Shown here: positions 1 through 64,000 of the stretch, in pieces
How the letters are laid out: each line of letters starts with the position of its first letter
Numbering within the stretch: the stretch's first letter is position 1
NCBI GenBank assembly: GCA_964399865.1
Contig: CAYNRJ010000001.1
Span: 266,050-330,049, forward strand
DNA from: an uncultured Candidatus Saccharibacteria bacterium
GTDB lineage: Bacteria; Patescibacteriota; Minisyncoccia; Phycocordibacterales; UBA2100
Length of the DNA stretch: 64,000 nt
Reading direction: 5' to 3'
The notes under the pieces: model-generated
What the model was told of the DNA's origin: nothing
Databases searched by the model: none
What the model saw: only the letters and a program-made list of their open reading frames with translations
Translations under genes and position numbers: made by a program

Positions 1-183
1 GTTGCGGGATGCCACCAGTCGATGGTCCACCAGTAATAGGCAGTTGCAACACTCATGAGCCCGATCAGGATTCCGGTAAATAGCATCTCCCCTCTCAAAT
101 CCTTTCTGCGAAAGAAAAGAAAAGCCCACACAAGAATAAAGGGCAAGCACGCGATCAGATACACCCACTCCGTCGGGACCATT
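1..183 (-). CDS. hypothetical membrane protein, N-terminal part only; the gene continues beyond the window start
   Basis: Reverse-strand ATG at 183..181. The translation MVPTEWVYLIACLPFILVWAFLFF... is hydrophobic with TM-like segments. No stop before the window edge. Confidence 0.3.
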
Positions 184-216
184 CAAAAATTATAACAGCA
201 AGTTGCTATGTACTGA

Positions 217-287
217 CTGGGAGACATGGATTCGAACCATGATTCACGGCTCCAAAGGCCGCTGTCCTACCATTAGACGATCTCCCA
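217..287 (-). tRNA. tRNA-Gln (anticodon TTG)
   Basis: The reverse complement folds as a cloverleaf: acceptor TGGGAGA/TCTCCCA with a U1:A72 pair as in bacterial tRNA-Gln, T-arm CATGG-TTCGAAT-CCATG, anticodon loop CTTTGGA and discriminator G. CCA is not encoded. Confidence 0.7.
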
Positions 288-306
288 AACTGCCGCATTA
301 TGCGGA

Positions 307-1350
307 TTACTTCTTATTCTCGCAAATGTCTATTATCGCGAGCTCAAGCGGCAAATGCGGAACTGCCGCATATGCCATTGTACTGTACGCGTCCAAGAGC
401 GATTTTAGAGTGTCGGAATTAACTCCTGGTTCTTTTGATGTTTCTTTCGCCATGACGATATCCGCCTCGGTTAATTCTTTAGACAGAGCCTCCGCAATGT
501 CGGGCGCATATCGAAGGAGAAGCACAACGCGCATGCGGTGAATCAGAAGTTTTGCGAGCGTGCGCGGTTCCACATTTTCTTCAATTGCGTTCCCGATAAA
601 CTTGAGGGCTGACGGTGCATCCTTCTTTGCGATCGCAGTAAGAATCTTGCGTACCATCTCACCTCTTGGCGCACCGGATACTGCTTCAACTTCCTCTATT
701 TCTATTTTTTTATTTTTCGAAACCGCCAAGATCTTCTGCAATATTGAAAGTGCATCTCTGAAAGAGCCTTCGGCAAGAAGAGCAACTAATTCTGACGCTG
801 AGCGCTCCATTGAATATCCTTCTGCTTTTGCTACATCTTCGATTACCCCCGCGAGTACTTCGCGTGTCGGTTGCTTGAACGAATAGATCTCGCAACGTGA
901 CTGGATCGTGTCCGGCACTTTATCGCGCTCCGTTGTCGCCAAAACGAAAATACAGTGAGCTGGTGGCTCTTCGAGTGTTTTAAGAAATGCATTCCATGCA
1001 GCGCGAGAGAGCATGTGCGCCTCATCTATTATGTAGAACTTGTAGGGCGATTCGAACGGCATTGCATAGACCCCCTCTCGAAGCTCGCGGATATTATCGA
1101 CGCCTGTATGCGATGCAGCGTCTATTTCATAGAGGTCTTTGTCGGTGACACCAAGCTCATGCGCGAGAATACGCGCAACGGACGTCTTCCCTGTCCCGCG
1201 ACTTCCCGCAAATAGATACGCATGCGCTATTTTCTTATTCTCTATTGCCTTCTCAAGTACGCCTACCACATGCTCCTGTCCTTGTACTTCCTTAAAGCTT
1301 CCGGGACGATACGCTCGATAGAGTGTTGTGGACTTCACCTCTTTCTTCAT
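307..1350 (-). CDS. dnaX: DNA polymerase III subunit gamma/tau
   Basis: N-terminus MKKEVKSTTLYRAYRPGSFKEVQGQEHVV, Walker A GSRGTGKTS and a DEAH-like IIDEAHML box. The start was trimmed to the MKKEV ATG at 1350; the ORF-track 5' extension is atypical. Confidence 0.85.
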   Translation of the reverse strand: MKKEVKSTTLYRAYRPGSFKEVQGQEHVVGVLEKAIENKKIAHAYLFAGSRGTGKTSVARILAHELGVTDKDLYEIDAASHTGVDNIRELREGVYAMPFESPYKFYIIDEAHMLSRAAWNAFLKTLEEPPAHCIFVLATTERDKVPDTIQSRCEIYSFKQPTREVLAGVIEDVAKAEGYSMERSASELVALLAEGSFRDALSILQKILAVSKNKKIEIEEVEAVSGAPRGEMVRKILTAIAKKDAPSALKFIGNAIEENVEPRTLAKLLIHRMRVVLLLRYAPDIAEALSKELTEADIVMAKETSKEPGVNSDTLKSLLDAYSTMAYAAVPHLPLELAIIDICENKK

Positions 1351-1418
1351 GCGAGCAGTATAACAAAAGAAAAATCCCGCGGGAGCAGCGCGGGATACAC
1401 AAATCGGCCAATGCAGCC

Positions 1419-1691
1419 TCACTTAATAAGGCCTTTGCGGCGGGCATCTTCCTCGAGCTGCCGCAAGAGTCGTTTCCTGTTCGTGTCTTCGTCGACTCCC
1501 TGGGCCGTTCTTTCGGCCCGTGTTCTATCTTTCGCGCGGAGTCTCTCTAACTCCACAGGATCCAGCGTTCTTGCAGAACGGGTTAGCGTCTCGACACTCG
1601 TCGAGGCGAAAGTCTTCTTGTGCCCCTTCTTTACGGGCTTCCTCCGCGGGTCGTCAAACAAGGGGTCAAATCGTCCACGTTTCTTCGGCAT
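1419..1691 (-). CDS. hypothetical small basic protein (Lys/Arg-rich, 90 aa)
   Basis: Complete ORF with a good AAGGGAGA ribosome-binding site 7 nt upstream of the ATG. Very basic composition and no recognisable family. Confidence 0.4.
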   Translation of the reverse strand: MPKKRGRFDPLFDDPRRKPVKKGHKKTFASTSVETLTRSARTLDPVELERLRAKDRTRAERTAQGVDEDTNRKRLLRQLEEDARRKGLIK

Positions 1692-1748
1692 TACAAAGAT
1701 CTCCCTTTTCGATTGGTGCTATCCTAGCATTCTTCCCGCTACTTTGCT

Positions 1749-2702
1749 TCAGAGAGAAACTTTTTCCAAGGTCGCAATTGCCTCCCTTACACTCCCGACT
1801 TCCATCAGTGTGATTCTTAAGTCTTTGGCTCCATCCCAGCCCGAAATGTAGGCTTTGAAATGCTTTTTCATCAGCGCGAAATTCGTAGTCCCTGTCAGAA
1901 GCTCATCAAAAAGAGCGAGATGCTCCTTGAGCGCTGCAACCCGCTCGACAGGAGTTGGAGGCTCTGTTCGATCGGCAAAGAGCCACGGATTACCGTAAAT
2001 AGCACGGCCGAGCATTGCCCCATCTGCTCCTGTTTCCGCAATTTTCGCGCGTGCATCCGCAATATCTTTTACGTCGCCGTTTCCGAGGATGCGCGCCTTG
2101 GACTTTAACTCATCACGAATTTCGACTGCTCGCTTCACCCTTTCCCATCGCGCAGGCACGAGTGACATCTCTTTTCGAGTACGTGCATGGATCGTCACGG
2201 CTGCAGGTTCTTCTGCAAGAAGCTCCGGAAGCCACGTATCGAGCTCATCTTTAGTAAAACCTAGCCGCGTTTTTACGGAAACTGGAAGACCGCATTTCTT
2301 TGCCGCCCGGATTAACTCACGCGCAAGCGGCGGATTTTTAATAAGACCAGCACCGCATTGCTGTCGCACGACTTCGTCCACTGGGCATCCCATATTGATA
2401 TCGACGCCATCAAACCCAAGGTCCGCCACAAGCTGTGCGATTTTTTCCATGTGCTCAGGATATGCAGTGAAAAGTTGTGCCGAGATTGGCCTTTCGGATT
2501 CGCTATAGAGCAACTTCTTTTTAAGACGTTTTTGTCCGTCTGCATCCGCAAGAAGAAGCCCGTCCGCAGAAGTAAATTCCGTGAACATCACGTGCGGTTT
2601 TCCATATCGAGCGATGAGCCTACGAAATGCTGCATCCGTCACGTCCTCGAGCGGCGCGAGAGCAAAAATAGGCTTCGGCAATTTCTCCCAAAAATTTTGC
2701 AT
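1749..2702 (-). CDS. dus: tRNA-dihydrouridine synthase (Dus family, FMN TIM barrel)
   Basis: Translation matches Dus enzymes: ALAPLEDVTDAAFRRL, DINMGCP, the catalytic Cys region and a C-terminal helical domain. Confidence 0.85.
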   Translation of the reverse strand: MQNFWEKLPKPIFALAPLEDVTDAAFRRLIARYGKPHVMFTEFTSADGLLLADADGQKRLKKKLLYSESERPISAQLFTAYPEHMEKIAQLVADLGFDGVDINMGCPVDEVVRQQCGAGLIKNPPLARELIRAAKKCGLPVSVKTRLGFTKDELDTWLPELLAEEPAAVTIHARTRKEMSLVPARWERVKRAVEIRDELKSKARILGNGDVKDIADARAKIAETGADGAMLGRAIYGNPWLFADRTEPPTPVERVAALKEHLALFDELLTGTTNFALMKKHFKAYISGWDGAKDLRITLMEVGSVREAIATLEKVSL

Positions 2703-2728
2703 TGCAGAGAATGTAGCACAAATGCCCT

Positions 2729-3640
2729 TTACTGTGTTACTGCCGCTTCTCCGAAAAATTTGTAGTACACGCGATTGCCGAAACGAAGATCAACATATTC
2801 AAGTTCCCCTTCCCGGCCACGTAGAGCATCCGATGAAAGAACCAGCTCAAGGTTTCGCACTATTTTTTCTGCATCCTCATTGAAAGCAATCCGAAGCTTG
2901 TATCCGCGCTCAAGAGAAACAGAAAAATCTTGCTCACTCTCAATCGTTATTACTTTCGGGATGAAATTCTTTTCCTCGAGAAGATGTAGAAGCGTGACCA
3001 CCTGAGCAAACCTCTCAGGAAGAAACTTCTGACCAATAGGATCGACACCCTCAGGAAGCGCGCCTCTAAACGTATACGGGACAGTATATGGTGAAGCCAT
3101 CGGCTCCTCCGCGAAAATAAAACCATTATCATCCATGAGATAACACTCCTCAAGAACGCACCAGCGAGCGCTCGGCCCTCTCTCTGCCACTGTGACACGA
3201 ATTGATTGAGCGAGGAGCGAATCGCGCGAAATATTCACCGAGTGAAGACGAGGGAAATATTTTTGTACACCTTGTTCTAGTGCCCTCCTTGGATAGAGAA
3301 ATACATTTTCTTTTGAGAAAAAGGCATTCGAGCCATCACGAAGCTCCGCTTCGACATATGCGCGTACCAAATCCTCAGAGATATCGTTCGCACCGACCAC
3401 TTCTATTTGTTCGATCGCGAACTGAGGAAGATGTGTTGCATACCCAGCTCCCCACGTCGCTCCTGCGCCGAGAATAAGAATACCGAGTCCGATAAGCACA
3501 CGTGTCCGGCGCCTTTTAGCGCGAAGCGGTGACTTGCGCGCCGCGGGTCGCACCTTAACGGGCGTAGTTGAACGAGAGAAAAGCTCACTATAGATCCCGG
3601 GCTTTTTCTTCCGGAGATCAATTGTTCTTTTTGATGACAT
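2729..3640 (-). CDS. FtsQ/DivIB-like cell-division protein (N-terminal TM anchor plus POTRA-like region)
   Basis: Basic N-terminus, one TM helix (VLIGLGILILGAGATW) and a following QIEVVGANDISEDLVRAYV segment typical of a POTRA/FtsQ domain. Not embedded in a dcw cluster here. Confidence 0.45.
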   Translation of the reverse strand: MSSKRTIDLRKKKPGIYSELFSRSTTPVKVRPAARKSPLRAKRRRTRVLIGLGILILGAGATWGAGYATHLPQFAIEQIEVVGANDISEDLVRAYVEAELRDGSNAFFSKENVFLYPRRALEQGVQKYFPRLHSVNISRDSLLAQSIRVTVAERGPSARWCVLEECYLMDDNGFIFAEEPMASPYTVPYTFRGALPEGVDPIGQKFLPERFAQVVTLLHLLEEKNFIPKVITIESEQDFSVSLERGYKLRIAFNEDAEKIVRNLELVLSSDALRGREGELEYVDLRFGNRVYYKFFGEAAVTQ

Positions 3641-4892
3641 CTTTCCCCATGTATGTCCGGAGCACCTCCGGAATTAATATCGAACCATCTTCCTGCTGAT
3701 TGTTTTCCACTATCTGCGTAAGGATGCGGGGCGTTGCAAGCGCGGTGTTATTCAGAGAGTGAGCGTAGCGAAGGACCCCTTCGGCGTCGCGGTAGCGGAT
3801 ATTCATGCGACGCGTTTGGAAATCATGGAAATACGAAGAGGAGTGAGTCTCTCGATACTTCTGTTCGCTTGGCATCCACGCTTCGATATCATATTTCTTT
3901 ACCTGACCGAGACCTAAGTCTCCTCCACAATTGATAACAACGTGGTATGGCAATTTCAATTCTTGTAACAGGGCTTCGGCATTCCCCGTTAACTCCTCAT
4001 GGAATTTCACGGACGTTTCGTGATTCGCTTCGCACAAGACTACCTGCTCGAACTTAACGAATTCGTGAATACGAAAAATTCCCTTTGTATCTTTGCCGTG
4101 ACTTCCCGCTTCCCGGCGGAAACACGGAGAAAATGCGAAGAACTTTATCGGAAGACTTGCCTTGTCGAGGACCTCGTCCATGTAGTACCCCATCGTTGCG
4201 ACCTCAGCAGTTCCCGCGAGATAATCGCCATCTTGAGTTTTGTACAAGTCCTCTTCACTTTGCGGAAGATATCCAGTTCCTACGAACGGCTCTCTCCTCA
4301 CGAGTGAGGGCACGATCATCGGAGTGAATCCTTCGCGATTCATAAAACGCTCTTGCACAAAACGCTCTAGCGCCCATACGAGACGTGCTCCATCATTCTT
4401 CAAAAAGTATCCTCGAAAGCCTGCGACTTTCGCGCCGCGTTCGTAGTCGGCCATGTCATGCATGAGAAGAAGCTCGCTGTGATTCTTCACCGGAAAATTA
4501 AACGTCGGGATCTCTCCCCACTGACGCACTTCTTTATTATCAGCATCAGATTCCCCTTCCGGCACCGACATGTCTGGGACGTTTGGCACCATGACCATAA
4601 GAGCGCGCCATTCTTTCAAAAGTTCTTGCATGGACTCCTCTTCTACCTTAAGAGTCTCTTTCAAATCTTGCATGCGCTTAATGATCTCCTGTTTTTTTGC
4701 AGGATCTTTCTCAGATGCGATCGAATCCGACGCGGCATTCTGTTCACCGCGTTTACCGTCAATTGAGAGCTGGAGTTCACGACGCTTATCGTCGATTTGG
4801 AGGAGCTTATCGAGATCAATATTGATGCGTTTTTTCTTGGCTCCTGCCGCAACAATATCCTTATTCTCTCGGATGAATTTGATATCAAGCAT
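3618..4892 (-). CDS. serS: seryl-tRNA synthetase
   Basis: MLDIKFIRENKDIV start, N-terminal coiled-coil and class II aaRS motifs (FRRE, GYYMDE..). Full length at 424 aa. Confidence 0.9.
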   Translation of the reverse strand: MLDIKFIRENKDIVAAGAKKKRINIDLDKLLQIDDKRRELQLSIDGKRGEQNAASDSIASEKDPAKKQEIIKRMQDLKETLKVEEESMQELLKEWRALMVMVPNVPDMSVPEGESDADNKEVRQWGEIPTFNFPVKNHSELLLMHDMADYERGAKVAGFRGYFLKNDGARLVWALERFVQERFMNREGFTPMIVPSLVRREPFVGTGYLPQSEEDLYKTQDGDYLAGTAEVATMGYYMDEVLDKASLPIKFFAFSPCFRREAGSHGKDTKGIFRIHEFVKFEQVVLCEANHETSVKFHEELTGNAEALLQELKLPYHVVINCGGDLGLGQVKKYDIEAWMPSEQKYRETHSSSYFHDFQTRRMNIRYRDAEGVLRYAHSLNNTALATPRILTQIVENNQQEDGSILIPEVLRTYMGKDVIKKNN

Positions 4893-4909
4893 ACGTGGCG
4901 CTTCTATAA

Positions 4910-5788
4910 ATGCAGTATCATACTAGCATGAAAGACGGCTTAAAACTGCTCTCTCGTAAGGACTTTCCACCCCTCCTTAAAGAAATCCCAGACGCCCCAA
5001 AGAAGCTTTACGTCCGTGGCGAGCTTCCGGATTTCAGAAAAAAATGGCTCGCGGTTGTTGGGAGCCGCGCATGCACGCCGTATGGTCGACAAGCGCTCCG
5101 TCATCTAATAGAGGGGCTGCGTGGATATCCTGTCGTTATCGTATCCGGACTCGCATACGGGATCGATGCCGAAGCACATAAAGCAGCGCTTGAGGCCGGA
5201 TTGCCGACAGTTGCTGTCCCCGGCTCTGGACTTGGCTGGGATGTGCTGTATCCACGCGCGAACGTGCCTCTTGCGCGGGCAATTGTAAAAGCGGGCGGTG
5301 CACTTCTTTCAGAATACGAACCGAATTTCAAAGCGACCGATTATTCTTTTCCCCAAAGAAATCGTGTAATGGCAGGTCTTTGCAATGCGACTCTCATGAT
5401 CGAAGCAAAAGAAAAGTCGGGCTCACTCATTACCGCGCGCCTCACGACTGAATATAATCGCGAACTTCTCGTTGTCCCCGGTTCGATATTCTCCGCGGAA
5501 AGTCGCGGCACTCATCAATTCCTAAAGCTTGGCGCGACGCCGATCACAGAGCCTGCCGACATTCTCCGAGTACTCGATATTAAAACCGAAGTGCGAGAAT
5601 CTGCTGCAATGCGGGCCGATCTTTCTGAAGACGAAAAACGGGTGCTTGAAATCATCAAAAACCCGATGAGTCGAGATGATCTAATTGAGGCGCTCGAATT
5701 ACCGATTTCGGACGCAAATATTTTACTTTCAACTATGGAAATCAAAGAGCTGATTGTAGAAGTATTAGGTACGATCCGTGCGAAGTAG
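4910..5788 (+). CDS. dprA: DNA processing protein DprA (Smf)
   Basis: Rossmann-like DprA core (VVGSRACTPYG, VIVSGLAYGIDAEAH, SGSLITA) plus a C-terminal winged-helix-like tail. Confidence 0.85.
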   Translation: MQYHTSMKDGLKLLSRKDFPPLLKEIPDAPKKLYVRGELPDFRKKWLAVVGSRACTPYGRQALRHLIEGLRGYPVVIVSGLAYGIDAEAHKAALEAGLPTVAVPGSGLGWDVLYPRANVPLARAIVKAGGALLSEYEPNFKATDYSFPQRNRVMAGLCNATLMIEAKEKSGSLITARLTTEYNRELLVVPGSIFSAESRGTHQFLKLGATPITEPADILRVLDIKTEVRESAAMRADLSEDEKRVLEIIKNPMSRDDLIEALELPISDANILLSTMEIKELIVEVLGTIRAK

Positions 5789-5839
5789 AAGGAGGTCATA
5801 AAATATGCTACATATTGCCGCAGGCAATTACGAGGGAGA

Positions 5840-6295
5840 ATGGCTATGTCGCGCATTATCGCTCGGATGAGCACAGCAGACCGCGTAGAGGCGATCAAGC
5901 AATGCTTGGCGGAAGAGAGACCGAAGTCGGCGATTGCGGCTCTGTTCGACGCCGAGATCGCCGATATCAGAATGTTCATCGAAATGAACTTCCCCAGTTA
6001 TCTGGCTCAGTTCGATCAGTTACCGACTGGTAACCGAGCGCGACCGGAGGAATCACCCGCGCCTGCTCGGCCGAGGAAACCGCGAGGTGTCAGCGGTGGA
6101 ACATCGGCCGGGACCAGCCCAGGACCTAAGCCGGAAGCGCTGGAGATTCCACTAACCGCAAGTGAGCGTCTGCTCGTAGACTTGATCCGCAACCGCTTCC
6201 ACTACGCGCCGGAAGCACGACCGTTCCGATTTCTTCCCCGAGAGATACAGCGGCAGATACGTCAGCGGGCTGTAGACATCATGTACCTGAGATGA
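5840..6295 (+). CDS. hypothetical protein with a Pro/Gly/Ser-rich low-complexity centre (151 aa)
   Basis: Complete ORF with a GAGGGAGA ribosome-binding site. Noticeably more GC-rich than its neighbours. Inserted between dprA and topA. No family recognised. Confidence 0.45.
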   Translation: MAMSRIIARMSTADRVEAIKQCLAEERPKSAIAALFDAEIADIRMFIEMNFPSYLAQFDQLPTGNRARPEESPAPARPRKPRGVSGGTSAGTSPGPKPEALEIPLTASERLLVDLIRNRFHYAPEARPFRFLPREIQRQIRQRAVDIMYLR

Positions 6296-6314
6296 GTACA
6301 GGGGACGATTTTTT

Positions 6315-6350
6315 GGTCGCGGCACGATGTGCCGCGACCTCCTGTTTTTT
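6315..6350 (+). terminator. rho-independent terminator (11-bp GC stem ggtcgcggcac/gtgccgcgacc followed by a T-run)
   Basis: Read directly from the sequence, downstream of the 151-aa ORF and upstream of topA. Confidence 0.5.
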
Positions 6351-6414
6351 ATATTTTGAAGATATCTTCATTTGACATGTGCTACGCTTCTCCTGTATCA
6401 CTGTCCATTACGGT

Positions 6415-8577
6415 ATGAAATTAGTAATAGTAGAATCACCGGCAAAAGCGAAAACGATCGAGAAGTACCTCGGTAAGGGTTTTACCGTGCGCGCATCGGT
6501 CGGTCACATTCGCGATCTGCCAAAGAGCAACAAAGACGCCGTCGATATCGAGGGTGGTTTCGTGCCGCGCTATCAAATCGTAAAAGAGAAACAGCACATA
6601 ATAGATGATCTTCAAAAAGAAGCAGGTAAGGCTGATGAGGTTATCCTAGCGACAGACCCCGACCGTGAAGGCGAAGCTATCGCGTGGCACCTCGCACAGG
6701 CCATCGGCTTAAAGAAACCAAAACGAATCGTATTCCACGAGATTACAGAACACGCAGTCCAAGACGCTCTCGCACACCCACGTCTTATAGACAACGATCT
6801 TCGCAGTGCCCAAGAAGCGCGCCGCGTGCTCGATCGCTTATTCGGCTATGACCTCTCGGGACTCGTATGGAAAAAGGTGCGCTACGGACTCTCCGCAGGC
6901 CGCGTGCAATCCCCTGCGCTCCGAATCATTATGGAAAAAGAACGCGAAATCCGAGCGTTTATACCAGAAAAGTATTGGGTCATTAGCGCGGACATGAGAA
7001 CGAAGCTCGGTAAAAATTTCACTGTTACCTGTGTTGAAGAACCAAAAACAGAAGAGGAGGCTACGCGTATTCTGCGTACCGCCCAAACAGAGCCCTGGTT
7101 CGTACATTCTATAGAAGAATCCGAGCAGTCCCGCGCCCCAAAGGCGCCTTTCACTACATCGACCCTCCAACAGGCGGCTTCCACTCGCCTTGGCTTCTCT
7201 CCTTCCCGCACGATGGGTACTGCACAAAAATTGTACGAAGCGGGTCACATTACATATATGCGAACAGATAGTCCAAACCTTGCTAAGGAGGCGCAAGCTG
7301 CGCTCCTTGGAGTTGTCGAGAGTGAATATGGAAAAGACTACCTAGCACCACGTGAGTACAAGACAAAAAGTAAGACTGCACAGGAGGCGCACGAGGCAGT
7401 GCGTCCTACTGATCCCAAAAAACATTCTGCTGGTGCAAATGATGACCAAAAGAAATTGTATGAGTTGATCCACTCACGCGCACTCGCAAGTCAGATGGCA
7501 GACGCACGAGTCATGCGCACTACAATCTCCACAAGGGCGAGCGATTCCATTCCACTTTTTGCTGCCCGTGGCTCACGTGTCGTATTTGAAGGCTGGCTCA
7601 AAGCGGATCCAGGGGCACGCGGCGAAGAAGTAGAACTTCCAAAAGTTACGGAGGGTGATCCCCTACAACTTCTTGAGGCGCGCTCGGAGGGAAAAGAAAC
7701 TCAACCACCTGGACGCTACAGCGAAGCCGGACTCGTAAAAGAATTGGAGAAACGCGGCATCGGCCGACCTTCAACGTACGCAAGTATCATAAAAACCCTT
7801 GAGGACCGCGGGTATGTAGAAAAGCAGGGACGAACACTTCTCCCTACCTATACAGGCGACGTCGTCTCAACATTTTTGGAGAATCATTTTGCCGATTACA
7901 TAAGCGACGGCTTCACAGCAGAAATGGAGAACGAACTCGATGAGATCGCCGATGGTAAACGAAAGTACGAAAAGACGATGAAAGATTTCTATGGACCTTT
8001 CACGAAGGCAGTGAAGAGTAAGGCCAAAATTGAGAAGCTCACAAACATGGGTGATGCACCGAAGGAATTCCCCTGCCCTATCTGTAAGGGTCCGATGGTC
8101 TACAAGCTGTCCAAAAACGGGCGCTTCATGAGCTGTGCAAAATTCCCTGAGTGCCTCGGGGCTCGTAAGGAAGATGGAAATGAGATCGCGCCTCCAAAGG
8201 ATCTCGGCGAAGCTTGCCCTCAGTGTAAAGACGGAAAATTAATCCTTCGTGAAGGACGTTTCGGCCAATTTATTGCGTGCGCAAACTATCCAAAATGTAA
8301 GTTCGTTAAGAAAGATCCGGCAGAAGAAGCTCGCTCGAAAACAGGTGTTGCCTGCCCTACGTGTGGAAAAGGAGAAATGGTGGAGCGTCGAGGACGTTTT
8401 GGACTCTTCTATTCTTGCTCCAATTATCCTGACTGTAAGAACGCGATCAAAGCAAAACCTACCGGTAGGATCTGCAGTCTTTGTGGAAGTTTGATGATGG
8501 AGGGAACGAAAACGATCCCTGAGCGTTGTTCGAATAAGACGTGCGCAAATCACCGACCAGATAAGCTCAAGAAATAG
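6415..8577 (+). CDS. topA: DNA topoisomerase I with four C-terminal zinc-ribbon repeats
   Basis: TOPRIM start MKLVIVESPAKAKTIEKYLGK, a catalytic Tyr region, then four CxxC...CxxC ribbons. The ATG at 6415 is preferred over the upstream GTG at 6379. Confidence 0.9.
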   Translation: MKLVIVESPAKAKTIEKYLGKGFTVRASVGHIRDLPKSNKDAVDIEGGFVPRYQIVKEKQHIIDDLQKEAGKADEVILATDPDREGEAIAWHLAQAIGLKKPKRIVFHEITEHAVQDALAHPRLIDNDLRSAQEARRVLDRLFGYDLSGLVWKKVRYGLSAGRVQSPALRIIMEKEREIRAFIPEKYWVISADMRTKLGKNFTVTCVEEPKTEEEATRILRTAQTEPWFVHSIEESEQSRAPKAPFTTSTLQQAASTRLGFSPSRTMGTAQKLYEAGHITYMRTDSPNLAKEAQAALLGVVESEYGKDYLAPREYKTKSKTAQEAHEAVRPTDPKKHSAGANDDQKKLYELIHSRALASQMADARVMRTTISTRASDSIPLFAARGSRVVFEGWLKADPGARGEEVELPKVTEGDPLQLLEARSEGKETQPPGRYSEAGLVKELEKRGIGRPSTYASIIKTLEDRGYVEKQGRTLLPTYTGDVVSTFLENHFADYISDGFTAEMENELDEIADGKRKYEKTMKDFYGPFTKAVKSKAKIEKLTNMGDAPKEFPCPICKGPMVYKLSKNGRFMSCAKFPECLGARKEDGNEIAPPKDLGEACPQCKDGKLILREGRFGQFIACANYPKCKFVKKDPAEEARSKTGVACPTCGKGEMVERRGRFGLFYSCSNYPDCKNAIKAKPTGRICSLCGSLMMEGTKTIPERCSNKTCANHRPDKLKK

Positions 8578-8838
8578 TACGCGGCGCTCTCGGCGCCGCG
8601 CAGGTCCGACATATAACTTCGGACAAAACAGGTTCCTTCACAGGAAGGATCCGGGGAGACGGAATCTCCTCCGGGACCGGTCTTATCACATATCGGTTGT
8701 GTCCACATTCAGGACAAATCCCGACCGTTGAGTTAAACCGACCATGGATCGAACAAAAGAACTCGGTATTAAACGCAGTGCGATGGCACACATGGGCCTC
8801 CCATTGCCAACCGGTAGGGAGGCAGTATTATCAATTAG

Positions 8839-10389
8839 ATGACTGAGGTCAACCTACGCCCACTTAAAGACATCCTCTCCGCGATGGTGAGCAAGGAGAG
8901 CGCGGATGTAGACCTCGTTACGCGAGCCTACGAATTTTCGCAAGCTAGTCACGCCGATCAGAAGCGCTATTCTGGAGATCCTTACTTTTATCACCCTGCT
9001 GAAGTCGGGTATCTTCTTGCTACCGCCGGTATGGATGCTCGCGCGATCGCGGCAGGCCTTCTGCATGACACTATTGAGGACGCGGGTGTGAAGCCAAAAG
9101 ATATCGAAGAAAAGTTCAGTGCTGAGGTGCTTTCTCTCGTCGAGGGCGTGACGAAGCTTGGAACTCTCCGCTATCGAGGGCTTGAGCGTCACACCGAATC
9201 GCTTCGCAAGCTGTTCGCTGCGACAGCGAAAGACATTCGAGTTCTCATCATTAAATTGATGGACCGCCTCCACAATGTACGCACCCTCGAACACGTGCCA
9301 CGTCCTGAGAAACGCGAACGTATAGCACTTGAGACTCTTGAAATATACGCGCCGATCGCCGATCGACTCGGTATGAGCGTTGCGAAACAAGAATTGGAGG
9401 ATGCTGCGTTTCCTCATGCATACCCTAAAGAATACGAGAAAACGCGTGAGCTACTCCGTGAACGCAAGAAAGAGAACGAGGATCAGTTAGAAAAGGTTGA
9501 GAAAGAATTAAAACGAGAGTTCGCGGAAGCTGGGCTTCTAACATTCCGTACAGAGAGGCGCATGAAAGGTATCTACAGCCTTTTTAGGAAACTGGAGCGT
9601 AAAGATTGGGACATCACAAAGATTTACGACATTCTCGCATTACGCGTTATCTTCCCTACGGTAGCGGACTGCTACTCCGCGCTTGGAATTATTCATGGAG
9701 AATGGCGACCTGTGCCAGGTAAAATTAAAGATTACATCGCATTCCCGAAGCCGAACGGCTATCAGAGCATTCACACGACTGTTTACACCGGAGATGGAGG
9801 GGCACTCGAGATGCAACTTCGTACAGAGGATCAACATCGTGAGGCCCTCTATGGAATTGCGTCACATCTCACCTATAAGGAGACTCAGGGGAGCCGAAAG
9901 GAAGGAAAACGCGGTGGACTCGAGTGGGTACGACAATTTTTTCCAATGCTTCGAAGAGCACCTGTGGAGAAGAGTGCCGAGACGGAGTTTGGTACTCGTC
10001 GCACAATCCCAAGTTGGGTAAAAGAGCTCGCACACGCCGATGGCGTTGCAGAAGAGTCAGACGAATACCTTGATACCTTAAAGACCGACTTCTTCAGTCA
10101 TCGCGTATTCGTATTTACCCCGAAAGGAGACGTCATTGACCTCCCTGCCGCAGCGACTCCTATCGATTTTGCGTACGCCGTTCACTCAGATCTCGGGAAC
10201 ACGATGTCGGGAGCACGAGTAAATGGAAAATTAGTATCGCTTGATACATCGCTCCGAAACGGCGACATCGTGGAAGTCATTACAAAGCCAGCCGGAAAGC
10301 CGTCGCGCAAATGGCACGACATAGCAAAGACCAACATGGCCAAGAAATTCATTCGCGCCGCTCTCGCAGCACAACCTAAGAAATTCTAA
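8839..10389 (+). CDS. bifunctional (p)ppGpp synthetase/hydrolase of the RelA/SpoT family (HD, synthetase and TGS domains; no C-terminal ACT)
   Basis: HD motif LLHDTIED, synthetase motifs (RMKGIYSLFRKL, GYQSIHTTV) and a TGS region VFVFTPKGDVIDLP. At 516 aa it is shorter than long RSH proteins. Confidence 0.85.
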   Translation: MTEVNLRPLKDILSAMVSKESADVDLVTRAYEFSQASHADQKRYSGDPYFYHPAEVGYLLATAGMDARAIAAGLLHDTIEDAGVKPKDIEEKFSAEVLSLVEGVTKLGTLRYRGLERHTESLRKLFAATAKDIRVLIIKLMDRLHNVRTLEHVPRPEKRERIALETLEIYAPIADRLGMSVAKQELEDAAFPHAYPKEYEKTRELLRERKKENEDQLEKVEKELKREFAEAGLLTFRTERRMKGIYSLFRKLERKDWDITKIYDILALRVIFPTVADCYSALGIIHGEWRPVPGKIKDYIAFPKPNGYQSIHTTVYTGDGGALEMQLRTEDQHREALYGIASHLTYKETQGSRKEGKRGGLEWVRQFFPMLRRAPVEKSAETEFGTRRTIPSWVKELAHADGVAEESDEYLDTLKTDFFSHRVFVFTPKGDVIDLPAAATPIDFAYAVHSDLGNTMSGARVNGKLVSLDTSLRNGDIVEVITKPAGKPSRKWHDIAKTNMAKKFIRAALAAQPKKF

Positions 10390-11375
10390 ACGCTGAAATT
10401 GCGAATGGAGTAGAGATCGTCTTCATTCGGCTTCGCCTCCTGCTTTACAGCTGGATTTGGACTCTCGTTAGATGAAACCTCGTTCGCTGACGCTACCTCT
10501 TCTGGAGTAGCCGTCTGTGCTTCAGGAACCGGAGATACACTTGCGGCGGTCTTCTGCTCTCGAGACAAAAGGTCACGAATGGCGGCAAGGTCGTCGACTG
10601 AGAAAAATTCGATAAGCACCTTTCCGCCCTGATCTTTTTTCTCGATGCGAACACGGGTACCAAGCGATTCGGTTAACTCACGCTCTAATAGAAGAAGTTC
10701 CGGTGTTAGATCAGGCTTGCGAGCACGCTCTGTCGCTATGCGACGCGCCACTTGTTCGGCATCACGCACGGTGAGCTTACGCGTCATGATCTCGTGGAAT
10801 AGGGTTTTCTGCTCCTCGGGACGATCTGTGAGCATAAGAAGAGGTCTCGTATGACCTTCGTTGATATCACCAGCCGCGAGCGAATTCTGCATCTCTTCAG
10901 GGAGCATGAGAATGCGCAGAGTGTTCGAGACATACTCACGGCTCTTTCCTACCCGTTTCCCTATTTCCGTGTGCTTCAAACCGAATTCTTTAAAAAGCCG
11001 ATCGAATGCCTTTGCTCTGTCTATCGCATTCAAATCCTCACGTTGCAGGTTCTCAATGATCGCAAGCTCCAGTTTCATCCGATCGTCGTCCTCTCCGTTT
11101 CGAATGACAACAGGTACCTGTAAGATTCCCGCTAATTTCGCAGCGCGGAGTCTGCGTTCTCCAGCGATAAGCTCGTATTCGACTGAAATACCCTCTCCGG
11201 GACGCTCTACTTCCTTTCGCGTGACGGTAAGGGGTTGGAGTACTCCGTACTGACGAATCGACTCGGAAAGCGACGAAAGTGCCGTCTCATCAAAGACTTT
11301 GCGTGGTTGAAATGGGTTAGGTTTTATTCGCTCCACTTCCACCCAAAAAATAGCATCGCCGTAATATCCCGACAT
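10386..11375 (-). CDS. parB: ParB/Spo0J-like partition protein
   Basis: ParB N-terminal domain (VERIKPNPFQPRK, GERRLRAA), a helix-turn-helix and a C-terminal dimerisation region. No adjacent parA. Confidence 0.8.
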   Translation of the reverse strand: MSGYYGDAIFWVEVERIKPNPFQPRKVFDETALSSLSESIRQYGVLQPLTVTRKEVERPGEGISVEYELIAGERRLRAAKLAGILQVPVVIRNGEDDDRMKLELAIIENLQREDLNAIDRAKAFDRLFKEFGLKHTEIGKRVGKSREYVSNTLRILMLPEEMQNSLAAGDINEGHTRPLLMLTDRPEEQKTLFHEIMTRKLTVRDAEQVARRIATERARKPDLTPELLLLERELTESLGTRVRIEKKDQGGKVLIEFFSVDDLAAIRDLLSREQKTAASVSPVPEAQTATPEEVASANEVSSNESPNPAVKQEAKPNEDDLYSIRNFSV

Positions 11376-11407
11376 GCCGAAAATTATATCACGCTACTTT
11401 TATATTT

Positions 11408-11532
11408 TGTGCCGGGAGAGAGAATCGGTCACGGGTTTTCGCGTGCTCGCGAAACCCGCTACCCTGCCTCACTCGCCTACGCTCGCTCCGGCCTTCGATT
11501 CTCTGCTCCTTTCTCGCTTCGCTCGAAATTTG
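11408..11532 (-). repeat. tRNA-Leu(CAA) 3' trailer module
   Basis: Read on the minus strand after the tRNA: spacer AAATTTCGAGCGAAGCGAGAAAGGAGCAG, then AGAGAATCGAAG, then a 66-nt insert beginning gccggagcg with gcgagtgaggc and a gggtttcgcg/cgcgaaaccc hairpin, then GATTCTCTCTCCCGGCACA, which is identical to the tRNA 3' end. Confidence 0.6.
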
Positions 11533-11614
11533 TGCCGGGAGAGAGAATCGAACTCTCACATCTTGCGATACACGATTTTGAGTCGTGCGCGTCTACCAAT
11601 TCCGCCATCCCGGC
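11533..11614 (-). tRNA. tRNA-Leu (anticodon CAA), long variable arm
   Basis: Cloverleaf on the reverse strand: acceptor GCCGGGA/TCCCGGC, anticodon loop CTCAAAA, long variable arm, T-arm GAGAG-TTCGATT-CTCTC, discriminator A. CCA is not encoded (the tRNA is followed by CA). Confidence 0.8.
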
Positions 11615-11669
11615 AATGGGCCCGCGAAAGACTCGCGTAGGCGGCCAGAGTGTCTATAATACGCCAGCT

Positions 11670-12569
11670 ATGGGTAAGAAACAAAAGGTGCTGATCCTGG
11701 TGGGACCCACATCCTCCGGCAAAAGCGCTCTCGCTGTCGAGCTCGCAAAGAAGCTAGATGGTGAGATTATTTCCGCTGATTCTCGGCAAGTATACAGAGG
11801 GCTTAATATCGGAACTGGGAAGATTACGAAACGCGAAATGAGAGGGGTGCGCCATCACCTTTTGGACGTCGCATCCCCGAGGCGCATATTTACTGCACAC
11901 GAATACGAGAGCGCTGCACGAAGTGTGATCAATGAAATCGCTGCGCGCGGGAAACTGCCCATTATTGCCGGCGGTACCGGATTCTATATAGATGCGCTCG
12001 TGGGCCGCATTACCCTTCCCAACGTACCTGTAAATACAAAATTGCGAGCGATTCTTGAAAAAAAGACTGCAATGCAGCTGTTTGCCCTTTTAAATAAGCG
12101 AGACAAGGAGCGAGCAAAAAACATAGACCCGCACAACTCACGACGACTTATCCGCGCACTCGAGATCGTATCAGCTCTCGGGTCAGTCCCCCACCCTCCC
12201 GCACATCGTGCTTCGTACGATACTCTGTGGATTGGTATCGAGTCGCCGCTTTCGGAACTTCTAGAAAAGATCAAGGTGCGACTTTCCGCGCGTATAAGAC
12301 AAGGCATGGTTGGCGAAGCAAAGAAGCTTCGAGCAGGTGGATTATCATGGAAACGAATGGAGTCCCTCGGGCTTGAATACCGTGCTCTCGCTCGCCTACT
12401 TCAAAACAAGATCACGAGAAAGGAATTTGAATCAGAACTTCTTGGAGAAATTCGACGCTATGCAAAACGCCAGATTACATATTGGAAACGCAATAAAGAC
12501 ATTCTATGGTTTGAGAAGTTTAAAAAAACTACCATTGAGAGACACGTGCTGGCATGGCTGAAAGAATAA
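11670..12569 (+). CDS. miaA: tRNA dimethylallyltransferase
   Basis: P-loop start MGKKQKVLILVGPTSSGKSALAVELA and the SADSRQVYRGLNIGT motif. The ORF-track 5' extension from 11235 would overlap the tRNA and parB and was rejected. Confidence 0.85.
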   Translation: MGKKQKVLILVGPTSSGKSALAVELAKKLDGEIISADSRQVYRGLNIGTGKITKREMRGVRHHLLDVASPRRIFTAHEYESAARSVINEIAARGKLPIIAGGTGFYIDALVGRITLPNVPVNTKLRAILEKKTAMQLFALLNKRDKERAKNIDPHNSRRLIRALEIVSALGSVPHPPAHRASYDTLWIGIESPLSELLEKIKVRLSARIRQGMVGEAKKLRAGGLSWKRMESLGLEYRALARLLQNKITRKEFESELLGEIRRYAKRQITYWKRNKDILWFEKFKKTTIERHVLAWLKE

Positions 12570-12741
12570 TGCGGGCGATGTAGGAATCTCCTTCGCCTCT
12601 CAGCTCGCCGTCGCTCGCTTCGGACTAGGCACCGCCTCACTGCCTCGCCTGCTGGCTCGGCAACGTTCCGGCGTTCGATTCCTACTCGCGCAATGCGCAG
12701 GCATTGCGCTATCGCACCGCAAAACACTTCGTGTCATTTTG
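12570..12741 (-). repeat. tRNA-Trp 3' trailer module
   Basis: Minus-strand order: spacer with a gcgcaatgc/gcattgcgc hairpin, then TAGGAATCGAAC, then an 85-nt insert gccggaacgttgcc...gcagtgaggcggtgcctag...gaggcgaaggag, then ATTCCTACATCGCCCGCA, identical to the tRNA-Trp 3' end. The insert is about 80% identical to the Tyr insert. Confidence 0.6.
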
Positions 12742-12812
12742 CGGGCGATGTAGGAATCGAACCTACGACGTCGGTTTTGGAGACCGAAGTTATACCATTT
12801 AACTAATCGCCC
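12742..12812 (-). tRNA. tRNA-Trp (anticodon CCA)
   Basis: Acceptor GGGCGAT/ATCGCCC, anticodon loop CTCCAAA, T-arm GTAGG-TTCGATT-CCTAC, discriminator G. CCA is not encoded. Confidence 0.8.
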
Positions 12813-12859
12813 TTCGGTGAAAGTATAGGGCTAGAAGGTGGAAGCTCAAAGCGAGAGGC

Positions 12860-13018
12860 TTATTTCTTGGCTTCTTTGTGCTTCGTGTGAGCTCTGCACC
12901 ATTTGCAGAATTTCTTCAATTCAATCTTGCGCTCCACCAACTTCCTATTCTTGCGCGACCAATAGTTAATGCGGCCGCACTTCTGGCAAGCAATCTTTAT
13001 TAGTTGATCCTGGGACAT
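12860..13018 (-). CDS. rpmG: 50S ribosomal protein L33
   Basis: A 52-aa ORF that is absent from the ORF track. Translation MSQDQLIKIACQKCGRINYWSRKNRKLVERKIELKKFCKWCRAHTKHKEAKK carries the L33 zinc-ribbon CxxC...CxxC. It lies just upstream (minus strand) of tRNA-Trp. Confidence 0.8.
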   Translation of the reverse strand: MSQDQLIKIACQKCGRINYWSRKNRKLVERKIELKKFCKWCRAHTKHKEAKK

Positions 13019-13051
13019 AGCTCAGCACTATACAGAAGTGATTGGAGGGAG

Positions 13052-13576
13052 TCAATCACACAGCGGCTCCCACGGCCTGAGGAGGCCTGCAGGCATTCCG
13101 CTCTCTTCACCGGTCTCCGGATCAGTAGGCCGGTCAGCAAGTAATACGCGCATGAGCGTATCCACCACAAGCCACCCCACAAGGATGATAATAAGTCCGA
13201 CAAACACGTTGGTGAATATGCTTCGCGCTTCGTGCGCCTTACTCGCGCTGCCCCCCGCGGTGACGTGCTTCCAACCGGCCCATGCGAACATAATCGCGGA
13301 GAAAAATATGGCGATATAAATGCCCCCATTTAGCACCCTTTTGGCGAGCTCTCCGATGTGGCAAACGGTGCACTCAGTCCCCTCTTTTACACCATCTCCA
13401 TCCCTATCGATGGCTACGCCGTCACATGGAACTATCTGCTCACCAAACCCCGCCGCAGCAAAGGCGATCGACGGCAACAAGGACATCAGTACGATGAATC
13501 CGAGGACCCAACCCACCGCTAACTTGCGATACATGTGAGATATTGTAACACCAAAAAACATTCGCCCCTCGCTCAC
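13052..13576 (-). CDS. small Cys-rich membrane protein (signal/anchor, CDGVAIDRDGDGVKEGTECTVCH segment, two TM helices)
   Basis: The topology resembles the 2-TM small-protein array at 23.7-26.4 kb. No confident family assignment. Confidence 0.45.
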   Translation of the reverse strand: MSEGRMFFGVTISHMYRKLAVGWVLGFIVLMSLLPSIAFAAAGFGEQIVPCDGVAIDRDGDGVKEGTECTVCHIGELAKRVLNGGIYIAIFFSAIMFAWAGWKHVTAGGSASKAHEARSIFTNVFVGLIIILVGWLVVDTLMRVLLADRPTDPETGEESGMPAGLLRPWEPLCD

Positions 13577-13605
13577 TTTTTGCTTTTAGGTATAATCAAC
13601 CCGTT

Positions 13606-13688
13606 GCGCCGATGGTAGAGCGGTCAAATACGACGCGCTGTAGACGCGTTGCCTTCGGGCTACGGGGGTTCGAATCCCTCTCGGCGCA
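13606..13688 (+). tRNA. tRNA-Tyr (anticodon GTA), long variable arm
   Basis: Acceptor GCGCCGA/TCGGCGC, anticodon loop CTGTAGA, variable arm GCCTTCGGGCTAC, T-arm GGGGG-TTCGAAT-CCCTC, discriminator A. Followed by CA, not CCA. TATAAT at 13591-13596 lies just upstream. Confidence 0.8.
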
Positions 13689-13891
13689 CAAAATGAAAAT
13701 ACCGGCCTCGTGCCGGTCGTTTTCTTTTTGTGGCACGAAGCGAGCTGCCTGCGCAGCTTGCGAGGGGGATTCGAACGCCGGAACGATGCGAGGCGAGGCG
13801 AGTACGCCGAGCCGTGAGGCGGTGCCTAGCCCGAGTCGAGCGACGGCGAGACAAGAGGCGAAGGAGAATCCCCTTCTCTTCTCGGCGCACA
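13689..13891 (+). repeat. tRNA-Tyr 3' trailer module
   Basis: Spacer with a terminator-like hairpin and CACGAAGCGAGCTGCCTGCGCAGCTTGCGAG, then GGGGGATTCGAAC (13764-13776), then a 90-nt insert gccggaacgatgcg...gccgtgaggcggtgcctag...gaggcgaaggag (13777-13866), then AATCCCCTTCTCTTCTCGGCGCACA, which copies the tRNA-Tyr T-stem and 3' end. Confidence 0.6.
13701..13730 (+). terminator. hairpin plus T-run (accggc ctcgt gccggt cgttttctttttg) inside the tRNA-Tyr trailer
   Basis: Read directly from the sequence. Confidence 0.4.
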
Positions 13892-13896
13892 CAAAT

Positions 13897-13925
13897 AAAA
13901 CACCGCCAATTGGCGGTGTTTTATA
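13897..13925. terminator. bidirectional terminator hairpin (aaaacaccgcc aatt ggcggtgtttt) between the tRNA-Tyr region and the clpB 3' end
   Basis: Perfect 11-bp stem flanked by A-runs and T-runs on both strands. Confidence 0.45.
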
Positions 13926-13942
13926 ATTGATGACCCAAGCTA

Positions 13943-16633
13943 TTAAGCTGTTGATCCGATCTTCGCCCGCGCACGAACGCCCCGAGCTCGTTCTGGACCT
14001 TTTCTGACGTCAAAGGTGAACTCCCCGTCTTTGATATCAACGAATACAGAGCCGCCCTCCATGACACCACGAGCCACCATAAAGTTCGCAACTGGAGTCA
14101 TGATCTTCGTCTGGATAAGACGCTTCAGAGGACGCGCTCCATACTGAGGGTTGTACCCTTCTTTTGCGAGATACTCGATGACACCTTGAGATACCGAGAG
14201 CGCGATCCTCTTTTCTTCAAGACGCTTCGCAACGATATCCACCTGCATTCTCACGATATCCATGATTGCATCACGAGAGAGAATGTTGAAGAGAATTATT
14301 TCGTCTAGACGGTTGAGGAATTCCGGACGGAAGACATCCTTAAGGGATCCCATGACCTTGTCCTTCACCTGATCATAGCGCTCTCCCTCAGTCTTTGTAA
14401 GGCCACTGCCGAAACCGAGGCCAGACATTTTATCTATGTGCTCAGATCCGATGTTTGAGGTGAGGATGATGACCGTGTTCTTGAAGTTAACAATGCGCCC
14501 CTTCGCATCCGTTAGTCGTCCATTGTCTAGAACCTGGAGAAGTATGTTGAAGACTTCTGGATGTGCTTTTTCTATTTCGTCGAAGAGAATGACTGAATAC
14601 GGTCGGTGACGAACTAATTCTGTGAGACCACCGCCTTCATCATGCCCTACATAACCCGGAGGAGAGCCGATCATTTTCGAGACTGAATGCTTCTCCATGT
14701 ATTCCGACATATCGACGCGGATGAGTGTCTTTTCACTGTCGAAAAGGAATTCTGCGAGTGAGCGTGTAAGCTCAGTCTTTCCAACTCCTGTTGGTCCAAG
14801 GAAGAGAAAACTCCCTACCGGACGATTAGGGTCAGAGATACCGGCACGACTCCGCTTGATTGCATCTGCGACTTTTTGTACTGCCTCGTCTTGTCCCACA
14901 ATGCGCTTTTTGAGTTCTGCCTCCATGCGAGAAAGTTTTTCCGCTTCTTCCTCAAGCATTCGTGAGACCGGCACCCCAGTCCAGCGGGACACAACAGAGG
15001 CAATATCCTCTTCAGTAATCTCCTCTTTCAACACACGACGTGTCGCCTGCAATTTCTTGAGGCGCTTCGTTGCAGTCTCAATCTCTTTCTCAAGATGAGG
15101 AATCTTCGCATATCGAATTTCTGCAGCCTTCGTGAGATCGACTGCGCTTTCTGCACTTTCTGCATCAATACGTGCTTTCTCTAGCTCATTCTTTGCACGT
15201 TTAATTTCTGCGAGTGTCTCTTTCTCGTTCTTCCATTTAAGCTCGAGCTCGCGTGTTGAATCCTTTAGGTCGGCGACTTCCTTCTCGATGGATTCTGTTC
15301 TTGTGCGGGCCTTGCTTTCGCCTTCCGTTGCTTCCTTCTTTAGAGCTTCGCGCTCAATCTCAAGACGCGTGATCTTTCTGTGCGCGTCCTCAAGAAGCGG
15401 CGGCTTGTTCTCAAGGGAAAGTCTGAGAGCAGAAGATGCTTCATCAATTAGGTCTATCGCCTTGTCAGGGAGGAAACGCTCAGTGATGTAGCGAGATGAA
15501 AGCTGGACTGCAGCTACGATAGCGGCATCGGTTATGTGAACTCCATGATAGAGCTCATAGCGTTCCTTGAGCCCCCGAAGGATCGCGATTGCATCCTCAA
15601 CCGTTGGCTCGTTCACATAGACCGGCTGGAATCGTCTTGTGAGCGCAGGATCGTGTTCGATGTGTCTCTGATACTCCTTCAAGGTCGTGGCCCCGATCAC
15701 GCGGATTTCGCCGCGAGCGAGCGCGGGCTTCAACATGTTGGAAGCATCCATCGAGCCTTCAGCAGCCCCTGCTCCTACGAGAGTATGTATCTCGTCAATA
15801 AAGAGAATGATCTTACCTTCCGAACGCTCAACTTCTTTCATGACTGCCTTCAAGCGCTCTTCAAATTCTCCACGATATTTCGTACCAGCGATGAGGAGTC
15901 CAAGATCAAGTTGGACCAATTCCTTCCCACGAAGCGATTCCGGCACATCGCTCGAAGCGATGCGCTGTGCGAGTCCTTCTGCAACTGCAGTCTTTCCAAC
16001 ACCTGCTTCTCCAATGAGTATCGGGTTATTTTTTGTACGACGGCTAAGGATCTGGATCACGCGAGTTATTTCTGTATCGCGACCAATGACGGGATCGAGT
16101 TTATTCTCGCGAGCGCGTTCGGTAAGAGAGCGAGCGAAACGAGCGAGAGCCCGCGGCTTCTTTGGCTCTTCCACATCGCGAATCTTCCCTTCTTTAATGT
16201 CGGAAAGAACGCGTGCAAGGGTCGCGCGGTCAATCCTGAATCGTGCGAGGATCTCCTGTGCAGGTCCTGGATGTTCTATGAGACCAAGTAGAAGATGTTC
16301 TGGAGAGACGAACTGATCATTGAAGGATGCGGCGATCCTTGGAGCGGCCTCGAACACTCGCACCAATTCCGGTGTCAGGTACAGCTGAAACGACGGAGAA
16401 ACCGTGGTACTTCCCGTTGAACCCTCTATAAGCTCTAAGACAGAATCGGTGAGATGGGCGACGTCTATATCTACCTGCTCGAGCATAGGTAGTACCATCG
16501 ACTCCTCTTGAGTAAGGAGTGCTGCAAGAAGATGTAGAGTGGATACCTGATTGTGCCCCCGCTCTACAGCCAGCTGGTGGGCTCTGTGTATCGCCTCTTT
16601 AGCTTTTGTTGTGTAGTTATGAAATGGAGCCAT
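13943..16633 (-). CDS. clpB: chaperone ClpB (two AAA+ domains with a middle coiled-coil)
   Basis: Clp N-domain, two Walker A sites ([18 protein letters not shown]) and a long coiled-coil M-domain. At 896 aa it is full length. Confidence 0.9.
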
Positions 16634-16639
16634 ACGATT

Positions 16640-17455
16640 TTATTCTACTTTATTTTCTGTTTCCGTCACAAGTTGTTTAAGGAGAGACGTTGAGGCGATA
16701 AAGCCCCCTGGAGATGACGCGCGAGAGACCGAGGTGCTTACACCGATCACTTCCCCATCAGTATTGATAAGGGGTGCGCCCTCTACTATTCCTCCCGGCG
16801 CAATATTTGTATCAATGATTGTACCTACTGGCTCTTTCCCTGGGACAAGAGCTGCTACGAGACCGTCCTCCACGCGCAAGATCGATTTGCCGGAGAATGT
16901 CACAACGCTTTGTCCAAGAAGTGGACTGCCGCCCGCAAGAATCGCCGGTTTTAGTGTAGGGGTAGTCGTCGACAAAGCAGCTTGCAAGAACGTGAGTCCC
17001 GAATCTTTTTCAGAGGAGCCAACGACCGCAGACATGCGTGTACCATCGGAGAGAGCGACAACAACTTCTTTCAAATCCCCAACTGCTGCTCCATCACTTA
17101 CGATAGAGCCTTCAGTACTGAGCACAACTCCAAATCCCAAAAATGTAGCTGTTTCCGCATCGGAGTTATATAGACGTACCACGCTTGGCGAAACGCGCGT
17201 CACAGCCTGAGATATGAGCTCGCTTTCTTTCACGACGACTGTGTGTTCTCGAACAACCGCTGCTGCAGCTCCCTGACTTGCGGGAACGACGGTTTCGACG
17301 GTGCGTTCGATGACACGATTCACCGTTTGAGCAATGACTGGAGGAGCCTGGTCCATGAGCGAGACCGTGACGATACCTGTTGCGATCGAAGTAACGAAAG
17401 AGACAAGGAGAGTGAGGAGGACTATCTGTGATTTGTTGAGTTGTTCAATGTTCAT
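16640..17455 (-). CDS. membrane-anchored trypsin-like (HtrA/S1C-fold) protein, apparently lacking the catalytic His and Ser
   Basis: N-terminal TM then an S1-like fold. Where HtrA has TNNHVV this protein has SDGAAV, and where HtrA has GNSGGPL it has PGGIVEGAPL. Confidence 0.55.
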   Translation of the reverse strand: MNIEQLNKSQIVLLTLLVSFVTSIATGIVTVSLMDQAPPVIAQTVNRVIERTVETVVPASQGAAAAVVREHTVVVKESELISQAVTRVSPSVVRLYNSDAETATFLGFGVVLSTEGSIVSDGAAVGDLKEVVVALSDGTRMSAVVGSSEKDSGLTFLQAALSTTTPTLKPAILAGGSPLLGQSVVTFSGKSILRVEDGLVAALVPGKEPVGTIIDTNIAPGGIVEGAPLINTDGEVIGVSTSVSRASSPGGFIASTSLLKQLVTETENKVE

Positions 17456-17507
17456 GTCACTAGTAGTGTAGCACTCCCGTATACTCTCTGCAAAATGTCA
17501 AGAGAAT

Positions 17508-18695
17508 TTAACCAGATAATTGGCGATATTTTGTAATACTGCTCACAAGAACCTCTGAGGTTCTCAAAATATCCGATTTTGTCGTATCTTTTCCGAGAGA
17601 GAACCGAAGCGTATTACGTGCTCGCCATTCTTCCCCTCCTAGCGCGGCCACCACATGAGAAGAGCCTTCCGCAGATCTGCAGGCGCTCTTTGTGGATATC
17701 GCGATCCCGTCGTGATCAAGCGCAAGCGTTATATACTCGCTCGAGATATCTGGTATCGAGATATTGAGCATGTGCGGAAGTGTATGTTTTAGATTTCCGT
17801 TTACCAAAAGCTTCGGAATGGCTTTCTCTAATTCTTTGACGAGGAGATCTCGTAATTCTTTAAGACGAGTACTCTCATTTTTTCGATCGATCGAAATCAA
17901 TTCCAAAGCTTTCGCGATTCCCGCTGCGGGCACTACATTTTCTGTTCCCGCTCGAAGTCCTTTTTCCTGACTCCCCCCAAAAAGTATTGGCAAGAGAGAG
18001 TCCGGCGCTTCAACGTACAGTACACCGCACGACCGCGGACCGTATAATTTTCCACCGCCGAGTGAAAGTAAATCCACACCGAGCGTGTGCACTTGAGGAG
18101 AAAGATAGAGTGGTGCTTGTCCCGCGTCGCTGTGAAAGAGAATCGTCTGCCCTGCCCTCTTCCCATGAACTACTCGTGCAAGATCTGAGAGTGGCTGTAG
18201 TACCCCTATCTCATTATTCGCCCAACCGATAGAAACAAAAACCGTTTCGGGTCGAATTGCACGAGAAAGTATGTCGGCCGAAAATCTACCATCTGCATCT
18301 GGATCGATGAAGGTTACGCTTCCTCCCATCTTTTCAATTTCAGAAAAACATTCGAGAACTGAATCGTGCTCGATGGAACTTACAATCCAGTGAGTGCTAT
18401 CGATCTTACGGCCCGCTGCTTCCAATTTTCGCGCGTGACCCAAGATGGCAAGATTATTACTCTCGGTAAGACCTGAGGTAAAAATAATCTGTCGTGATTT
18501 GCACCCTAGTTCCAGAGCAACAGCATCACGCGCAGCCTCTAAGGTCTTCTTCGCCTCGACACCTTCTTTATGTATCCCTCCTGGATTTGCGAATGATTCC
18601 TCAGCTCTGCCCATCGCACGGAGGACTTCCGGTAAGATCGGCGTCGCGCTCGAGTGGTCGAGATATACCCTCCTCTTCCTAAAGAAACCAAACAT
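17508..18695 (-). CDS. cysteine desulfurase (class V aminotransferase; IscS/NifS/SufS-like)
   Basis: MFGFFRKRRVYLDHSSATPILPEV start, a PLP Lys region and an active-site Cys loop (STKSACRSAEGSSHV). The start was chosen at MFGFF (18695) rather than 18752. Confidence 0.8.
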   Translation of the reverse strand: MFGFFRKRRVYLDHSSATPILPEVLRAMGRAEESFANPGGIHKEGVEAKKTLEAARDAVALELGCKSRQIIFTSGLTESNNLAILGHARKLEAAGRKIDSTHWIVSSIEHDSVLECFSEIEKMGGSVTFIDPDADGRFSADILSRAIRPETVFVSIGWANNEIGVLQPLSDLARVVHGKRAGQTILFHSDAGQAPLYLSPQVHTLGVDLLSLGGGKLYGPRSCGVLYVEAPDSLLPILFGGSQEKGLRAGTENVVPAAGIAKALELISIDRKNESTRLKELRDLLVKELEKAIPKLLVNGNLKHTLPHMLNISIPDISSEYITLALDHDGIAISTKSACRSAEGSSHVVAALGGEEWRARNTLRFSLGKDTTKSDILRTSEVLVSSITKYRQLSG

Positions 18696-18769
18696 AGGGC
18701 CATTGTAGGGGCATAGGAGACTATTGGCTAGAGCGACTCTCAATCGGTCCATAGAAGCCGAAAGTGGGA

Positions 18770-18835
18770 GGCATCCCGCGGCGGTATTTCGGCGGAGGAG
18801 TGGCTCAAACCACCGAAATACCGCCGCGGGATGCC
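18770..18835. repeat. long near-perfect inverted repeat (23-bp perfect stem ggcatcccgcggcggtatttcgg / ccgaaataccgccgcgggatgcc, loop about 14 nt) in the divergent promoter region between the cysteine desulfurase and infB
   Basis: Read directly from the sequence. Confidence 0.45.
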
Positions 18836-18927
18836 TAAAGCGAAATACATAAATGTACCCTAGTACTCACCCCCTTTTTATCGTATACTGCGCGGCGAAA
18901 CTGCCTCTATGGCAACAAAACACACAT

Positions 18928-20439
18928 ATGGCAAGAGTTCCTACTTTCATCGAGCGTCCTCCTATAGTTGCCGTTCTCGGACACGTTGACCATGGAAAGT
19001 CGACTCTTCTCGACTTCATAAGAAAATCTAATACCGTCGACAAAGAAGCTGGAGGTATCACTCAGCACGTCGCTGCATACGAAGCTGTTCGCGAAAAGGA
19101 CGGTGTGGAGAAGCACATTACGTTCATCGATACTCCGGGACACGCGGCGTTCGCTGCGATCCGTGCACGCGGGGCAAACGTCGCTGACATCGCGATCCTC
19201 GTCGTCGCAGCTGACGATGGGGTCAAGCCACAGACCCTTGAGGCTTTGAAAAGTATTAAGGAGGCTGATATTCCCTTCGTCGTTGCGTTCAACAAAATCG
19301 ATAAGCCAGAGGCAAATCTTGAGCGTGCGCAAGCATCTCTCATGGAAAAAGGAGTGTATTTGGAAAATCTTGGAGGCGATGTGCCATGGGCTGCTATTTC
19401 TGCGAAAAGTGGTCAGGGCGTAAGCGATCTCCTTGATCTCATTCTTCTCGTCGCGGAAGTCACAGAGTTGAAAGGCGACCCAGTCGTACCAGGCTCTGGA
19501 TACGTCATCGAAACTCACCGCGACACGAAACGTGGCATCGCAGCCACCCTCATCGTCACCAATGGAACATTAAAGTCTGGCTCCGCAGTGCTCGCCGGGA
19601 ATGCAATCGCACCGGTGCGAATAATGGAAAGTACGGCGGGCAAATCTCTCCGCGAGGCTTCCCTATCGACTCCGGTCCAACTTATTGGATTCGATGCCCT
19701 ACCACAGGTGGGTACGGAATTTCATGCGTTCAAAAACAAAAAGGATGCCGAGGAAGCACGTGCAGAAATGCCTGTCGTAGCCCCTATTCCAGAAGCACAA
19801 GTGAAAACTGAAGACGGAGAAAAAGCCGAGCACTATTACCTTCCCGTGATTTTGCGAGCGGATACCACGGGTTCCCTCGAGGCCGTGGCCCACGAAGCAG
19901 CTCGTATCGGCGACGAGCACTCCTCGGTCCGCATCGTACTCTCCGGCATCGGCAATATCTCAGAGAACGACATTAAGAGTGCCATCGCGGGTGACGTCCA
20001 TGCAGCAATCATCGGATTCAATGTGAAAGTCGACGTTATTGCAGAAACCATGGCGAGACAGAATTCCATCCCTGTAGAAACTTTCCAGATCATTTACAAA
20101 CTCACAGAACGTCTAGAAGAACTTCTCCAGGAGTCCCGTCCAAAGCGCGTAGTCGAGGAAGTTACAGGTCGCGTAAAGATCTTGAAGCAATTCTCGAGTC
20201 GGAAAGACTCCCACGTGGTCGGCGGATCCGTCATCGAAGGATATTTGGCTCGGGGAGCTGCCGTACGTGTGCTCCGTCGCACCGCACTCCTTGGCGTTGG
20301 TAAGGTTAAGAACTTACAAGCTCATAAAAAAGATACCGACCGCGTAGAAACCAAATCTGAATTCGGAGCACAAATTGAGGCACCCTTTGAGATCGCCGCA
20401 GGCGATGTGTTAGAAGCATTCGTAAAGAAAGAACTCTAA
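18928..20439 (+). CDS. infB: translation initiation factor IF-2 (short form)
   Basis: G-domain start VAVLGHVDHGKSTLLD, then DTPGH and NKID motifs and the C-terminal beta-barrel domains. The start was set at MARVP (18928). Confidence 0.85.
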   Translation: MARVPTFIERPPIVAVLGHVDHGKSTLLDFIRKSNTVDKEAGGITQHVAAYEAVREKDGVEKHITFIDTPGHAAFAAIRARGANVADIAILVVAADDGVKPQTLEALKSIKEADIPFVVAFNKIDKPEANLERAQASLMEKGVYLENLGGDVPWAAISAKSGQGVSDLLDLILLVAEVTELKGDPVVPGSGYVIETHRDTKRGIAATLIVTNGTLKSGSAVLAGNAIAPVRIMESTAGKSLREASLSTPVQLIGFDALPQVGTEFHAFKNKKDAEEARAEMPVVAPIPEAQVKTEDGEKAEHYYLPVILRADTTGSLEAVAHEAARIGDEHSSVRIVLSGIGNISENDIKSAIAGDVHAAIIGFNVKVDVIAETMARQNSIPVETFQIIYKLTERLEELLQESRPKRVVEEVTGRVKILKQFSSRKDSHVVGGSVIEGYLARGAAVRVLRRTALLGVGKVKNLQAHKKDTDRVETKSEFGAQIEAPFEIAAGDVLEAFVKKEL

Positions 20440-20443
20440 AACC

Positions 20444-20776
20444 ATGACGTCCCGCCGCGAAGTTCAAGTTGGAGAAACAATCGCCCACCTCGCGGCAGAC
20501 TTTTTCGCACGCGAATCGAATTCTCAGTCACTTATTACGGTTACTCGGGCGGATACCTCAGCTGATTTAAAGAATATCGTAGTGTACTTTACTGTGTTAC
20601 CGGAGAAATTCGAGGAGCCCGTTCTTGCGTTCGCAAAGCGAAATCGTACGGATTTTCGTGAGTACGTAAAAAAGCATAGCGCTCTGCAGCATGTGCCCAC
20701 CTTGGACTTCGAGATCGATTACGGAGAGAAGAATCGCCAACGCATTGACGACCTCACACGAGGCGACAAGAAGTGA
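20444..20776 (+). CDS. rbfA: ribosome-binding factor A
   Basis: Lies immediately downstream of infB. RbfA-like KH fold, 110 aa. Confidence 0.75.
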   Translation: MTSRREVQVGETIAHLAADFFARESNSQSLITVTRADTSADLKNIVVYFTVLPEKFEEPVLAFAKRNRTDFREYVKKHSALQHVPTLDFEIDYGEKNRQRIDDLTRGDKK

Positions 20777-20887
20777 TATATTGAGCCGCACGGCCACTGA
20801 GGCGATGGAGAATGACGCCCACGCGGCCGGCCTGCTCTACAGTTTTCTGGCGTTATGGGTGGGCAGAGTAGTTTGAAGGTATCGAAT

Positions 20888-20960
20888 GGCCACATGGCGA
20901 AGTAGCAACGCGACGGTCTGCAAAACCGTTATTGGGTGGGTGCAACTCCCACTGTGGCCT
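20888..20960 (+). tRNA. tRNA-Cys (anticodon GCA), with an atypical T-loop TGCAACT and a 3-bp D-stem
   Basis: Acceptor GGCCACA/TGTGGCC, anticodon stem-loop ACGGT-CTGCAAA-ACCGT, discriminator U as is usual for Cys. The T-loop lacks the canonical TTCRA. Confidence 0.55.
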
Positions 20961-20996
20961 CAAGTCCCTAAGTGCATATCGCCTCTGAGGGACGAC

Positions 20997-21079
20997 GCCG
21001 GGGTGGCGGAATGGTTTACGCGGAAGACTTAAAATCTTTGACCCGAAAGGGTTTGTGGGTTCGAGTCCCACCCCCGGCA
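20997..21079 (+). tRNA. tRNA-Leu (anticodon TAA)
   Basis: Acceptor GCCGGGG/CCCCGGC, anticodon loop CTTAAAA, long variable arm, T-arm GTGGG-TTCGAGT-CCCAC. Confidence 0.8.
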
Positions 21080-21143
21080 CAAGTCCCACTGAAACAGTGA
21101 GCCACCCTTACTAAATCGTAAAAAATGGGTACAATCCCCTAAA

Positions 21144-21214
21144 CCCCTCATAGCTTAATGGTAAAGCAGTTGCCTCTTAAGCAATTGACCTAGGTTCGAT
21201 TCCTAGTGGGGGGA
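21144..21214 (+). tRNA. tRNA-Lys (anticodon CTT)
   Basis: Acceptor CCCCTCA/TGGGGGG (one G-U pair), anticodon stem-loop GTTGC-CTCTTAA-GCAAT, T-arm CTAGG-TTCGATT-CCTAG. Confidence 0.7.
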
Positions 21215-21224
21215 CTAGATAAGT

Positions 21225-22739
21225 TTGCGGTGGCTCAACATAGTGTATTCTTGGGCGATGCGTTTTGTATTACCCATCGTGGTGTTTATCTCGGGCTCCG
21301 TCGTGATGATCCTTGAGCTCGCGGCATCGCGGATCATCGCACCATACCTTGGAACTTCGGTCATCATTTGGACAAGTCTTATAGGCGTTATCCTCGCAGC
21401 CTTATCCTTCGGCTATTTTATGGGAGGTAGGATCGCGGACAAATATCCTTCCCCTGCCACTCTCGCACTTATCCTTGGAGGGGCGGGTGCATCGATCGCA
21501 GTCAGTTCTTATTTTCAATGGATCTTGCAGATATTTGCACTGCTTTCCAACTTACAGATGGCAGCGATGCTCAGTCTATTTTTACTCTTCGGCCCAACAA
21601 CGATCCTTCTGGGGATGATAAGTCCTCTCGCGGTCAAACTCTCTCTTACCGACGTTATGAAAAGCGGTAGGACGGTCGGTAACCTGTATGCCATTTCAAA
21701 CACCGGATCGATCATTGGGACTTTTCTCGGTGGCTTTATCCTTATTTCATTCTTTGGAAGCTCGCGTATTTTGTCTTTACTCTCCTTGACGCTCATTACC
21801 CTATCAGTGATCGTCGTTCTCACCTGGCGTCTCCAACTTAAGCATTCCCTTTATATTATCGGAGCACTTGTGTCGATAGGCGGGTTTTTCGCGCCAAACG
21901 GGCTCGCTTTATCTTACTACGATACACTAGTCGCCGACGTGGATACTCAATACAGTCGTACTTGGATATACGATCGCGAGTGGGAATCCGGTCGAACCGT
22001 CCGGACCATGACGAACGATGTCGGAGGCTCACAATCTGCACAGTATCTTGATAACGCATCGGAACTCGTGTTTGCATACACGCGCATGTATGACGACCTA
22101 TCCTTAGCACTTCATCCTGATGCAAAACATGCACTAATGATCGGTGGATCAGCCTATACATACCCCCGACATTTCGTTGCGAGTTCGCAGGACCGCACGA
22201 TGACGGTAATTGAGATTGATCCGATGATAACTGAACTTGCCCAAAAATATTTCGGTCTTACCGAGGACCCAAATCTAACAATCATTCACGAGGATGGGCG
22301 GATATTCCTCAATAAAAACAATCAAAAATTCGATCTTATTTTTGTCGATGCATTTTCGTCGCAATTATCTATCCCCTTTCATCTGACCACACGAGAGGCC
22401 GTGTCGCGTATCTCGGAAGGCCTAACGGACGAGGGGCTGGTACTAGTTAATATAATCTCTGCGCTTGAGGGATCGCGAAGTGGGTTTCTTTCTGCAGCAT
22501 ATGCGACTTACGCAAGTGCATTTCCCTATGTTTCTCTCTACCGCATACAAGATAGAGGATCCGAGGAAAGGCAGAATATAATACTCGTCGCCTCGAAATC
22601 TCCTCTTATGCATAATAATACCCATCCAGACTCGAGATCCATCTCGACTGCTGAGCTCAAGTTTACTCCTACACCACTCCACGTACTTACCGATGATTTC
22701 GCTCCCGTTGAAAGATATACGGCGTTACTCCAGTTTTAA
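21225..22739 (+). CDS. fused multi-TM domain plus spermidine-synthase-like (polyamine aminopropyltransferase fold) protein
   Basis: About 200 aa of TM helices are followed by a SpeE-like SAM Rossmann region (ALMIGGSAYTYPRHF, DLIFVDAFSS). Confidence 0.6.
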   Translation: MRWLNIVYSWAMRFVLPIVVFISGSVVMILELAASRIIAPYLGTSVIIWTSLIGVILAALSFGYFMGGRIADKYPSPATLALILGGAGASIAVSSYFQWILQIFALLSNLQMAAMLSLFLLFGPTTILLGMISPLAVKLSLTDVMKSGRTVGNLYAISNTGSIIGTFLGGFILISFFGSSRILSLLSLTLITLSVIVVLTWRLQLKHSLYIIGALVSIGGFFAPNGLALSYYDTLVADVDTQYSRTWIYDREWESGRTVRTMTNDVGGSQSAQYLDNASELVFAYTRMYDDLSLALHPDAKHALMIGGSAYTYPRHFVASSQDRTMTVIEIDPMITELAQKYFGLTEDPNLTIIHEDGRIFLNKNNQKFDLIFVDAFSSQLSIPFHLTTREAVSRISEGLTDEGLVLVNIISALEGSRSGFLSAAYATYASAFPYVSLYRIQDRGSEERQNIILVASKSPLMHNNTHPDSRSISTAELKFTPTPLHVLTDDFAPVERYTALLQF

Positions 22740-22773
22740 GGAAACGGTATCGCATGTATAGTAGAGAGGCGTT

Positions 22774-22858
22774 GGGCAGATGGCGGAATTGGTATACGCG
22801 CTAGCCTTAGGAGCTAGTCCCGCAAGGGTTGGGAGTTCGAGTCTCCCTCTGCCCACCA
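22774..22858 (+). tRNA. tRNA-Leu (anticodon TAG), CCA encoded
   Basis: Acceptor GGGCAGA/TCTGCCC, anticodon loop CTTAGGA, long variable arm, T-arm TGGGAGTTCGAGTCTCCC (7-bp stem), ends ACCA. Confidence 0.8.
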
Positions 22859-23685
22859 TGGAGTTCAAATACTTCTCAAAAGACGGCGCTGTCTTTCCTG
22901 TTTCTGATGCTGTCATTCCAATTTCCAATATCGAGTACTCATATGGATTTGGAGTATACGAAACGATTCGGGTAACAAATGGAGTGCCTTACTTTCTTAA
23001 GGATCATTTGGAGCGCCTCTTGAGTTCGGCGCAGATCATAGATCTTGAGCATCCCTATTCGGAGGATTTCGTGACACGCGCTATTCAGGAACTTATTCAG
23101 AAGAATCAGGTTGATACGTGCAACCTCAAGATTCTACTAATTGGAGGCACGGAAAGAGAGAGGGCGGCGTTATACATTCTATGCCTTAACCCTCTCTTCC
23201 CAGATAAGAAACTGTATCGTGACGGAGCACACTGTATAACCTACGAATATGAACGTATCTTCCCTCACGCGAAAACTCTCAATATGCTGGGAAGTTATAT
23301 CGCGTACCGAAAAGCAAAACGCGAAGGCGCGTACGATGCGATCCTCGTTGATCGAAATGGATGTATTACAGAAGGAACGAGGACAAACTTTTTTTGTATC
23401 CAAGACAAAGTACTGATCTCCCCTCCCTCGCAAAAGATATTGCCAGGAGTTACGCGAAAGGTCCTCGAAAAAGTGGCTTCAGAAAATGGATACACGCTCG
23501 AGGAACGAGATATATCGCTCGCCGATGCACAAAAGTACGACGGTGCGTTCTTGACGAGTACTTCAACAAAAATCTTACCCATTCAAAAAATCGACTCTAT
23601 TACAATTAAGGGACCGAGTTCCCCACTCCAGGAACTTATGCGACAGTTCGATATGTTTGTGGAAAAAAGCGCCGGTATTTTGTAG
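22858..23685 (+). CDS. class IV PLP aminotransferase (branched-chain/D-amino-acid aminotransferase family)
   Basis: Fold-type IV motifs (YGFGVYETIR, EGTRTNFFCI, ILPGVTRK). The start ATG overlaps the last base of the tRNA. Confidence 0.7.
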   Translation: MEFKYFSKDGAVFPVSDAVIPISNIEYSYGFGVYETIRVTNGVPYFLKDHLERLLSSAQIIDLEHPYSEDFVTRAIQELIQKNQVDTCNLKILLIGGTERERAALYILCLNPLFPDKKLYRDGAHCITYEYERIFPHAKTLNMLGSYIAYRKAKREGAYDAILVDRNGCITEGTRTNFFCIQDKVLISPPSQKILPGVTRKVLEKVASENGYTLEERDISLADAQKYDGAFLTSTSTKILPIQKIDSITIKGPSSPLQELMRQFDMFVEKSAGIL

Positions 23686-23721
23686 CGCTAGTCAGCATAG
23701 TGACGCCTCAACTGAGAGGCT

Positions 23722-24033
23722 TTACTCTCCTAGGAATGGAGCGTCGTTAATACGGCTCATATCTGGCTTATATGTACCGTCTTCACGGAGGCCAAGATCA
23801 AAAGTATTACTTATGAGCATCAGGATTGCCCAGAATGAGACCATCACTAGCATTCCCACAACTCCCCATATCATGTGCTGGATTCCCTCATTTCTACTTG
23901 CCCCCTCATCTAGTTTCCAAAGAAATTGAACTAGCCCCCACATAAACAGGAAAAAGCCTGTCGCAAAGACAAGATACATTGCTGGTGTAATTATAAAATC
24001 GACAAACCTACCCAGAAGTACTGTCGGCTCCAT
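23722..24033 (-). CDS. small 2-TM protein, member of the pilin-like paralog array (no signal peptide)
   Basis: MWGLVQFLWKLDEGASRNEGIQHMIWGVVGMLVMVSFWAI shares the WG...G..K/E..I.WG...LFVMVS.WG core with its neighbours. Confidence 0.5.
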   Translation of the reverse strand: MEPTVLLGRFVDFIITPAMYLVFATGFFLFMWGLVQFLWKLDEGASRNEGIQHMIWGVVGMLVMVSFWAILMLISNTFDLGLREDGTYKPDMSRINDAPFLGE

Positions 24034-24097
24034 ATTTTATTTCAGATCTTTATCGACTCATCATATCGAAACATGCCGATTTTGAGTATCCTAGGTC

Positions 24098-24511
24098 CTA
24101 ATACTCCGTAGTACAGTCCTCATCAGCGCCACCATCGCAATACTCTACACCTCCTACACCTCCGTAATTCACACTTGGAATCGTGATGGTTGTCTCATCA
24201 ACACCGAAGGTATTTTGGATAAGTTTGACGATTCCCCAAATCGATACCATGACAAAGAGAGCAATAGCGCCCCAAAACATTATCTTCAAACCATCCGACG
24301 AACCTTCGGAGCCTGCTCCCCATAGGTACTTGATGAGACCCCAGAAGAAGACCACTAGGCCGAGCGTGATGAGAAGCGCGATGAGCCCATTTAGAAGACT
24401 GCCTATTGTCCCAAGTATGGTTCCGAACGTACTGTCCCCGTCCGCTGCCAAAGCAGCACTCGGCAACAACAAACAGACGAGAGCGAGTGAGAATAGGGCT
24501 GATGTACGCAT
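24098..24511 (-). CDS. TrbC/VirB2-like (T4SS pilin-like) small protein: signal peptide plus two TM helices
   Basis: MRTSALFSLALVCLLLPSAALA signal peptide, then FFWGLIKYLWGAGSEGSSDGLKIMFWGAIALFVMVSIWGIV and a Gly/Cys-rich tail. Confidence 0.55.
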   Translation of the reverse strand: MRTSALFSLALVCLLLPSAALAADGDSTFGTILGTIGSLLNGLIALLITLGLVVFFWGLIKYLWGAGSEGSSDGLKIMFWGAIALFVMVSIWGIVKLIQNTFGVDETTITIPSVNYGGVGGVEYCDGGADEDCTTEY

Positions 24512-24634
24512 ACGGATTTTAAAGTGTAATTAGTTTATCCTGTGTATTAGTAGTATCTCTATGGTATCGGACTCCTTAGAAAATACAACGCCCATAGGCA
24601 ATATCTGTGGACAATGTAGTGCCTGAGACACCTC

Positions 24635-24964
24635 TTAATGCTCTCCTCCTTCTTCCTTCTTTGGGGCTGAGAAGGTCCTCATAACAAAGACGGCGACAGA
24701 GACGAGGATAATAATCGCAAGAATGGCACTCGTTATCTTCGGGTAGCGCTCAAAATACTGCACGATCCCCATAATTACAACGAGGACAAAGAGAATGGCC
24801 ACCGCCCACTCCATTACTTTAATACTTGAATCCCGGTAGCTCGGCCATGTGCCGAGGCGTGGAAAATAACTCGCAAGCCCACCCGCAAACACGAGAATCG
24901 CCACGGTCAGCATGATGCCTGTGAAAAGATTGAAGATTTCAGCGATTTGAACGAAGGTGACCAT
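24635..24964 (-). CDS. small 3-TM membrane protein within the array (divergent from the other members)
   Basis: Hydrophobic 109-aa ORF with an acidic C-terminal tail. Confidence 0.4.
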   Translation of the reverse strand: MVTFVQIAEIFNLFTGIMLTVAILVFAGGLASYFPRLGTWPSYRDSSIKVMEWAVAILFVLVVIMGIVQYFERYPKITSAILAIIILVSVAVFVMRTFSAPKKEEGGEH

Positions 24965-24979
24965 GTTCTTGTGGCTACA

Positions 24980-25297
24980 TTATGACCCAAAAAGAGTGCG
25001 CTGAAGGATCGCTACTATGCCCCAGATCGAAACCATGACAAAAAGTGCGACGATGCCCCAGAGAAAGTACGCTTTTCGTTTATCCGCATCTTCTTGGAGC
25101 TTCCCCATACCTGCAGTCATGCCCCAGAAATACACTACGACACCGAGGGTGAGGAGCAGTGCCGTCGCGACATTCAAAAATCCTACCAGATTCGCAACTA
25201 GCTCTGAGAAATTACGAGGTGCACGTGCCACATCTGCTGCTGCGGCAATTCCAGGCATCGATAGAAAAGCGAGAGCGCAAAGCATGAGGAACTTCAT
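24980..25297 (-). CDS. TrbC/VirB2-like small protein (paralog)
   Basis: Signal peptide, then VVYFWGMTAGMGKLQEDADKRKAYFLWGIVALFVMVSIWGIV. Confidence 0.55.
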   Translation of the reverse strand: MKFLMLCALAFLSMPGIAAAADVARAPRNFSELVANLVGFLNVATALLLTLGVVVYFWGMTAGMGKLQEDADKRKAYFLWGIVALFVMVSIWGIVAILQRTLFGS

Positions 25298-25387
25298 ACG
25301 AGATACTGTAACACACTACCCCCCGAGTCTTTTTGACGCGGAGGGTAGTGAAGAGTTATAGATATAACGCTATAAGATGAGCTGTTA

Positions 25388-25849
25388 TTAGCAGCCCTCG
25401 ATACCCGGATCAGTTTCGCATTCAGCCGCAGTTGGCCCATCCGCGCCAGCACCTGCAGCAGCTCCAGCACCAGCTCCGCCGGTAACCTGCAAGTTAGCTG
25501 GGTTAACTACGTCTGAACCCCTTACGCTATCGACGTTGAGAGTTTGCTGAAGGAGCTGAACCAAACCCCAGATTGAAACCATGACAAAGAGACCGACTAT
25601 GCCCCATAGCATTATCTGGAGACCACCCTTACTGCCCTCTTCTCCTCCTATCTTAAATAGATACTTTACAAGGCCCCAGAGGAATATAACTACCGCGACC
25701 GTGAGAAGTAGTGGTATTAAAGAATTTACAATGCCGCTCAAACTAGTAACTGTTCCTGCGATACCGTCTTCGGCAAAAGTAATAAGCGGAAATGCTAACA
25801 GTAACGCAGCTAGAATCGCTCCGCTCACCGCTTGTAATTTATTGGTCAT
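25388..25849 (-). CDS. TrbC/VirB2-like small protein (paralog) with a Gly/Ala-rich Cys-containing tail
   Basis: Signal peptide, then VIFLWGLVKYLFKIGGEEGSKGGLQIMLWGIVGLFVMVSIWGLV. Confidence 0.55.
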   Translation of the reverse strand: MTNKLQAVSGAILAALLLAFPLITFAEDGIAGTVTSLSGIVNSLIPLLLTVAVVIFLWGLVKYLFKIGGEEGSKGGLQIMLWGIVGLFVMVSIWGLVQLLQQTLNVDSVRGSDVVNPANLQVTGGAGAGAAAGAGADGPTAAECETDPGIEGC

Positions 25850-25993
25850 ACAATCTTATTAATTTCGATTACCTTTAATGCGGCTCATAATAGCACTCAA
25901 TATATTCAGTCTTTTCTCATGTTTACCCCTATGTGGATAAGTAGGCCCAAGAGATCCCTCCAGGGTATAGGAGGCACCCTCAAGCGATTCCGA

Positions 25994-26437
25994 TTATATT
26001 GAGGCTATAAGCCCCTCATTGGGGATATCGAGCCAAACAGTAGGCTCGATGAGTTGGGTGACCGTCCCTCCTATAAGGGTCGCTATTACCCACGCGCCAA
26101 GTATTAATATTGATCCAATTATGACGTATAAGAAGTTACTTTTTGCCTTCTCAAGCTGACTCGAATTTCCACGTGCCGACACGAAGAGGAAGCCCGAATA
26201 TACGATAAAGATTGTGAGGATCGGGAGCGATATCATAACCATCGCCTGGAGAGCTGCTGCGATGAATTCAGGTACAGTACCAAATTTAAGAGGATTTGGT
26301 ATGCCGGCTTTCGCACCATCTGCGGCAAATGCAATTGCCGTGAAGGCAAAGAAAACGAGCGTTGTGAGGAGAAATATGGCGACAGTGCCATGCATCAACC
26401 CCAGAATTCGACGTGTCAGACCCGATGAAATTTTCAT
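25994..26437 (-). CDS. TrbC/VirB2-like small protein (paralog)
   Basis: Signal peptide/anchor, then a loop ARGNSSQLEKAKSNFLYVIIGSILILGAWVIATLIGG that resembles T4SS pilin motifs. Confidence 0.55.
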   Translation of the reverse strand: MKISSGLTRRILGLMHGTVAIFLLTTLVFFAFTAIAFAADGAKAGIPNPLKFGTVPEFIAAALQAMVMISLPILTIFIVYSGFLFVSARGNSSQLEKAKSNFLYVIIGSILILGAWVIATLIGGTVTQLIEPTVWLDIPNEGLIASI

Positions 26438-26450
26438 GATATGGGTTCTT

Positions 26451-27740
26451 TTAAAATAGCTCAGCTAATTCCTGATCGGCCCGTAATATGGCCTCGTTTA
26501 AGCGTAGCGCCCCAGACGTTACGTTCTCTATCATAGCTCGAAAGACAGTCCTCGTCCCGTCAGAGTCAGGATCAGCCCACGCGCGCGAGATAATAGCTTG
26601 CCTGCTTACGAGCAATCCATCCCCCGTTTTCCCGCTTAGGACATTTCGTCTCGCGGAGGCCATGCCGAGGTTCGTAGCAAGGGCATCGGACGCATCAGCT
26701 GAGGCGAGACGGGAGGCGACGGTAGCGGCCCCGAGCGGATTTCTCGTTGTGCGCGTCTTCGCTATCCCATATACCTTTGCCACATCCACCTGGCGCTCTG
26801 CGGATCGTATCTGAGGAATTGCAGCGACTCCAAAATTGAGGTTTGGGTTAAGCTGCGCGAGGTCATCTTGCTCGCTCGCATAGCCCACATAGAGGGCAAG
26901 GTCGCCCGAAGCAAATGCGGATTTTGATTCAGGGAGCGCGCGATTCCAAGAATAAATAGACTTGGAAGGATCTGCGAACTCCGCATAAAAACGAATCGCC
27001 GATTCCGCAGCCTGCCTTGCTCCTCCCGACTGCTCAGAAAGCACTGTATTGTACCCTCCCTCGTCCGTACGGATGACGATTGGGTTTCCAGCCTGGAGGA
27101 TAAGGAGGCTCATAATATCTTTTGCATGAGTGACGTTTCGGTACTCACCGAAGGAAACGGTGGACTTGGTTATCTGACCTTCATCGTTTTTCTTAGTTAT
27201 CTTCTGCGATATACCACTGATCTCGTCCCAAAAGCGAGGTGGTGTTGCATAGCCTGCTGTGGAGAAAAGGTCTCGATTCCAGTATAGAACCAGAGGATCT
27301 GCAACAAGCGGCATCGCCATTATGCCGGTTCGTAGGAGAAATGGGTCCGCCGCTTCAATGAATGTATTCCGAAACTGCGTCTCTGTAAGCTGTTCGTATG
27401 TCGTCGGTGATATCTTCCGAGAATCTTGAATCGCATAATCTTGACTCAAAATGAAAAGGTCCGGCGCGCTGCCTGTTGCAAGCGCCTCTGTAAGATCCTC
27501 CATGAAAGTGCTCGCATTTTTCTGCACATACGTGACCTGCTCATATGTCTTATCGAGATCGGACACTTGCTCGAGAACTTCGTTAAATGCAGTTTGATCT
27601 AGTGTGCCCCATATCCTCACCGCTCCGAGTGAAGCAGAAGTATTACCATTGATGACAAGTGCAAAAATAAGCACCCCTGAAATTGCGAGGGCCGCAAAGA
27701 TTCCAAGAAGAACGAGTTGAAATGCTGAAAGTTTAGGCAT
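26451..27740 (-). CDS. extracellular solute-binding protein (ABC transporter substrate-binding, family 1-like), membrane-anchored
   Basis: N-terminal TM anchor then a periplasmic-binding-protein fold. No permease or ATPase genes are adjacent within the window. Confidence 0.65.
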   Translation of the reverse strand: MPKLSAFQLVLLGIFAALAISGVLIFALVINGNTSASLGAVRIWGTLDQTAFNEVLEQVSDLDKTYEQVTYVQKNASTFMEDLTEALATGSAPDLFILSQDYAIQDSRKISPTTYEQLTETQFRNTFIEAADPFLLRTGIMAMPLVADPLVLYWNRDLFSTAGYATPPRFWDEISGISQKITKKNDEGQITKSTVSFGEYRNVTHAKDIMSLLILQAGNPIVIRTDEGGYNTVLSEQSGGARQAAESAIRFYAEFADPSKSIYSWNRALPESKSAFASGDLALYVGYASEQDDLAQLNPNLNFGVAAIPQIRSAERQVDVAKVYGIAKTRTTRNPLGAATVASRLASADASDALATNLGMASARRNVLSGKTGDGLLVSRQAIISRAWADPDSDGTRTVFRAMIENVTSGALRLNEAILRADQELAELF

Positions 27741-27748
27741 GATGGTCT

Positions 27749-28348
27749 TTATTGTGCCATAGATACGGGTCGGAAGATGAGTCCATAGTGGTGAGCACCT
27801 GCAGGAAACTCTTTTTCAAGTACGAATCCTGCTCGTTGGGCAAAATCGATCGCCATTCCCCTCTCAAATACTTCCTCTTCCGCCGGACCCATGCCGTCAA
27901 AGGAGTCTTGCCAGTCGATGATAGAGACACGGCCGCGAGAATTCAGAATGCGACGCGCTTCCGCGAGAACGGCAAGCTTACTTTCAATTTGGAAGAGAAT
28001 ATTTGAAAGAAGAACGAGATCAATCGTGTTATCCGCAATCTTAGACGCACGAGGCATCTCTAAATCCGCCCAAATAACGTCGACCGTGTCGAATCCTCGC
28101 CGCATCGCCTCATTTGCTATGCGTCGTAAAAGATCCTTCTGAATATCGATCGCGTACACACGTCCCTTTCCTTCCAACCTTTCAGCAACAGAGAGCACGT
28201 GAGCACCACTCCCAGAGCCAAAATCGGCAACATGCATTCCCTCTCGGATGCCGAGTGACCATACGTGCCCTTTTGGATGAGCGAATCTACCTAATGAAGT
28301 AAGATCGCGCGTTTGCACTTCTTGCATTCTTTTTATTATACCGTGCAA
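27749..28348 (-). CDS. class I SAM-dependent methyltransferase
   Basis: Motif I VADFGSGSGAHVL, acidic motif II YAIDI and the DLVLLSNIL region. Confidence 0.7.
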   Translation of the reverse strand: MHGIIKRMQEVQTRDLTSLGRFAHPKGHVWSLGIREGMHVADFGSGSGAHVLSVAERLEGKGRVYAIDIQKDLLRRIANEAMRRGFDTVDVIWADLEMPRASKIADNTIDLVLLSNILFQIESKLAVLAEARRILNSRGRVSIIDWQDSFDGMGPAEEEVFERGMAIDFAQRAGFVLEKEFPAGAHHYGLIFRPVSMAQ

Positions 28349-28494
28349 ACACGCGGTTCTCGGCTATACACCGAACCTTTTGGGGAAAAGTTACTGGCGA
28401 CGTAGAGCGAGCGATAATGAAAATGAGTACATTTTCATTTCCGAGCCGAGGAGTCAGAAAAACTCACGTCTTGACCGCAGGGCAAGCGTGAGTT

Positions 28495-30993
28495 TTATGC
28501 CTTCGGCTCCTCTTCTCCTGCCTCAAACACCACGAATGATGCCACCTGATCCCCTTCACGCATTTTCATCACACGAACGCCCTGCGTCGCGCGACTGAGA
28601 GTTGGTATTTCATCGAGCCCTGTTCGTATAGTCTGACTCTTCTTAGACATTGCGACAATTTCTCCACCTTCGAGTACAACCGCACCTCCCACCAACTGTT
28701 TCGTCTTTGGAGTAATAGACATTGTCTTGATACCGCTACCGCCGCGACCCTGTGTCTTGTATTCAGAAAGTTTTGTTTTCTTGCCGTAGCCTGTCGAAGA
28801 AAGCACAAGAAGCTGCGGATCCTTTGCATCCTTTGGAATGACTCCTGTACCAACGATAGAATCCCCACTCCCGAGCTTCATGCCACGCACTCCTCCAGCT
28901 TGGCGCCCCATTTCGCGCACATCATCCGTCGAGAATCGAATGGATTGTCCTTTTGCAGTCACAAGCACTGCATCATCACCTTTACGCACAAACTGCGCGG
29001 AAATAAGCGAGTCACCTTTTTCGAGACCTATGGAAATGAGACCACTTCGGCGCACTTCCTTAAATTTATCCGCAGAAGTTTTCTTCACCGTGCCCTGTTT
29101 TGTGGTCATGAGGAGCGCCAGCCCGTCGGAAGCTTTGATTGCTTTTGGCATCGCAAGGATAGAAGTTATATTTTCTCCCTGCTCAAGTGAAATAAAGTTC
29201 ATGATCGACTTTCCTTTCGTTGCACGTTTCCCTTCTGGGAGTTCGTACATCTTCAATTGATATGCCTTGCCGCGATCTGAGAAGAAAAGAAGATCAGAGT
29301 GAGCAGATGCGGTAAGGAATTGCGTTACGAAATCTTCTTCTTTCGTATCGAGATCAACGACACCGACACCCCCGCGCTTCTGTCGTCTGTATTCTGAAGG
29401 ATTAGTACGCTTGATATAGCCGCCAGAAGTAAGGACGAGGACCGAATCCTCATCTGCCACAAGATCCTCAGCAGAAAGCGTCTTTACTTCCCTTTTAACG
29501 ATCTTAGTGCGACGCGCATCACCGTACTTTTCGATCACATCGCCGATCTCCTTCTTGATGAGACCCATCAATTTCTTTTCGCTCTTAAGAAGTGACGTCA
29601 ATTCCTCGATGAGTGCCTGGACCTCCTTCAATTCTTCCTCAACTTTCTTGCGCTCAAGACCGGCGAGCTTCGAGAGACGCATTTCGAGAATTGCGTTTGC
29701 CTGGAGTTCGGAGAATTTAAATTTACTCATGAGGGACGCGCGGGCATCGTCCACATCTTTCGATTTCTTAATGAGTTGAATGATCTCGTCTATGTGATCG
29801 AGCGCCTTCTTCAATCCGAGAAGAATGTGCTCGCGTGCTTCAGCTTTTGCGAGGTCAAATTTCGTCCGGCGCGTGACCACATCCTTTCGGTGAGCGACGA
29901 ATATCTCGAGGAGCGCCTTGAGGGAAAGTGTCTGAGGCACACCATCGACGAGCGCAACAACGTTGTAGTGGAAGGTTTCCTCAAGCTGTGTGTGCTTATA
30001 GAGGTAATTGAGGACCGTCTGTGCGTTCCCCGTATTTTTTAACTCGATAACAACACGAATATCCTTCGTGGACTCATCTCGAATGTCACGGATACCCTCG
30101 AGCTTCTTCTCATGCACGAGATCAGCGATCTTCTGCAAGAGATCTGCTTTATTTACTCGGAACGGGATCGAGGTAACAACGATTGAGTAGTCCCCTTTCT
30201 TGCCTTCTACTATTTCTGCGTCCCCTCGTACTACAACCCCACCGCGACCTGATGAATATGCGTGCGCAATATCTTTTTGATTGAATGCGATACAGCCTGT
30301 CGGGAAATCCGGTCCCTGCACGAACTGGAGAAGGTCATCGGTCGTCGCTTCTGGATTATCAATGAGGTGCACTGCAGCATCACAAATCTCCTTCAAATTA
30401 TGCGGAGGGATATTGGTGGCCATACCAACGGCAATTCCGAGCGTGCCATTCAAAAGTAAGTTTGGAATTGCAGCTGGAAGCACTGATGGCTCCTGCTTTG
30501 TATTGTCATAGTTGGATACGAAATCAACTGTTTCCTTCTCAATATCCTTCATCATCTCCCCCGCAAGTCGCGACATCTTCGCCTCGGTGTATCGATATGC
30601 TGCTGCGGCGTCCCCGTCAATCGAACCGAAGTTACCTTGACCAACGATAAGTGGATATCGCATCGTAAAGTCCTGCGCCATCTTTACCATCGCGTCATAC
30701 ACTGACGCATCACCGTGTGGGTGATACTTACCGAGCACATCTCCCACGACTGTTGCAGACTTCCTCGTTTTTGCCGAAACAGAGAGCCCTGCCTCTTGCA
30801 TAGCAAAAAGGATGCGACGATGGACTGGTTTTAGACCATCACGCGCGTCCGGAAGCGCACGGGCCGTGATGACCGACATCGCGTAGTCAAGATACGAATT
30901 GCGCATCTCCGCGGAGATGCCTTGAGGGATGACCGAACCCGTATTTATTGGCTTACTTTCAGCCTTTTCTGAATCCTCATTCTTACGGGCCAT
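28495..30993 (-). CDS. gyrA: DNA gyrase subunit A
   Basis: N-terminal [10 protein letters not shown]...[17 protein letters not shown] with the active Tyr region, plus the C-terminal beta-pinwheel repeats. Confidence 0.9.
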
Positions 30994-31062
30994 AATCGGA
31001 TAATTATACCTTTAAATGGCCCGAGATGCCAGTAGAAAAGTCCACAAAATCGAGTGTAGACC

Positions 31063-32178
31063 TCACCTTTCGGTCCTATTTTTCACCAGCAATCGTACTG
31101 CGATAAAGGTGGTGATCGGGACTGTGAGGACTATGCCGATCGAGCCTACAAGAGTGCGCACTATTTCTGTTGCGAAGATCTCACGATTCACGGCGATAAA
31201 TATTGACTCACTCCCGAATCCATAAAAAAGAAGTAGGAGCGGCAAGGAAACACCGACATATGCAATTGCGAGGGTGTTTACAAGAGCCCCCACGTGTTCA
31301 CGGCCTATGCGGAGCGCCCGGGCAAATATCGTACGACGAGGAAGATCGGGACCTGCGGCAGCGAGCTCTTCAACAGAGATCGACTGCCCTATCGCGGCGT
31401 CATACAAGACTCCCAGAATACCGATAAGGACACCGCCGAGAAGAATACCCGCAATGTCTATTTCCCCACCCGTATTAAAGTTCAAATATATACTCTCGTC
31501 CGAACTAAAGCCTGAGAGACGCGTAAAGATAATCGCGACATGTGCCAACACTCCAGTGAGACTTATCGTCGCTACCATTCCGAGGACAGCGGTGGTAGTA
31601 GTTTTATTGAACCCATGAGTGACATAGGAACCAAGACAAATGATAAGGGACGACACAGCGACCGCTACGAGAACGGGAGAAAAACCCTGGAGTATTCCCG
31701 GAAGGAGGAGAAACACTATAAAGACAAGACTCATGAGAAGCGAGAGTAGTCCGCGAATACCCTGCTTCCCGCCAAACACGAGCACCACGCCGATGAAAAG
31801 CGCCGCGAGGAACGCTAACGCGGATAAGCGATACGGCTCTGAGACCATGTATGAATCGATACCATTGAGTTCGTCTTTTGTGTGTCGAAGAAAGAATTGC
31901 TCATCCTCACGTAACATAAGATAGTCGTTATCGATCGTAACGATCTTCCCCTCCTCTTCTCCCTCCAGTATCAGGGCACGAATAACTTGAGTATCAGCCA
32001 ACGTATTTGTGCCGGGAATTATTTGCTCTTCCTCGCTCACGACTTCGACGACGCGGGCTTTTACTGTCTCACTAGTATCAAGAACCAGTTCCTGAGCAAA
32101 GGTCGTACCGAACGAAACACCAAAAAGAATCACTGCACATGAGATTGTAAAAAGACGCATGCATAGCAGTATACCCAA
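31063..32178 (-). CDS. YibE/F-family integral membrane protein
   Basis: Soluble N-terminal region then about 7 TM helices typical of YibE/F. The exact start is uncertain (MGILLC or MRLF). Confidence 0.55.
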   Translation of the reverse strand: MGILLCMRLFTISCAVILFGVSFGTTFAQELVLDTSETVKARVVEVVSEEEQIIPGTNTLADTQVIRALILEGEEEGKIVTIDNDYLMLREDEQFFLRHTKDELNGIDSYMVSEPYRLSALAFLAALFIGVVLVFGGKQGIRGLLSLLMSLVFIVFLLLPGILQGFSPVLVAVAVSSLIICLGSYVTHGFNKTTTTAVLGMVATISLTGVLAHVAIIFTRLSGFSSDESIYLNFNTGGEIDIAGILLGGVLIGILGVLYDAAIGQSISVEELAAAGPDLPRRTIFARALRIGREHVGALVNTLAIAYVGVSLPLLLLFYGFGSESIFIAVNREIFATEIVRTLVGSIGIVLTVPITTFIAVRLLVKNRTER

Positions 32179-32216
32179 TCAAGCTCCCGTATCCCAGTTG
32201 CAATATTTTTGCATCT

Positions 32217-32660
32217 GTGTATAGTGCCTGTATGCAAGATATCGCCGCTAGAAAAATCCTGTCTGAATCGGGACTCCGAGCAACCGCACCACGAGTTGCA
32301 GTAATTGAATTTCTCCAGAAGTGCGACTACCCTCTTTCGATAAAAGATCTCGGAGAGAAATTTGCCCATATCGATCAAGTGACTCTATATCGCATGATGG
32401 AAACGTTTACTGTCGCAGGATTCGTGTCACGAATTGATTTGGGAGATGGTGTCGCATCCTTTGAATTTAAAGATGAGCGCGATCATCACCACATCATCTG
32501 TGTGGATTGCAAAAAAATAGAAGATTTCACGGATGCCGCCCACGAGAAACTGCAGAAAAAAATTCTTGCAGGCTCAAAATCTTTTGCAAAAATCGTTAGT
32601 CATTCATTCGAAATATTCGCTCTCTGTCGCTCTTGTGTAAAGAAACAAACCCTCGCATAA
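32217..32660 (+). CDS. Fur-family transcriptional regulator (probably Zur-like, given the downstream ZIP transporter)
   Basis: Winged-helix N-terminus, HHHIICVDCKKIED and a C-terminal CRSC metal site. Confidence 0.8.
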   Translation: MYSACMQDIAARKILSESGLRATAPRVAVIEFLQKCDYPLSIKDLGEKFAHIDQVTLYRMMETFTVAGFVSRIDLGDGVASFEFKDERDHHHIICVDCKKIEDFTDAAHEKLQKKILAGSKSFAKIVSHSFEIFALCRSCVKKQTLA

Positions 32661-32664
32661 CTCT

Positions 32665-33480
32665 ATGACAATCATCCTATTCTCTGTCGCCGCAGCACTT
32701 TGTGTGATGAGCGCCTCTCTCGTGGGAGTAATCTTTATTCATCGCACACTTGGCGCTTGGATGCGACCCCGTCTCACATACCTTGCGACATTCTCTGCGG
32801 GCGTGCTTACAATCCTCGCGTATCATCTGATCGAAGAAGCCTTCCACGAAGCTGAGTCTGTTGCCCTTATTGCAGGCTCCATAGTCGCCGGAGTCGTCGT
32901 GCTTGAGATAATCCACTACGTATTACCCCATGAGGATGAGCACCATCACCATGGAGAAGCCTCGGGCCACACTCACTCCCCAGTCGACGGTCGTCGAGTC
33001 TTGATCTCGGACAGTGTACACAACGTTACTGATGGCTTTCTCATAGTCCCTGCGTTTCTTATCGACTGGAGATTCGGGATCGCGGCGACCGTTGGAATTT
33101 TCTTTCACGAGCTCGTTCAAGAGATCTCAGAGTTCTTTATTTTGAAGGAGGCGGGGTATTCGAACAAAAAAGCCCTCTCGCTGAATTTTGCCGCATCCTC
33201 GACCATTCTTATCGGTATCATTCTCGCACTAACCCTCGCGTCGTTCGAGACAATACTTGCTGTGCTTGCCGGCTTTGCAGCAGGTGGATTTCTTTCAGTC
33301 GTCATTCGTGACCTATTACCCCATGCGGCAGAGTCCGTCAAAGTAAGCGGCAAATGGCTCCCTCATGTTTTAGCCGCCACCGCGGGGATATTACTTATGA
33401 GTGGCATAACCTTCCTCGCTCCGCACGAGCATGCTGAGCACGACGAAGAACACGTTGACGCTGTTGTAGTGGAGGTATAA
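32665..33480 (+). CDS. zupT: ZIP-family metal (zinc) transporter
   Basis: 8-TM ZIP fold with a His-rich loop HEDEHHHHGEASGHTHS and the HNVTDG / HELVQE motifs. Confidence 0.75.
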   Translation: MTIILFSVAAALCVMSASLVGVIFIHRTLGAWMRPRLTYLATFSAGVLTILAYHLIEEAFHEAESVALIAGSIVAGVVVLEIIHYVLPHEDEHHHHGEASGHTHSPVDGRRVLISDSVHNVTDGFLIVPAFLIDWRFGIAATVGIFFHELVQEISEFFILKEAGYSNKKALSLNFAASSTILIGIILALTLASFETILAVLAGFAAGGFLSVVIRDLLPHAAESVKVSGKWLPHVLAATAGILLMSGITFLAPHEHAEHDEEHVDAVVVEV

Positions 33481-33487
33481 TTGCCTA

Positions 33488-33865
33488 ATGCCAGAGAAGC
33501 TCACAAAAAAGAAAGAATTAATAGGGTTCAAGTATTCTTTTAACGGTCTCAAAATTGCGTGGCGCCAGGAGTTCAACTTTCGGTTCGACGTTACGTGTGC
33601 GGTCATAGTCCTCGCCCTCAGTTGGTTCTTCGGGATTTCTACGACTGAGCTTCTCATCATTGTGGGAGCCATAGGTTTTGTGATGACTGCAGAAATATTT
33701 AACACTGCGCTCGAAGAACTCTGCGACAAATTCCAACCCGAGCACGATCCACATATCGGTAAAATTAAGGATCTCTCTGCGGCTGCGGTACTTATCTCCT
33801 CGATAACAGCTACCGCAGTCGGCATAATAATCTTCGTTCCATACGTGATTGCTCTTTTATCATGA
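33488..33865 (+). CDS. dgkA: diacylglycerol kinase (prokaryotic DgkA family)
   Basis: 3-TM 125-aa protein with the DgkA-like FRFDVTCAV...AEIFNTALEEL motif. Confidence 0.65.
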   Translation: MPEKLTKKKELIGFKYSFNGLKIAWRQEFNFRFDVTCAVIVLALSWFFGISTTELLIIVGAIGFVMTAEIFNTALEELCDKFQPEHDPHIGKIKDLSAAAVLISSITATAVGIIIFVPYVIALLS

Positions 33866-34404
33866 GCGCTATCGCTGCCCTCGACACTGGGGTACTAGAA
33901 CTCCTCTACTCGATCCGTAATGCGGACTTAGTCCAAATATTCATTTGGATAAGCGAATTTGGGAGACTGTCCACGGTCTGCGGCCTCATGGCCTCTGTCG
34001 CGCTATTCTTTATCCTCGCCCGTAAGTACGCATACGCGGTCGGGCTTGTTGTGAGTGTCGTCTCTAGCACAGTCGCGATTGTTGCTCTAAAGGAAATAGT
34101 TGAGCGAGCCAGACCACCTATTTCTTTTCAGGCTTACACTGAGATCTGGTACTCATTCCCGAGCGCCCATGCAGCGCTCGCTGCAGCATTCTACGGATTT
34201 CTTGTCTATATAGCCGCCCGATCAATAACGAACAGGACCCTCAAAATCATCGTCATAACGATGTGCGTCGCTCTCGTCCTATTGGTAGCCTTTAGTCGAA
34301 TATATCTTGGTGTTCACTACATGAGTGACGTAGTAATGGGGCTCCTGCTTGGCCTCGCATCCGTATCGCTCGGTATTAAAGTATCTAGACGTCTTCCACA
34401 ATGA
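33862..34404 (+). CDS. PAP2-family phosphatase (phosphatidic-acid phosphatase type 2 fold)
   Basis: PAP2 motifs KEIVERARP, SFPSAH and SRIYLGVHYMSD. Confidence 0.7.
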   Translation: MSAIAALDTGVLELLYSIRNADLVQIFIWISEFGRLSTVCGLMASVALFFILARKYAYAVGLVVSVVSSTVAIVALKEIVERARPPISFQAYTEIWYSFPSAHAALAAAFYGFLVYIAARSITNRTLKIIVITMCVALVLLVAFSRIYLGVHYMSDVVMGLLLGLASVSLGIKVSRRLPQ

Positions 34405-35168
34405 ATATTTTCGAGAGCATTATCCTTGGCGTTGTTGAAGGACTGACGGAATTTCTTCCGATCTCCTCTACCGGACATCTCATACTGACGAGCACTCTCC
34501 TTGGCATAGAACAAACCGAATTCCTTAAGACCTTTGAGATCGTGATCCAACTCGGCGCGATCTGCGCTGTCCTTTCGCTTTTCTGGAGATCGCTCCTCAA
34601 TATCGAGGTCCTGAAGCGGCTTTTCATCGCCTTCATACCGACTGCACTTATTGGATTCCTCGCCTATCCATTCATAAAAGGGGTACTACTTGAGAGCCCG
34701 CTTACTGTCGTGGTGGCACTCTTTCTAGGGGGCATTGCGCTCATCGTATTCGAACTATTCCACACCGAACGCGAAGATGCAGCTGGGAGCGTGCAAGAAG
34801 TTTCCTACAAGCAATCATTCATTATCGGACTATTCCAATCAATTGCGATGGTCCCAGGTGTCTCACGCTCCGCGGCAACGCTCGTGGGTGGACTCCTCAT
34901 GGGAATCAAACGTGTAGCGATCGTAGAATTCGCATTCCTTCTCGCGATCCCCACGATGCTTGCGGCAACGGGCTACGATGTGTTGAAGAGCTATGAAAAC
35001 CTCTCGAGCGACAACCTACCAATACTGGCAGTTGGTTTCATTACTTCTTTTATCGTTGCGATACTCGCCGTAAAATTCCTTCTTTCGTACGTTAAAAACC
35101 ATTCGTTCATCGCGTTCGGTATATACCGGATAATTCTCGCCGCACTCTTTTTCCTCTTCGTTCTCTAG
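34401..35168 (+). CDS. uppP: undecaprenyl-diphosphate phosphatase (BacA/UppP)
   Basis: EGLTEFLPISSTGHL and PGVSRSAATL signature motifs. Confidence 0.85.
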   Translation: MNIFESIILGVVEGLTEFLPISSTGHLILTSTLLGIEQTEFLKTFEIVIQLGAICAVLSLFWRSLLNIEVLKRLFIAFIPTALIGFLAYPFIKGVLLESPLTVVVALFLGGIALIVFELFHTEREDAAGSVQEVSYKQSFIIGLFQSIAMVPGVSRSAATLVGGLLMGIKRVAIVEFAFLLAIPTMLAATGYDVLKSYENLSSDNLPILAVGFITSFIVAILAVKFLLSYVKNHSFIAFGIYRIILAALFFLFVL

Positions 35169-35722
35169 CGAGCACGAAAGAACGCGAGTGCACGAGACTG
35201 CACAACAGAAAATTCGAGTGCATCATTTTGTATAACCCAACGATACAAGACTGGTGACAGGACCGTTGCAAAGAATACGGTACTGATGAGATGCATGATC
35301 GTAAACGGGATCTGCCCTAGAAGCGCGACACTCCAGAGCTGCGTGCTAAAGAGGGGCCCAATCATCATAGTGACTGCGTCATAGAGTAATGTCGCAGGGA
35401 TTCCAAATGTAAGAAAATTCTTGACGCTTGCCTCGCGGTTTTTGAAGAAATAATACGCGCCAACTCCGAGGAGTCCGTAACACGCAGCTGTCACCCACGT
35501 CCATATTCCCCAACCGCTCGTCACGGCGTCGTAGATGACGATCGCGAAGAAGCCAAAGCTAAAAGTCGCCAGAATGCCATACCGTTTCGAGAACGGCATC
35601 ATAGCCCCCATGAGAGGCTCAAAATTCGGAGGGCGTACAGGGAGAAGGATAAGTCTGAAAAGGAATACAGCCATCCATCCGAGAATAAATTTAATCGTGC
35701 CTGAAGGAATTGAAAATTGCAT
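35165..35722 (-). CDS. integral membrane protein (possibly an ECF-transporter S-component-like fold)
   Basis: Five to six hydrophobic helices. No confident family. Confidence 0.35.
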   Translation of the reverse strand: MQFSIPSGTIKFILGWMAVFLFRLILLPVRPPNFEPLMGAMMPFSKRYGILATFSFGFFAIVIYDAVTSGWGIWTWVTAACYGLLGVGAYYFFKNREASVKNFLTFGIPATLLYDAVTMMIGPLFSTQLWSVALLGQIPFTIMHLISTVFFATVLSPVLYRWVIQNDALEFSVVQSRALAFFRAR

Positions 35723-35766
35723 GGCTCACTAGTATAGCAACGCCAAGCAGCCAATCAATCACCTCC

Positions 35767-36348
35767 TTATTCACCATCCAGGTGTACCACTGAGGAATTG
35801 TTCTTTGCGGTTGTATTCCTTACAGATTCAGCCGAAATTGTGAGCTGTGGAGTATTCCCCTCTAATGGTCCTGAAATACTCACATGATCGCCAACCTCTA
35901 TATTCTGAATGGTGCCTCTCTCGCCATTTTTTAGGATAAATCTAGTGCCGTTATCAATGTTGATCGTCCAGTGAAATTCAGAGGACCCCCACGCAGTTTT
36001 TACATCTATCTCCGAGTTAGATACGGAAACTACTCGTGCTCCCTCAAGGTATACGAGCCCGTTATTTGCGATATGCAGCTCTAAATCCGGCGCTGACTCC
36101 GAAGACGGCTCTTCCTTCACAACTGGTGTCACCGCTGCGGCTTGAACCGGTGGGCTATTTCTCTGGAAGATTAAAGTAAATAGCGCGGCAGTGAAGAATG
36201 CTGCTGATATGAGGAGGGCTGCAATAACAATCCTCTTTTTAGAGAGTTTTGATGTTATTCCCTTGAGAGATGCCTGGGGACGGGATGAAATAAATTCCAT
36301 TGACCTTCCAAGGCGTCCCACGCGTATTGAAGAAGTTGAATTGCGCAT
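35767..36348 (-). CDS. hypothetical membrane-anchored protein
   Basis: One TM (IVIAALLISAAFFTAALFTLIF) then a soluble region. The start is uncertain (possibly MEFISS at 36300). Confidence 0.4.
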   Translation of the reverse strand: MRNSTSSIRVGRLGRSMEFISSRPQASLKGITSKLSKKRIVIAALLISAAFFTAALFTLIFQRNSPPVQAAAVTPVVKEEPSSESAPDLELHIANNGLVYLEGARVVSVSNSEIDVKTAWGSSEFHWTINIDNGTRFILKNGERGTIQNIEVGDHVSISGPLEGNTPQLTISAESVRNTTAKNNSSVVHLDGE

Positions 36349-36355
36349 ATGTATT

Positions 36356-36505
36356 TTAAAGTGGTCGTTGTCCCCGGATCACTCGTAATAGGACTACTGC
36401 GATCGCGATCAGAAGGAGAAGATGAATAAAGCCGCCAAGCGTATTGGAACTGATTAGGCCCACGAGCCAGAAGAGAAATAAAAGTGCGGCGATTGTGTAT
36501 AACAT
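36356..36505 (-). CDS. Lmo0937-family small membrane protein (49 aa)
   Basis: Not in the ORF track. The translation MLYTIAALLFLFWLVGLISSNTLGGFIHLLLLIAIAVVLLRVIRGQRPL matches the conserved small-protein pattern (..W..G....TLGG.IH.LL..A......I.G.R). Confidence 0.5.
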   Translation of the reverse strand: MLYTIAALLFLFWLVGLISSNTLGGFIHLLLLIAIAVVLLRVIRGQRPL

Positions 36506-36693
36506 ACATTCTTTTTTAGTCAAACAAGATCCTAGTTCCGTGCACTTCTCTTACACTTAGACGCATGAACAGTGGACCTGCTTACCATTTAATACGACTC
36601 GTATGAAAACAGGCTGAACTTTGTCAGTGACACTCGCGATGCCGCCACACCAAAATACGCCGCAGTCTTTGCGGTCCTCAGTACTTTTTCAAT

Positions 36694-37932
36694 TTAGAGA
36701 ACGAACTTACCGTCCTCGTAGATCACTTTTGTAGAACCATCTTTGAGATGTGCAGTTACGGTTCGATCTGTCGTTGAGACGACGTCTGTGTGAACCGAGG
36801 AATCGTTAAAGCCGAGGCGCTCTGCCTCTTTGGTTGTGAGTTTGGATACATCACCTGCATAGGTGTCGCGATAGCTCATGCCGAGCGCGATGTGCGAATT
36901 ACCGTAGCGACCACCCATGTTCTCGTCGAAGAGAGTTTCTGCCATGAACTTCGTGATGCGCGAGTGACGTGAGTCTGTGAGTGAGTACTCCCCGATCTTG
37001 TTCGCATTCTTTGTCGCGATCATTTCCTTGAGAAGCTTCTCGTTCGTCTTTGCTTTCGATTTTACGACGATGCCGTCTTTGAACCAGAGCTCGATACCAG
37101 TAATCTTGTTGCTGTAACGGTAGAGTGGCTGATTGATACGAATCCATCCGTTTGTACCGCGCCAATCAGGAGACGTGAAGATTTCAAACGACGGAATATT
37201 ACGGCCGCTTCCCGCGTGCCATGCGCGCTTCTCCCCAAGTGTGTACCACATGTCCATATCTTCTCCCACTGCATGGAGTTTATCGATTTTCGGAGAGAGC
37301 TTGTTGAGTCGGCTGCGATACTTTTCGATATCACGATACACGGCTTTCCACTTTCCGATTGGATCTTTTTCATCAAGGAAACACGCCTTAATGATCTGAT
37401 CCCAGTATTCTTTCTCGCTTAGCCCTGCCTCTTTCGCCATCGCAGGAGTTCCGTAGAGCGCGATCGTCCACGTAAATTTATTCTTCCACTCCTTCTCGTG
37501 GCGCCAGTCCATGAATGGTTTGAGTGCCAGCCCTCGCTGCATTATCTTTTTTGGTTCAATGCCTTTAAGAGCATGAGGATCCTTTTCCGCAAGAAGGAAG
37601 ACCGAGTGATCCATTTCATCAATGACACCCTTCAAGTATTTTGCAGGAAAATGATTGAGTTGATGTGGCTTTGCGTGTTCATAGAAATAGCGGGAGACAC
37701 TGATATTGCGGCGCTTGTCTCCCTGCTCTTCGTCGGGACCGTAATTCGACATGACGTGTCCGCCCGCATCGACTATCGCATTACATACTGCAATAAAAAG
37801 CGGCTTCGCTGATTCAGAAGCCGATACTCGTACAACCTCTCCCTTTTTAATTCCCTTCCCTCCGCCGAGCGCGAAGTTAATAAGTACATCTGCATATCTT
37901 TTAAGAATGATGTCGCTTGGTGTGTATGCCAT
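36694..37932 (-). CDS. aminopeptidase, M29 (AmpS/PepS thermophilic metalloprotease) family
   Basis: Full-length 412 aa with the M29 hallmark segments (GVSYRDTYAGD-like region, HTDVV). Confidence 0.75.
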   Translation of the reverse strand: MAYTPSDIILKRYADVLINFALGGGKGIKKGEVVRVSASESAKPLFIAVCNAIVDAGGHVMSNYGPDEEQGDKRRNISVSRYFYEHAKPHQLNHFPAKYLKGVIDEMDHSVFLLAEKDPHALKGIEPKKIMQRGLALKPFMDWRHEKEWKNKFTWTIALYGTPAMAKEAGLSEKEYWDQIIKACFLDEKDPIGKWKAVYRDIEKYRSRLNKLSPKIDKLHAVGEDMDMWYTLGEKRAWHAGSGRNIPSFEIFTSPDWRGTNGWIRINQPLYRYSNKITGIELWFKDGIVVKSKAKTNEKLLKEMIATKNANKIGEYSLTDSRHSRITKFMAETLFDENMGGRYGNSHIALGMSYRDTYAGDVSKLTTKEAERLGFNDSSVHTDVVSTTDRTVTAHLKDGSTKVIYEDGKFVL

Positions 37933-38026
37933 TGGGCTAGACTACAAAATGAAAGTCCTCCTGTCGAGTATAGAAAAGAGGCGGCCGCGAAAGTCGCGAG
38001 CCGCCCCTCCGGAAGCACCGCAAACC

Positions 38027-38209
38027 CTAGGGCGCGAGTGCTTCCCTGACCAGTTGCGAAAGTCGCTCCTGGTCGTACTCGCCGGTCATCTGATCGCCCG
38101 AAAACGAAGAGACGGCCGGCAAGGTTTCGGCGAACTGCGAGGTGGCGAAAAAAGCGAGGGCCACGAACACAATCCCACCGAGACATACTTCAATAATCCT
38201 TGTACGCAT
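38027..38209 (-). CDS. hypothetical small membrane/secreted protein (60 aa)
   Basis: TM/signal-like IVFVALAFFATSQFA then a hydrophilic tail. Weak support. Confidence 0.25.
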   Translation of the reverse strand: MRTRIIEVCLGGIVFVALAFFATSQFAETLPAVSSFSGDQMTGEYDQERLSQLVREALAP

Positions 38210-38353
38210 GACATCTTCTCCTGGTTACTCATTACACATAGCAGTCGTCGGTTTTTACCCGACTTTTCTGCCACCAAGGATTGATGCCTCCCAAATCTAA
38301 TTATTACACGAAACCATCTGTTTGTCAATATGTGGCTTATTCCCTAGCCCAAA

Positions 38354-38411
38354 TGCAATGAGGCGACGCCTCATTGCGTGGGAAGCACGCGATGAGATGA
38401 CATCTCATCGC
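38354..38411. repeat. pair of REP-like palindromes: tgcaatgaggcgacgcctcattgc (38354-38377) and gcgatgagatgacatctcatcgc (38389-38411)
   Basis: Perfect palindromes. The first matches the copy at 54048 and resembles the hairpins flanking the RAYT gene at 57 kb. Confidence 0.5.
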
Positions 38412-38430
38412 ATAGGGCGGAAACGAGGGC

Positions 38431-39915
38431 CTAGACGCGCTTTATCTCGTTCGCACGTTCCTTGATATCTATTGGATAGATCCCTGTGAAGCAGGACGTG
38501 CAGAATTGATCTTCTGGGATCCCGGTCGCTCGTATCATGCCATCGTATGAAAGGTACCGGAGCGATGTTGCGCCTAGATATTTTTCTATCTCCTCTACGG
38601 ACTGGTTCGCAGCGATGAGGTCCTTCTGCCTTGGAGTATCAATTCCATAGAAGTCTGGATATTTAACCGGCGGGGACGCAACGAGGAAGTGCACCTCTCT
38701 CGCTCCCGCATCAAAAAGCATTTTAACGATCTGTCGAGAAGTCGTACCTCGGACGATCGAATCATCGAAAACGATCACTCTTTTCCCATTAATGACTTCT
38801 GGGAGGGCAGAGAGCTTTGCATGTACACCCTGCTCTCGCACGTGCTGCTCAGGAGTAATGAATGTGCGGTGGATGTAGCGATTCTTTGTGAGTCCCATTT
38901 CAAACGGGATACCGAGAGCCTGAGCGTACCCGATAGCAGAAGGAATAGCGGTTTCTGGCACAGGGATGACAACGTCTGCTTCAAGGGGATATTCTTTTGC
39001 GAGCTCAACGCCGAAATTCCGTCGCACTTCGTAGATAGATTTCCCGAGTAGTTTGCTATCAGGACGTGCGAAATAAACGAATTCGAATATATCCAACTTC
39101 GGAGTAGGTGGCGCGACCTGTTCACTCTTCACTCCACTTTCGTCAATGACGATCATCTCGCCCGCATTAATTTCTCGAATGAATTCCGCACCGATCGGCG
39201 AAAACGCACAGGTTTCCGATGCGACAACGTATCCCCCATTCAATTTAGCGAGTGCGAGTGGCCGAATACCGTATCTATCGCGAACCGCAACCAGTTTGTT
39301 CTCCGACATTAAGATGAGAGAAAATGCTCCCGTGAAAAGCGGGTACATATTCTTGATCGCTGTAGGGAGATCGACGTTCGTCTCACGCATATGCGCAGCG
39401 ATCGCTTCGACGATCATGCGTGAATCCGAAAATTCTTTCGACGCTATTCCCTGTTTAGTCAGGTATTCGGTGAGTAGATCCCAGGTCGGCAAATTTCCGT
39501 TGTGCGCGAGTGCGATAGCCCCATCGTCTGGACTAGAGCAAAGCGAAACCGAGTCGTTAAGACTCGGGTGTGGATCTTCGTATGAGACTTTGTGGATCGA
39601 AGCTGCGGCTGCTGCGAGCATGGGCTGCGCATGTTTTACATGAGTACCACCTGCAGTTGAATATCGATTATGGCCGACAGCTATATGTCCTTTTAACCCG
39701 CCAATAATTTCATCATTAAAAACCTGAGATACCAGACCCGAGCCTTTGTGAAGCGTGATAGTGCTCCCATCTGCGGTTGCTATACCAGAAGACTCTTGCC
39801 CGCGGTGTTGCAGTGCAAAGAGTCCGAAAAAGGAGAGGCGCGCAACATCGAGGCCCTTGCCGTAAACGCCGAAGACCGCGCATTTTTCCCCAAGGTTGCG
39901 CATGGAAGCAAGCAT
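38431..39915 (-). CDS. purF: amidophosphoribosyltransferase with an 11-residue propeptide before the catalytic Cys
   Basis: MLASMRNLGEK-CAVFGVYG matches the N-terminal nucleophile Cys after a B. subtilis-like propeptide. Also has the PRTase motif and a C-terminal Cys cluster. The start was set at 39915. Confidence 0.85.
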   Translation of the reverse strand: MLASMRNLGEKCAVFGVYGKGLDVARLSFFGLFALQHRGQESSGIATADGSTITLHKGSGLVSQVFNDEIIGGLKGHIAVGHNRYSTAGGTHVKHAQPMLAAAAASIHKVSYEDPHPSLNDSVSLCSSPDDGAIALAHNGNLPTWDLLTEYLTKQGIASKEFSDSRMIVEAIAAHMRETNVDLPTAIKNMYPLFTGAFSLILMSENKLVAVRDRYGIRPLALAKLNGGYVVASETCAFSPIGAEFIREINAGEMIVIDESGVKSEQVAPPTPKLDIFEFVYFARPDSKLLGKSIYEVRRNFGVELAKEYPLEADVVIPVPETAIPSAIGYAQALGIPFEMGLTKNRYIHRTFITPEQHVREQGVHAKLSALPEVINGKRVIVFDDSIVRGTTSRQIVKMLFDAGAREVHFLVASPPVKYPDFYGIDTPRQKDLIAANQSVEEIEKYLGATSLRYLSYDGMIRATGIPEDQFCTSCFTGIYPIDIKERANEIKRV

Positions 39916-39985
39916 TGTACCAGATAGCTGCGGGAACGCTAGATAAGGTTTTGGGCGCACGCGACAAAGTCGCGTGCGCCCTTTT

Positions 39986-40558
39986 CTACGACCGACGGAT
40001 GAAGAGCCAGCGCTCGCCGTCCTTCGGCATGGGAAGCGCTTCGAGCAAAGCGGTTCGTGGCAATCGTTCGCCGAGGTCCACGACCGCGCTCCAGTCGTGC
40101 ACATCGGGCATTGTTGCCAAGGTGACGGGACGAAACCCTAGGATGCCAGCGGTACGCATCACCGGAAACGCGTCAGTGATGAGGAAGAGACCTTTGCCCT
40201 GAGGCGCTTTCGCCACGAGCTCAGTCATGAGATCGAACTGTACGCCATTCCCGCGTAGCTCAGGCGTCACCCAGACCGTCCCCAACTCGTACCAGCCATC
40301 GACTGCGGTGCGCCAAAGCGCAGCATACCCTTGGACGAAACGCAGACTCGCCACAGGCGAATCGATCTGCCGCACCACCGCGCGCCCAGCGTAGAAACGC
40401 TTCGAAAGCTTTCTCGCCGTTGTCCGGGCAGAGAAATACTTCCCCTCCGCTCGAATCTGCTCAGAAAGAACAATCCACCTATCCTGCATTCGAATGACCT
40501 CCTCATGAATGCAAAGCGGCCTCCGATTGAGGCCGCTTTGGAAATTTTGTAGAGACAA
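39986..40558 (-). CDS. putative GNAT-like N-acetyltransferase (GC-rich gene)
   Basis: GWYELGTVWVTPELRGNG resembles the GNAT motif A. Weak. The start is uncertain. Confidence 0.35.
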   Translation of the reverse strand: MSLQNFQSGLNRRPLCIHEEVIRMQDRWIVLSEQIRAEGKYFSARTTARKLSKRFYAGRAVVRQIDSPVASLRFVQGYAALWRTAVDGWYELGTVWVTPELRGNGVQFDLMTELVAKAPQGKGLFLITDAFPVMRTAGILGFRPVTLATMPDVHDWSAVVDLGERLPRTALLEALPMPKDGERWLFIRRS

Positions 40559-40665
40559 AAACTCTAAACGACCTCAATCATTGAGACCGTACGGCGGCAA
40601 TTCATTGTAGATTTCGCGCTCATGTATTTCTTTTATACCATAGCCCCATATTCGTGCAATAAGAA

Positions 40666-40696
40666 TGCGGGCGCGCCACGAGGGCGCGCCCGCATG
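40666..40696 (-). terminator. GC hairpin gcgggcgcgcc/ggcgcgcccgc immediately downstream of the hisG stop
   Basis: Read directly from the sequence. Confidence 0.4.
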
Positions 40697-40708
40697 CAGC
40701 TTGCGACA

Positions 40709-41611
40709 TTACAAGGTCGCGATGACAGCCGATATCGGGCTCACGAGGAACCCCTCCGCACCGGAGGCTGCGCAAACAACGATGAGGTGATTCGCGCTCG
40801 TGGCAGGAACGACAGCGCTCACCGAATGGAACGGCGGCGTCCCAGAAAGCGAAGTCACGGTCGGATTGCGCATCGCAGGGAGAAGCTTCAGGACATCTCC
40901 GAGGCGAGTATCGGGCACGTTCATCGTGAGAAGTACCTTACCCCGTGCCTCGACGACACCCCGTAAGATTGCCGCGAGAGCGCTGACCTTCGCCGCAGTC
41001 TCTCTGTCCTTCAGCACCTTTCTATTCGCGATGAGGACGACGCTCGATTCCAGGATTGAATCGATGGCGCGCAAACGATTCGCACGAAGAGATGTCCCCG
41101 TTTCCGTCAGGCACACGCCGTACGGATAGATGTCGGGGATTTCGGCCTCGACGGAGCCCACAGACGAGACCACCGTGACGTTCTTGCCGCGCTCCGTGAA
41201 GAACGCTCTCGTTAGCCGCGGATACTCCGACAGGATACTGCTCCCATCCGGGATCGCGCTGGCATCCTTTTCTCGTCCGCTTTCCGGGCCGATGACGACG
41301 ATCCGCGCCTTGGAAGTCGTGCCGCGATTGAATTCGAGATCAGCGCAAACTTCGACGCGCGCGCCCGCTTCTCGCACAGCATCGAGCCCCGTGATCCCGA
41401 CATTGAATTCCCCGCTCTCGACGAGCTTAGGAATGCGAGTGGGCTTCACGAACCTCGCAACGTGCGGCCATGAGACGCCCTCTAAGAGGGCCTCGTTGCT
41501 GCCGGATTGCCTGGACAACATGATCCTGGCTGCCCGTAGATGGTCGACAGACCTCTCCTCGATACTCTTCCCAGACGGCAAAGCAATGGTACCCATTACT
41601 GTATTCCTCAA
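40709..41611 (-). CDS. hisG: ATP phosphoribosyltransferase, long form with a C-terminal regulatory domain
   Basis: GTIALPSGKSIEE, GSVEAEIPDIYPYGVCLTETGTSLRANRL and a HisG C-terminal domain. GC-rich. No other his genes are nearby. Confidence 0.8.
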   Translation of the reverse strand: MRNTVMGTIALPSGKSIEERSVDHLRAARIMLSRQSGSNEALLEGVSWPHVARFVKPTRIPKLVESGEFNVGITGLDAVREAGARVEVCADLEFNRGTTSKARIVVIGPESGREKDASAIPDGSSILSEYPRLTRAFFTERGKNVTVVSSVGSVEAEIPDIYPYGVCLTETGTSLRANRLRAIDSILESSVVLIANRKVLKDRETAAKVSALAAILRGVVEARGKVLLTMNVPDTRLGDVLKLLPAMRNPTVTSLSGTPPFHSVSAVVPATSANHLIVVCAASGAEGFLVSPISAVIATL

Positions 41612-41637
41612 AGATCACGCGCCTGTTATGGGACATG

Positions 41638-41665
41638 AACGCAAAACCCCCTCGCAAGAGGGGGC
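41638..41665 (-). terminator. candidate attenuator terminator (CCCCCTC ttgc GAGGGGG then UUUUGCGUU) about 27 nt upstream of hisG
   Basis: Read on the minus strand, between the leader ORF and the hisG start. Confidence 0.4.
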
Positions 41666-41695
41666 TAGTTTGATTAGGGAAAAATGGAAATCAAC

Positions 41696-41755
41696 TCAAT
41701 CCTCTCTTGCGACGAGAATTAAGTGGTGATGGATTATGTTGCTTATCTTTTGCAT
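41696..41755 (-). CDS. candidate his leader peptide MQKISNIIHHHLILVARED (19 aa, three consecutive His codons)
   Basis: A small ORF immediately upstream of the terminator hairpin and hisG. The codons CAT CAC CAC are contiguous. Confidence 0.35.
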   Translation of the reverse strand: MQKISNIIHHHLILVARED

Positions 41756-41774
41756 GTATGTTCTTTGTACCTCT

Positions 41775-42560
41775 TTATATATTTTCTGTCAATTTCAAGA
41801 GTTCGGCGTGTAAGTCTGGGTTTGCTGCAACCATCTCCAAATCCCCCAATTTCCAAGGGTTACCCTTTGTATCGGTCACCTTGCAACCCGATTCAGCAAG
41901 GAGAAGCGAAGTGGGGGCAAAATCCCACACACTTCCCGCAAGCGGTACGTACCAATCCTTGCGCCCGCACGCGGTGTAGCAGGCATTAATCGAGAATGCT
42001 CCGACAGATCTCATTTGAATACGAGACTCATCAGCGTTCGCAAGAATATTGCGCATAAACTTAACCGCCTTTCCTTGAAGCGTGGAGGAACTGCTCCCCG
42101 AAGAATTGTGAAGCGTCTTCTTCTCCGCACAGTGGATTCGCTTTCCGTTTAAAAAAGCTCCTTTACCTTTCTCGGCAAAAAACAATTCGTTCGCGGTCGG
42201 AATGTAGATGGCAGAAAGTATGACCTCATTCTTGTGAATAAGACATACCATCGTACCGAAAAGCGGGATGTGTGCGGCAAAATTCTGAGTGCCATCAATT
42301 GGGTCGATTGCCCAGAGATATCCCGTGTCACCATCTGCATTTGTCTCACCACTCTCTTCGGCGACTATGCTATGTTCTGGATATGTTTTTTTAATTGCGG
42401 AAACAATGATTTCCTCGGAAAGAAAATCTGCTTTTGTGACCGAATCAGAGAGTCGATCTGATTTCATGTATTCCACCCCGACGGTTCCGAAGAGCTCGAG
42501 CACGGCATCGCCCGCCTTCTTTGCGATTTCTTGAATGAATGTATCAGCTCCTTTAGGCAT
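41775..42560 (-). CDS. inositol-monophosphatase family protein (SuhB/HisN-like phosphatase)
   Basis: IMPase motifs WAIDPIDGT and a metal-binding Asp/Glu set. HisN-type histidinol-phosphatases belong to this family, and the gene is adjacent to hisG. Confidence 0.7.
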   Translation of the reverse strand: MPKGADTFIQEIAKKAGDAVLELFGTVGVEYMKSDRLSDSVTKADFLSEEIIVSAIKKTYPEHSIVAEESGETNADGDTGYLWAIDPIDGTQNFAAHIPLFGTMVCLIHKNEVILSAIYIPTANELFFAEKGKGAFLNGKRIHCAEKKTLHNSSGSSSSTLQGKAVKFMRNILANADESRIQMRSVGAFSINACYTACGRKDWYVPLAGSVWDFAPTSLLLAESGCKVTDTKGNPWKLGDLEMVAANPDLHAELLKLTENI

Positions 42561-42610
42561 GCCCTATCCTACACAATACTCGTGGAATAAAAAGCGGCAC
42601 ACCTGTACAA

Positions 42611-43066
42611 CTATTTAAGTTCAATGAGCGCCTGGAAATTTCCACGCACTCCTGGTGTCTCTGCGCTCCCCTCATCAAGCTCTCCTTTCTTCACGACAAG
42701 TTCTCCATCCTCGCGAAAGACTCCGATCTCTGTGCCTCCGCCAGCAAACCAGCAGATGACCCCCGAGAGTTCATTGTCTTGTAATTCCCAGCTCGTGCCC
42801 TCGATTACAGAACAATCCCCCTGGTACGTCCCCACAGAATAGGGCGCGCCGTCTGCGCGAAGCGTGACCGCTGTCATCGGAGCGCCTGTGTCTTCTTCAG
42901 TACCCACATTCTGGAAACTCCACGTAAATTGTTCACCGCTTACCTTTGAATTTGCGACATCCTCCGGCGAGTGCTTGGCGATACTATCTTTTGCGGCCAT
43001 ACCAAGCCCTACTATGATCAACGTCAATATAATAAGAATCGCTACCTTTCCGGTTATTCCTGTCAT
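42611..43066 (-). CDS. hypothetical secreted/membrane-anchored protein (about 151 aa)
   Basis: Signal anchor MTGITGKVAILIILTLIIVGLG. The start was trimmed to avoid overlap with gdhA. Confidence 0.45.
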   Translation of the reverse strand: MTGITGKVAILIILTLIIVGLGMAAKDSIAKHSPEDVANSKVSGEQFTWSFQNVGTEEDTGAPMTAVTLRADGAPYSVGTYQGDCSVIEGTSWELQDNELSGVICWFAGGGTEIGVFREDGELVVKKGELDEGSAETPGVRGNFQALIELK

Positions 43067-43092
43067 AGAAAGGCAGTGTATCACCCTCTTTC

Positions 43093-44367
43093 TTACTTCG
43101 AAACACTGCCGCTTAGTCGCTGAAGGGCGACTATATATGCGGCTTCTCTGAGAGAGACTTTGTATTTTTCTGATGCAGCGAACACTTCGTCGGTCGCTGT
43201 TTCCATCAGCGTTTTGAGTTTGGCGAGGACATCTTCCTTCGTCCATTTTTCGTTGTGCATATTCTGATACCACTCAAAATAGGACACGGCGACACCTCCA
43301 CTATTTGCGAGAATGTCTGGAATCACGGTTACTCCTTTTTCGGCGAGCACTTCATCAGCCTCGAGAGTTGTTGGGCCGTTCGCCATCTCAAGCACTATGC
43401 TGGCTTTGATCTTTTCGACATTTTCTTTTGTGATCGTATTTTCAAGCGCTGCTGGAACAACGATGTCGACAGGCAGAGTCAGCACCTCGTCTCCCGTTAT
43501 GTCTCTTCCACCAAGTTTTTCTTTCGCCGCAGCATCGCACACAGACCCGATGCAGTAACAATTTGTGAATTGGCCAGTTTTCTTTTTGCAGGCCTGCATC
43601 ACAGAAATATCCGGAATTCCACCAGGCACATACATGCCGCCTTTTGAATCTGCGACAGCGACGACTTTAAATCCGTGGTCGTGCAAAAAGTTTGCCAGAA
43701 AACTTCCGAGGTTACCGAACCCTTGTATCGCAACTGTCATCCCCTTGGGATCTTTTTTCGCTCTTCGGAGAGCGTTAAGGAGCACGTAGCCGCCTCCATA
43801 TCCTGTTGCGCCTTCGCGGCCTTCGGAACCCTCTTTCTCAACAGGTTTCCCCGTTACTACGGCCGGAGAGTCCTTTCCGACGACTTCGCTATACCCTTCT
43901 CGCATCCAGTTCATGATCACTCCGTTGGTATTCATGTCGGGTCCTGGCACATCGATCGTAGGACCGAGGACTGGTGCGAGCTTTCGTGCAAATTCGAGCG
44001 TGAGTCGCTGCAATTCTCCTTGAGATAGTTTTTCTGGATCGACGATGATACCTCCCTTTCCACCCCCGAACGGAATATTCACAATCGCATTCTTCATTGT
44101 CATCCAGAACGACAGCGCTCTCATTTCGTCCGCTTCAACCGCAGGATGATAGCGAATGCCGCCTTTGTAGGCGCCACGCATATTGTTGTGCTGCACGCGA
44201 AACCCTTGAAAGACTTCCACGTGTCCCCCATCCATTTTTATCGGAATTGAAACTTCGACCACACGATCAGGGTGCTCCAGTCGTGCGAGTAACATTGGAT
44301 CTAATTTTAAATGTTTTGCCGCATCTCGTAATTGTGTTCTTGCTCTGTCCCATGCGTTGTCTTGCAT
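43093..44367 (-). CDS. gdhA: glutamate dehydrogenase
   Basis: GDH signature with the catalytic Lys region FGGGKGG and the NAD(P) Rossmann GFGNLG. Confidence 0.9.
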   Translation of the reverse strand: MQDNAWDRARTQLRDAAKHLKLDPMLLARLEHPDRVVEVSIPIKMDGGHVEVFQGFRVQHNNMRGAYKGGIRYHPAVEADEMRALSFWMTMKNAIVNIPFGGGKGGIIVDPEKLSQGELQRLTLEFARKLAPVLGPTIDVPGPDMNTNGVIMNWMREGYSEVVGKDSPAVVTGKPVEKEGSEGREGATGYGGGYVLLNALRRAKKDPKGMTVAIQGFGNLGSFLANFLHDHGFKVVAVADSKGGMYVPGGIPDISVMQACKKKTGQFTNCYCIGSVCDAAAKEKLGGRDITGDEVLTLPVDIVVPAALENTITKENVEKIKASIVLEMANGPTTLEADEVLAEKGVTVIPDILANSGGVAVSYFEWYQNMHNEKWTKEDVLAKLKTLMETATDEVFAASEKYKVSLREAAYIVALQRLSGSVSK

Positions 44368-44448
44368 AATGCCGCCTATTCTACCGTGGAACAGAACCGC
44401 ACGCGATGACCCGTTTCTAACTCCTTTCCCTCCCCGGAAATAATAGCT

Positions 44449-44583
44449 GCGAGGCGGCAGGTATATGCAAAACCTCTGGAGACGCGTCGGCTTGGACGGC
44501 GCAAAGCGCCGCGACGCGTTGAAGCATAAGGACGCTCTCCGCAGGAGAGAGCGTCCGGGTTTCGCATATACCTGCCGCCGAGC
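44449..44583. other. structured inverted-repeat element: 22-bp interrupted outer helix (ggcggcaggtatatgc.aaacc / ggttt.gcatatacctgccgcc) enclosing two internal perfect hairpins
   Basis: Intergenic between a hypothetical gene stop and the gdhA start. The inner hairpins are gacgcgtcg...cgacgcgtc and ggacgctctc cgcagga gagagcgtcc. Confidence 0.45.
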
Positions 44584-44585
44584 AC

Positions 44586-46133
44586 TTAGCGCATTTCTTC
44601 CGCCTTCTCCCGTATGTACACCATGAACTGATTCGAGAAATTAAGGAGGCGTTTGAATGGTGTCTCAATAATGAAGTCCATGATGAGGACGATCACGTTA
44701 ATTGATGAGAACGAGCGAGACAGCCATCTGCCCACGCGTACGATCGGTATCGCAAGCACACTCGAGAGAAGGAAGAGCGTACTGCCGCTTTCGACAACTT
44801 TCCAGCGCCTGGACTGATAACGAATGCGGAATGCAAAGTACGAGACGAGCGCGAGGAATAGTAGGAAGAGAATGATAGAGACAGGATTGAAATGTAGGAG
44901 TTGTAGGATGCCGATGAGCGCTCCGAATACAAAAACGATGAGTGCAAGATAGATAGTTCCAAATACGAGGGAGAGGCGTGTGTAATTATTACGTACTCGC
45001 ACGTTGCGCACCTTCCCTTCATAAATAACACCGCGGACTCCCTTCACTATCGCAGCGGTATTCGACTCATCGAGCGCACCGACTCTTCGAGTGAGCGCAA
45101 ATAGGAGCGCTGGGTGGAAGAGGATGTTAACTGAGAGTGGGAAATAATTTATGCCGCCAAGAATGATGACCTCATACGGTACTTCGATCGCGAGCGCGAC
45201 CAACATTTTTGTAAGGAACAAATACCCAACTGCTCGAATACCGCTTGATTTGATGCGTTCGTTCTCCTTTTCGTATTTCTTAGCAAGAAAATCCCTCGTG
45301 TGTTCTTCTAATTCGTGAGGCGAGTTAAGAACATGCTCCGCAGACGAACCATGATGCTGAATGACATCGCGGATAATATGGAAATAGATACTTTCATTTT
45401 TTATTTTCTGCGCGAGCTGCCACTGGAGCGGATTATCGACTGACTCACGTATGGTCGCTACGATTCCACCTAGGCGCTGGGCTACATTCTGGACATTCAG
45501 TCCTGGAAGTTTCCACTCGGGGACATATAAAAGCCACAGTGCGTATGACAGTCGCTCATTGTCTGCCGAAAGAAGCGATCGCCATGCAGCGCAGTAAAGT
45601 TGAGAATTAACTCCCTCTATTGAAACACCGGAAACTCCGACGTGTCCCTGCATCGACTTGTAAAATGCCTCGACGGTCGCGTCATCAACTGCGTATTGGA
45701 TCGGAGAAAGTCTCGCGTCGATCTCTGTCGCTGCAAAACTTAAGAGTCGTCGCGCAATGGTGCCACTCGCTCTTGCGGTATCGATAAGTCCGAGGAATTT
45801 CCAAACGATGACATCAATATCGGCACCAAGCTCTTCAGTAGCCTGCTCCTTTTGAAGGTACTGGCCATCTACAAGCTCCTGAAGCAGCGCCATGCCCGCG
45901 TGCATGTCACGTTCTATGAAAATACGTCTCTTGAGAATGCGTTCTATCGCGGAGCGACGGATCGTGTGCTCTTCACGATAATCAACGAGGTATCGAACCT
46001 TCTCATAGAAAGAAGCCGCCTTCCCGATGATTCGGTTAACTTCAAGAGCCTGTTCGCCGACAGGGAGGTCCGCGGCTGCCTTTTCGGCAGCGTCTACTTT
46101 AAGCACGAGTTCCCGTATGGGATCTGTGAGCAT
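44586..46133 (-). CDS. hypothetical protein (about 330-aa soluble N-terminal domain plus C-terminal TM helices)
   Basis: Long complete ORF with no family recognised. Confidence 0.5.
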   Translation of the reverse strand: MLTDPIRELVLKVDAAEKAAADLPVGEQALEVNRIIGKAASFYEKVRYLVDYREEHTIRRSAIERILKRRIFIERDMHAGMALLQELVDGQYLQKEQATEELGADIDVIVWKFLGLIDTARASGTIARRLLSFAATEIDARLSPIQYAVDDATVEAFYKSMQGHVGVSGVSIEGVNSQLYCAAWRSLLSADNERLSYALWLLYVPEWKLPGLNVQNVAQRLGGIVATIRESVDNPLQWQLAQKIKNESIYFHIIRDVIQHHGSSAEHVLNSPHELEEHTRDFLAKKYEKENERIKSSGIRAVGYLFLTKMLVALAIEVPYEVIILGGINYFPLSVNILFHPALLFALTRRVGALDESNTAAIVKGVRGVIYEGKVRNVRVRNNYTRLSLVFGTIYLALIVFVFGALIGILQLLHFNPVSIILFLLFLALVSYFAFRIRYQSRRWKVVESGSTLFLLSSVLAIPIVRVGRWLSRSFSSINVIVLIMDFIIETPFKRLLNFSNQFMVYIREKAEEMR

Positions 46134-46184
46134 TGTGCCATTCTACCGACTTACGAGCCCTTACGCGAGCGTCATAGTCCCCAC

Positions 46185-48020
46185 CTATCTACTGCCGCCA
46201 CCAACGATTTCCTTAACTTTTGCAGCGATTCGCTTTGCTGAAATACCCTCAAACTCCAACAATTCCTCAGGTTTGCCGCTTCGCGGTATCTTTTCAACCG
46301 CAAGTGAATGAACCTTATGTCCAAAAGGGGCAAGAGCTCCGGCAACAGCTTCTCCAAGTCCCCCTTCGATGTGGTGATCTTCAACAGTAAGGATGACTCC
46401 TGTTTCTTTGACACACGTTTGGAGCGTCTTTAAATCAAGTGGTTTAACGCTATAGAGATCCACAACTCGGGCAGATATATTTTCTTTTTTCAAAAGTTCC
46501 GCCGCAGCGAGAGCTTCGTGGAGCGTGATGCCTGCGCCCAAAATTGTTGCGACATCGTTTGCGCTCTGGCGCAAAATTTTACTTCCTCCTACAGGGAATT
46601 TCTCATCGGCGCCGTACAAGATCGGTGTTTCCTTTCTAGTCGTGCGGATATAGACGATTCCCTTCTCTGTAAGAGCTGCTTCAACAAGTTTCTCGCACGA
46701 GATCGCGTCCGATGGATACAGGACACTGCTTCCAAGGAGTGTCCTGAACGTAGCGATGTCCTCAAGACCCATTTGTGATGCGCCATCTTCCCCAATTGAA
46801 ACCCCCGCATGAGAACCCGCGAAGATAATGTGTGCTTTTGCGTACTGCGCCATGCGGATTTGATCGAATGCTCGCGCGAAGAACGCCGCGAACGTGGACG
46901 CAAACGGAATCTTCCCGCGGCGCCACAAGCCGAGTGCTACTCCCGCCATGTTTTGTTCTGCTATAAACATTTCAAAGAAATTCTTTGGGAACGTCTTTTT
47001 GAATTCATCGGTGTATGTGGAGTTACTTACTTCCGCGTCGACGACGACCATTTCAGGGTTCGCCGGGAAGAGGCGCACGAGCGCATTGCCGTAGGCTTTG
47101 CGCGTCGCAATAAGTTTCCCTTTTTCGTAAGAGATAGGTTTCGCTTGAGCTCGCGCCACATTTTTTTGAGTACGCGCGGATGGCTTTGCCAATTTTTGAG
47201 TAAGTGCGATATCTACTGTTCCTAATTCAGGGAGTGCGAGATCATGTTCTTCTTTTTTAAACACTTTTCCATGCCATCCGTCTTTATTTTCAACAAAAGA
47301 TATGCCCCTGCCTTTGAAGGTCTTTGCAATGATCATGACGGGCTTTTTTGCGCGAGTGGCTTTCTTGAATGCGCTCGTGATCGCGGAGAGTGAGTGTCCA
47401 TCCACCACAATCGCTTCCCACCCAAATGACTCGACACGTTTTTTATACGTCTTGATGTCGTGCCCGAGCATTGTTTCTCTGCTCTGACCAAGACGGTTCA
47501 CATCGATTATTCCGACGATGTTATCGAGCTTGTAGAAAGTCGCTGATGCCATTCCTTCCCATACAGAACCTTCCGCCATTTCACTGTCGCCAAGGAGCAC
47601 GTATGTCTTGTATGGAAGTTTGTCTATATATTTTGCTGCGAGTGCCATCCCAACCCCGACTGAAAGTCCCTGACCGAGAGATCCCGTTGGAACTTCAGTA
47701 AATGGCAAATCCATTGAAGGATGCCCTTCGAGTCGTGAATCAAATTTGCGGAACGTCGCGAGTTCCTCTTTCGGAATGCCGCCCGCGACCGCCCAGAGCG
47801 CATAAAAAAGTGGTGAGGCGTGCCCCTTGGAAAATATCAGTCGATCGTTATTTGGATTCGCTGGATTTTTTACATCAAAGCGAAAAAATCCACCAAAAAA
47901 GAGCACCGCCATAAGGTCGGTCGCGGAAAGTGATGAGGTGAGATGGCCCGAGCCTGCGGCCGTTGTCGAAGTGAGAATGTGATGCCTTAGAACTGCAGCG
48001 ACCCGCTTTAGTTGTGGCAT
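46185..48020 (-). CDS. tkt: transketolase (single-chain, 611 aa)
   Basis: TPP-binding N-terminal (GSGHLTSSLSATDLM, GDSEMAEG), the pyrimidine-binding middle domain and a C-terminal domain. Confidence 0.85.
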   Translation of the reverse strand: MPQLKRVAAVLRHHILTSTTAAGSGHLTSSLSATDLMAVLFFGGFFRFDVKNPANPNNDRLIFSKGHASPLFYALWAVAGGIPKEELATFRKFDSRLEGHPSMDLPFTEVPTGSLGQGLSVGVGMALAAKYIDKLPYKTYVLLGDSEMAEGSVWEGMASATFYKLDNIVGIIDVNRLGQSRETMLGHDIKTYKKRVESFGWEAIVVDGHSLSAITSAFKKATRAKKPVMIIAKTFKGRGISFVENKDGWHGKVFKKEEHDLALPELGTVDIALTQKLAKPSARTQKNVARAQAKPISYEKGKLIATRKAYGNALVRLFPANPEMVVVDAEVSNSTYTDEFKKTFPKNFFEMFIAEQNMAGVALGLWRRGKIPFASTFAAFFARAFDQIRMAQYAKAHIIFAGSHAGVSIGEDGASQMGLEDIATFRTLLGSSVLYPSDAISCEKLVEAALTEKGIVYIRTTRKETPILYGADEKFPVGGSKILRQSANDVATILGAGITLHEALAAAELLKKENISARVVDLYSVKPLDLKTLQTCVKETGVILTVEDHHIEGGLGEAVAGALAPFGHKVHSLAVEKIPRSGKPEELLEFEGISAKRIAAKVKEIVGGGSR

Positions 48021-48072
48021 GGTGACGCCAGTATACCCTACTCTCGGGAATGGAACAGAGGTCTTTGGGAGA

Positions 48073-48630
48073 CTATTTTTCTTCGCCCGGCACAGTTAGT
48101 TTTACTGTGGCGAGGAGGTTTGCGAAGTCAATTCGTATCGGATCTGTTGGCGTCTGGTACGTAACAGAAAACATTACGATACTATCGCCGTGTGCAAATA
48201 CGACACTCTCCCCTTGATACAATCCATCCCATTTGTAACTCACGACCTCAGCGCCATCGCGTTCTGCAACTGCCAGTTCATCGTCAGGAGATAATTGGAA
48301 ATTCGAATTACTTGAGGTGCGTACCCAATTCTCTGCTCCCATACTTCCCAAATAGCGATACACATCAACCGTGATCGCAACAGGACCTTCTCCGTTTTGT
48401 GGGACCGGAAGATTATCTTTATGTATCAGGGTAACTGCTGTATGCGCACTATCAATTGCTCTCTCTGTGAGTTCGTATTGTTTCGGATATTCAAATTCGA
48501 TTCCCTCACTCGTATTTGAGTAGATTTTCGCTCCGAATATAGGCTCTACAACACCAAGTTGCATAAGAACGGCAAGGAGTACGATCGCCCCAAGAAGTCC
48601 ACCGAGCAGCCACAGTATTGGGTTATTCAT
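48073..48630 (-). CDS. hypothetical secreted/membrane-anchored protein
   Basis: N-terminal TM/signal ILWLLGGLLGAIVLLAVLM. No family. Confidence 0.45.
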   Translation of the reverse strand: MNNPILWLLGGLLGAIVLLAVLMQLGVVEPIFGAKIYSNTSEGIEFEYPKQYELTERAIDSAHTAVTLIHKDNLPVPQNGEGPVAITVDVYRYLGSMGAENWVRTSSNSNFQLSPDDELAVAERDGAEVVSYKWDGLYQGESVVFAHGDSIVMFSVTYQTPTDPIRIDFANLLATVKLTVPGEEK

Positions 48631-48639
48631 ATTTATATA

Positions 48640-49383
48640 TTATCGTTTTTTAATTTCAAAAATAAAGGTGTATTCACTTTCCTCCAGTTCTGATCCTCCA
48701 ATTGCTTCTGGAAGAACTTCCGAGAGGGTTATCTCCTCCGCCTCTGTCGTTACTGGTTTCCCGAGTTCGAAGATCTGCGAAGCATCTCCGAGTCCACTCG
48801 TTAACTCCACGCGAAGTCGGACCGTTCCCGCCCAGACACACTGCACAGTACTAGGACAACGACTATCTTCCAAGACTTCGATAGGTTTTATCGTGACGCC
48901 GAGAGCTGTAACTTCTTGATCAATTTTTGCTTCCACATGCTCACCCGTATTGATCAGGGTTATTATCGCATCTACCTCAGTATTTCCTACAACCTGGATG
49001 GCAAGTCGTTTTGAGACATTCTCAAGAAGAGTCGCATAGCCCTTGTCGGACACCATTCGTTCAGCGGACGTTATAGGGTTTTCCTTATTTCGCTCAAATA
49101 TAATAGTGCCGTTTTCGGTACTATAGACCCCTTCTACGGTTTCAACTCCCTCAAAATCCTCGGCGGTTAATCCCGGGAACGCGATAATGAGTAGGTTTGC
49201 GTCAAATCCCTCGATAGGTTGCCCGATATCTTCTATCCCGAGCGTCACGAGGCGGTCTGCAAAGTACTCCTCTTGGGCGCTTACTTCAGGCTCCGGCGTA
49301 TTTCGCTCTCCTGCTGGTAATAAGAAAAAATAGCCTATTGCGGCCAAGATAATGATAATAACTCCAATTGAAAATGGCTTCAT
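48640..49383 (-). CDS. hypothetical secreted protein
   Basis: Signal anchor FSIGVIIIILAAIGYFFLL. No family. Confidence 0.45.
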   Translation of the reverse strand: MKPFSIGVIIIILAAIGYFFLLPAGERNTPEPEVSAQEEYFADRLVTLGIEDIGQPIEGFDANLLIIAFPGLTAEDFEGVETVEGVYSTENGTIIFERNKENPITSAERMVSDKGYATLLENVSKRLAIQVVGNTEVDAIITLINTGEHVEAKIDQEVTALGVTIKPIEVLEDSRCPSTVQCVWAGTVRLRVELTSGLGDASQIFELGKPVTTEAEEITLSEVLPEAIGGSELEESEYTFIFEIKKR

Positions 49384-49435
49384 ACTGTATATGACTGAGT
49401 ACCGTGATAAATATTACAGGAAAACCTCTCGCACC

Positions 49436-50899
49436 TCATGTATCCCTCACTTCGAGAGATGGATCTACCTCCAGGTTTGCCTTGTAGGACTCTCTCATAT
49501 CTCGCGGATCAAAGATAGACTTCTGGACCTCTTTGCCCGCCAACATGTCTGAGATCCTCTTCGCTCCATATATAGAAGGCAAAAGCCCCACCCCGTTGCA
49601 CCCAAGATTGTAGAGTAAAACTGGATTGCATGGTTCGGGACCAACGAGACGGACGCGATTTGTGGTGTAGCCCATGAGACCGTGCCACGCAAACAACTCT
49701 TCCTCCCGATACTCTGTGTAGTACTGATAGGTATTTTTTAAGAAAGTTACGAAATTTTTCAATTCCCTCTTCTTGAACGGATGCTCCCTGCTATATTGGT
49801 GCGCTTCCTCCCACCATTTGTCTAATCCGCCAACACACAGAAGATTCTTTGCGACATTTTCTGCGCTTGGCTGTGCAGGAACTCCTTCTTTCGGCGACAT
49901 ATCAAATGGACGACGAGTAAGGTAGTAATACGGATCATCCGGATCTGCACCTTTTTCTGTGTAATAACTTATCGCTGTCGGAGGTCTGTCCATCGGCTCG
50001 AGAAATCCTGCCATATAGCTCACCTTTCCCATGACGGTGTGGTGAAATTCGGTATCGATATCCGGCCCTGCATTATTTTTTATCTTGATGCGCTTAAACC
50101 CATTGGTGCAGAGGAGCACGCGCTTGGCGTGGATCGTATGCTCGTCTGTATAGAGCATCGCTTCATCGGCTTGCAGCTCAACTTTCGAAACGGGCGTCAT
50201 CTCTCGAATAGAAAAACGGTCGGAATATTTCTCTAGAAGTTTCTCTACTACTTCCTCTGTAAAGACCGCGCTATTCATGCAGCCTTTGTCGTAACAAATG
50301 GCAGCTATGTACGAAGCGTCTTTTGTTTCAAGAAGCGAGGTTATGTATTCTCGCGGGACGAATTGGCACAAGCTGCGATATTCGACCGGGATCGATTCTT
50401 CTTTGACGTCCTCGCCCGACACATAGATACGCTCAACTAATAGACCTCCCGCGGCTCGGAGAGCGTTATCCTTAAGATCAAGAAGCACTTGATCAAGATT
50501 CGTGCATCCCGCATACCCCGTGAAGCGCCACACCGGAACTTTGAGCTGCAGATCTTTTCTGATCTCTTCGAGCAAATCCCATGCGGACTCCACCGCGCCC
50601 TGTCCTCGGGCAGCGAGCTCAAGGCCGAATTCTTCCACAAGACTTGCGAAGGGCCGCTCAAAATAACTCGTGACTTGGCCCGCGTTGTGTCCAGTTGCGC
50701 CGTGAGCAACTTTATCCGCTTCTACGACGAGTACCGAGAACTTTGTGTAGCGAAGAATGAAATACGCGCTCACAATCCCTGCAATTCCACCACCCACGAT
50801 CGCGATGTTCACTTTATGCGGGCGGTCTATCGCCTGTATCGGGCGCGTGCGCTTCAATTGATGTAGCCACGGAGACCGTGGCGCTTGATGATGCTTCAT
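49436..50899 (-). CDS. FAD-dependent oxidoreductase (DAO/glycine-oxidase-like family)
   Basis: N-terminal FAD dinucleotide fold IAIVGGGIAGIVSAY and a C-terminal GxGxxG-like LGCNGVGL. Confidence 0.65.
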   Translation of the reverse strand: MKHHQAPRSPWLHQLKRTRPIQAIDRPHKVNIAIVGGGIAGIVSAYFILRYTKFSVLVVEADKVAHGATGHNAGQVTSYFERPFASLVEEFGLELAARGQGAVESAWDLLEEIRKDLQLKVPVWRFTGYAGCTNLDQVLLDLKDNALRAAGGLLVERIYVSGEDVKEESIPVEYRSLCQFVPREYITSLLETKDASYIAAICYDKGCMNSAVFTEEVVEKLLEKYSDRFSIREMTPVSKVELQADEAMLYTDEHTIHAKRVLLCTNGFKRIKIKNNAGPDIDTEFHHTVMGKVSYMAGFLEPMDRPPTAISYYTEKGADPDDPYYYLTRRPFDMSPKEGVPAQPSAENVAKNLLCVGGLDKWWEEAHQYSREHPFKKRELKNFVTFLKNTYQYYTEYREEELFAWHGLMGYTTNRVRLVGPEPCNPVLLYNLGCNGVGLLPSIYGAKRISDMLAGKEVQKSIFDPRDMRESYKANLEVDPSLEVRDT

Positions 50900-51007
50900 T
50901 GCAGATAAAGTATACCGCGCGAGAAAAGCAGTTCGAAATAAATACGGGGAAAAAGTTAGAGGGATGCGCCGCGTGATTTTTCTTCATTATCGTTATACTA
51001 TTCCAGC

Positions 51008-52051
51008 ATGAACGCTGCTTTCACGATCGGTCAGAGAATATTCTTTTTTGCACTTCTATTTGGTGCCAGCGCATTCTTTCTTTGGATGGTCCGTGACTAC
51101 CTATTCCCTGTATTTTGGGCGATAGTGTTTTCTCTCCTACTGCACCCTGTATACGCGAGGCTCCAAAGGAAAATGAACGACACATTTGCTTCAGCACTTA
51201 CAATGGTTTTTGCACTTATCGTGGTTGTCCTCCCAGTATCTCTCCTTGCGACCCAGATCGCGCAGGAAGCATTTTCCTTATATCGCTCGCTTTCAGAAAG
51301 CTCATTCCTTTCTTCATTTACGTTACCTGAACCTATCTCCCACCTCATCGGCATATTTGGATATGACACCGATAACATACAGACAGATGTGAGCGCGTGG
51401 ATTAGTGCAGCGAGTGCGTGGATATTTTCCGAGGCTGTTGCTATCAGCTCAGCGACATTCACTGTCATCATTAAAACGCTCTTCATGCTCTACCTCCTCT
51501 TTTTCTTCCTTCGTGACGGAGAGAAACTCGGTCACTATGTCATGCACCGTTTACCGCTTGGCGATGCGAAAGAGAACGCACTATTTGTTCGATTCGCTTC
51601 TACAACACGCGCGATGATGAAAGGCACGATAGTTGTTGCCCTCATTCAAGGCGTCATCGGTGGAATTCTTTTCTGGATAGCAGGAGTTCCGAATCCAGTT
51701 CTTTGGGGCGCAGTCATGGCATTCGTTTCTGTGATCCCTGCAGTCGGACCATTTATTGTATGGCTCCCTGCCGGACTTTTCCTTCTCCTCACAGGTCAGT
51801 TCGTTCCCGCGCTCATTATTTTGATTGGTGGTGGCGTAGTGATAAGTTCCGTTGATAACATCCTTCGACCAATTCTTGTTGGCCGCGACACTTCGATGCC
51901 GGACGCTCTCATTTTCATTGCCATCCTCGGAGGCATTAGCGTGTTCGGTCTTACCGGCGTCATCATTGGCCCAGTTATCGCGGCTCTCGTAATTACAATT
52001 TGGGATCTATTCGCAAAAGAGTTCAAAAAAGAATTGACGGCGCAAGGATAG
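51008..52051 (+). CDS. AI-2E family transporter (PerM/YdiK-like, UPF0118)
   Basis: 8-TM protein with the conserved AI-2E core (PAVGPFIVWLPAGL). Confidence 0.7.
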   Translation: MNAAFTIGQRIFFFALLFGASAFFLWMVRDYLFPVFWAIVFSLLLHPVYARLQRKMNDTFASALTMVFALIVVVLPVSLLATQIAQEAFSLYRSLSESSFLSSFTLPEPISHLIGIFGYDTDNIQTDVSAWISAASAWIFSEAVAISSATFTVIIKTLFMLYLLFFFLRDGEKLGHYVMHRLPLGDAKENALFVRFASTTRAMMKGTIVVALIQGVIGGILFWIAGVPNPVLWGAVMAFVSVIPAVGPFIVWLPAGLFLLLTGQFVPALIILIGGGVVISSVDNILRPILVGRDTSMPDALIFIAILGGISVFGLTGVIIGPVIAALVITIWDLFAKEFKKELTAQG

Positions 52052-52167
52052 GTAGTTTGACAATCCCCTTTTCTTTCAGCATAGTGTGAACAGTGCCGTG
52101 CGCTACAGCGGCTTTAATTAAATGTAGCGATCCCGCAACGCTCCAAACCAAGAAAATGGGGTAAGCA

Positions 52168-52806
52168 ATGTTAGAGACCAGTGGGGTTGTACGCCCCCTC
52201 ATTGAATCCATCTGCGTCTTCAGTGGATCCGCGCTCGGGAACGATCCCGCGTTCGAACGGGACGCCAAGGAGATCGGGCGCATCATCGCCCTGTCGAAGA
52301 GCCGCCTCATCTACGGCGGTGGCGAGATCGGCCTGATGGGTGCTTCCAGCCTGAGCGCCCACGAGCACGGAGGGAAGGTTTTCGGCATCATGCCGCGATT
52401 CCTCGTTGAGCGTGAGGGCTTCCCGCATTACGGGGAGCAGATCCTCGTCGATGACATGCACGAGAGGAAGCGCAGGATGTACGAGGAGTCGGATGCCTTC
52501 CTCGTCCTTCCTGGCGGCATTGGGACGCTCGAAGAGGCCGTCGAGATCATGACGTGGAGGCAGCTCGGCAGGCATCAGAAGCCGGTCGTCTTCCTCAACA
52601 CGAACGGGTTCTGGAACCCGTTCTGTGAACTCATCGGGCAGATGGCTCAGAGCGGGTTCATCAACTATCCCGGCAAGGTGGTTCGCCTCGAGATGGTGGC
52701 CCACGTCGACCAGGTACTGCCGAGTATGTTCGCGCAGATCGACAGCAGGGGGCTGGAAGCGGCCAACGACGTCGACGAGACCACGCGTCTTCTCGCCAAG
52801 ACCTAG
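52168..52806 (+). CDS. LOG-family protein (nucleotide 5'-monophosphate phosphoribohydrolase / Rossmann TIGR00730-like)
   Basis: GGGEIGLMGA and PGGIGTLEE signature motifs. GC-rich relative to its flanks. Confidence 0.75.
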   Translation: MLETSGVVRPLIESICVFSGSALGNDPAFERDAKEIGRIIALSKSRLIYGGGEIGLMGASSLSAHEHGGKVFGIMPRFLVEREGFPHYGEQILVDDMHERKRRMYEESDAFLVLPGGIGTLEEAVEIMTWRQLGRHQKPVVFLNTNGFWNPFCELIGQMAQSGFINYPGKVVRLEMVAHVDQVLPSMFAQIDSRGLEAANDVDETTRLLAKT

Positions 52807-52937
52807 GTCATCGTAAGTTGCGACCAACGCCAACGAGGCTCCGGGTTTACTCGGAGCCTCTTCATTTTTTATGAACTTTTACATTCCCGTGAATTTGTGG
52901 TATTAAACCACTCTCACTCTCTCGGGAAAGGAGAAGG

Positions 52938-53480
52938 ATGATGAGCAATCACTCCAATGCTCTCCCTCCCGCACCACCGGGAAAGGAGACGATCTTTAGC
53001 TATCTTCTGAACGCTTTCCTTTTCGTCTGCGCTTTCTATGCGCAGAAAAGACTGGCGTTCTCGTATCGGAATTTCCGCGTCGGAGCTGCGTGCATCGCAA
53101 GGCGTAGTAACAAGCCGTGGTGGACGGGTCGGAGGTATCGACTCTTCATCGCAGGCAACACGCAAGCGAAGCCCGGATGGCATCCGGAAAAATCGTGCTC
53201 CGAGAAGAAATTGATGAAGAAGGCCGAGAAGGCCGGCTTCGACAAGATCCTCGTGATCGCGATCGTGGCACCGGGACAATCCGACGACCACAGCGGCGTG
53301 TACTGGGGAGCTTTGATCCCTTGCGGTCACTGCCGCCTCGAATTCTCGAGCCATGTCGACAACGGCGGGCCCGTGAAAAGGGACACGCGTATTATCGCGT
53401 TCAACCTTGAGACGTGGCGGTGCGTGCGGATTACCGTCGCTGATCTTGCAGGATTGCGGAACGAATTCCGCGCTGACTAA
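52938..53480 (+). CDS. cytidine/deoxycytidylate-deaminase-fold zinc protein
   Basis: FRVGAACIA, then H-P-E (the HxE zinc/catalytic motif), then PCGHCR. Resembles homotetrameric CDA. GC-rich. The start is uncertain. Confidence 0.55.
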   Translation: MMSNHSNALPPAPPGKETIFSYLLNAFLFVCAFYAQKRLAFSYRNFRVGAACIARRSNKPWWTGRRYRLFIAGNTQAKPGWHPEKSCSEKKLMKKAEKAGFDKILVIAIVAPGQSDDHSGVYWGALIPCGHCRLEFSSHVDNGGPVKRDTRIIAFNLETWRCVRITVADLAGLRNEFRAD

Positions 53481-53481
53481 T

Positions 53482-53515
53482 CGGGGCGACCTTTCGAGGC
53501 CGCCCCGTTCGCTTT
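53482..53515. terminator. bidirectional hairpin (cggggcgacc tttcga ggccgccccg) between the converging deaminase and folA genes
   Basis: Read directly from the sequence. Confidence 0.4.
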
Positions 53516-54020
53516 ATTCCCTCTCCAGATCTACGTATTTATATTTGATCCCGTTCCACTCGTGCTCTTCTTCAAATACTTTTTTCGTAAATTCAGTTTC
53601 GTAGGGTGGGAAGAAAATGTTCGCGTCTTTTGATTCTGCGTCGATCAGAGTGAGGTACAGTTTGTCGACAAGTGGGAGCGCCTGCCTGTATATTTCTCCC
53701 CCACCACCGATATGGATCTCTTCACTATCAAGCGGCGTCGCAATCTCAATCGCTTTTTGAATTGAGTCGGTGACGATAACTCCATCATATTTCCAGGACG
53801 GGTCACGCGTCACGACAATATTTGTACGCTCAGGAAGCGGGCCGCCCACGTACCCGACGATAGATTCAAACGTCTTGCGCCCCATGATAATGGGATGACC
53901 TTTCGTGAGTTCCTTGAAGCGTTTTAAATCCTCCGGAATGTGCCAGAGCAATTTCTCATCCTTCCCGAGCTCGCGATTCTTCCCTATCGCCACAACCACA
54001 CAGATCCGCGGCTTCTTCAT
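53514..54020 (-). CDS. folA: dihydrofolate reductase
   Basis: ICVVVAIGKNRELGKDEKLLWHIPEDLKRFKELT and IMGRKTFES, the classic DHFR pattern. Confidence 0.85.
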   Translation of the reverse strand: MKKPRICVVVAIGKNRELGKDEKLLWHIPEDLKRFKELTKGHPIIMGRKTFESIVGYVGGPLPERTNIVVTRDPSWKYDGVIVTDSIQKAIEIATPLDSEEIHIGGGGEIYRQALPLVDKLYLTLIDAESKDANIFFPPYETEFTKKVFEEEHEWNGIKYKYVDLERE

Positions 54021-54047
54021 CCATTTACTATATCATTTTCCACCCTG

Positions 54048-54072
54048 TGCAATGAGGCGTCGCCTCATTGCA
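54048..54072. repeat. REP-like perfect palindrome tgcaatgaggcgtcgcctcattgca
   Basis: Same family as the element at 38354. Overlaps the 3' end of the membrane-protein gene. Confidence 0.5.
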
Positions 54073-54466
54073 CCTTGCGCGAAGCGATGGCAATGATGAT
54101 TACGCTGACGACTACGTAGAGAGCACTCAGCCATTGGAATACCTGCTCGGGATATGGAGAGAAGAAATCGCCGGAGCCGGGCTCAGGATAGAAGACGAAA
54201 ATGAGCGCCGCGATTGGAACGAACCAGATCGCAAATTTCTTCCACGCCCTGAATGCTTGCGGAACGAAATAGAGGAGCGCAAAGACCAATGCCAACGCCC
54301 CCATGCCGTAGAAAAGACCCTTCCCCAACCTAACCAGCATTTCTCCGGTAATACCCGGGGATATGTTTGATTGGAGTATCAAGAAACCAGTTATTAGTCC
54401 TACTAAAGAAAGCCCTCCGGACAAGAGAATTCTATTCTTCATGGAAAAATTATATCGCATTTTCAA
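54065..54466 (-). CDS. hypothetical 4-TM membrane protein
   Basis: Hydrophobic 133-aa ORF. Confidence 0.4.
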   Translation of the reverse strand: MKMRYNFSMKNRILLSGGLSLVGLITGFLILQSNISPGITGEMLVRLGKGLFYGMGALALVFALLYFVPQAFRAWKKFAIWFVPIAALIFVFYPEPGSGDFFSPYPEQVFQWLSALYVVVSVIIIAIASRKVQ

Positions 54467-56972
54467 TCTGCTCTAATAAATTGAGTAACTCCTGTGCATC
54501 ACTATCTGATATCTTCCCCTTTTCAGCTTTATTAAAGATCTTCTTGGTAAGATTGCTAACATTCTTGGTGGCCTTCTTATCTTTTTTCTTCTCGATTCTC
54601 TTTTCGAGAGCAGCGACTTTTTTGAGTAGATTCTTTTTCAAACTTTCCTTAATATTCATGGTCGCTATTTTCTGCTTTAGGATCGCTAACAGCTCAGTGA
54701 GTGAGACCTCTGCCCCATCAGGCAATACGACCTCATCCACTTGCCCATCATCATTTGAGTCCACTCGTATTACCGCTTGTCCCGGAGATTCAGTATTTAC
54801 CGCAAAAGCGGCTACCGTGTCGAGAGTCGTTGGAATGTCGGAATACGTAGCAAGTGGTGTCGTCACTTCTGCTACAAAATTGTCGATCTCTACCGTGGTC
54901 GGACCACTCCCTAAACCTTTATATACGAAATTGTAGGAGCCCGATTTTGGCAGGAAAATATATTGCCCCTCTGCTGAATAAAGAAACGTGCTGCCAGGTA
55001 TTTCTTCCTTTATTGCAAGAAATTCAGCGGACAGATCCTGTATCTGGTCAATGCCTGTAAAATTCCCGAAGGAGTCATACGCACCGAGTATGACTGGAGA
55101 ATGAGTGCTTACTATCAACTTGTGGTCTAGATTTGTGACTACTGGCTTTTCATTATGGATGTATTCAATATTTTCAATTGCCGCCTCGGAGATTATTTCC
55201 TTAAGGATTTTCTGAATTGATGATGTGTTAAGTAGATCCCTATGCTGACTATTTTGATTGAGGTTCTTGTTAAATTCGAAAAGATCAAAATAATAAACTT
55301 CGTAAGAGTCACTTGAAACGGCGCTCGGATATACGACTGTTTTATCGCCTTCATCGGTGAACTTCACTTTATAACTCGGTAAAAAGTGACTGTTCCGATA
55401 TTCAATCGCTTTTACTGTCGGTCTGCCCCACCCCGCGACCTGCACCACACGAATATTATCTGGGAATTCATACGAGTCGAACTCAGTATGAAAATTCATG
55501 GCATCTTCTGTCAGGTTAACGTCCAGTATTTCCGGTATCCTCAAAGTATCTTCGGAAGGATCAGTGCGAGTGACCCCGCCTCCAGTTAAGAATGCAAAAA
55601 AGTCGAGGTACGCGGATATTCCGTCCTCTCCCCAATAATTTCTCCAAGGTTCTGTGAACGCGGCAGCCGGATCAAAGGTGATAACAGGATCGTCAACTTC
55701 TTCGAAATAACGCGGCGATGGGAGCAGTGTGTACGCTGCCGGCATATTCTGACCGAGCGTGCGCGAAGTTGCCGGATTCACAAAAAGCGGAATCCATTCG
55801 TCATCTCCGTGTAGAAGTGAGCCCGCGGCTTGCGGTGTCCCAAGTTGCGGCGTTCCAACCATGACAAATGAATCAATGAGATCTGCCTTGCCTTCCTCTT
55901 CCAATTTCTTAATGAGTGCCTTTCCAACAAGACCGCCCATTGAATGCGCAACGAGTGTCACGTGCCCTGTCTGAGATTCGGACGCGAGCTGCTCTATTTC
56001 TTCTACCATATCAACTATCCCCTGCGGAGTGTTCACGCCTTCTTCCACAATCGTGGTCGGCGAGAGTCGCCAGTCATATGGAAGCGGTATCCACGCGTCG
56101 ATCGTTCCTTCGGACACAACGCCATCAAGAAAATCGACAAATGGTGCGTAGACAGTCGTCGTGAAAAAATTATTCATAACCCCATCGACACGAACGTCGT
56201 TCACGCTTACCCCACTATCATTAAGAGCCAGTTGCGGCACATCATTACTCCACAAGGTCGGCGGCCATATCGTGTCAGACCCGATTTTCAAAACACTTCC
56301 CTTGAACCCCGGCAAAAACGCGACGCTTGAACAGCACTCCTCCACGTCAGGCACCGCCTCACCTGCCACATATTCAAATTCGAGAAATCTGTATGCAATC
56401 GGTGCATATGTACCTTCAAATGTCGTGAACCATTTCGCAAAATCGATATCTTCGTAAGTTTCTTCTTCAAAAGTATCTGTGATTGGGTTATATGTAAACT
56501 TTGTGTCCGGCACTTCGGCGATGGCTATCGTATAAATACCGGACAAAGTATTGGGATCACCGAGCGGAGGAAGCGAGAATGATATCGACGCTGTTTCATT
56601 TCCGATCACATGTCGTACGACTGAATAATTGACGCCCGAAACCGGTTCACCTCCATCTAACCCATCGATAGATCCTCGGAATAAAGCATATATCGCGTTA
56701 TTTGCGGGAACCGGATAATCCCAAGGTTCAAGAAACGTAATCTCCCAGTCGTTGTTAATCGCGTTCAAATCAGATCCGTTTACTACTGGCATTGGCACTG
56801 TATGGTTTAGAATTTCTACCCCTGCGTGAGTAGCTTGAAGATTGGGCGGTGGTGGTGGAGGAGCTTCAAAATCACCTCTTGCGACTGATGCACTTAAAAG
56901 GAAACACACTGCCGTGATAGTCGCTACAGCCGCGACTTGTAGACTGCCGCCCGAGATTCGAGCGAACTTCAT
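54450..56972 (-). CDS. large secreted alpha/beta-hydrolase (lipase/esterase, GHSMGG nucleophile elbow) with a Lys-rich coiled-coil C-terminus
   Basis: Signal peptide MKFARISGGSLQVAAVATITAVCFLLSASVA, Pro-rich linker, VTLVAHSMGGLVG. The start was set at MKFA (56972). Confidence 0.6.
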   Translation of the reverse strand: MKFARISGGSLQVAAVATITAVCFLLSASVARGDFEAPPPPPPNLQATHAGVEILNHTVPMPVVNGSDLNAINNDWEITFLEPWDYPVPANNAIYALFRGSIDGLDGGEPVSGVNYSVVRHVIGNETASISFSLPPLGDPNTLSGIYTIAIAEVPDTKFTYNPITDTFEEETYEDIDFAKWFTTFEGTYAPIAYRFLEFEYVAGEAVPDVEECCSSVAFLPGFKGSVLKIGSDTIWPPTLWSNDVPQLALNDSGVSVNDVRVDGVMNNFFTTTVYAPFVDFLDGVVSEGTIDAWIPLPYDWRLSPTTIVEEGVNTPQGIVDMVEEIEQLASESQTGHVTLVAHSMGGLVGKALIKKLEEEGKADLIDSFVMVGTPQLGTPQAAGSLLHGDDEWIPLFVNPATSRTLGQNMPAAYTLLPSPRYFEEVDDPVITFDPAAAFTEPWRNYWGEDGISAYLDFFAFLTGGGVTRTDPSEDTLRIPEILDVNLTEDAMNFHTEFDSYEFPDNIRVVQVAGWGRPTVKAIEYRNSHFLPSYKVKFTDEGDKTVVYPSAVSSDSYEVYYFDLFEFNKNLNQNSQHRDLLNTSSIQKILKEIISEAAIENIEYIHNEKPVVTNLDHKLIVSTHSPVILGAYDSFGNFTGIDQIQDLSAEFLAIKEEIPGSTFLYSAEGQYIFLPKSGSYNFVYKGLGSGPTTVEIDNFVAEVTTPLATYSDIPTTLDTVAAFAVNTESPGQAVIRVDSNDDGQVDEVVLPDGAEVSLTELLAILKQKIATMNIKESLKKNLLKKVAALEKRIEKKKDKKATKNVSNLTKKIFNKAEKGKISDSDAQELLNLLEQIENAI

Positions 56973-57020
56973 GAAGCCCAGTGTACTCCTCCTACGAAAT
57001 CCTCCATCACTTGTCCACAA

Positions 57021-57764
57021 TGCAGTGAGGTCCCACCTCACTGCATTATCGTTCGAAATTTTCCTTCGTAAGACTTGCGTAATAATCTCTAGACTCGAGA
57101 AGCATTCGACTAATCGATAGCTGTTCGCTGACCTCGAATACCTCTTTCGATAAAATTGGGTTCTCAGATCGTCGTTCGTGTGCTAGCAAACTTGAGTAGG
57201 GATAATCAGAGAGCTTTCGTTGTAACGAGCGCATGTTTCGTACTTTCCCTTCTTTCCAGCCAGGCTCATAGAGCTCAGAAGGATTACAGTGAATGTATTG
57301 CAAGACTTTCTGAAAATAACGATCGTCCCCAACATGGCGAGATCGAAACGGCCCCGTGAATAAATACCCTACGCGCTCATGCTTAGCATTGAAATACATG
57401 GTATACGCTGTTCCAATCTTTCGCATAAATGACGTTATCCCGCCCTCTGTTAATTCTTTAAGCAGCAGATGATAATGGTTGGGCATTAAACAATACGCCC
57501 CAATCGCGACAATGGGTGTGCCCCGTTCATCCGACAATACATCTGAAAGACGTGGTTTTCGAGTATTGTAAAGACTGACTTGCCTAGTGCCATTTGCCAG
57601 GTATAGGAGCATCAGAAACCGATTCGCATCGTATTCATTGTCAAAAAGATTGCGCTTATCGACACCTCTATTAAAGCAGTGGTACCACTCATCTATTCCA
57701 AATTTCACCGCTCGGGCCATCCGAAAAGCATAGCATGCGTGCAGTGAGGTCCCACCTCACTGCA
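57021..57764 (-). mobile_element. REP-RAYT-REP unit: IS200-like/REP-associated tyrosine (HUH, Y1) transposase gene flanked by identical hairpins
   Basis: The hairpin tgcagtgaggtcccacctcactgca occurs at 57021-57045 and again at 57740-57764, directly abutting the ORF's stop and start. Confidence 0.6.
57046..57720 (-). CDS. IS200-like / RAYT tyrosine (HUH, Y1) transposase
   Basis: HUH motif in LMPNHYHLLL, conserved WYHCFNRG, GYLFTGPFRSRHV and YIHCNPSE with the catalytic Tyr region. Confidence 0.65.
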   Translation of the reverse strand: MARAVKFGIDEWYHCFNRGVDKRNLFDNEYDANRFLMLLYLANGTRQVSLYNTRKPRLSDVLSDERGTPIVAIGAYCLMPNHYHLLLKELTEGGITSFMRKIGTAYTMYFNAKHERVGYLFTGPFRSRHVGDDRYFQKVLQYIHCNPSELYEPGWKEGKVRNMRSLQRKLSDYPYSSLLAHERRSENPILSKEVFEVSEQLSISRMLLESRDYYASLTKENFER

Positions 57765-57795
57765 TTCCGACAGAGAGCCTGATACAATAAAGAGC

Positions 57796-58479
57796 ATGAC
57801 ATCAGTGCAGACATACGAAGTAGAGGTGAAGTCGCTGCTCGGTTCGCCGGAGCGTGCCGACGAGGTACGGCGGGCGATGAAAGAGCTCGATCCGAGCTGC
57901 AAGCTAACGTCCAAAAATAAACAGCTGAACCATTATTTCGAAGGCGGCACTATAGATAAGCTCGCTGAAGCGCTCGCCCCTCACCTCCCGCCAGAGAAGA
58001 TGGCAACGTTGAACGATCTTGCGAAACGCGCGAAGAGCTTTTCTGTCCGCACCCGCGACAAAGACGGTACCGTGCTCGTCGTCGTCAAAGCCTCTGTCGG
58101 GGACGATTCAAGTTCGAACGGAGTCGCTCGTATGGAGTTTGAAGAAAAAGTCCCGCTGACGATCGAAGAATTGGACAAACTTATTCTTTCTGCCGGATTC
58201 AAATACCAGGCGAAATGGTCGCGCGAGCGCGAGGAATATCTCTGCAACGGAGTAAACGTCACCCTAGACAGAAACGCCGGATATGGTTGGCTCGCAGAAT
58301 TCGAGCGCATCGTGGATAGCGAAGCTGATGTGCCACGCGCGAGGGAGGAAGTGGAAAATCTGATGAAAAACCTCGGTGTTTCCGAGCTCCCGCAGGACCG
58401 ACTAGAACGTATGTTCGCCTTCTACAACGAAAACTGGCCTCAGTACTACGGTACCGACAAAATCTTTGTGGTAGAGTAG
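57796..58479 (+). CDS. CYTH-domain protein (class IV adenylyl cyclase/triphosphatase fold)
   Basis: N-terminal YEVEVKSLL (the ExExK motif) and an acidic-residue pattern through the barrel. Confidence 0.65.
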   Translation: MTSVQTYEVEVKSLLGSPERADEVRRAMKELDPSCKLTSKNKQLNHYFEGGTIDKLAEALAPHLPPEKMATLNDLAKRAKSFSVRTRDKDGTVLVVVKASVGDDSSSNGVARMEFEEKVPLTIEELDKLILSAGFKYQAKWSREREEYLCNGVNVTLDRNAGYGWLAEFERIVDSEADVPRAREEVENLMKNLGVSELPQDRLERMFAFYNENWPQYYGTDKIFVVE

Positions 58480-58487
58480 GACGACTT

Positions 58488-59045
58488 ATGTTTTTATCCG
58501 ATGTCGACATCAAGAAGGCAGTGGCGGACGAACGAATTACTCTCGAACCATTTGATACTTCACGCCTCCAGCCAGCAAGCTACGACATCCGTCTCGCCAA
58601 CAAATTCATCATTAACGAAGAAAGTCAGACGCACATCATTGACCCCGTAAAGAAGATCTACGCGAAAACGCGTGAGATAAGCGTGAAAGATGGTGAAGAG
58701 TTCGTGCTTCACCCAGGAATTTCCGTTCTCGGCTCCTCAAAAGAATTCTTTGGGAGCGATCACTACTTAATCCAAGTCGGAGGCAAGTCATCACTCGCGC
58801 GCGTCGGTCTCATGGTCCACAACACCGCCGGAATCATTAACCCGGGACATTTCCTCAACATCACGTTTGAAATAACAAACCAGAACAACGTACCGATAGT
58901 CCTTCGCCCCGGCATGGAGATCGCGCAGATCACATTCTCGATGCTCTCCTCCCCGACCGAGCAGAACTACCGCAAGAACGGACGCTTCGCAAAGGATAAT
59001 TGGAAACATTTCGTCGCACCGAAAGCAAAAAAGGCTAAAAAATAA
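58488..59045 (+). CDS. dcd: dCTP deaminase
   Basis: dUTPase-like fold with ASYDIRL, GKSSLARVGL and the PGMEIAQI region. Confidence 0.85.
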   Translation: MFLSDVDIKKAVADERITLEPFDTSRLQPASYDIRLANKFIINEESQTHIIDPVKKIYAKTREISVKDGEEFVLHPGISVLGSSKEFFGSDHYLIQVGGKSSLARVGLMVHNTAGIINPGHFLNITFEITNQNNVPIVLRPGMEIAQITFSMLSSPTEQNYRKNGRFAKDNWKHFVAPKAKKAKK

Positions 59046-59046
59046 T

Positions 59047-60006
59047 ATGACTCATCCCGAACAGCAGTACTTGGATCTGATGAGGGAGTGCATGGAGAAG
59101 GGTGACCGTCAGGTGGATGCGGGACACGGCGGCGCACACTACGGACTTTTTGGTCGGCAGATTAGATTCGATCTCTCGCAAGGCTTCCCAATGCTCACGA
59201 CCAAGCGTGTGTATTGGAAAGGCGTCCTACACGAACTCTATTGGTTCATGTCAGGACAGACAAATATAAAGTACCTCGTTGATAACGAAGTGCACATTTG
59301 GGACGACTACCCATACCGTTTCTATATGGAACACGCGAAGCGTGGAAAGTGGCCCGAGATGACGAAAGACGAGTTTATCGCGAAAATAAAGAGCGACGAC
59401 TCATTCGCAAAACAGCACGGCGACCTTCGTCATATCTACGGAGAGATGTGGCGTGCATGGCCGGCAAAAGATGGCCGTGGCATAGACCAGCTCGCATGGG
59501 CGATAGAAGAGCTGCGCCGCGACCCAGGATGTCACAACGCGATCGTCACCTCATGGAATCCTGAGTATCTCTACACGATGGCGAAGCCGGAAGAAGTGAA
59601 TCACTTCCCGATCTGCCACAACATGTATCAGTTCAATATTAAAAACGAGAAGGTCTCGCTGCAGCTCTACCAGCGAAGTGCAGATATCTTCCTCGGAGTC
59701 CCCTTTAACATCGCGAGCTACGCACTTCTCGTGCAAATCGTTGCGCATCTCCTCGGCCGCGAAGCGGGAGATTTCGTGCACACATTCGGCGATGTGCACA
59801 TGTACGAAAATCACAAAGCTGCAGTACAAGAACAACTTCTCCGCGAGCCAAAAGCGTTTCCCAAAATTACGATTGATAAGAGTGTAAAGACGCTTGCAGA
59901 TTTCCGACCGGAACACGTCACGCTCGAAGGATACGATCCACATCCGACGATCAAAGCTGAACTCACCGTCGCAGGATTTAGAAATCTGGAGAACAAACCG
60001 GATTAA
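59047..60006 (+). CDS. thyA: thymidylate synthase (ThyA)
   Basis: The catalytic Cys in PICHNMYQFN is present, with conserved flanking segments. Confidence 0.9.
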   Translation: MTHPEQQYLDLMRECMEKGDRQVDAGHGGAHYGLFGRQIRFDLSQGFPMLTTKRVYWKGVLHELYWFMSGQTNIKYLVDNEVHIWDDYPYRFYMEHAKRGKWPEMTKDEFIAKIKSDDSFAKQHGDLRHIYGEMWRAWPAKDGRGIDQLAWAIEELRRDPGCHNAIVTSWNPEYLYTMAKPEEVNHFPICHNMYQFNIKNEKVSLQLYQRSADIFLGVPFNIASYALLVQIVAHLLGREAGDFVHTFGDVHMYENHKAAVQEQLLREPKAFPKITIDKSVKTLADFRPEHVTLEGYDPHPTIKAELTVAGFRNLENKPD

Positions 60007-60007
60007 T

Positions 60008-60631
60008 ATGGCTCGCGGGAAATTTATTGTGTTTGAGGGCGGAGAAGGATCCGGCAAGGACACGCTCATTAATCTCATTAAGGAAAAGTACGCAGACCGT
60101 GACATTGTGTTCGCACGCGATCCGGGCGGCACACCGCTCGGCGAAAAAGTGCGCGACCTCGTGCTCGGCAAAGATGCCGTCGGCACAGACACGCGTGCGG
60201 AGCTTCTGCTTTTTCTCGCGGCGCGCGCGGAGCTCGTCGGGAAAGTCATCGCACCTGCACTTGAAGCTGGCAAGACTGTGATCGGCAATCGTTTTACTCT
60301 CTCCACTATCGCCTACCAGATATATGGCAGGCAGCATCCGCAGTTCCTTGATTTCGTACAACGAACATCAGATTTCGCTGATCAGGACATCCTCCCCGAT
60401 CTTTGCATCTTCCTCGATGTCGCGCCGAGGACAGGAATCGAGCGAACGACGAGGCGCGCTGGGGTCTTGAACCGTTTCGACGAAGAAGAGATCGCCTTCC
60501 ACGAGCGCGTGTACGACGGCTACAAAAAACACCTCGAAGGATCGGCAAAAAAGACCCTTATTATCGACACGAGCGGCACTATTGAAGACGCTTGGACACA
60601 GACCGAGGCCGCGCTACAATCATTTCTTTAA
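60008..60631 (+). CDS. tmk: thymidylate kinase
   Basis: P-loop FIVFEGGEGSGKDT, a DRY-like motif and a lid region. The start was set at 60008. Confidence 0.85.
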   Translation: MARGKFIVFEGGEGSGKDTLINLIKEKYADRDIVFARDPGGTPLGEKVRDLVLGKDAVGTDTRAELLLFLAARAELVGKVIAPALEAGKTVIGNRFTLSTIAYQIYGRQHPQFLDFVQRTSDFADQDILPDLCIFLDVAPRTGIERTTRRAGVLNRFDEEEIAFHERVYDGYKKHLEGSAKKTLIIDTSGTIEDAWTQTEAALQSFL

Positions 60632-60688
60632 TGCCGCCTATGATCTAACCTGACTCTCATCTCCCCCATTACGAACTAACCTTTCTTT

Positions 60689-61957
60689 ATGGAACACTAT
60701 CCCTACATCAAAAAACAAGATAAGGACGTATACAAAGCGCTCGTCGGCGAGGAGAAGAGACAGGCAGAAGGCATCGAGCTCATTCCTTCCGAAAATTACG
60801 TCTCCCGCGCAGTTCGTGAAGCAAACTTTTCAGATCTCACAAACAAGTACGCTGAAGGATACCCGGGGAAACGCTACTACGGCGGTCAGATGTACACCGA
60901 CATAGTCGAGAATCTCGCACGCGATCGCGCGAAGAAGCTCTTCGGTGCGCAGTTTGCCAACGTCCAACCGCATTCAGGAGCCAACGCGAACGTCGGACTC
61001 TATTTCGCTCTTCTCGAACCGGGAGACACGATCATGGGTATGGATCTCTCGCACGGCGGTCACCTCACCCACGGTCACCCAGTCACATACATCACGAAGA
61101 TCTTCAAGTTCATCCGTTACAAGATGAAAGATGTCGCAACTGGCGAGATTGATTACGACGAGATGCGTGCGACCGCACTCCGCGAGAAACCAAAAATACT
61201 TCTTGCCGGATACTCCGCATACCCACGCGAACTTGATTATGCGAAGTTCGTTGAGATCGGTCGCGAAGTCGGGGCGTACGTGATCATGGACATCGCGCAC
61301 ATCGCAGGCCTCATCGCGGGAAAGGCAGTAAAGAATCCGTTCGATTTCGGCTTTGATGTCATGACAACAACGACTCACAAGACACTCCGCGGTCCACGCG
61401 GCGGTATGATCCTCACCCGCGAGAACGAGGAGATCGCGAAGAAGATCGACAAGAGTATCTTCCCTGGCCTCCAGGGCGGACCTCTCATGAACACGATCGC
61501 AGGTAAGGCAGTGTGTTTCGGCGAAGATCTGAAACCTGCATTCAAAAAGTACGCCGGCCAGATCTTGAAGAACGCGAAGGCGATGGAAAAAGTCTACAAA
61601 GATGCGGGCATCCGCCTCATCACCGGTGGGACTGATAATCACCTGCTTCTCGCTGATGTGTTCGGTTCCCTCGGCATCCCTGGAAAAGAAGCGGAGCATC
61701 TTCTCGATGAAGTCGGCATAACTCTCAATAAAAACTCGATAGCTGATGACGTACGCGGACCGATGGATCCATCAGGCATTCGTTTTGGTACTCCTGCGAT
61801 CACAACTCGCGGCTTTAAAGAGAAAGAGTGCGCTCGTGTTGCAGAGCTCATGATCGAAGCGATGAAAAATAAGGACAACAAGAAAAAGCTTGGCGCAATT
61901 CATAGCGAGATCAAGGCGCTCTGCAAAAAACACCCGATTCCAGCCGCGTTCGTCTAA
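60689..61957 (+). CDS. glyA: serine hydroxymethyltransferase
   Basis: SHMT motifs (IELIPSENY, the PLP Lys in TTTHKTLRGPRGG). Confidence 0.9.
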   Translation: MEHYPYIKKQDKDVYKALVGEEKRQAEGIELIPSENYVSRAVREANFSDLTNKYAEGYPGKRYYGGQMYTDIVENLARDRAKKLFGAQFANVQPHSGANANVGLYFALLEPGDTIMGMDLSHGGHLTHGHPVTYITKIFKFIRYKMKDVATGEIDYDEMRATALREKPKILLAGYSAYPRELDYAKFVEIGREVGAYVIMDIAHIAGLIAGKAVKNPFDFGFDVMTTTTHKTLRGPRGGMILTRENEEIAKKIDKSIFPGLQGGPLMNTIAGKAVCFGEDLKPAFKKYAGQILKNAKAMEKVYKDAGIRLITGGTDNHLLLADVFGSLGIPGKEAEHLLDEVGITLNKNSIADDVRGPMDPSGIRFGTPAITTRGFKEKECARVAELMIEAMKNKDNKKKLGAIHSEIKALCKKHPIPAAFV

Positions 61958-62013
61958 CGAAAATCTTCATGTTAGGCTGATCGCGGTGAATCAACCGCGG
62001 AAAGGATACGACC

Positions 62014-62196
62014 ATGCGCATCTGCGCGCGGTGCGGCCATTACGAGGAGGATCATTCACGGCTCGCTACTTCGTCAGAGGCCGACGAAGCGCGAGGAGAT
62101 CTGCACACACTTCCTGGGAAGAAACACTCACTGCAAGACTGTGTTGCTTTGGGTGGCTTCGTCGCAGAAGGATCCAAGGAGATGTTCAAGCTGTAA
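62014..62196 (+). CDS. hypothetical small Cys/His-containing protein (60 aa)
   Basis: AAAGGA ribosome-binding site 7 nt upstream. Followed by a strong terminator. CARCGH...H pattern. Confidence 0.3.
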   Translation: MRICARCGHYEEDHSRLATSSEADEARGDLHTLPGKKHSLQDCVALGGFVAEGSKEMFKL

Positions 62197-62222
62197 TTCG
62201 GGGTTAGCAACCCCACAAACTT

Positions 62223-62260
62223 GGGCGTCCGCGACATGCGCGGACGCCAAAATCTTTTTA
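62223..62260 (+). terminator. rho-independent terminator (gggcgtccgcg acatg cgcggacgcc followed by a T-run)
   Basis: Read directly from the sequence. Confidence 0.5.
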
Positions 62261-62276
62261 TATACACGCTTATTTC

Positions 62277-62657
62277 ATGACGGGTCCTCACAATTTCATA
62301 TTCTTGACACACCCCCACACTAAGGACAGTATGGTTTTAGGGGGCTTATTTGGGGGCAATAAGGAGTACCTGAACGTGAGCGAGATCGTACGACCTGAGA
62401 GGCCGAACGATCCGAGACGCGTCATTTTCGCGTCATGGCCAAGCATCGCGACTGACGGCGGAAAAGCTGTCATCGTCGACGCGGCGGTGGCCATAGTTGC
62501 GGATCAACTCGGCTTATCGAAGGAAGAAGATCTGGCTACAGCGCGCACGAACATTGAAGCTGACGTACGTTTTGCGATCGAAGGTCACCTCGGTCCCGCG
62601 GAATTCTACGGCAGCCTCATGCGCTCTCTGGACGTCAGGAGCGCTAGCGCAAACTGA
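62277..62657 (+). CDS. hypothetical protein
   Basis: Complete ORF. An internal ATG at 62331 has an AAGGACA ribosome-binding site and may be the true start. Confidence 0.4.
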   Translation: MTGPHNFIFLTHPHTKDSMVLGGLFGGNKEYLNVSEIVRPERPNDPRRVIFASWPSIATDGGKAVIVDAAVAIVADQLGLSKEEDLATARTNIEADVRFAIEGHLGPAEFYGSLMRSLDVRSASAN

Positions 62658-62688
62658 AGTCACACTTTCTTCCTCCCAAGAAGAACCG

Positions 62689-62728
62689 CGGGCGACATTC
62701 ACTGTTTCGGATGCCGCCCGCTTTTTTA
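62689..62728 (+). terminator. rho-independent terminator (gcgggcgacat...atgccgcccgc followed by TTTTTT)
   Basis: Read directly from the sequence. A TATAAT at 62740-62745 follows, before the next gene. Confidence 0.5.
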
Positions 62729-62760
62729 CCTTTTCGAGTATAATGACTCTTTCCCATTCA

Positions 62761-64000
62761 TGCCGTTTATTCCTGATATCGATCTGCTCGCGCTCGTCCA
62801 ACTCATCGGATACCCCGGTATAGCGACAATCATCTTCCTCGAGTCCGGCGTCTTCTTCGGATTCTTCCTCCCCGGCGCTTCCCTACTTTTCATCTCAGGA
62901 GTCCTCGCCGAATCAGGCATTTTCAATATCTGGATACTTCTCCCCTTGGTCGGCATTGCCGCTGTCCTTGGAGATAACGTCGGCTACTGGTTCGGCGCGA
63001 AAGTAGGGATTAAGCTTTTCACGCGTCCGGACTCACGATTCTTCAAGCAAAGTCACGTAGACAAGACGCGTATATTCTTCGATAAGTACGGCCGGAGCGC
63101 TGTCCTTCTTGCGCGCTTCGTCCCGATCATCCGCACCTTCACCCCGATCCTCGCGGGAGTCGGAGGTATGAACTACCGTGTGTTTTTCTTTTACAACATT
63201 GTCGGCGCATCAGTGTGGGCATGTGGTGTGACACTCCTTGGATACTTTGTCGGCTCAAAAATCCCGAGCGCGGAACAATACATCACGCCAATAGTCCTCG
63301 TTATCATCGCAATTACGTGCATTCCGCTCGCGCTGCAGTGGTTTAAAAAAGGAAAAGTCGCGCGCATAAAGAGCTGCCCGCGCGCTGTCATATTCGATGT
63401 TGATGACACTCTGACGGAGAGCTTCAAAGCTCCAAAGCCTCAGATTGTTGAGAAAGTAAAAAAACTGCTCGACATCATGCCGGTCGCAATCATGTCGGCA
63501 GCTGGATTCCCTCGCATAGAAAAAGAATTCCTTCCGATCCTTACAACGAGCCCTCATGTCTCACGCTTGTACGTGTTCCCCAATTCCACCGCTCAATGCT
63601 ACACATGGGATGGGAGCACATGGAATCAAGTGTATGACAACAAACTTACAGATGAGGAACGAGATCGCATAAAGAATGCAATCGAAGAAGGAGTTAAGGA
63701 GACCGGCATTCTTGAAGGCGTAACTCCAGTAGGTCAGCAGATAATCGACCGCGGCGCACAGATCGCTTTTGCCGCGATCGGTATCGAGGCAACGGATGAG
63801 AATAAGAAATCATGGGACGTCGATAAGTCCAAACGTACCAAGCTCCAGAAGTTCCTCCGTCACCACATTCCGGAATTTGAAATATTGATTGGCGGTCGCA
63901 CCACGCTCGATGTCACAAAGAAAGGCGTAAACAAGGCCTTTGGCGTACGGTGGCTCTCGGAGAAACTAGACATGAAGCCGAAAGAAATGCTCTACGTTGG
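62761..64000 (+). CDS. DedA/VTT-domain membrane protein fused to a HAD-family hydrolase domain (partial; the gene continues past the window end)
   Basis: N-terminal DedA pattern (GVFFGFFLPGASLLFISG...ARFVPIIRTFTPILAGV) then a HAD motif I VIFDVDDTLT and Cof-like cap segments. No stop before position 64000. Confidence 0.6.

Follow-up and report, generated by a model that had tools for sequence, protein, structure and literature searches.

To our knowledge, REP/RAYT systems have been studied almost solely in Proteobacteria. In these bacteria, REPs lie outside genes in large numbers and bear a GTAG tag. Known TnpA_REP enzymes rely on the GT[AG]G tag and on hairpin asymmetry for strand-specific recognition. 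Together with REP/BIME sequences, the E. coli-type TnpA_REP, or RAYT, makes up the REPtron (Nunvar 2010; Ton-Hoang 2012; Messing 2012, PDB 4ER8). The enzymatic criterion for a RAYT is that it cuts and rejoins the single-stranded form of its cognate REP, which is followed in a cleavage/strand-transfer assay (PMC8266576). RAYTs generally behave as housekeeping genes (PMC5581495), and REPs have also been reported close after stop codons (PMC3733652). TnpA-Y1 subclass 2.1 (Quentin et al. 2018, PMC6006769), which corresponds to the Bertels group 1 RAYTs and to the "TIRYT" of Di Nocera 2013, is characterized by the motifs NH[YF]H, FQ and Y[IV]HLNP, a length of ~238 aa and a C-terminal DnaA_C-like HTH (PMC6006769), and has been reported without REP-like hairpins and flanked by terminal inverted repeats with GGGGWSAS (PMC6006769; PMC3733652). 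Finally, palindromes inserted in frame into genes are known as Rickettsia palindromic elements (RPEs) and intragenic REPs (Ogata 2000; Di Nocera 2013, PMC3733652).

According to our analysis, the window, i.e., the whole 64-kb stretch of DNA analyzed here, contains one copy of a gene encoding a Y1/HUH tyrosine nuclease (Table 1). Its product matches Pfam Y1_Tnp (PF01797) with 35.1 bits against a cut-off of 23 (E=1.6e-8), and the motifs NHYHLLL, WYHCFNRG and YIHCNPSE can be read from its sequence, so that the Y1/HUH transposase proposed in the preliminary description is confirmed as a 224-aa ORF. The HUH motif corresponds to N81-H82-Y-H84 and the catalytic motif to Y142-I-H-C-N-P, which is of the Y---NP type (class 2 of Quentin 2018, PMC6006769); residues N81, H82, H84, Y142, H144 and N146 do not vary among 37 homologues that are 51-76% identical. 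Among PDB structures, the AF2 model (pLDDT 91.8) is closest in fold to 4er8_A, the complex of E. coli TnpA_REP with a REP hairpin (E=8e-7); IS608 and ISDra2 TnpA come next, the structures matched being 4er8, 2a6o and 2xm3. Searches of PDB by sequence, with the single protein and with a 37-sequence profile, returned no Y1 structure, and fold comparison alone found one. On the RAYT equivalog NF047646 REP_Tyr_transpos of NCBIfam the protein scores 36.7 bits, under the cut-off of 80. Its C-terminus is a helical extension, and in the whole protein no Pfam match except Y1_Tnp was found at E up to 1, with no DnaA_C or HTH at the C-terminal end.

Table 1. Features of the Y1 locus and of the hairpin family, in window coordinates
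Feature	Position	Strand	Remarks
Dispersed hairpin ATGCAATGAGGCGACGCCTCATTGCGT	38353..38379	.	First of a doublet, downstream of the purF stop codon
Dispersed hairpin, third stem type ACGCGATGAGATGACATCTCATCGCAT	38387..38413	.	Second of the doublet, 19 nt from the purF stop
folA (DHFR)	53514..54020	(-)	Conserved cassette neighbour in Kaiserbacteria; Pfam DHFR_1, E=6.7e-47; synteny
Dispersed hairpin GTGCAATGAGGCGTCGCCTCATTGCAC	54047..54073	.	27 nt upstream of folA; overlaps the stop of the small ORF 54065-54466
LCAT-like alpha/beta hydrolase gene	54450..56972	(-)	With the small ORF 54065-54466, between Y1 cassette and folA
Downstream cognate hairpin, 27-nt unit ATGCAGTGAGGTCCCACCTCACTGCAT, 13-bp stem	57020..57046	.	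Overlaps the Y1 stop codon by 1 nt
Y1/HUH tyrosine nuclease gene, 224 aa, RAYT-like	57046..57720	(-)	ORF, Pfam, motifs, AF2 fold
Upstream cognate hairpin GTGCAGTGAGGTCCCACCTCACTGCAT	57739..57765	.	19 nt 5' of the Y1 ATG, in the divergent region common with the CYTH gene
CYTH, dcd and thyA genes	57796..60006	(+)	Conserved thymidylate-synthesis neighbourhood; Pfam CYTH, DCD, Thymidylat_synt; synteny

The gene is bracketed by two hairpins. The 25-mer TGCAGTGAGGTCCCACCTCACTGCA occurs exactly twice in the window, at 57021-57045 and 57740-57764, while 0 occurrences are expected according to 100 shuffles, and the two identical hairpins described earlier are therefore both present and not due to chance. 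They had been said to abut the stop and start codons, which is true of the left copy, at the stop codon, but not of the right one, 19 nt upstream of the ATG. Since the loop reads CCC on the + strand in both, the copies are direct, not inverted, repeats; their stem type is GGTCCCACC. Folded as ssDNA, the downstream hairpin 57020..57046 reaches -14.1 kcal/mol (z = -8.2), and the z-scores of the window hairpins range from -5 to -8.

At up to 3 mismatches to the consensus of the hairpin family, the window contains exactly five members, against 0.01 expected. Two related palindromes had previously been placed at 38354 and 54048, and both exist, but the copy at 38354 departs from that reading in ending ...TTGCG; a further hairpin, 38387-38413 (GCGATGAGATGACATCTCATCGC), which had not been noticed, stands 7 nt from the 38353 copy, and its stem type also flanks the Y1 gene in the related locus L009. 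The three dispersed copies carry the stem types GGCG.CGCC and GATG.CATC, unlike the flanking pair, so that recent spread from the flanks is unsupported in this window, as is any activity or recent activity of the system in this genome. Three stem types, each perfectly self-complementary, are thus present together in 64 kb, which fits intrastrand pairing better than a double-stranded operator. Nor is the spot at 54048 an unrelated one, since this copy lies just upstream of folA, the ancestral neighbour of the cassette: because in the relatives folA comes immediately after the downstream hairpin of the Y1 gene, hairpin 54047..54073 probably marks the ancestral cassette/folA junction. A relic hairpin upstream of folA was looked for in L005, and no convincing trace of it was detected. 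The motif that was supposed to recur in the tRNA trailers turned out to be a single half-site, GCAGTGAGG at 12635, without palindromic partner, whereas ~0.9 such 9-mers are expected by chance; the nearby hairpin 12688-12709 is of a different sequence family, and the tRNA link was rejected.

In the Kaiserbacteria relatives, the family unit is a 27-nt symmetric hairpin, ATGC-RR-TGAG-N7-CTCA-YY-GCAT. Such hairpins flank the Y1 gene in L005, L006 and L009 (60-76% identity) and in L013, L038 and L043, standing in all six loci 0-6 nt after the stop codon and ~15-19 nt before the ATG, in an orientation that varies among relatives. With related hairpins both dispersed in the window and present in the relatives, the flanking ones are not unique to this locus. 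The sequence logo of 77 copies displays the symmetric ATGC...GCAT and no GTAG tag, the surroundings being weakly A-rich and T-rich, with a weak T bias in the 3' flank. The 13-bp helix is 97.8% paired in 76 copies, 7 of its 13 pairs show changes on both sides, and the observed covariation was reached by none of 500 shuffles; these compensatory stem changes support a folded structure. The proportion of identical-type pairs is 0.58 within a genome versus 0.09 between genomes (permutation p<2e-4). A strict pattern, for which TGC...GCA feet were required, was scanned over the genomes of 185,579 species and gave 62 stretches, nearly all in Kaiserbacteria-type MAGs, with at most 10-11 copies per genome on different contigs, per-genome counts that are lower bounds since this pattern misses two of the five window copies. 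A complete Kaiserbacteria chromosome of 859 kb contains one strict-pattern match, and the L005, L006 and L009 loci (10-20 kb) have no copies besides the two flanking ones.

When more distant Y1 relatives were considered (34-64% identity), a perfect hairpin of at least 8 bp was found within 150 nt of the gene ends in 51 of 80, and in all 26 loci searched at up to 2 mismatches, further copies of the lineage-specific hairpin occur at the Y1 gene, mostly on both sides. A 40%-identical Y1 paralogue in L019 and L037 is accompanied by its own, different hairpins. That each Y1 lineage, the paralogue included, has its own hairpin speaks for a specific protein-hairpin link.

The Y1 gene is single-copy and syntenic beside thyA/dcd/folA across Kaiserbacteria genomes of 60-76% protein identity, and the identities of Y1 and DHFR in the same genome pairs are close to each other (76 vs 72%, 59.6 vs 59.5% and 65.8 vs 66.3%). 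Judging from these sequence comparisons, the gene is vertically inherited and housekeeping-like. The insert of the hydrolase gene and the small ORF between cassette and folA is restricted to this lineage, being present in L005 and absent in L006, L009, L013 and L047. L020 has the order thyA-dcd-hairpin-folA, with one hairpin and without the Y1 gene.

In the relatives, housekeeping genes (TsaD, PheT, CarA, PurD and enolase) contain approximately 30% of the copies, in frame and at orthologous positions; this count is limited to host genes in which the flanking peptides are conserved or a Pfam domain is matched. Neither these in-frame copies nor the synteny of the Y1 gene had been noticed in the preliminary description. 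"Genic" calls based on ORFs are partly artefacts, as for the L047 "ORF", which is the CYTH gene read through a hairpin. The 27-nt unit equals nine codons and is open in two of the three frames. Genome-specific hairpin types occur at orthologous intragenic sites as well, in TsaD (5 genomes) and PheT (5 genomes), and such variants indicate concerted evolution. In 120 TsaD homologues, the site is filled in 21, decayed in 8 and empty in the remainder. Here, the hairpin segment substitutes for a native 24-nt loop, whereas a clean 27-nt insertion was expected and not found; since the loop is replaced rather than 27 nt cleanly added, simple cut-and-paste insertion is not demonstrated.

We think that the locus is probably a REPtron-like unit, in which cognate 27-nt hairpins stand on both sides of a RAYT-type Y1/HUH nuclease gene, present once and inherited vertically, whose product would spread or replace them. 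The action of the protein on these hairpins, the single-stranded state of its substrate and the way in which copies arise or are replaced are inferred by analogy. As in TnpA_REP and in IS608 and ISDra2 TnpA, the Y1 protein would bind the hairpin folded in single-stranded DNA, e.g., in the lagging-strand template; Tyr142, with a metal held by His82 and His84, would then cleave and rejoin the DNA at the hairpin foot, and over evolutionary time this activity may spread a small hairpin family and keep replacing its copies.

The locus shares with the REPtron the single-copy Y1/HUH gene bracketed by cognate palindromes that are also dispersed in the genome, the Y---NP motif, TnpA_REP as best structural match, the vertical housekeeping-like inheritance, the co-variation of hairpin and protein between lineages and the location of copies mainly downstream of stop codons. 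However, the unit found here is a symmetric perfect 27-nt palindrome without 5' GT[AG]G tag, bulge or asymmetry, the flanking pair is in direct orientation in this window while the REP criterion is inverted copies, ~5-11 copies per genome (5 in 64 kb; at most 11 per MAG by the strict pattern) stand against hundreds, ~30% of the relatives' copies are intragenic while REPs are dispersed extragenically, and the protein, of 224 aa with a helical C-terminal extension, falls below the NCBIfam RAYT equivalog cut-off. The term "classic arrangement" used in the preliminary description is thus not appropriate, in view of the missing GT[AG]G tag, the symmetric direct-repeat hairpins, the few copies and the score of 36.7 vs 80 bits. 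What survives of the REP-RAYT reading is the TnpA_REP-like Y1 enzyme, its cognate hairpins and their dispersal; the classic form, the recent activity and the tRNA link do not.

In its motifs NH[YF]H, (Y)FQ and Y-I-H-x-N-P, a fit that was read directly against the published table, the protein resembles subclass 2.1, with which it also shares a length of ~225-238 aa with a C-terminal extension, a low gene copy number and a flanking repeat of low genomic frequency (~12 in Bertels group 1). Unlike that subclass, clear cognate hairpins without GGGGWSAS flank the Y1 gene here, and the C-terminus has no DnaA_C or HTH Pfam match. As with the Rickettsia elements and intragenic REPs, in-frame palindromes are tolerated in loops of housekeeping proteins, tRNA synthetases included, and some copies occupy about one site across related species; the units found here are far shorter than RPEs (27 nt, 9 codons) and tied to a cognate Y1 gene, and, in contrast to both RPEs and intragenic REPs, they occur as genome-specific variants at orthologous sites. 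IS200/IS605 TnpA (IS608, ISDra2) has in common the HUH/Y1 fold and hairpins on one strand at both gene ends, and its recognition of subterminal hairpins in single-stranded DNA may serve as a mechanistic template, but it displays Y---Q and D-H-[VI]-H where YIHCNP (Y---NP) and NHYH are found here (PMC6006769), and the gene described here is single-copy and syntenic, with identical perfect hairpins at both ends and no tnpB partner.

Our inspection of the literature on RAYT/IS200 hairpins in Patescibacteria/CPR found nothing relevant, which, given the limited literature set, is weak evidence of novelty, and a REP/RAYT-type system is apparently undescribed so far in CPR bacteria. A related system can now be placed in ultra-small CPR (Kaiserbacteria) genomes, where the protein resembles a Y1 subclass earlier reported without hairpin partners and the partner is a minimal symmetric 27-nt hairpin. 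Copies are so few that each hairpin can be traced between genomes, and where essential genes carry in-frame copies at orthologous positions, these vary in concert with the other hairpins of each genome. The in-frame copies are therefore a tractable natural experiment on how REPIN/RAYT enzymes copy or replace hairpins, and the system would illustrate how short loops in conserved proteins can be rewritten by a DNA element, be it selfish or domesticated.

Since the feet ATGC/GCAT are common to all copies, the enzyme could cleave single-stranded DNA at each of the two feet and exchange the enclosed stem-loop from one locus to another, acting as a site-specific "hairpin rewriter". We consider this more specific mode of action unlikely; if it were true, a small fixed set of hairpins, including 9-codon segments of TsaD, PheT, CarA and PurD, would be kept identical within a lineage, and short protein-coding segments of a CPR bacterium would evolve in concert, driven by HUH-mediated cassette exchange.

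The Y1 protein may instead be a nuclease domesticated for a host function, without transposition, and serving a fixed set of hairpins, e.g., in the processing of hairpins at the replication fork or in thyA-folA regulation, and the hairpins would then track the specificity of the protein because every site must stay recognisable. The strictly syntenic single-copy position by dcd/thyA/folA (60-76% protein identity), a divergence equal to that of DHFR in the same genome pairs, the hairpins at orthologous intragenic sites in several genomes and the housekeeping-like behavior of RAYTs in general (PMC5581495) are all in line with such a role. Yet we deem it improbable, as at least four paired positions changing together at ~10 sites per genome are hard to obtain via point mutation and selection alone, so that some copy-or-replace step seems necessary; moreover, the TsaD site is polymorphic (21/120 filled, 8 decayed), and hairpin sites are thus not fixed, and the cassettes of the distant relatives have other contexts, none of the 80 being near thyA, folA or dcd.

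Rather improbable, to a slightly greater degree, is that the hairpins act primarily at the RNA level, as stem-loops which the host maintains as transcript 3' ends, stabilisers or attenuators, and that their association with the Y1 gene is historical and not functional. Where copies are intergenic, most follow a stop codon by no more than ~25 nt, and the neighbouring genes run in one direction or converge, a placement also reported for REPs (PMC3733652), and the weak A-rich/T-rich flanks and very stable stems would suit such a role. However, the hairpins lack a T-tract behind them, and the region 56800-58000 yielded no terminator-like site; with the T-tract absent and copies also intragenic, the reading as intrinsic terminators was rejected. 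Furthermore, ~30% of the relatives' copies are in coding regions, the Rfam search returned tRNAs only and no family matching the hairpins, and the stem sequence (TGAG/CTCA, GC) is invariant beyond structural need, part of the seeming invariance of TGC, TGAG, CTCA and GCA being imposed by the strict pattern itself. The own hairpin on both gene sides in each Y1 lineage, paralogue included, also speaks against it.

An autonomous IS200-type insertion sequence, terminated at left and right by the two hairpins and transposing as one hairpin-gene-hairpin unit, is very unlikely: it agrees with the Y1 transposase fold, the same-strand hairpins by both gene ends in this window, the differing genomic contexts of the distant relatives and the lone hairpin of L020 at the usual cassette place, but the gene has one copy in 64 kb and the same locus across genomes of 60-76% identity, its motif is Y---NP instead of the Y---Q of IS200 transposases (PMC6006769), its ends are identical perfect palindromes instead of distinct imperfect LE and RE hairpins, its best structural match is TnpA_REP and not IS608 TnpA, and IS200/IS605 excision takes both hairpins, so that the one kept by L020 fits deletion between direct repeats better.

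The preliminary description of a Y1 transposase was borne out: the 224-aa product contains NHYHLLL, WYHCFNRG, and YIHCNPSE and matches the Pfam Y1_Tnp model (35.1 bits; threshold, 23). It scored only 36.7 bits with the NCBI RAYT equivalog model (cut-off, 80), and a PDB search by sequence gave no match. Its AlphaFold model is confident (pLDDT 91.8), with E. coli TnpA_REP carrying a bound REP hairpin as the best fold match (4er8_A, E=8e-7), followed by IS608 TnpA and ISDra2 TnpA. A 37-sequence alignment shows no variation in the HUH histidines H82 and H84 or in the Y142-I-H-x-N-P motif; Y---NP is the class 2 (TnpA_REP-like) signature, whereas IS200 transposases have Y---Q (Quentin et al. 2018, PMC6006769). 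In motifs (NH[YF]H, FQ, YIHxNP) and length the protein resembles subclass 2.1, as judged by reading the sequence rather than by subclass profiles; this subclass was reported without REP partners (Quentin et al. 2018, PMC6006769). Relatives at 51 to 76% identity form more than 100 clusters (90% identity clustering), nearly all of 220 to 225 aa, and the names of the homologues point to Candidatus Kaiserbacteria (CPR/Patescibacteria lineage) for the window. When 1.84 billion representative proteins were searched with a profile, 799 clusters matched with E<=1e-30, and the number rose to 11,213 with E<=1e-10.

The best-supported reading of the Y1 gene and its hairpins is a REPtron-like system, a variant of the known REP/RAYT-type systems. 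On single-stranded DNA, a domesticated Y1 nuclease would recognise its cognate hairpin and, by cleavage and rejoining, would spread and renew a low-copy hairpin family. We infer this action of the protein on the hairpins from homology and from the way hairpin sequence covaries with protein lineage. A literature search of limited coverage found no description of such a system in CPR bacteria.

As previously described, two identical 25-nt hairpins bracket the Y1 gene; the 25-mer occurs exactly twice in the window, where none is expected by chance. Both were said to abut the gene, which holds for the copy touching the stop codon and not for the other, 19 nt upstream of the ATG. They are direct repeats, with the loop CCC on the + strand in both. 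The related palindromes reported elsewhere in the window were found again, together with a third stem type absent from that account. The window thereby holds exactly five family members (up to 3 mismatches to the family consensus) against 0.01 expected, none within a long gene; one only overlaps the end of a small ORF. Flanking copies are of stem type GGTCCCACC and dispersed copies of types GGCG.CGCC (two) and GATG.CATC (one); since these differ from the flanking pair, recent spread from the flanks, as implied by "active or recently active," is unsupported for the window's genome. The proposed recurrence of the motif in tRNA trailers comes down to one unpaired half-site, at chance frequency. 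A separate hairpin with a 9-bp stem (GCGCAATGC-GCAG-GCATTGCGC), outside the Y1-associated family, is located 31 nt downstream of tRNA-Trp. The two hairpins that follow purF as a doublet each contain a single foot mismatch (ATGC...GCGT; ACGC...GCAT). Complementarity is perfect between the 5' foot of the first hairpin and the 3' foot of the second, and the inner feet (GCGT/ACGC) pair too; it looks as if two units were joined or halves exchanged.

Coordinates of the Y1 gene, hairpins, and associated features in the window and in loci of related genomes
Feature	Location	Remark
Y1 gene	57046..57720 (-)	224-aa ORF
Flanking hairpin, stop codon side	57021-57045	TGCAGTGAGGTCCCACCTCACTGCA; 27-nt unit, 57020-57046
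Flanking hairpin, start codon side	57740-57764	TGCAGTGAGGTCCCACCTCACTGCA
Dispersed hairpin	38353-38379	first of doublet (38353-38413)
Dispersed hairpin	38387-38413	second of doublet; third stem type
Dispersed hairpin	54047-54073	overlaps end of small ORF
Small ORF	54065-54466	
folA	53514-54020	
thyA	59047-60006	319 aa
Half-site	12635	unpaired
Separate hairpin	12688-12709	not a family member
tRNA-Trp	12741-12812 (-)	
Solo hairpin, relative	L020:2940-2974	no Y1 gene
Paralogous Y1 gene, relatives	L019:2600-3460; L037:4030-4800	
TsaD long insert, relative	L075:5700-5860	also in proteins P0123, P0125, P0140-P0146
TsaD partial duplication, relative	L017:1120-1175	

A strict-pattern scan of one genome per species (185,579 species; an estimated two or so chance matches), in a collection that does not include the window's source genome, returned 62 stretches, nearly all from Kaiserbacteria-type MAGs, with one Rubrobacteraceae genome. 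Strict copies number 11 in CAYVHJ01, 10 in JAUSHX01, and 6 each in CAYHIZ01 and CAYIDD01, on separate contigs, and 1 in the complete 859-kb chromosome CP066682.1; these are lower bounds, since the strict pattern misses two of the five window copies. Most intergenic copies are found no more than about 25 nt from a stop codon, in gaps where the neighbouring genes are unidirectional or convergent, the siting also reported for REPs (PMC3733652).

About 30% of the relatives' copies fall within ORFs, encoding C[NSD]E[AMV][ST][PS]H[CR] in one frame and A[VM]R..L[TI]A in another, while a TGA stop interrupts the third frame. The hosts are TsaD (five genomes; loop between 'AR' and 'LPRPM'), PheT (five; B5 domain), CarA (three; interdomain linker), PurD (two; GARS_C domain), and enolase, chorismate synthase, PurL, and an HhH-GPD glycosylase (one to two each). 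Known precedents for such in-frame copies are REPs and Rickettsia palindromic elements (PMC3733652). The 120 TsaD homologues compared comprise 21 with the hairpin peptide, 8 with a decayed form of it, 8 with other long inserts, and the rest with none. In the DNA, a native 24-nt loop is replaced by the hairpin segment rather than extended by a clean 27 nt, which implies a site history of more than simple insertion. The longer inserts that this loop carries in some genomes, e.g., NADKKDSRIDADGNLRKSASNPRKSA, are encoded by DNA rich in repeats and imperfect palindromes (CGCGGAT...ATCCGCG), and several palindromic elements seem to have the loop as a hot spot. In one TsaD gene, a 12-nt partial duplication of the hairpin's own left arm precedes the hairpin (GCATGCAGTGGA|GCATGCAGTGAG), adding four codons.

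One rival reading is a purely host-functional system of fixed sites, and intragenic hairpin positions are indeed orthologous between genomes. The stem type is identical in 0.58 of within-genome pairs versus 0.09 between genomes (permutation p<2e-4), and the orthologous TsaD and PheT sites each bear their own genome's type. Given this homogeneity, also at orthologous sites, some copy-or-replace process seems necessary. Exceptions to the homogeneity are the window's genome and, similarly, MFLZ01. Another rival takes the hairpins as RNA-level stem-loops.

Folding as single-stranded DNA is strong for all five window copies (z = -5 to -8). The logo of 77 copies gives a 27-nt unit, A-T-G-C-RR-TGAG-N7-CTCA-YY-G-C-A-T, in which TGC, TGAG, CTCA, and GCA were partly imposed by the search pattern and the outermost A and T were not; the flanks are weakly A/T-biased, and complementarity drops to background beyond the unit. 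The 13-bp helix is 97.8% paired (76 copies), with both-sided changes in seven pairs and a covariation reached by 0 of 500 shuffles. Intrastrand pairing is the better reading of three perfectly self-complementary stem types in one window, because a dimeric double-strand binder would not enforce symmetry at positions it lets vary. Known TnpA_REP enzymes achieve strand-specific recognition through a GT[AG]G tag or loop/bulge asymmetry (PMC8266576), whereas the Kaiserbacteria unit is symmetric and lacks the tag.

An autonomous IS200-type element is the weakest rival, a hopping IS being at odds with the synteny of the Y1 gene with thyA/dcd/folA and its single copy in the 64-kb window. The gene lies between dcd/thyA and folA, with tmk and glyA close by, in L006 (67% identity) and L009 to L011 (60%); in L005 (76%) the next genes after it are an LCAT-like gene and folA, matching the window (folA, small ORF, LCAT-like gene, Y1 gene; divergent CYTH-dcd-thyA). 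Y1 identity tracks DHFR identity in the same genome pairs (76 versus 72%, 66.5 versus 73%, 59.6 versus 59.5%, and 65.8 versus 66.3%), and RAYTs have likewise been described as housekeeping-like (PMC5581495). At L020 the order is thyA-dcd-single hairpin-folA, with the solo hairpin at the ancestral cassette site, an arrangement that deletion between two direct repeats would yield; on the stretches examined, this genome (CAYIDD01) retains 6 homogeneous hairpins. The LCAT-like hydrolase gene and small ORF separate cassette from folA in the window's lineage only, as a block (54047-57046) bounded by the family hairpins at 57020-57046 and 54047-54073, of differing stem types, which may have served as recombination or insertion sites. 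Window ThyA is longer than in L006 and L009 (278 to 279 aa), its Pfam match spanning residues 6 to 308 for a 266-position profile, i.e., about 40 extra residues in this lineage. Of 16 consecutive 4-kb bins, 15 show a negative GC skew and one a skew near zero, so the window probably lies in one replichore with + as the lagging strand. Genes from 24 to 57 kb, Y1 included, are mostly on the minus strand.

Family hairpins occur at the Y1 gene in every relative examined, 0 to 6 nt past the stop and about 15 to 19 nt ahead of the start codon. A scan of metagenome contigs added 80 Y1 relatives (34 to 64% identity), with no thyA, folA, or dcd found near the gene; in 51 of them a perfect hairpin, 8 bp or longer, lies no more than 150 nt from the gene ends, with the apex AGG-N4-6-CCT in 29. 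Further copies of the lineage-specific hairpin (up to 2 mismatches) were present at the gene in all 26 loci searched, mostly on both sides, and distant copies in a few. About nine also carry a copy inside the Y1 gene, at about +160 to 190 nt; in L097, L124, L125, L129, L131, L135, L146, and L149 its position is similar, ahead of the HUH motif. REPs within tnpA_REP genes were earlier reported for another subclass, 2.4. Some Kaiserbacteria have a second Y1 gene (223 aa, 40 to 43% identical) accompanied by a differing hairpin family of its own (ACCGAGGACCGTCCTCGGT or TCCAAGGGTAGTCCTTGGA); inverted pairs of these hairpins stand at the ends of the gene, and one more copy lies within it.
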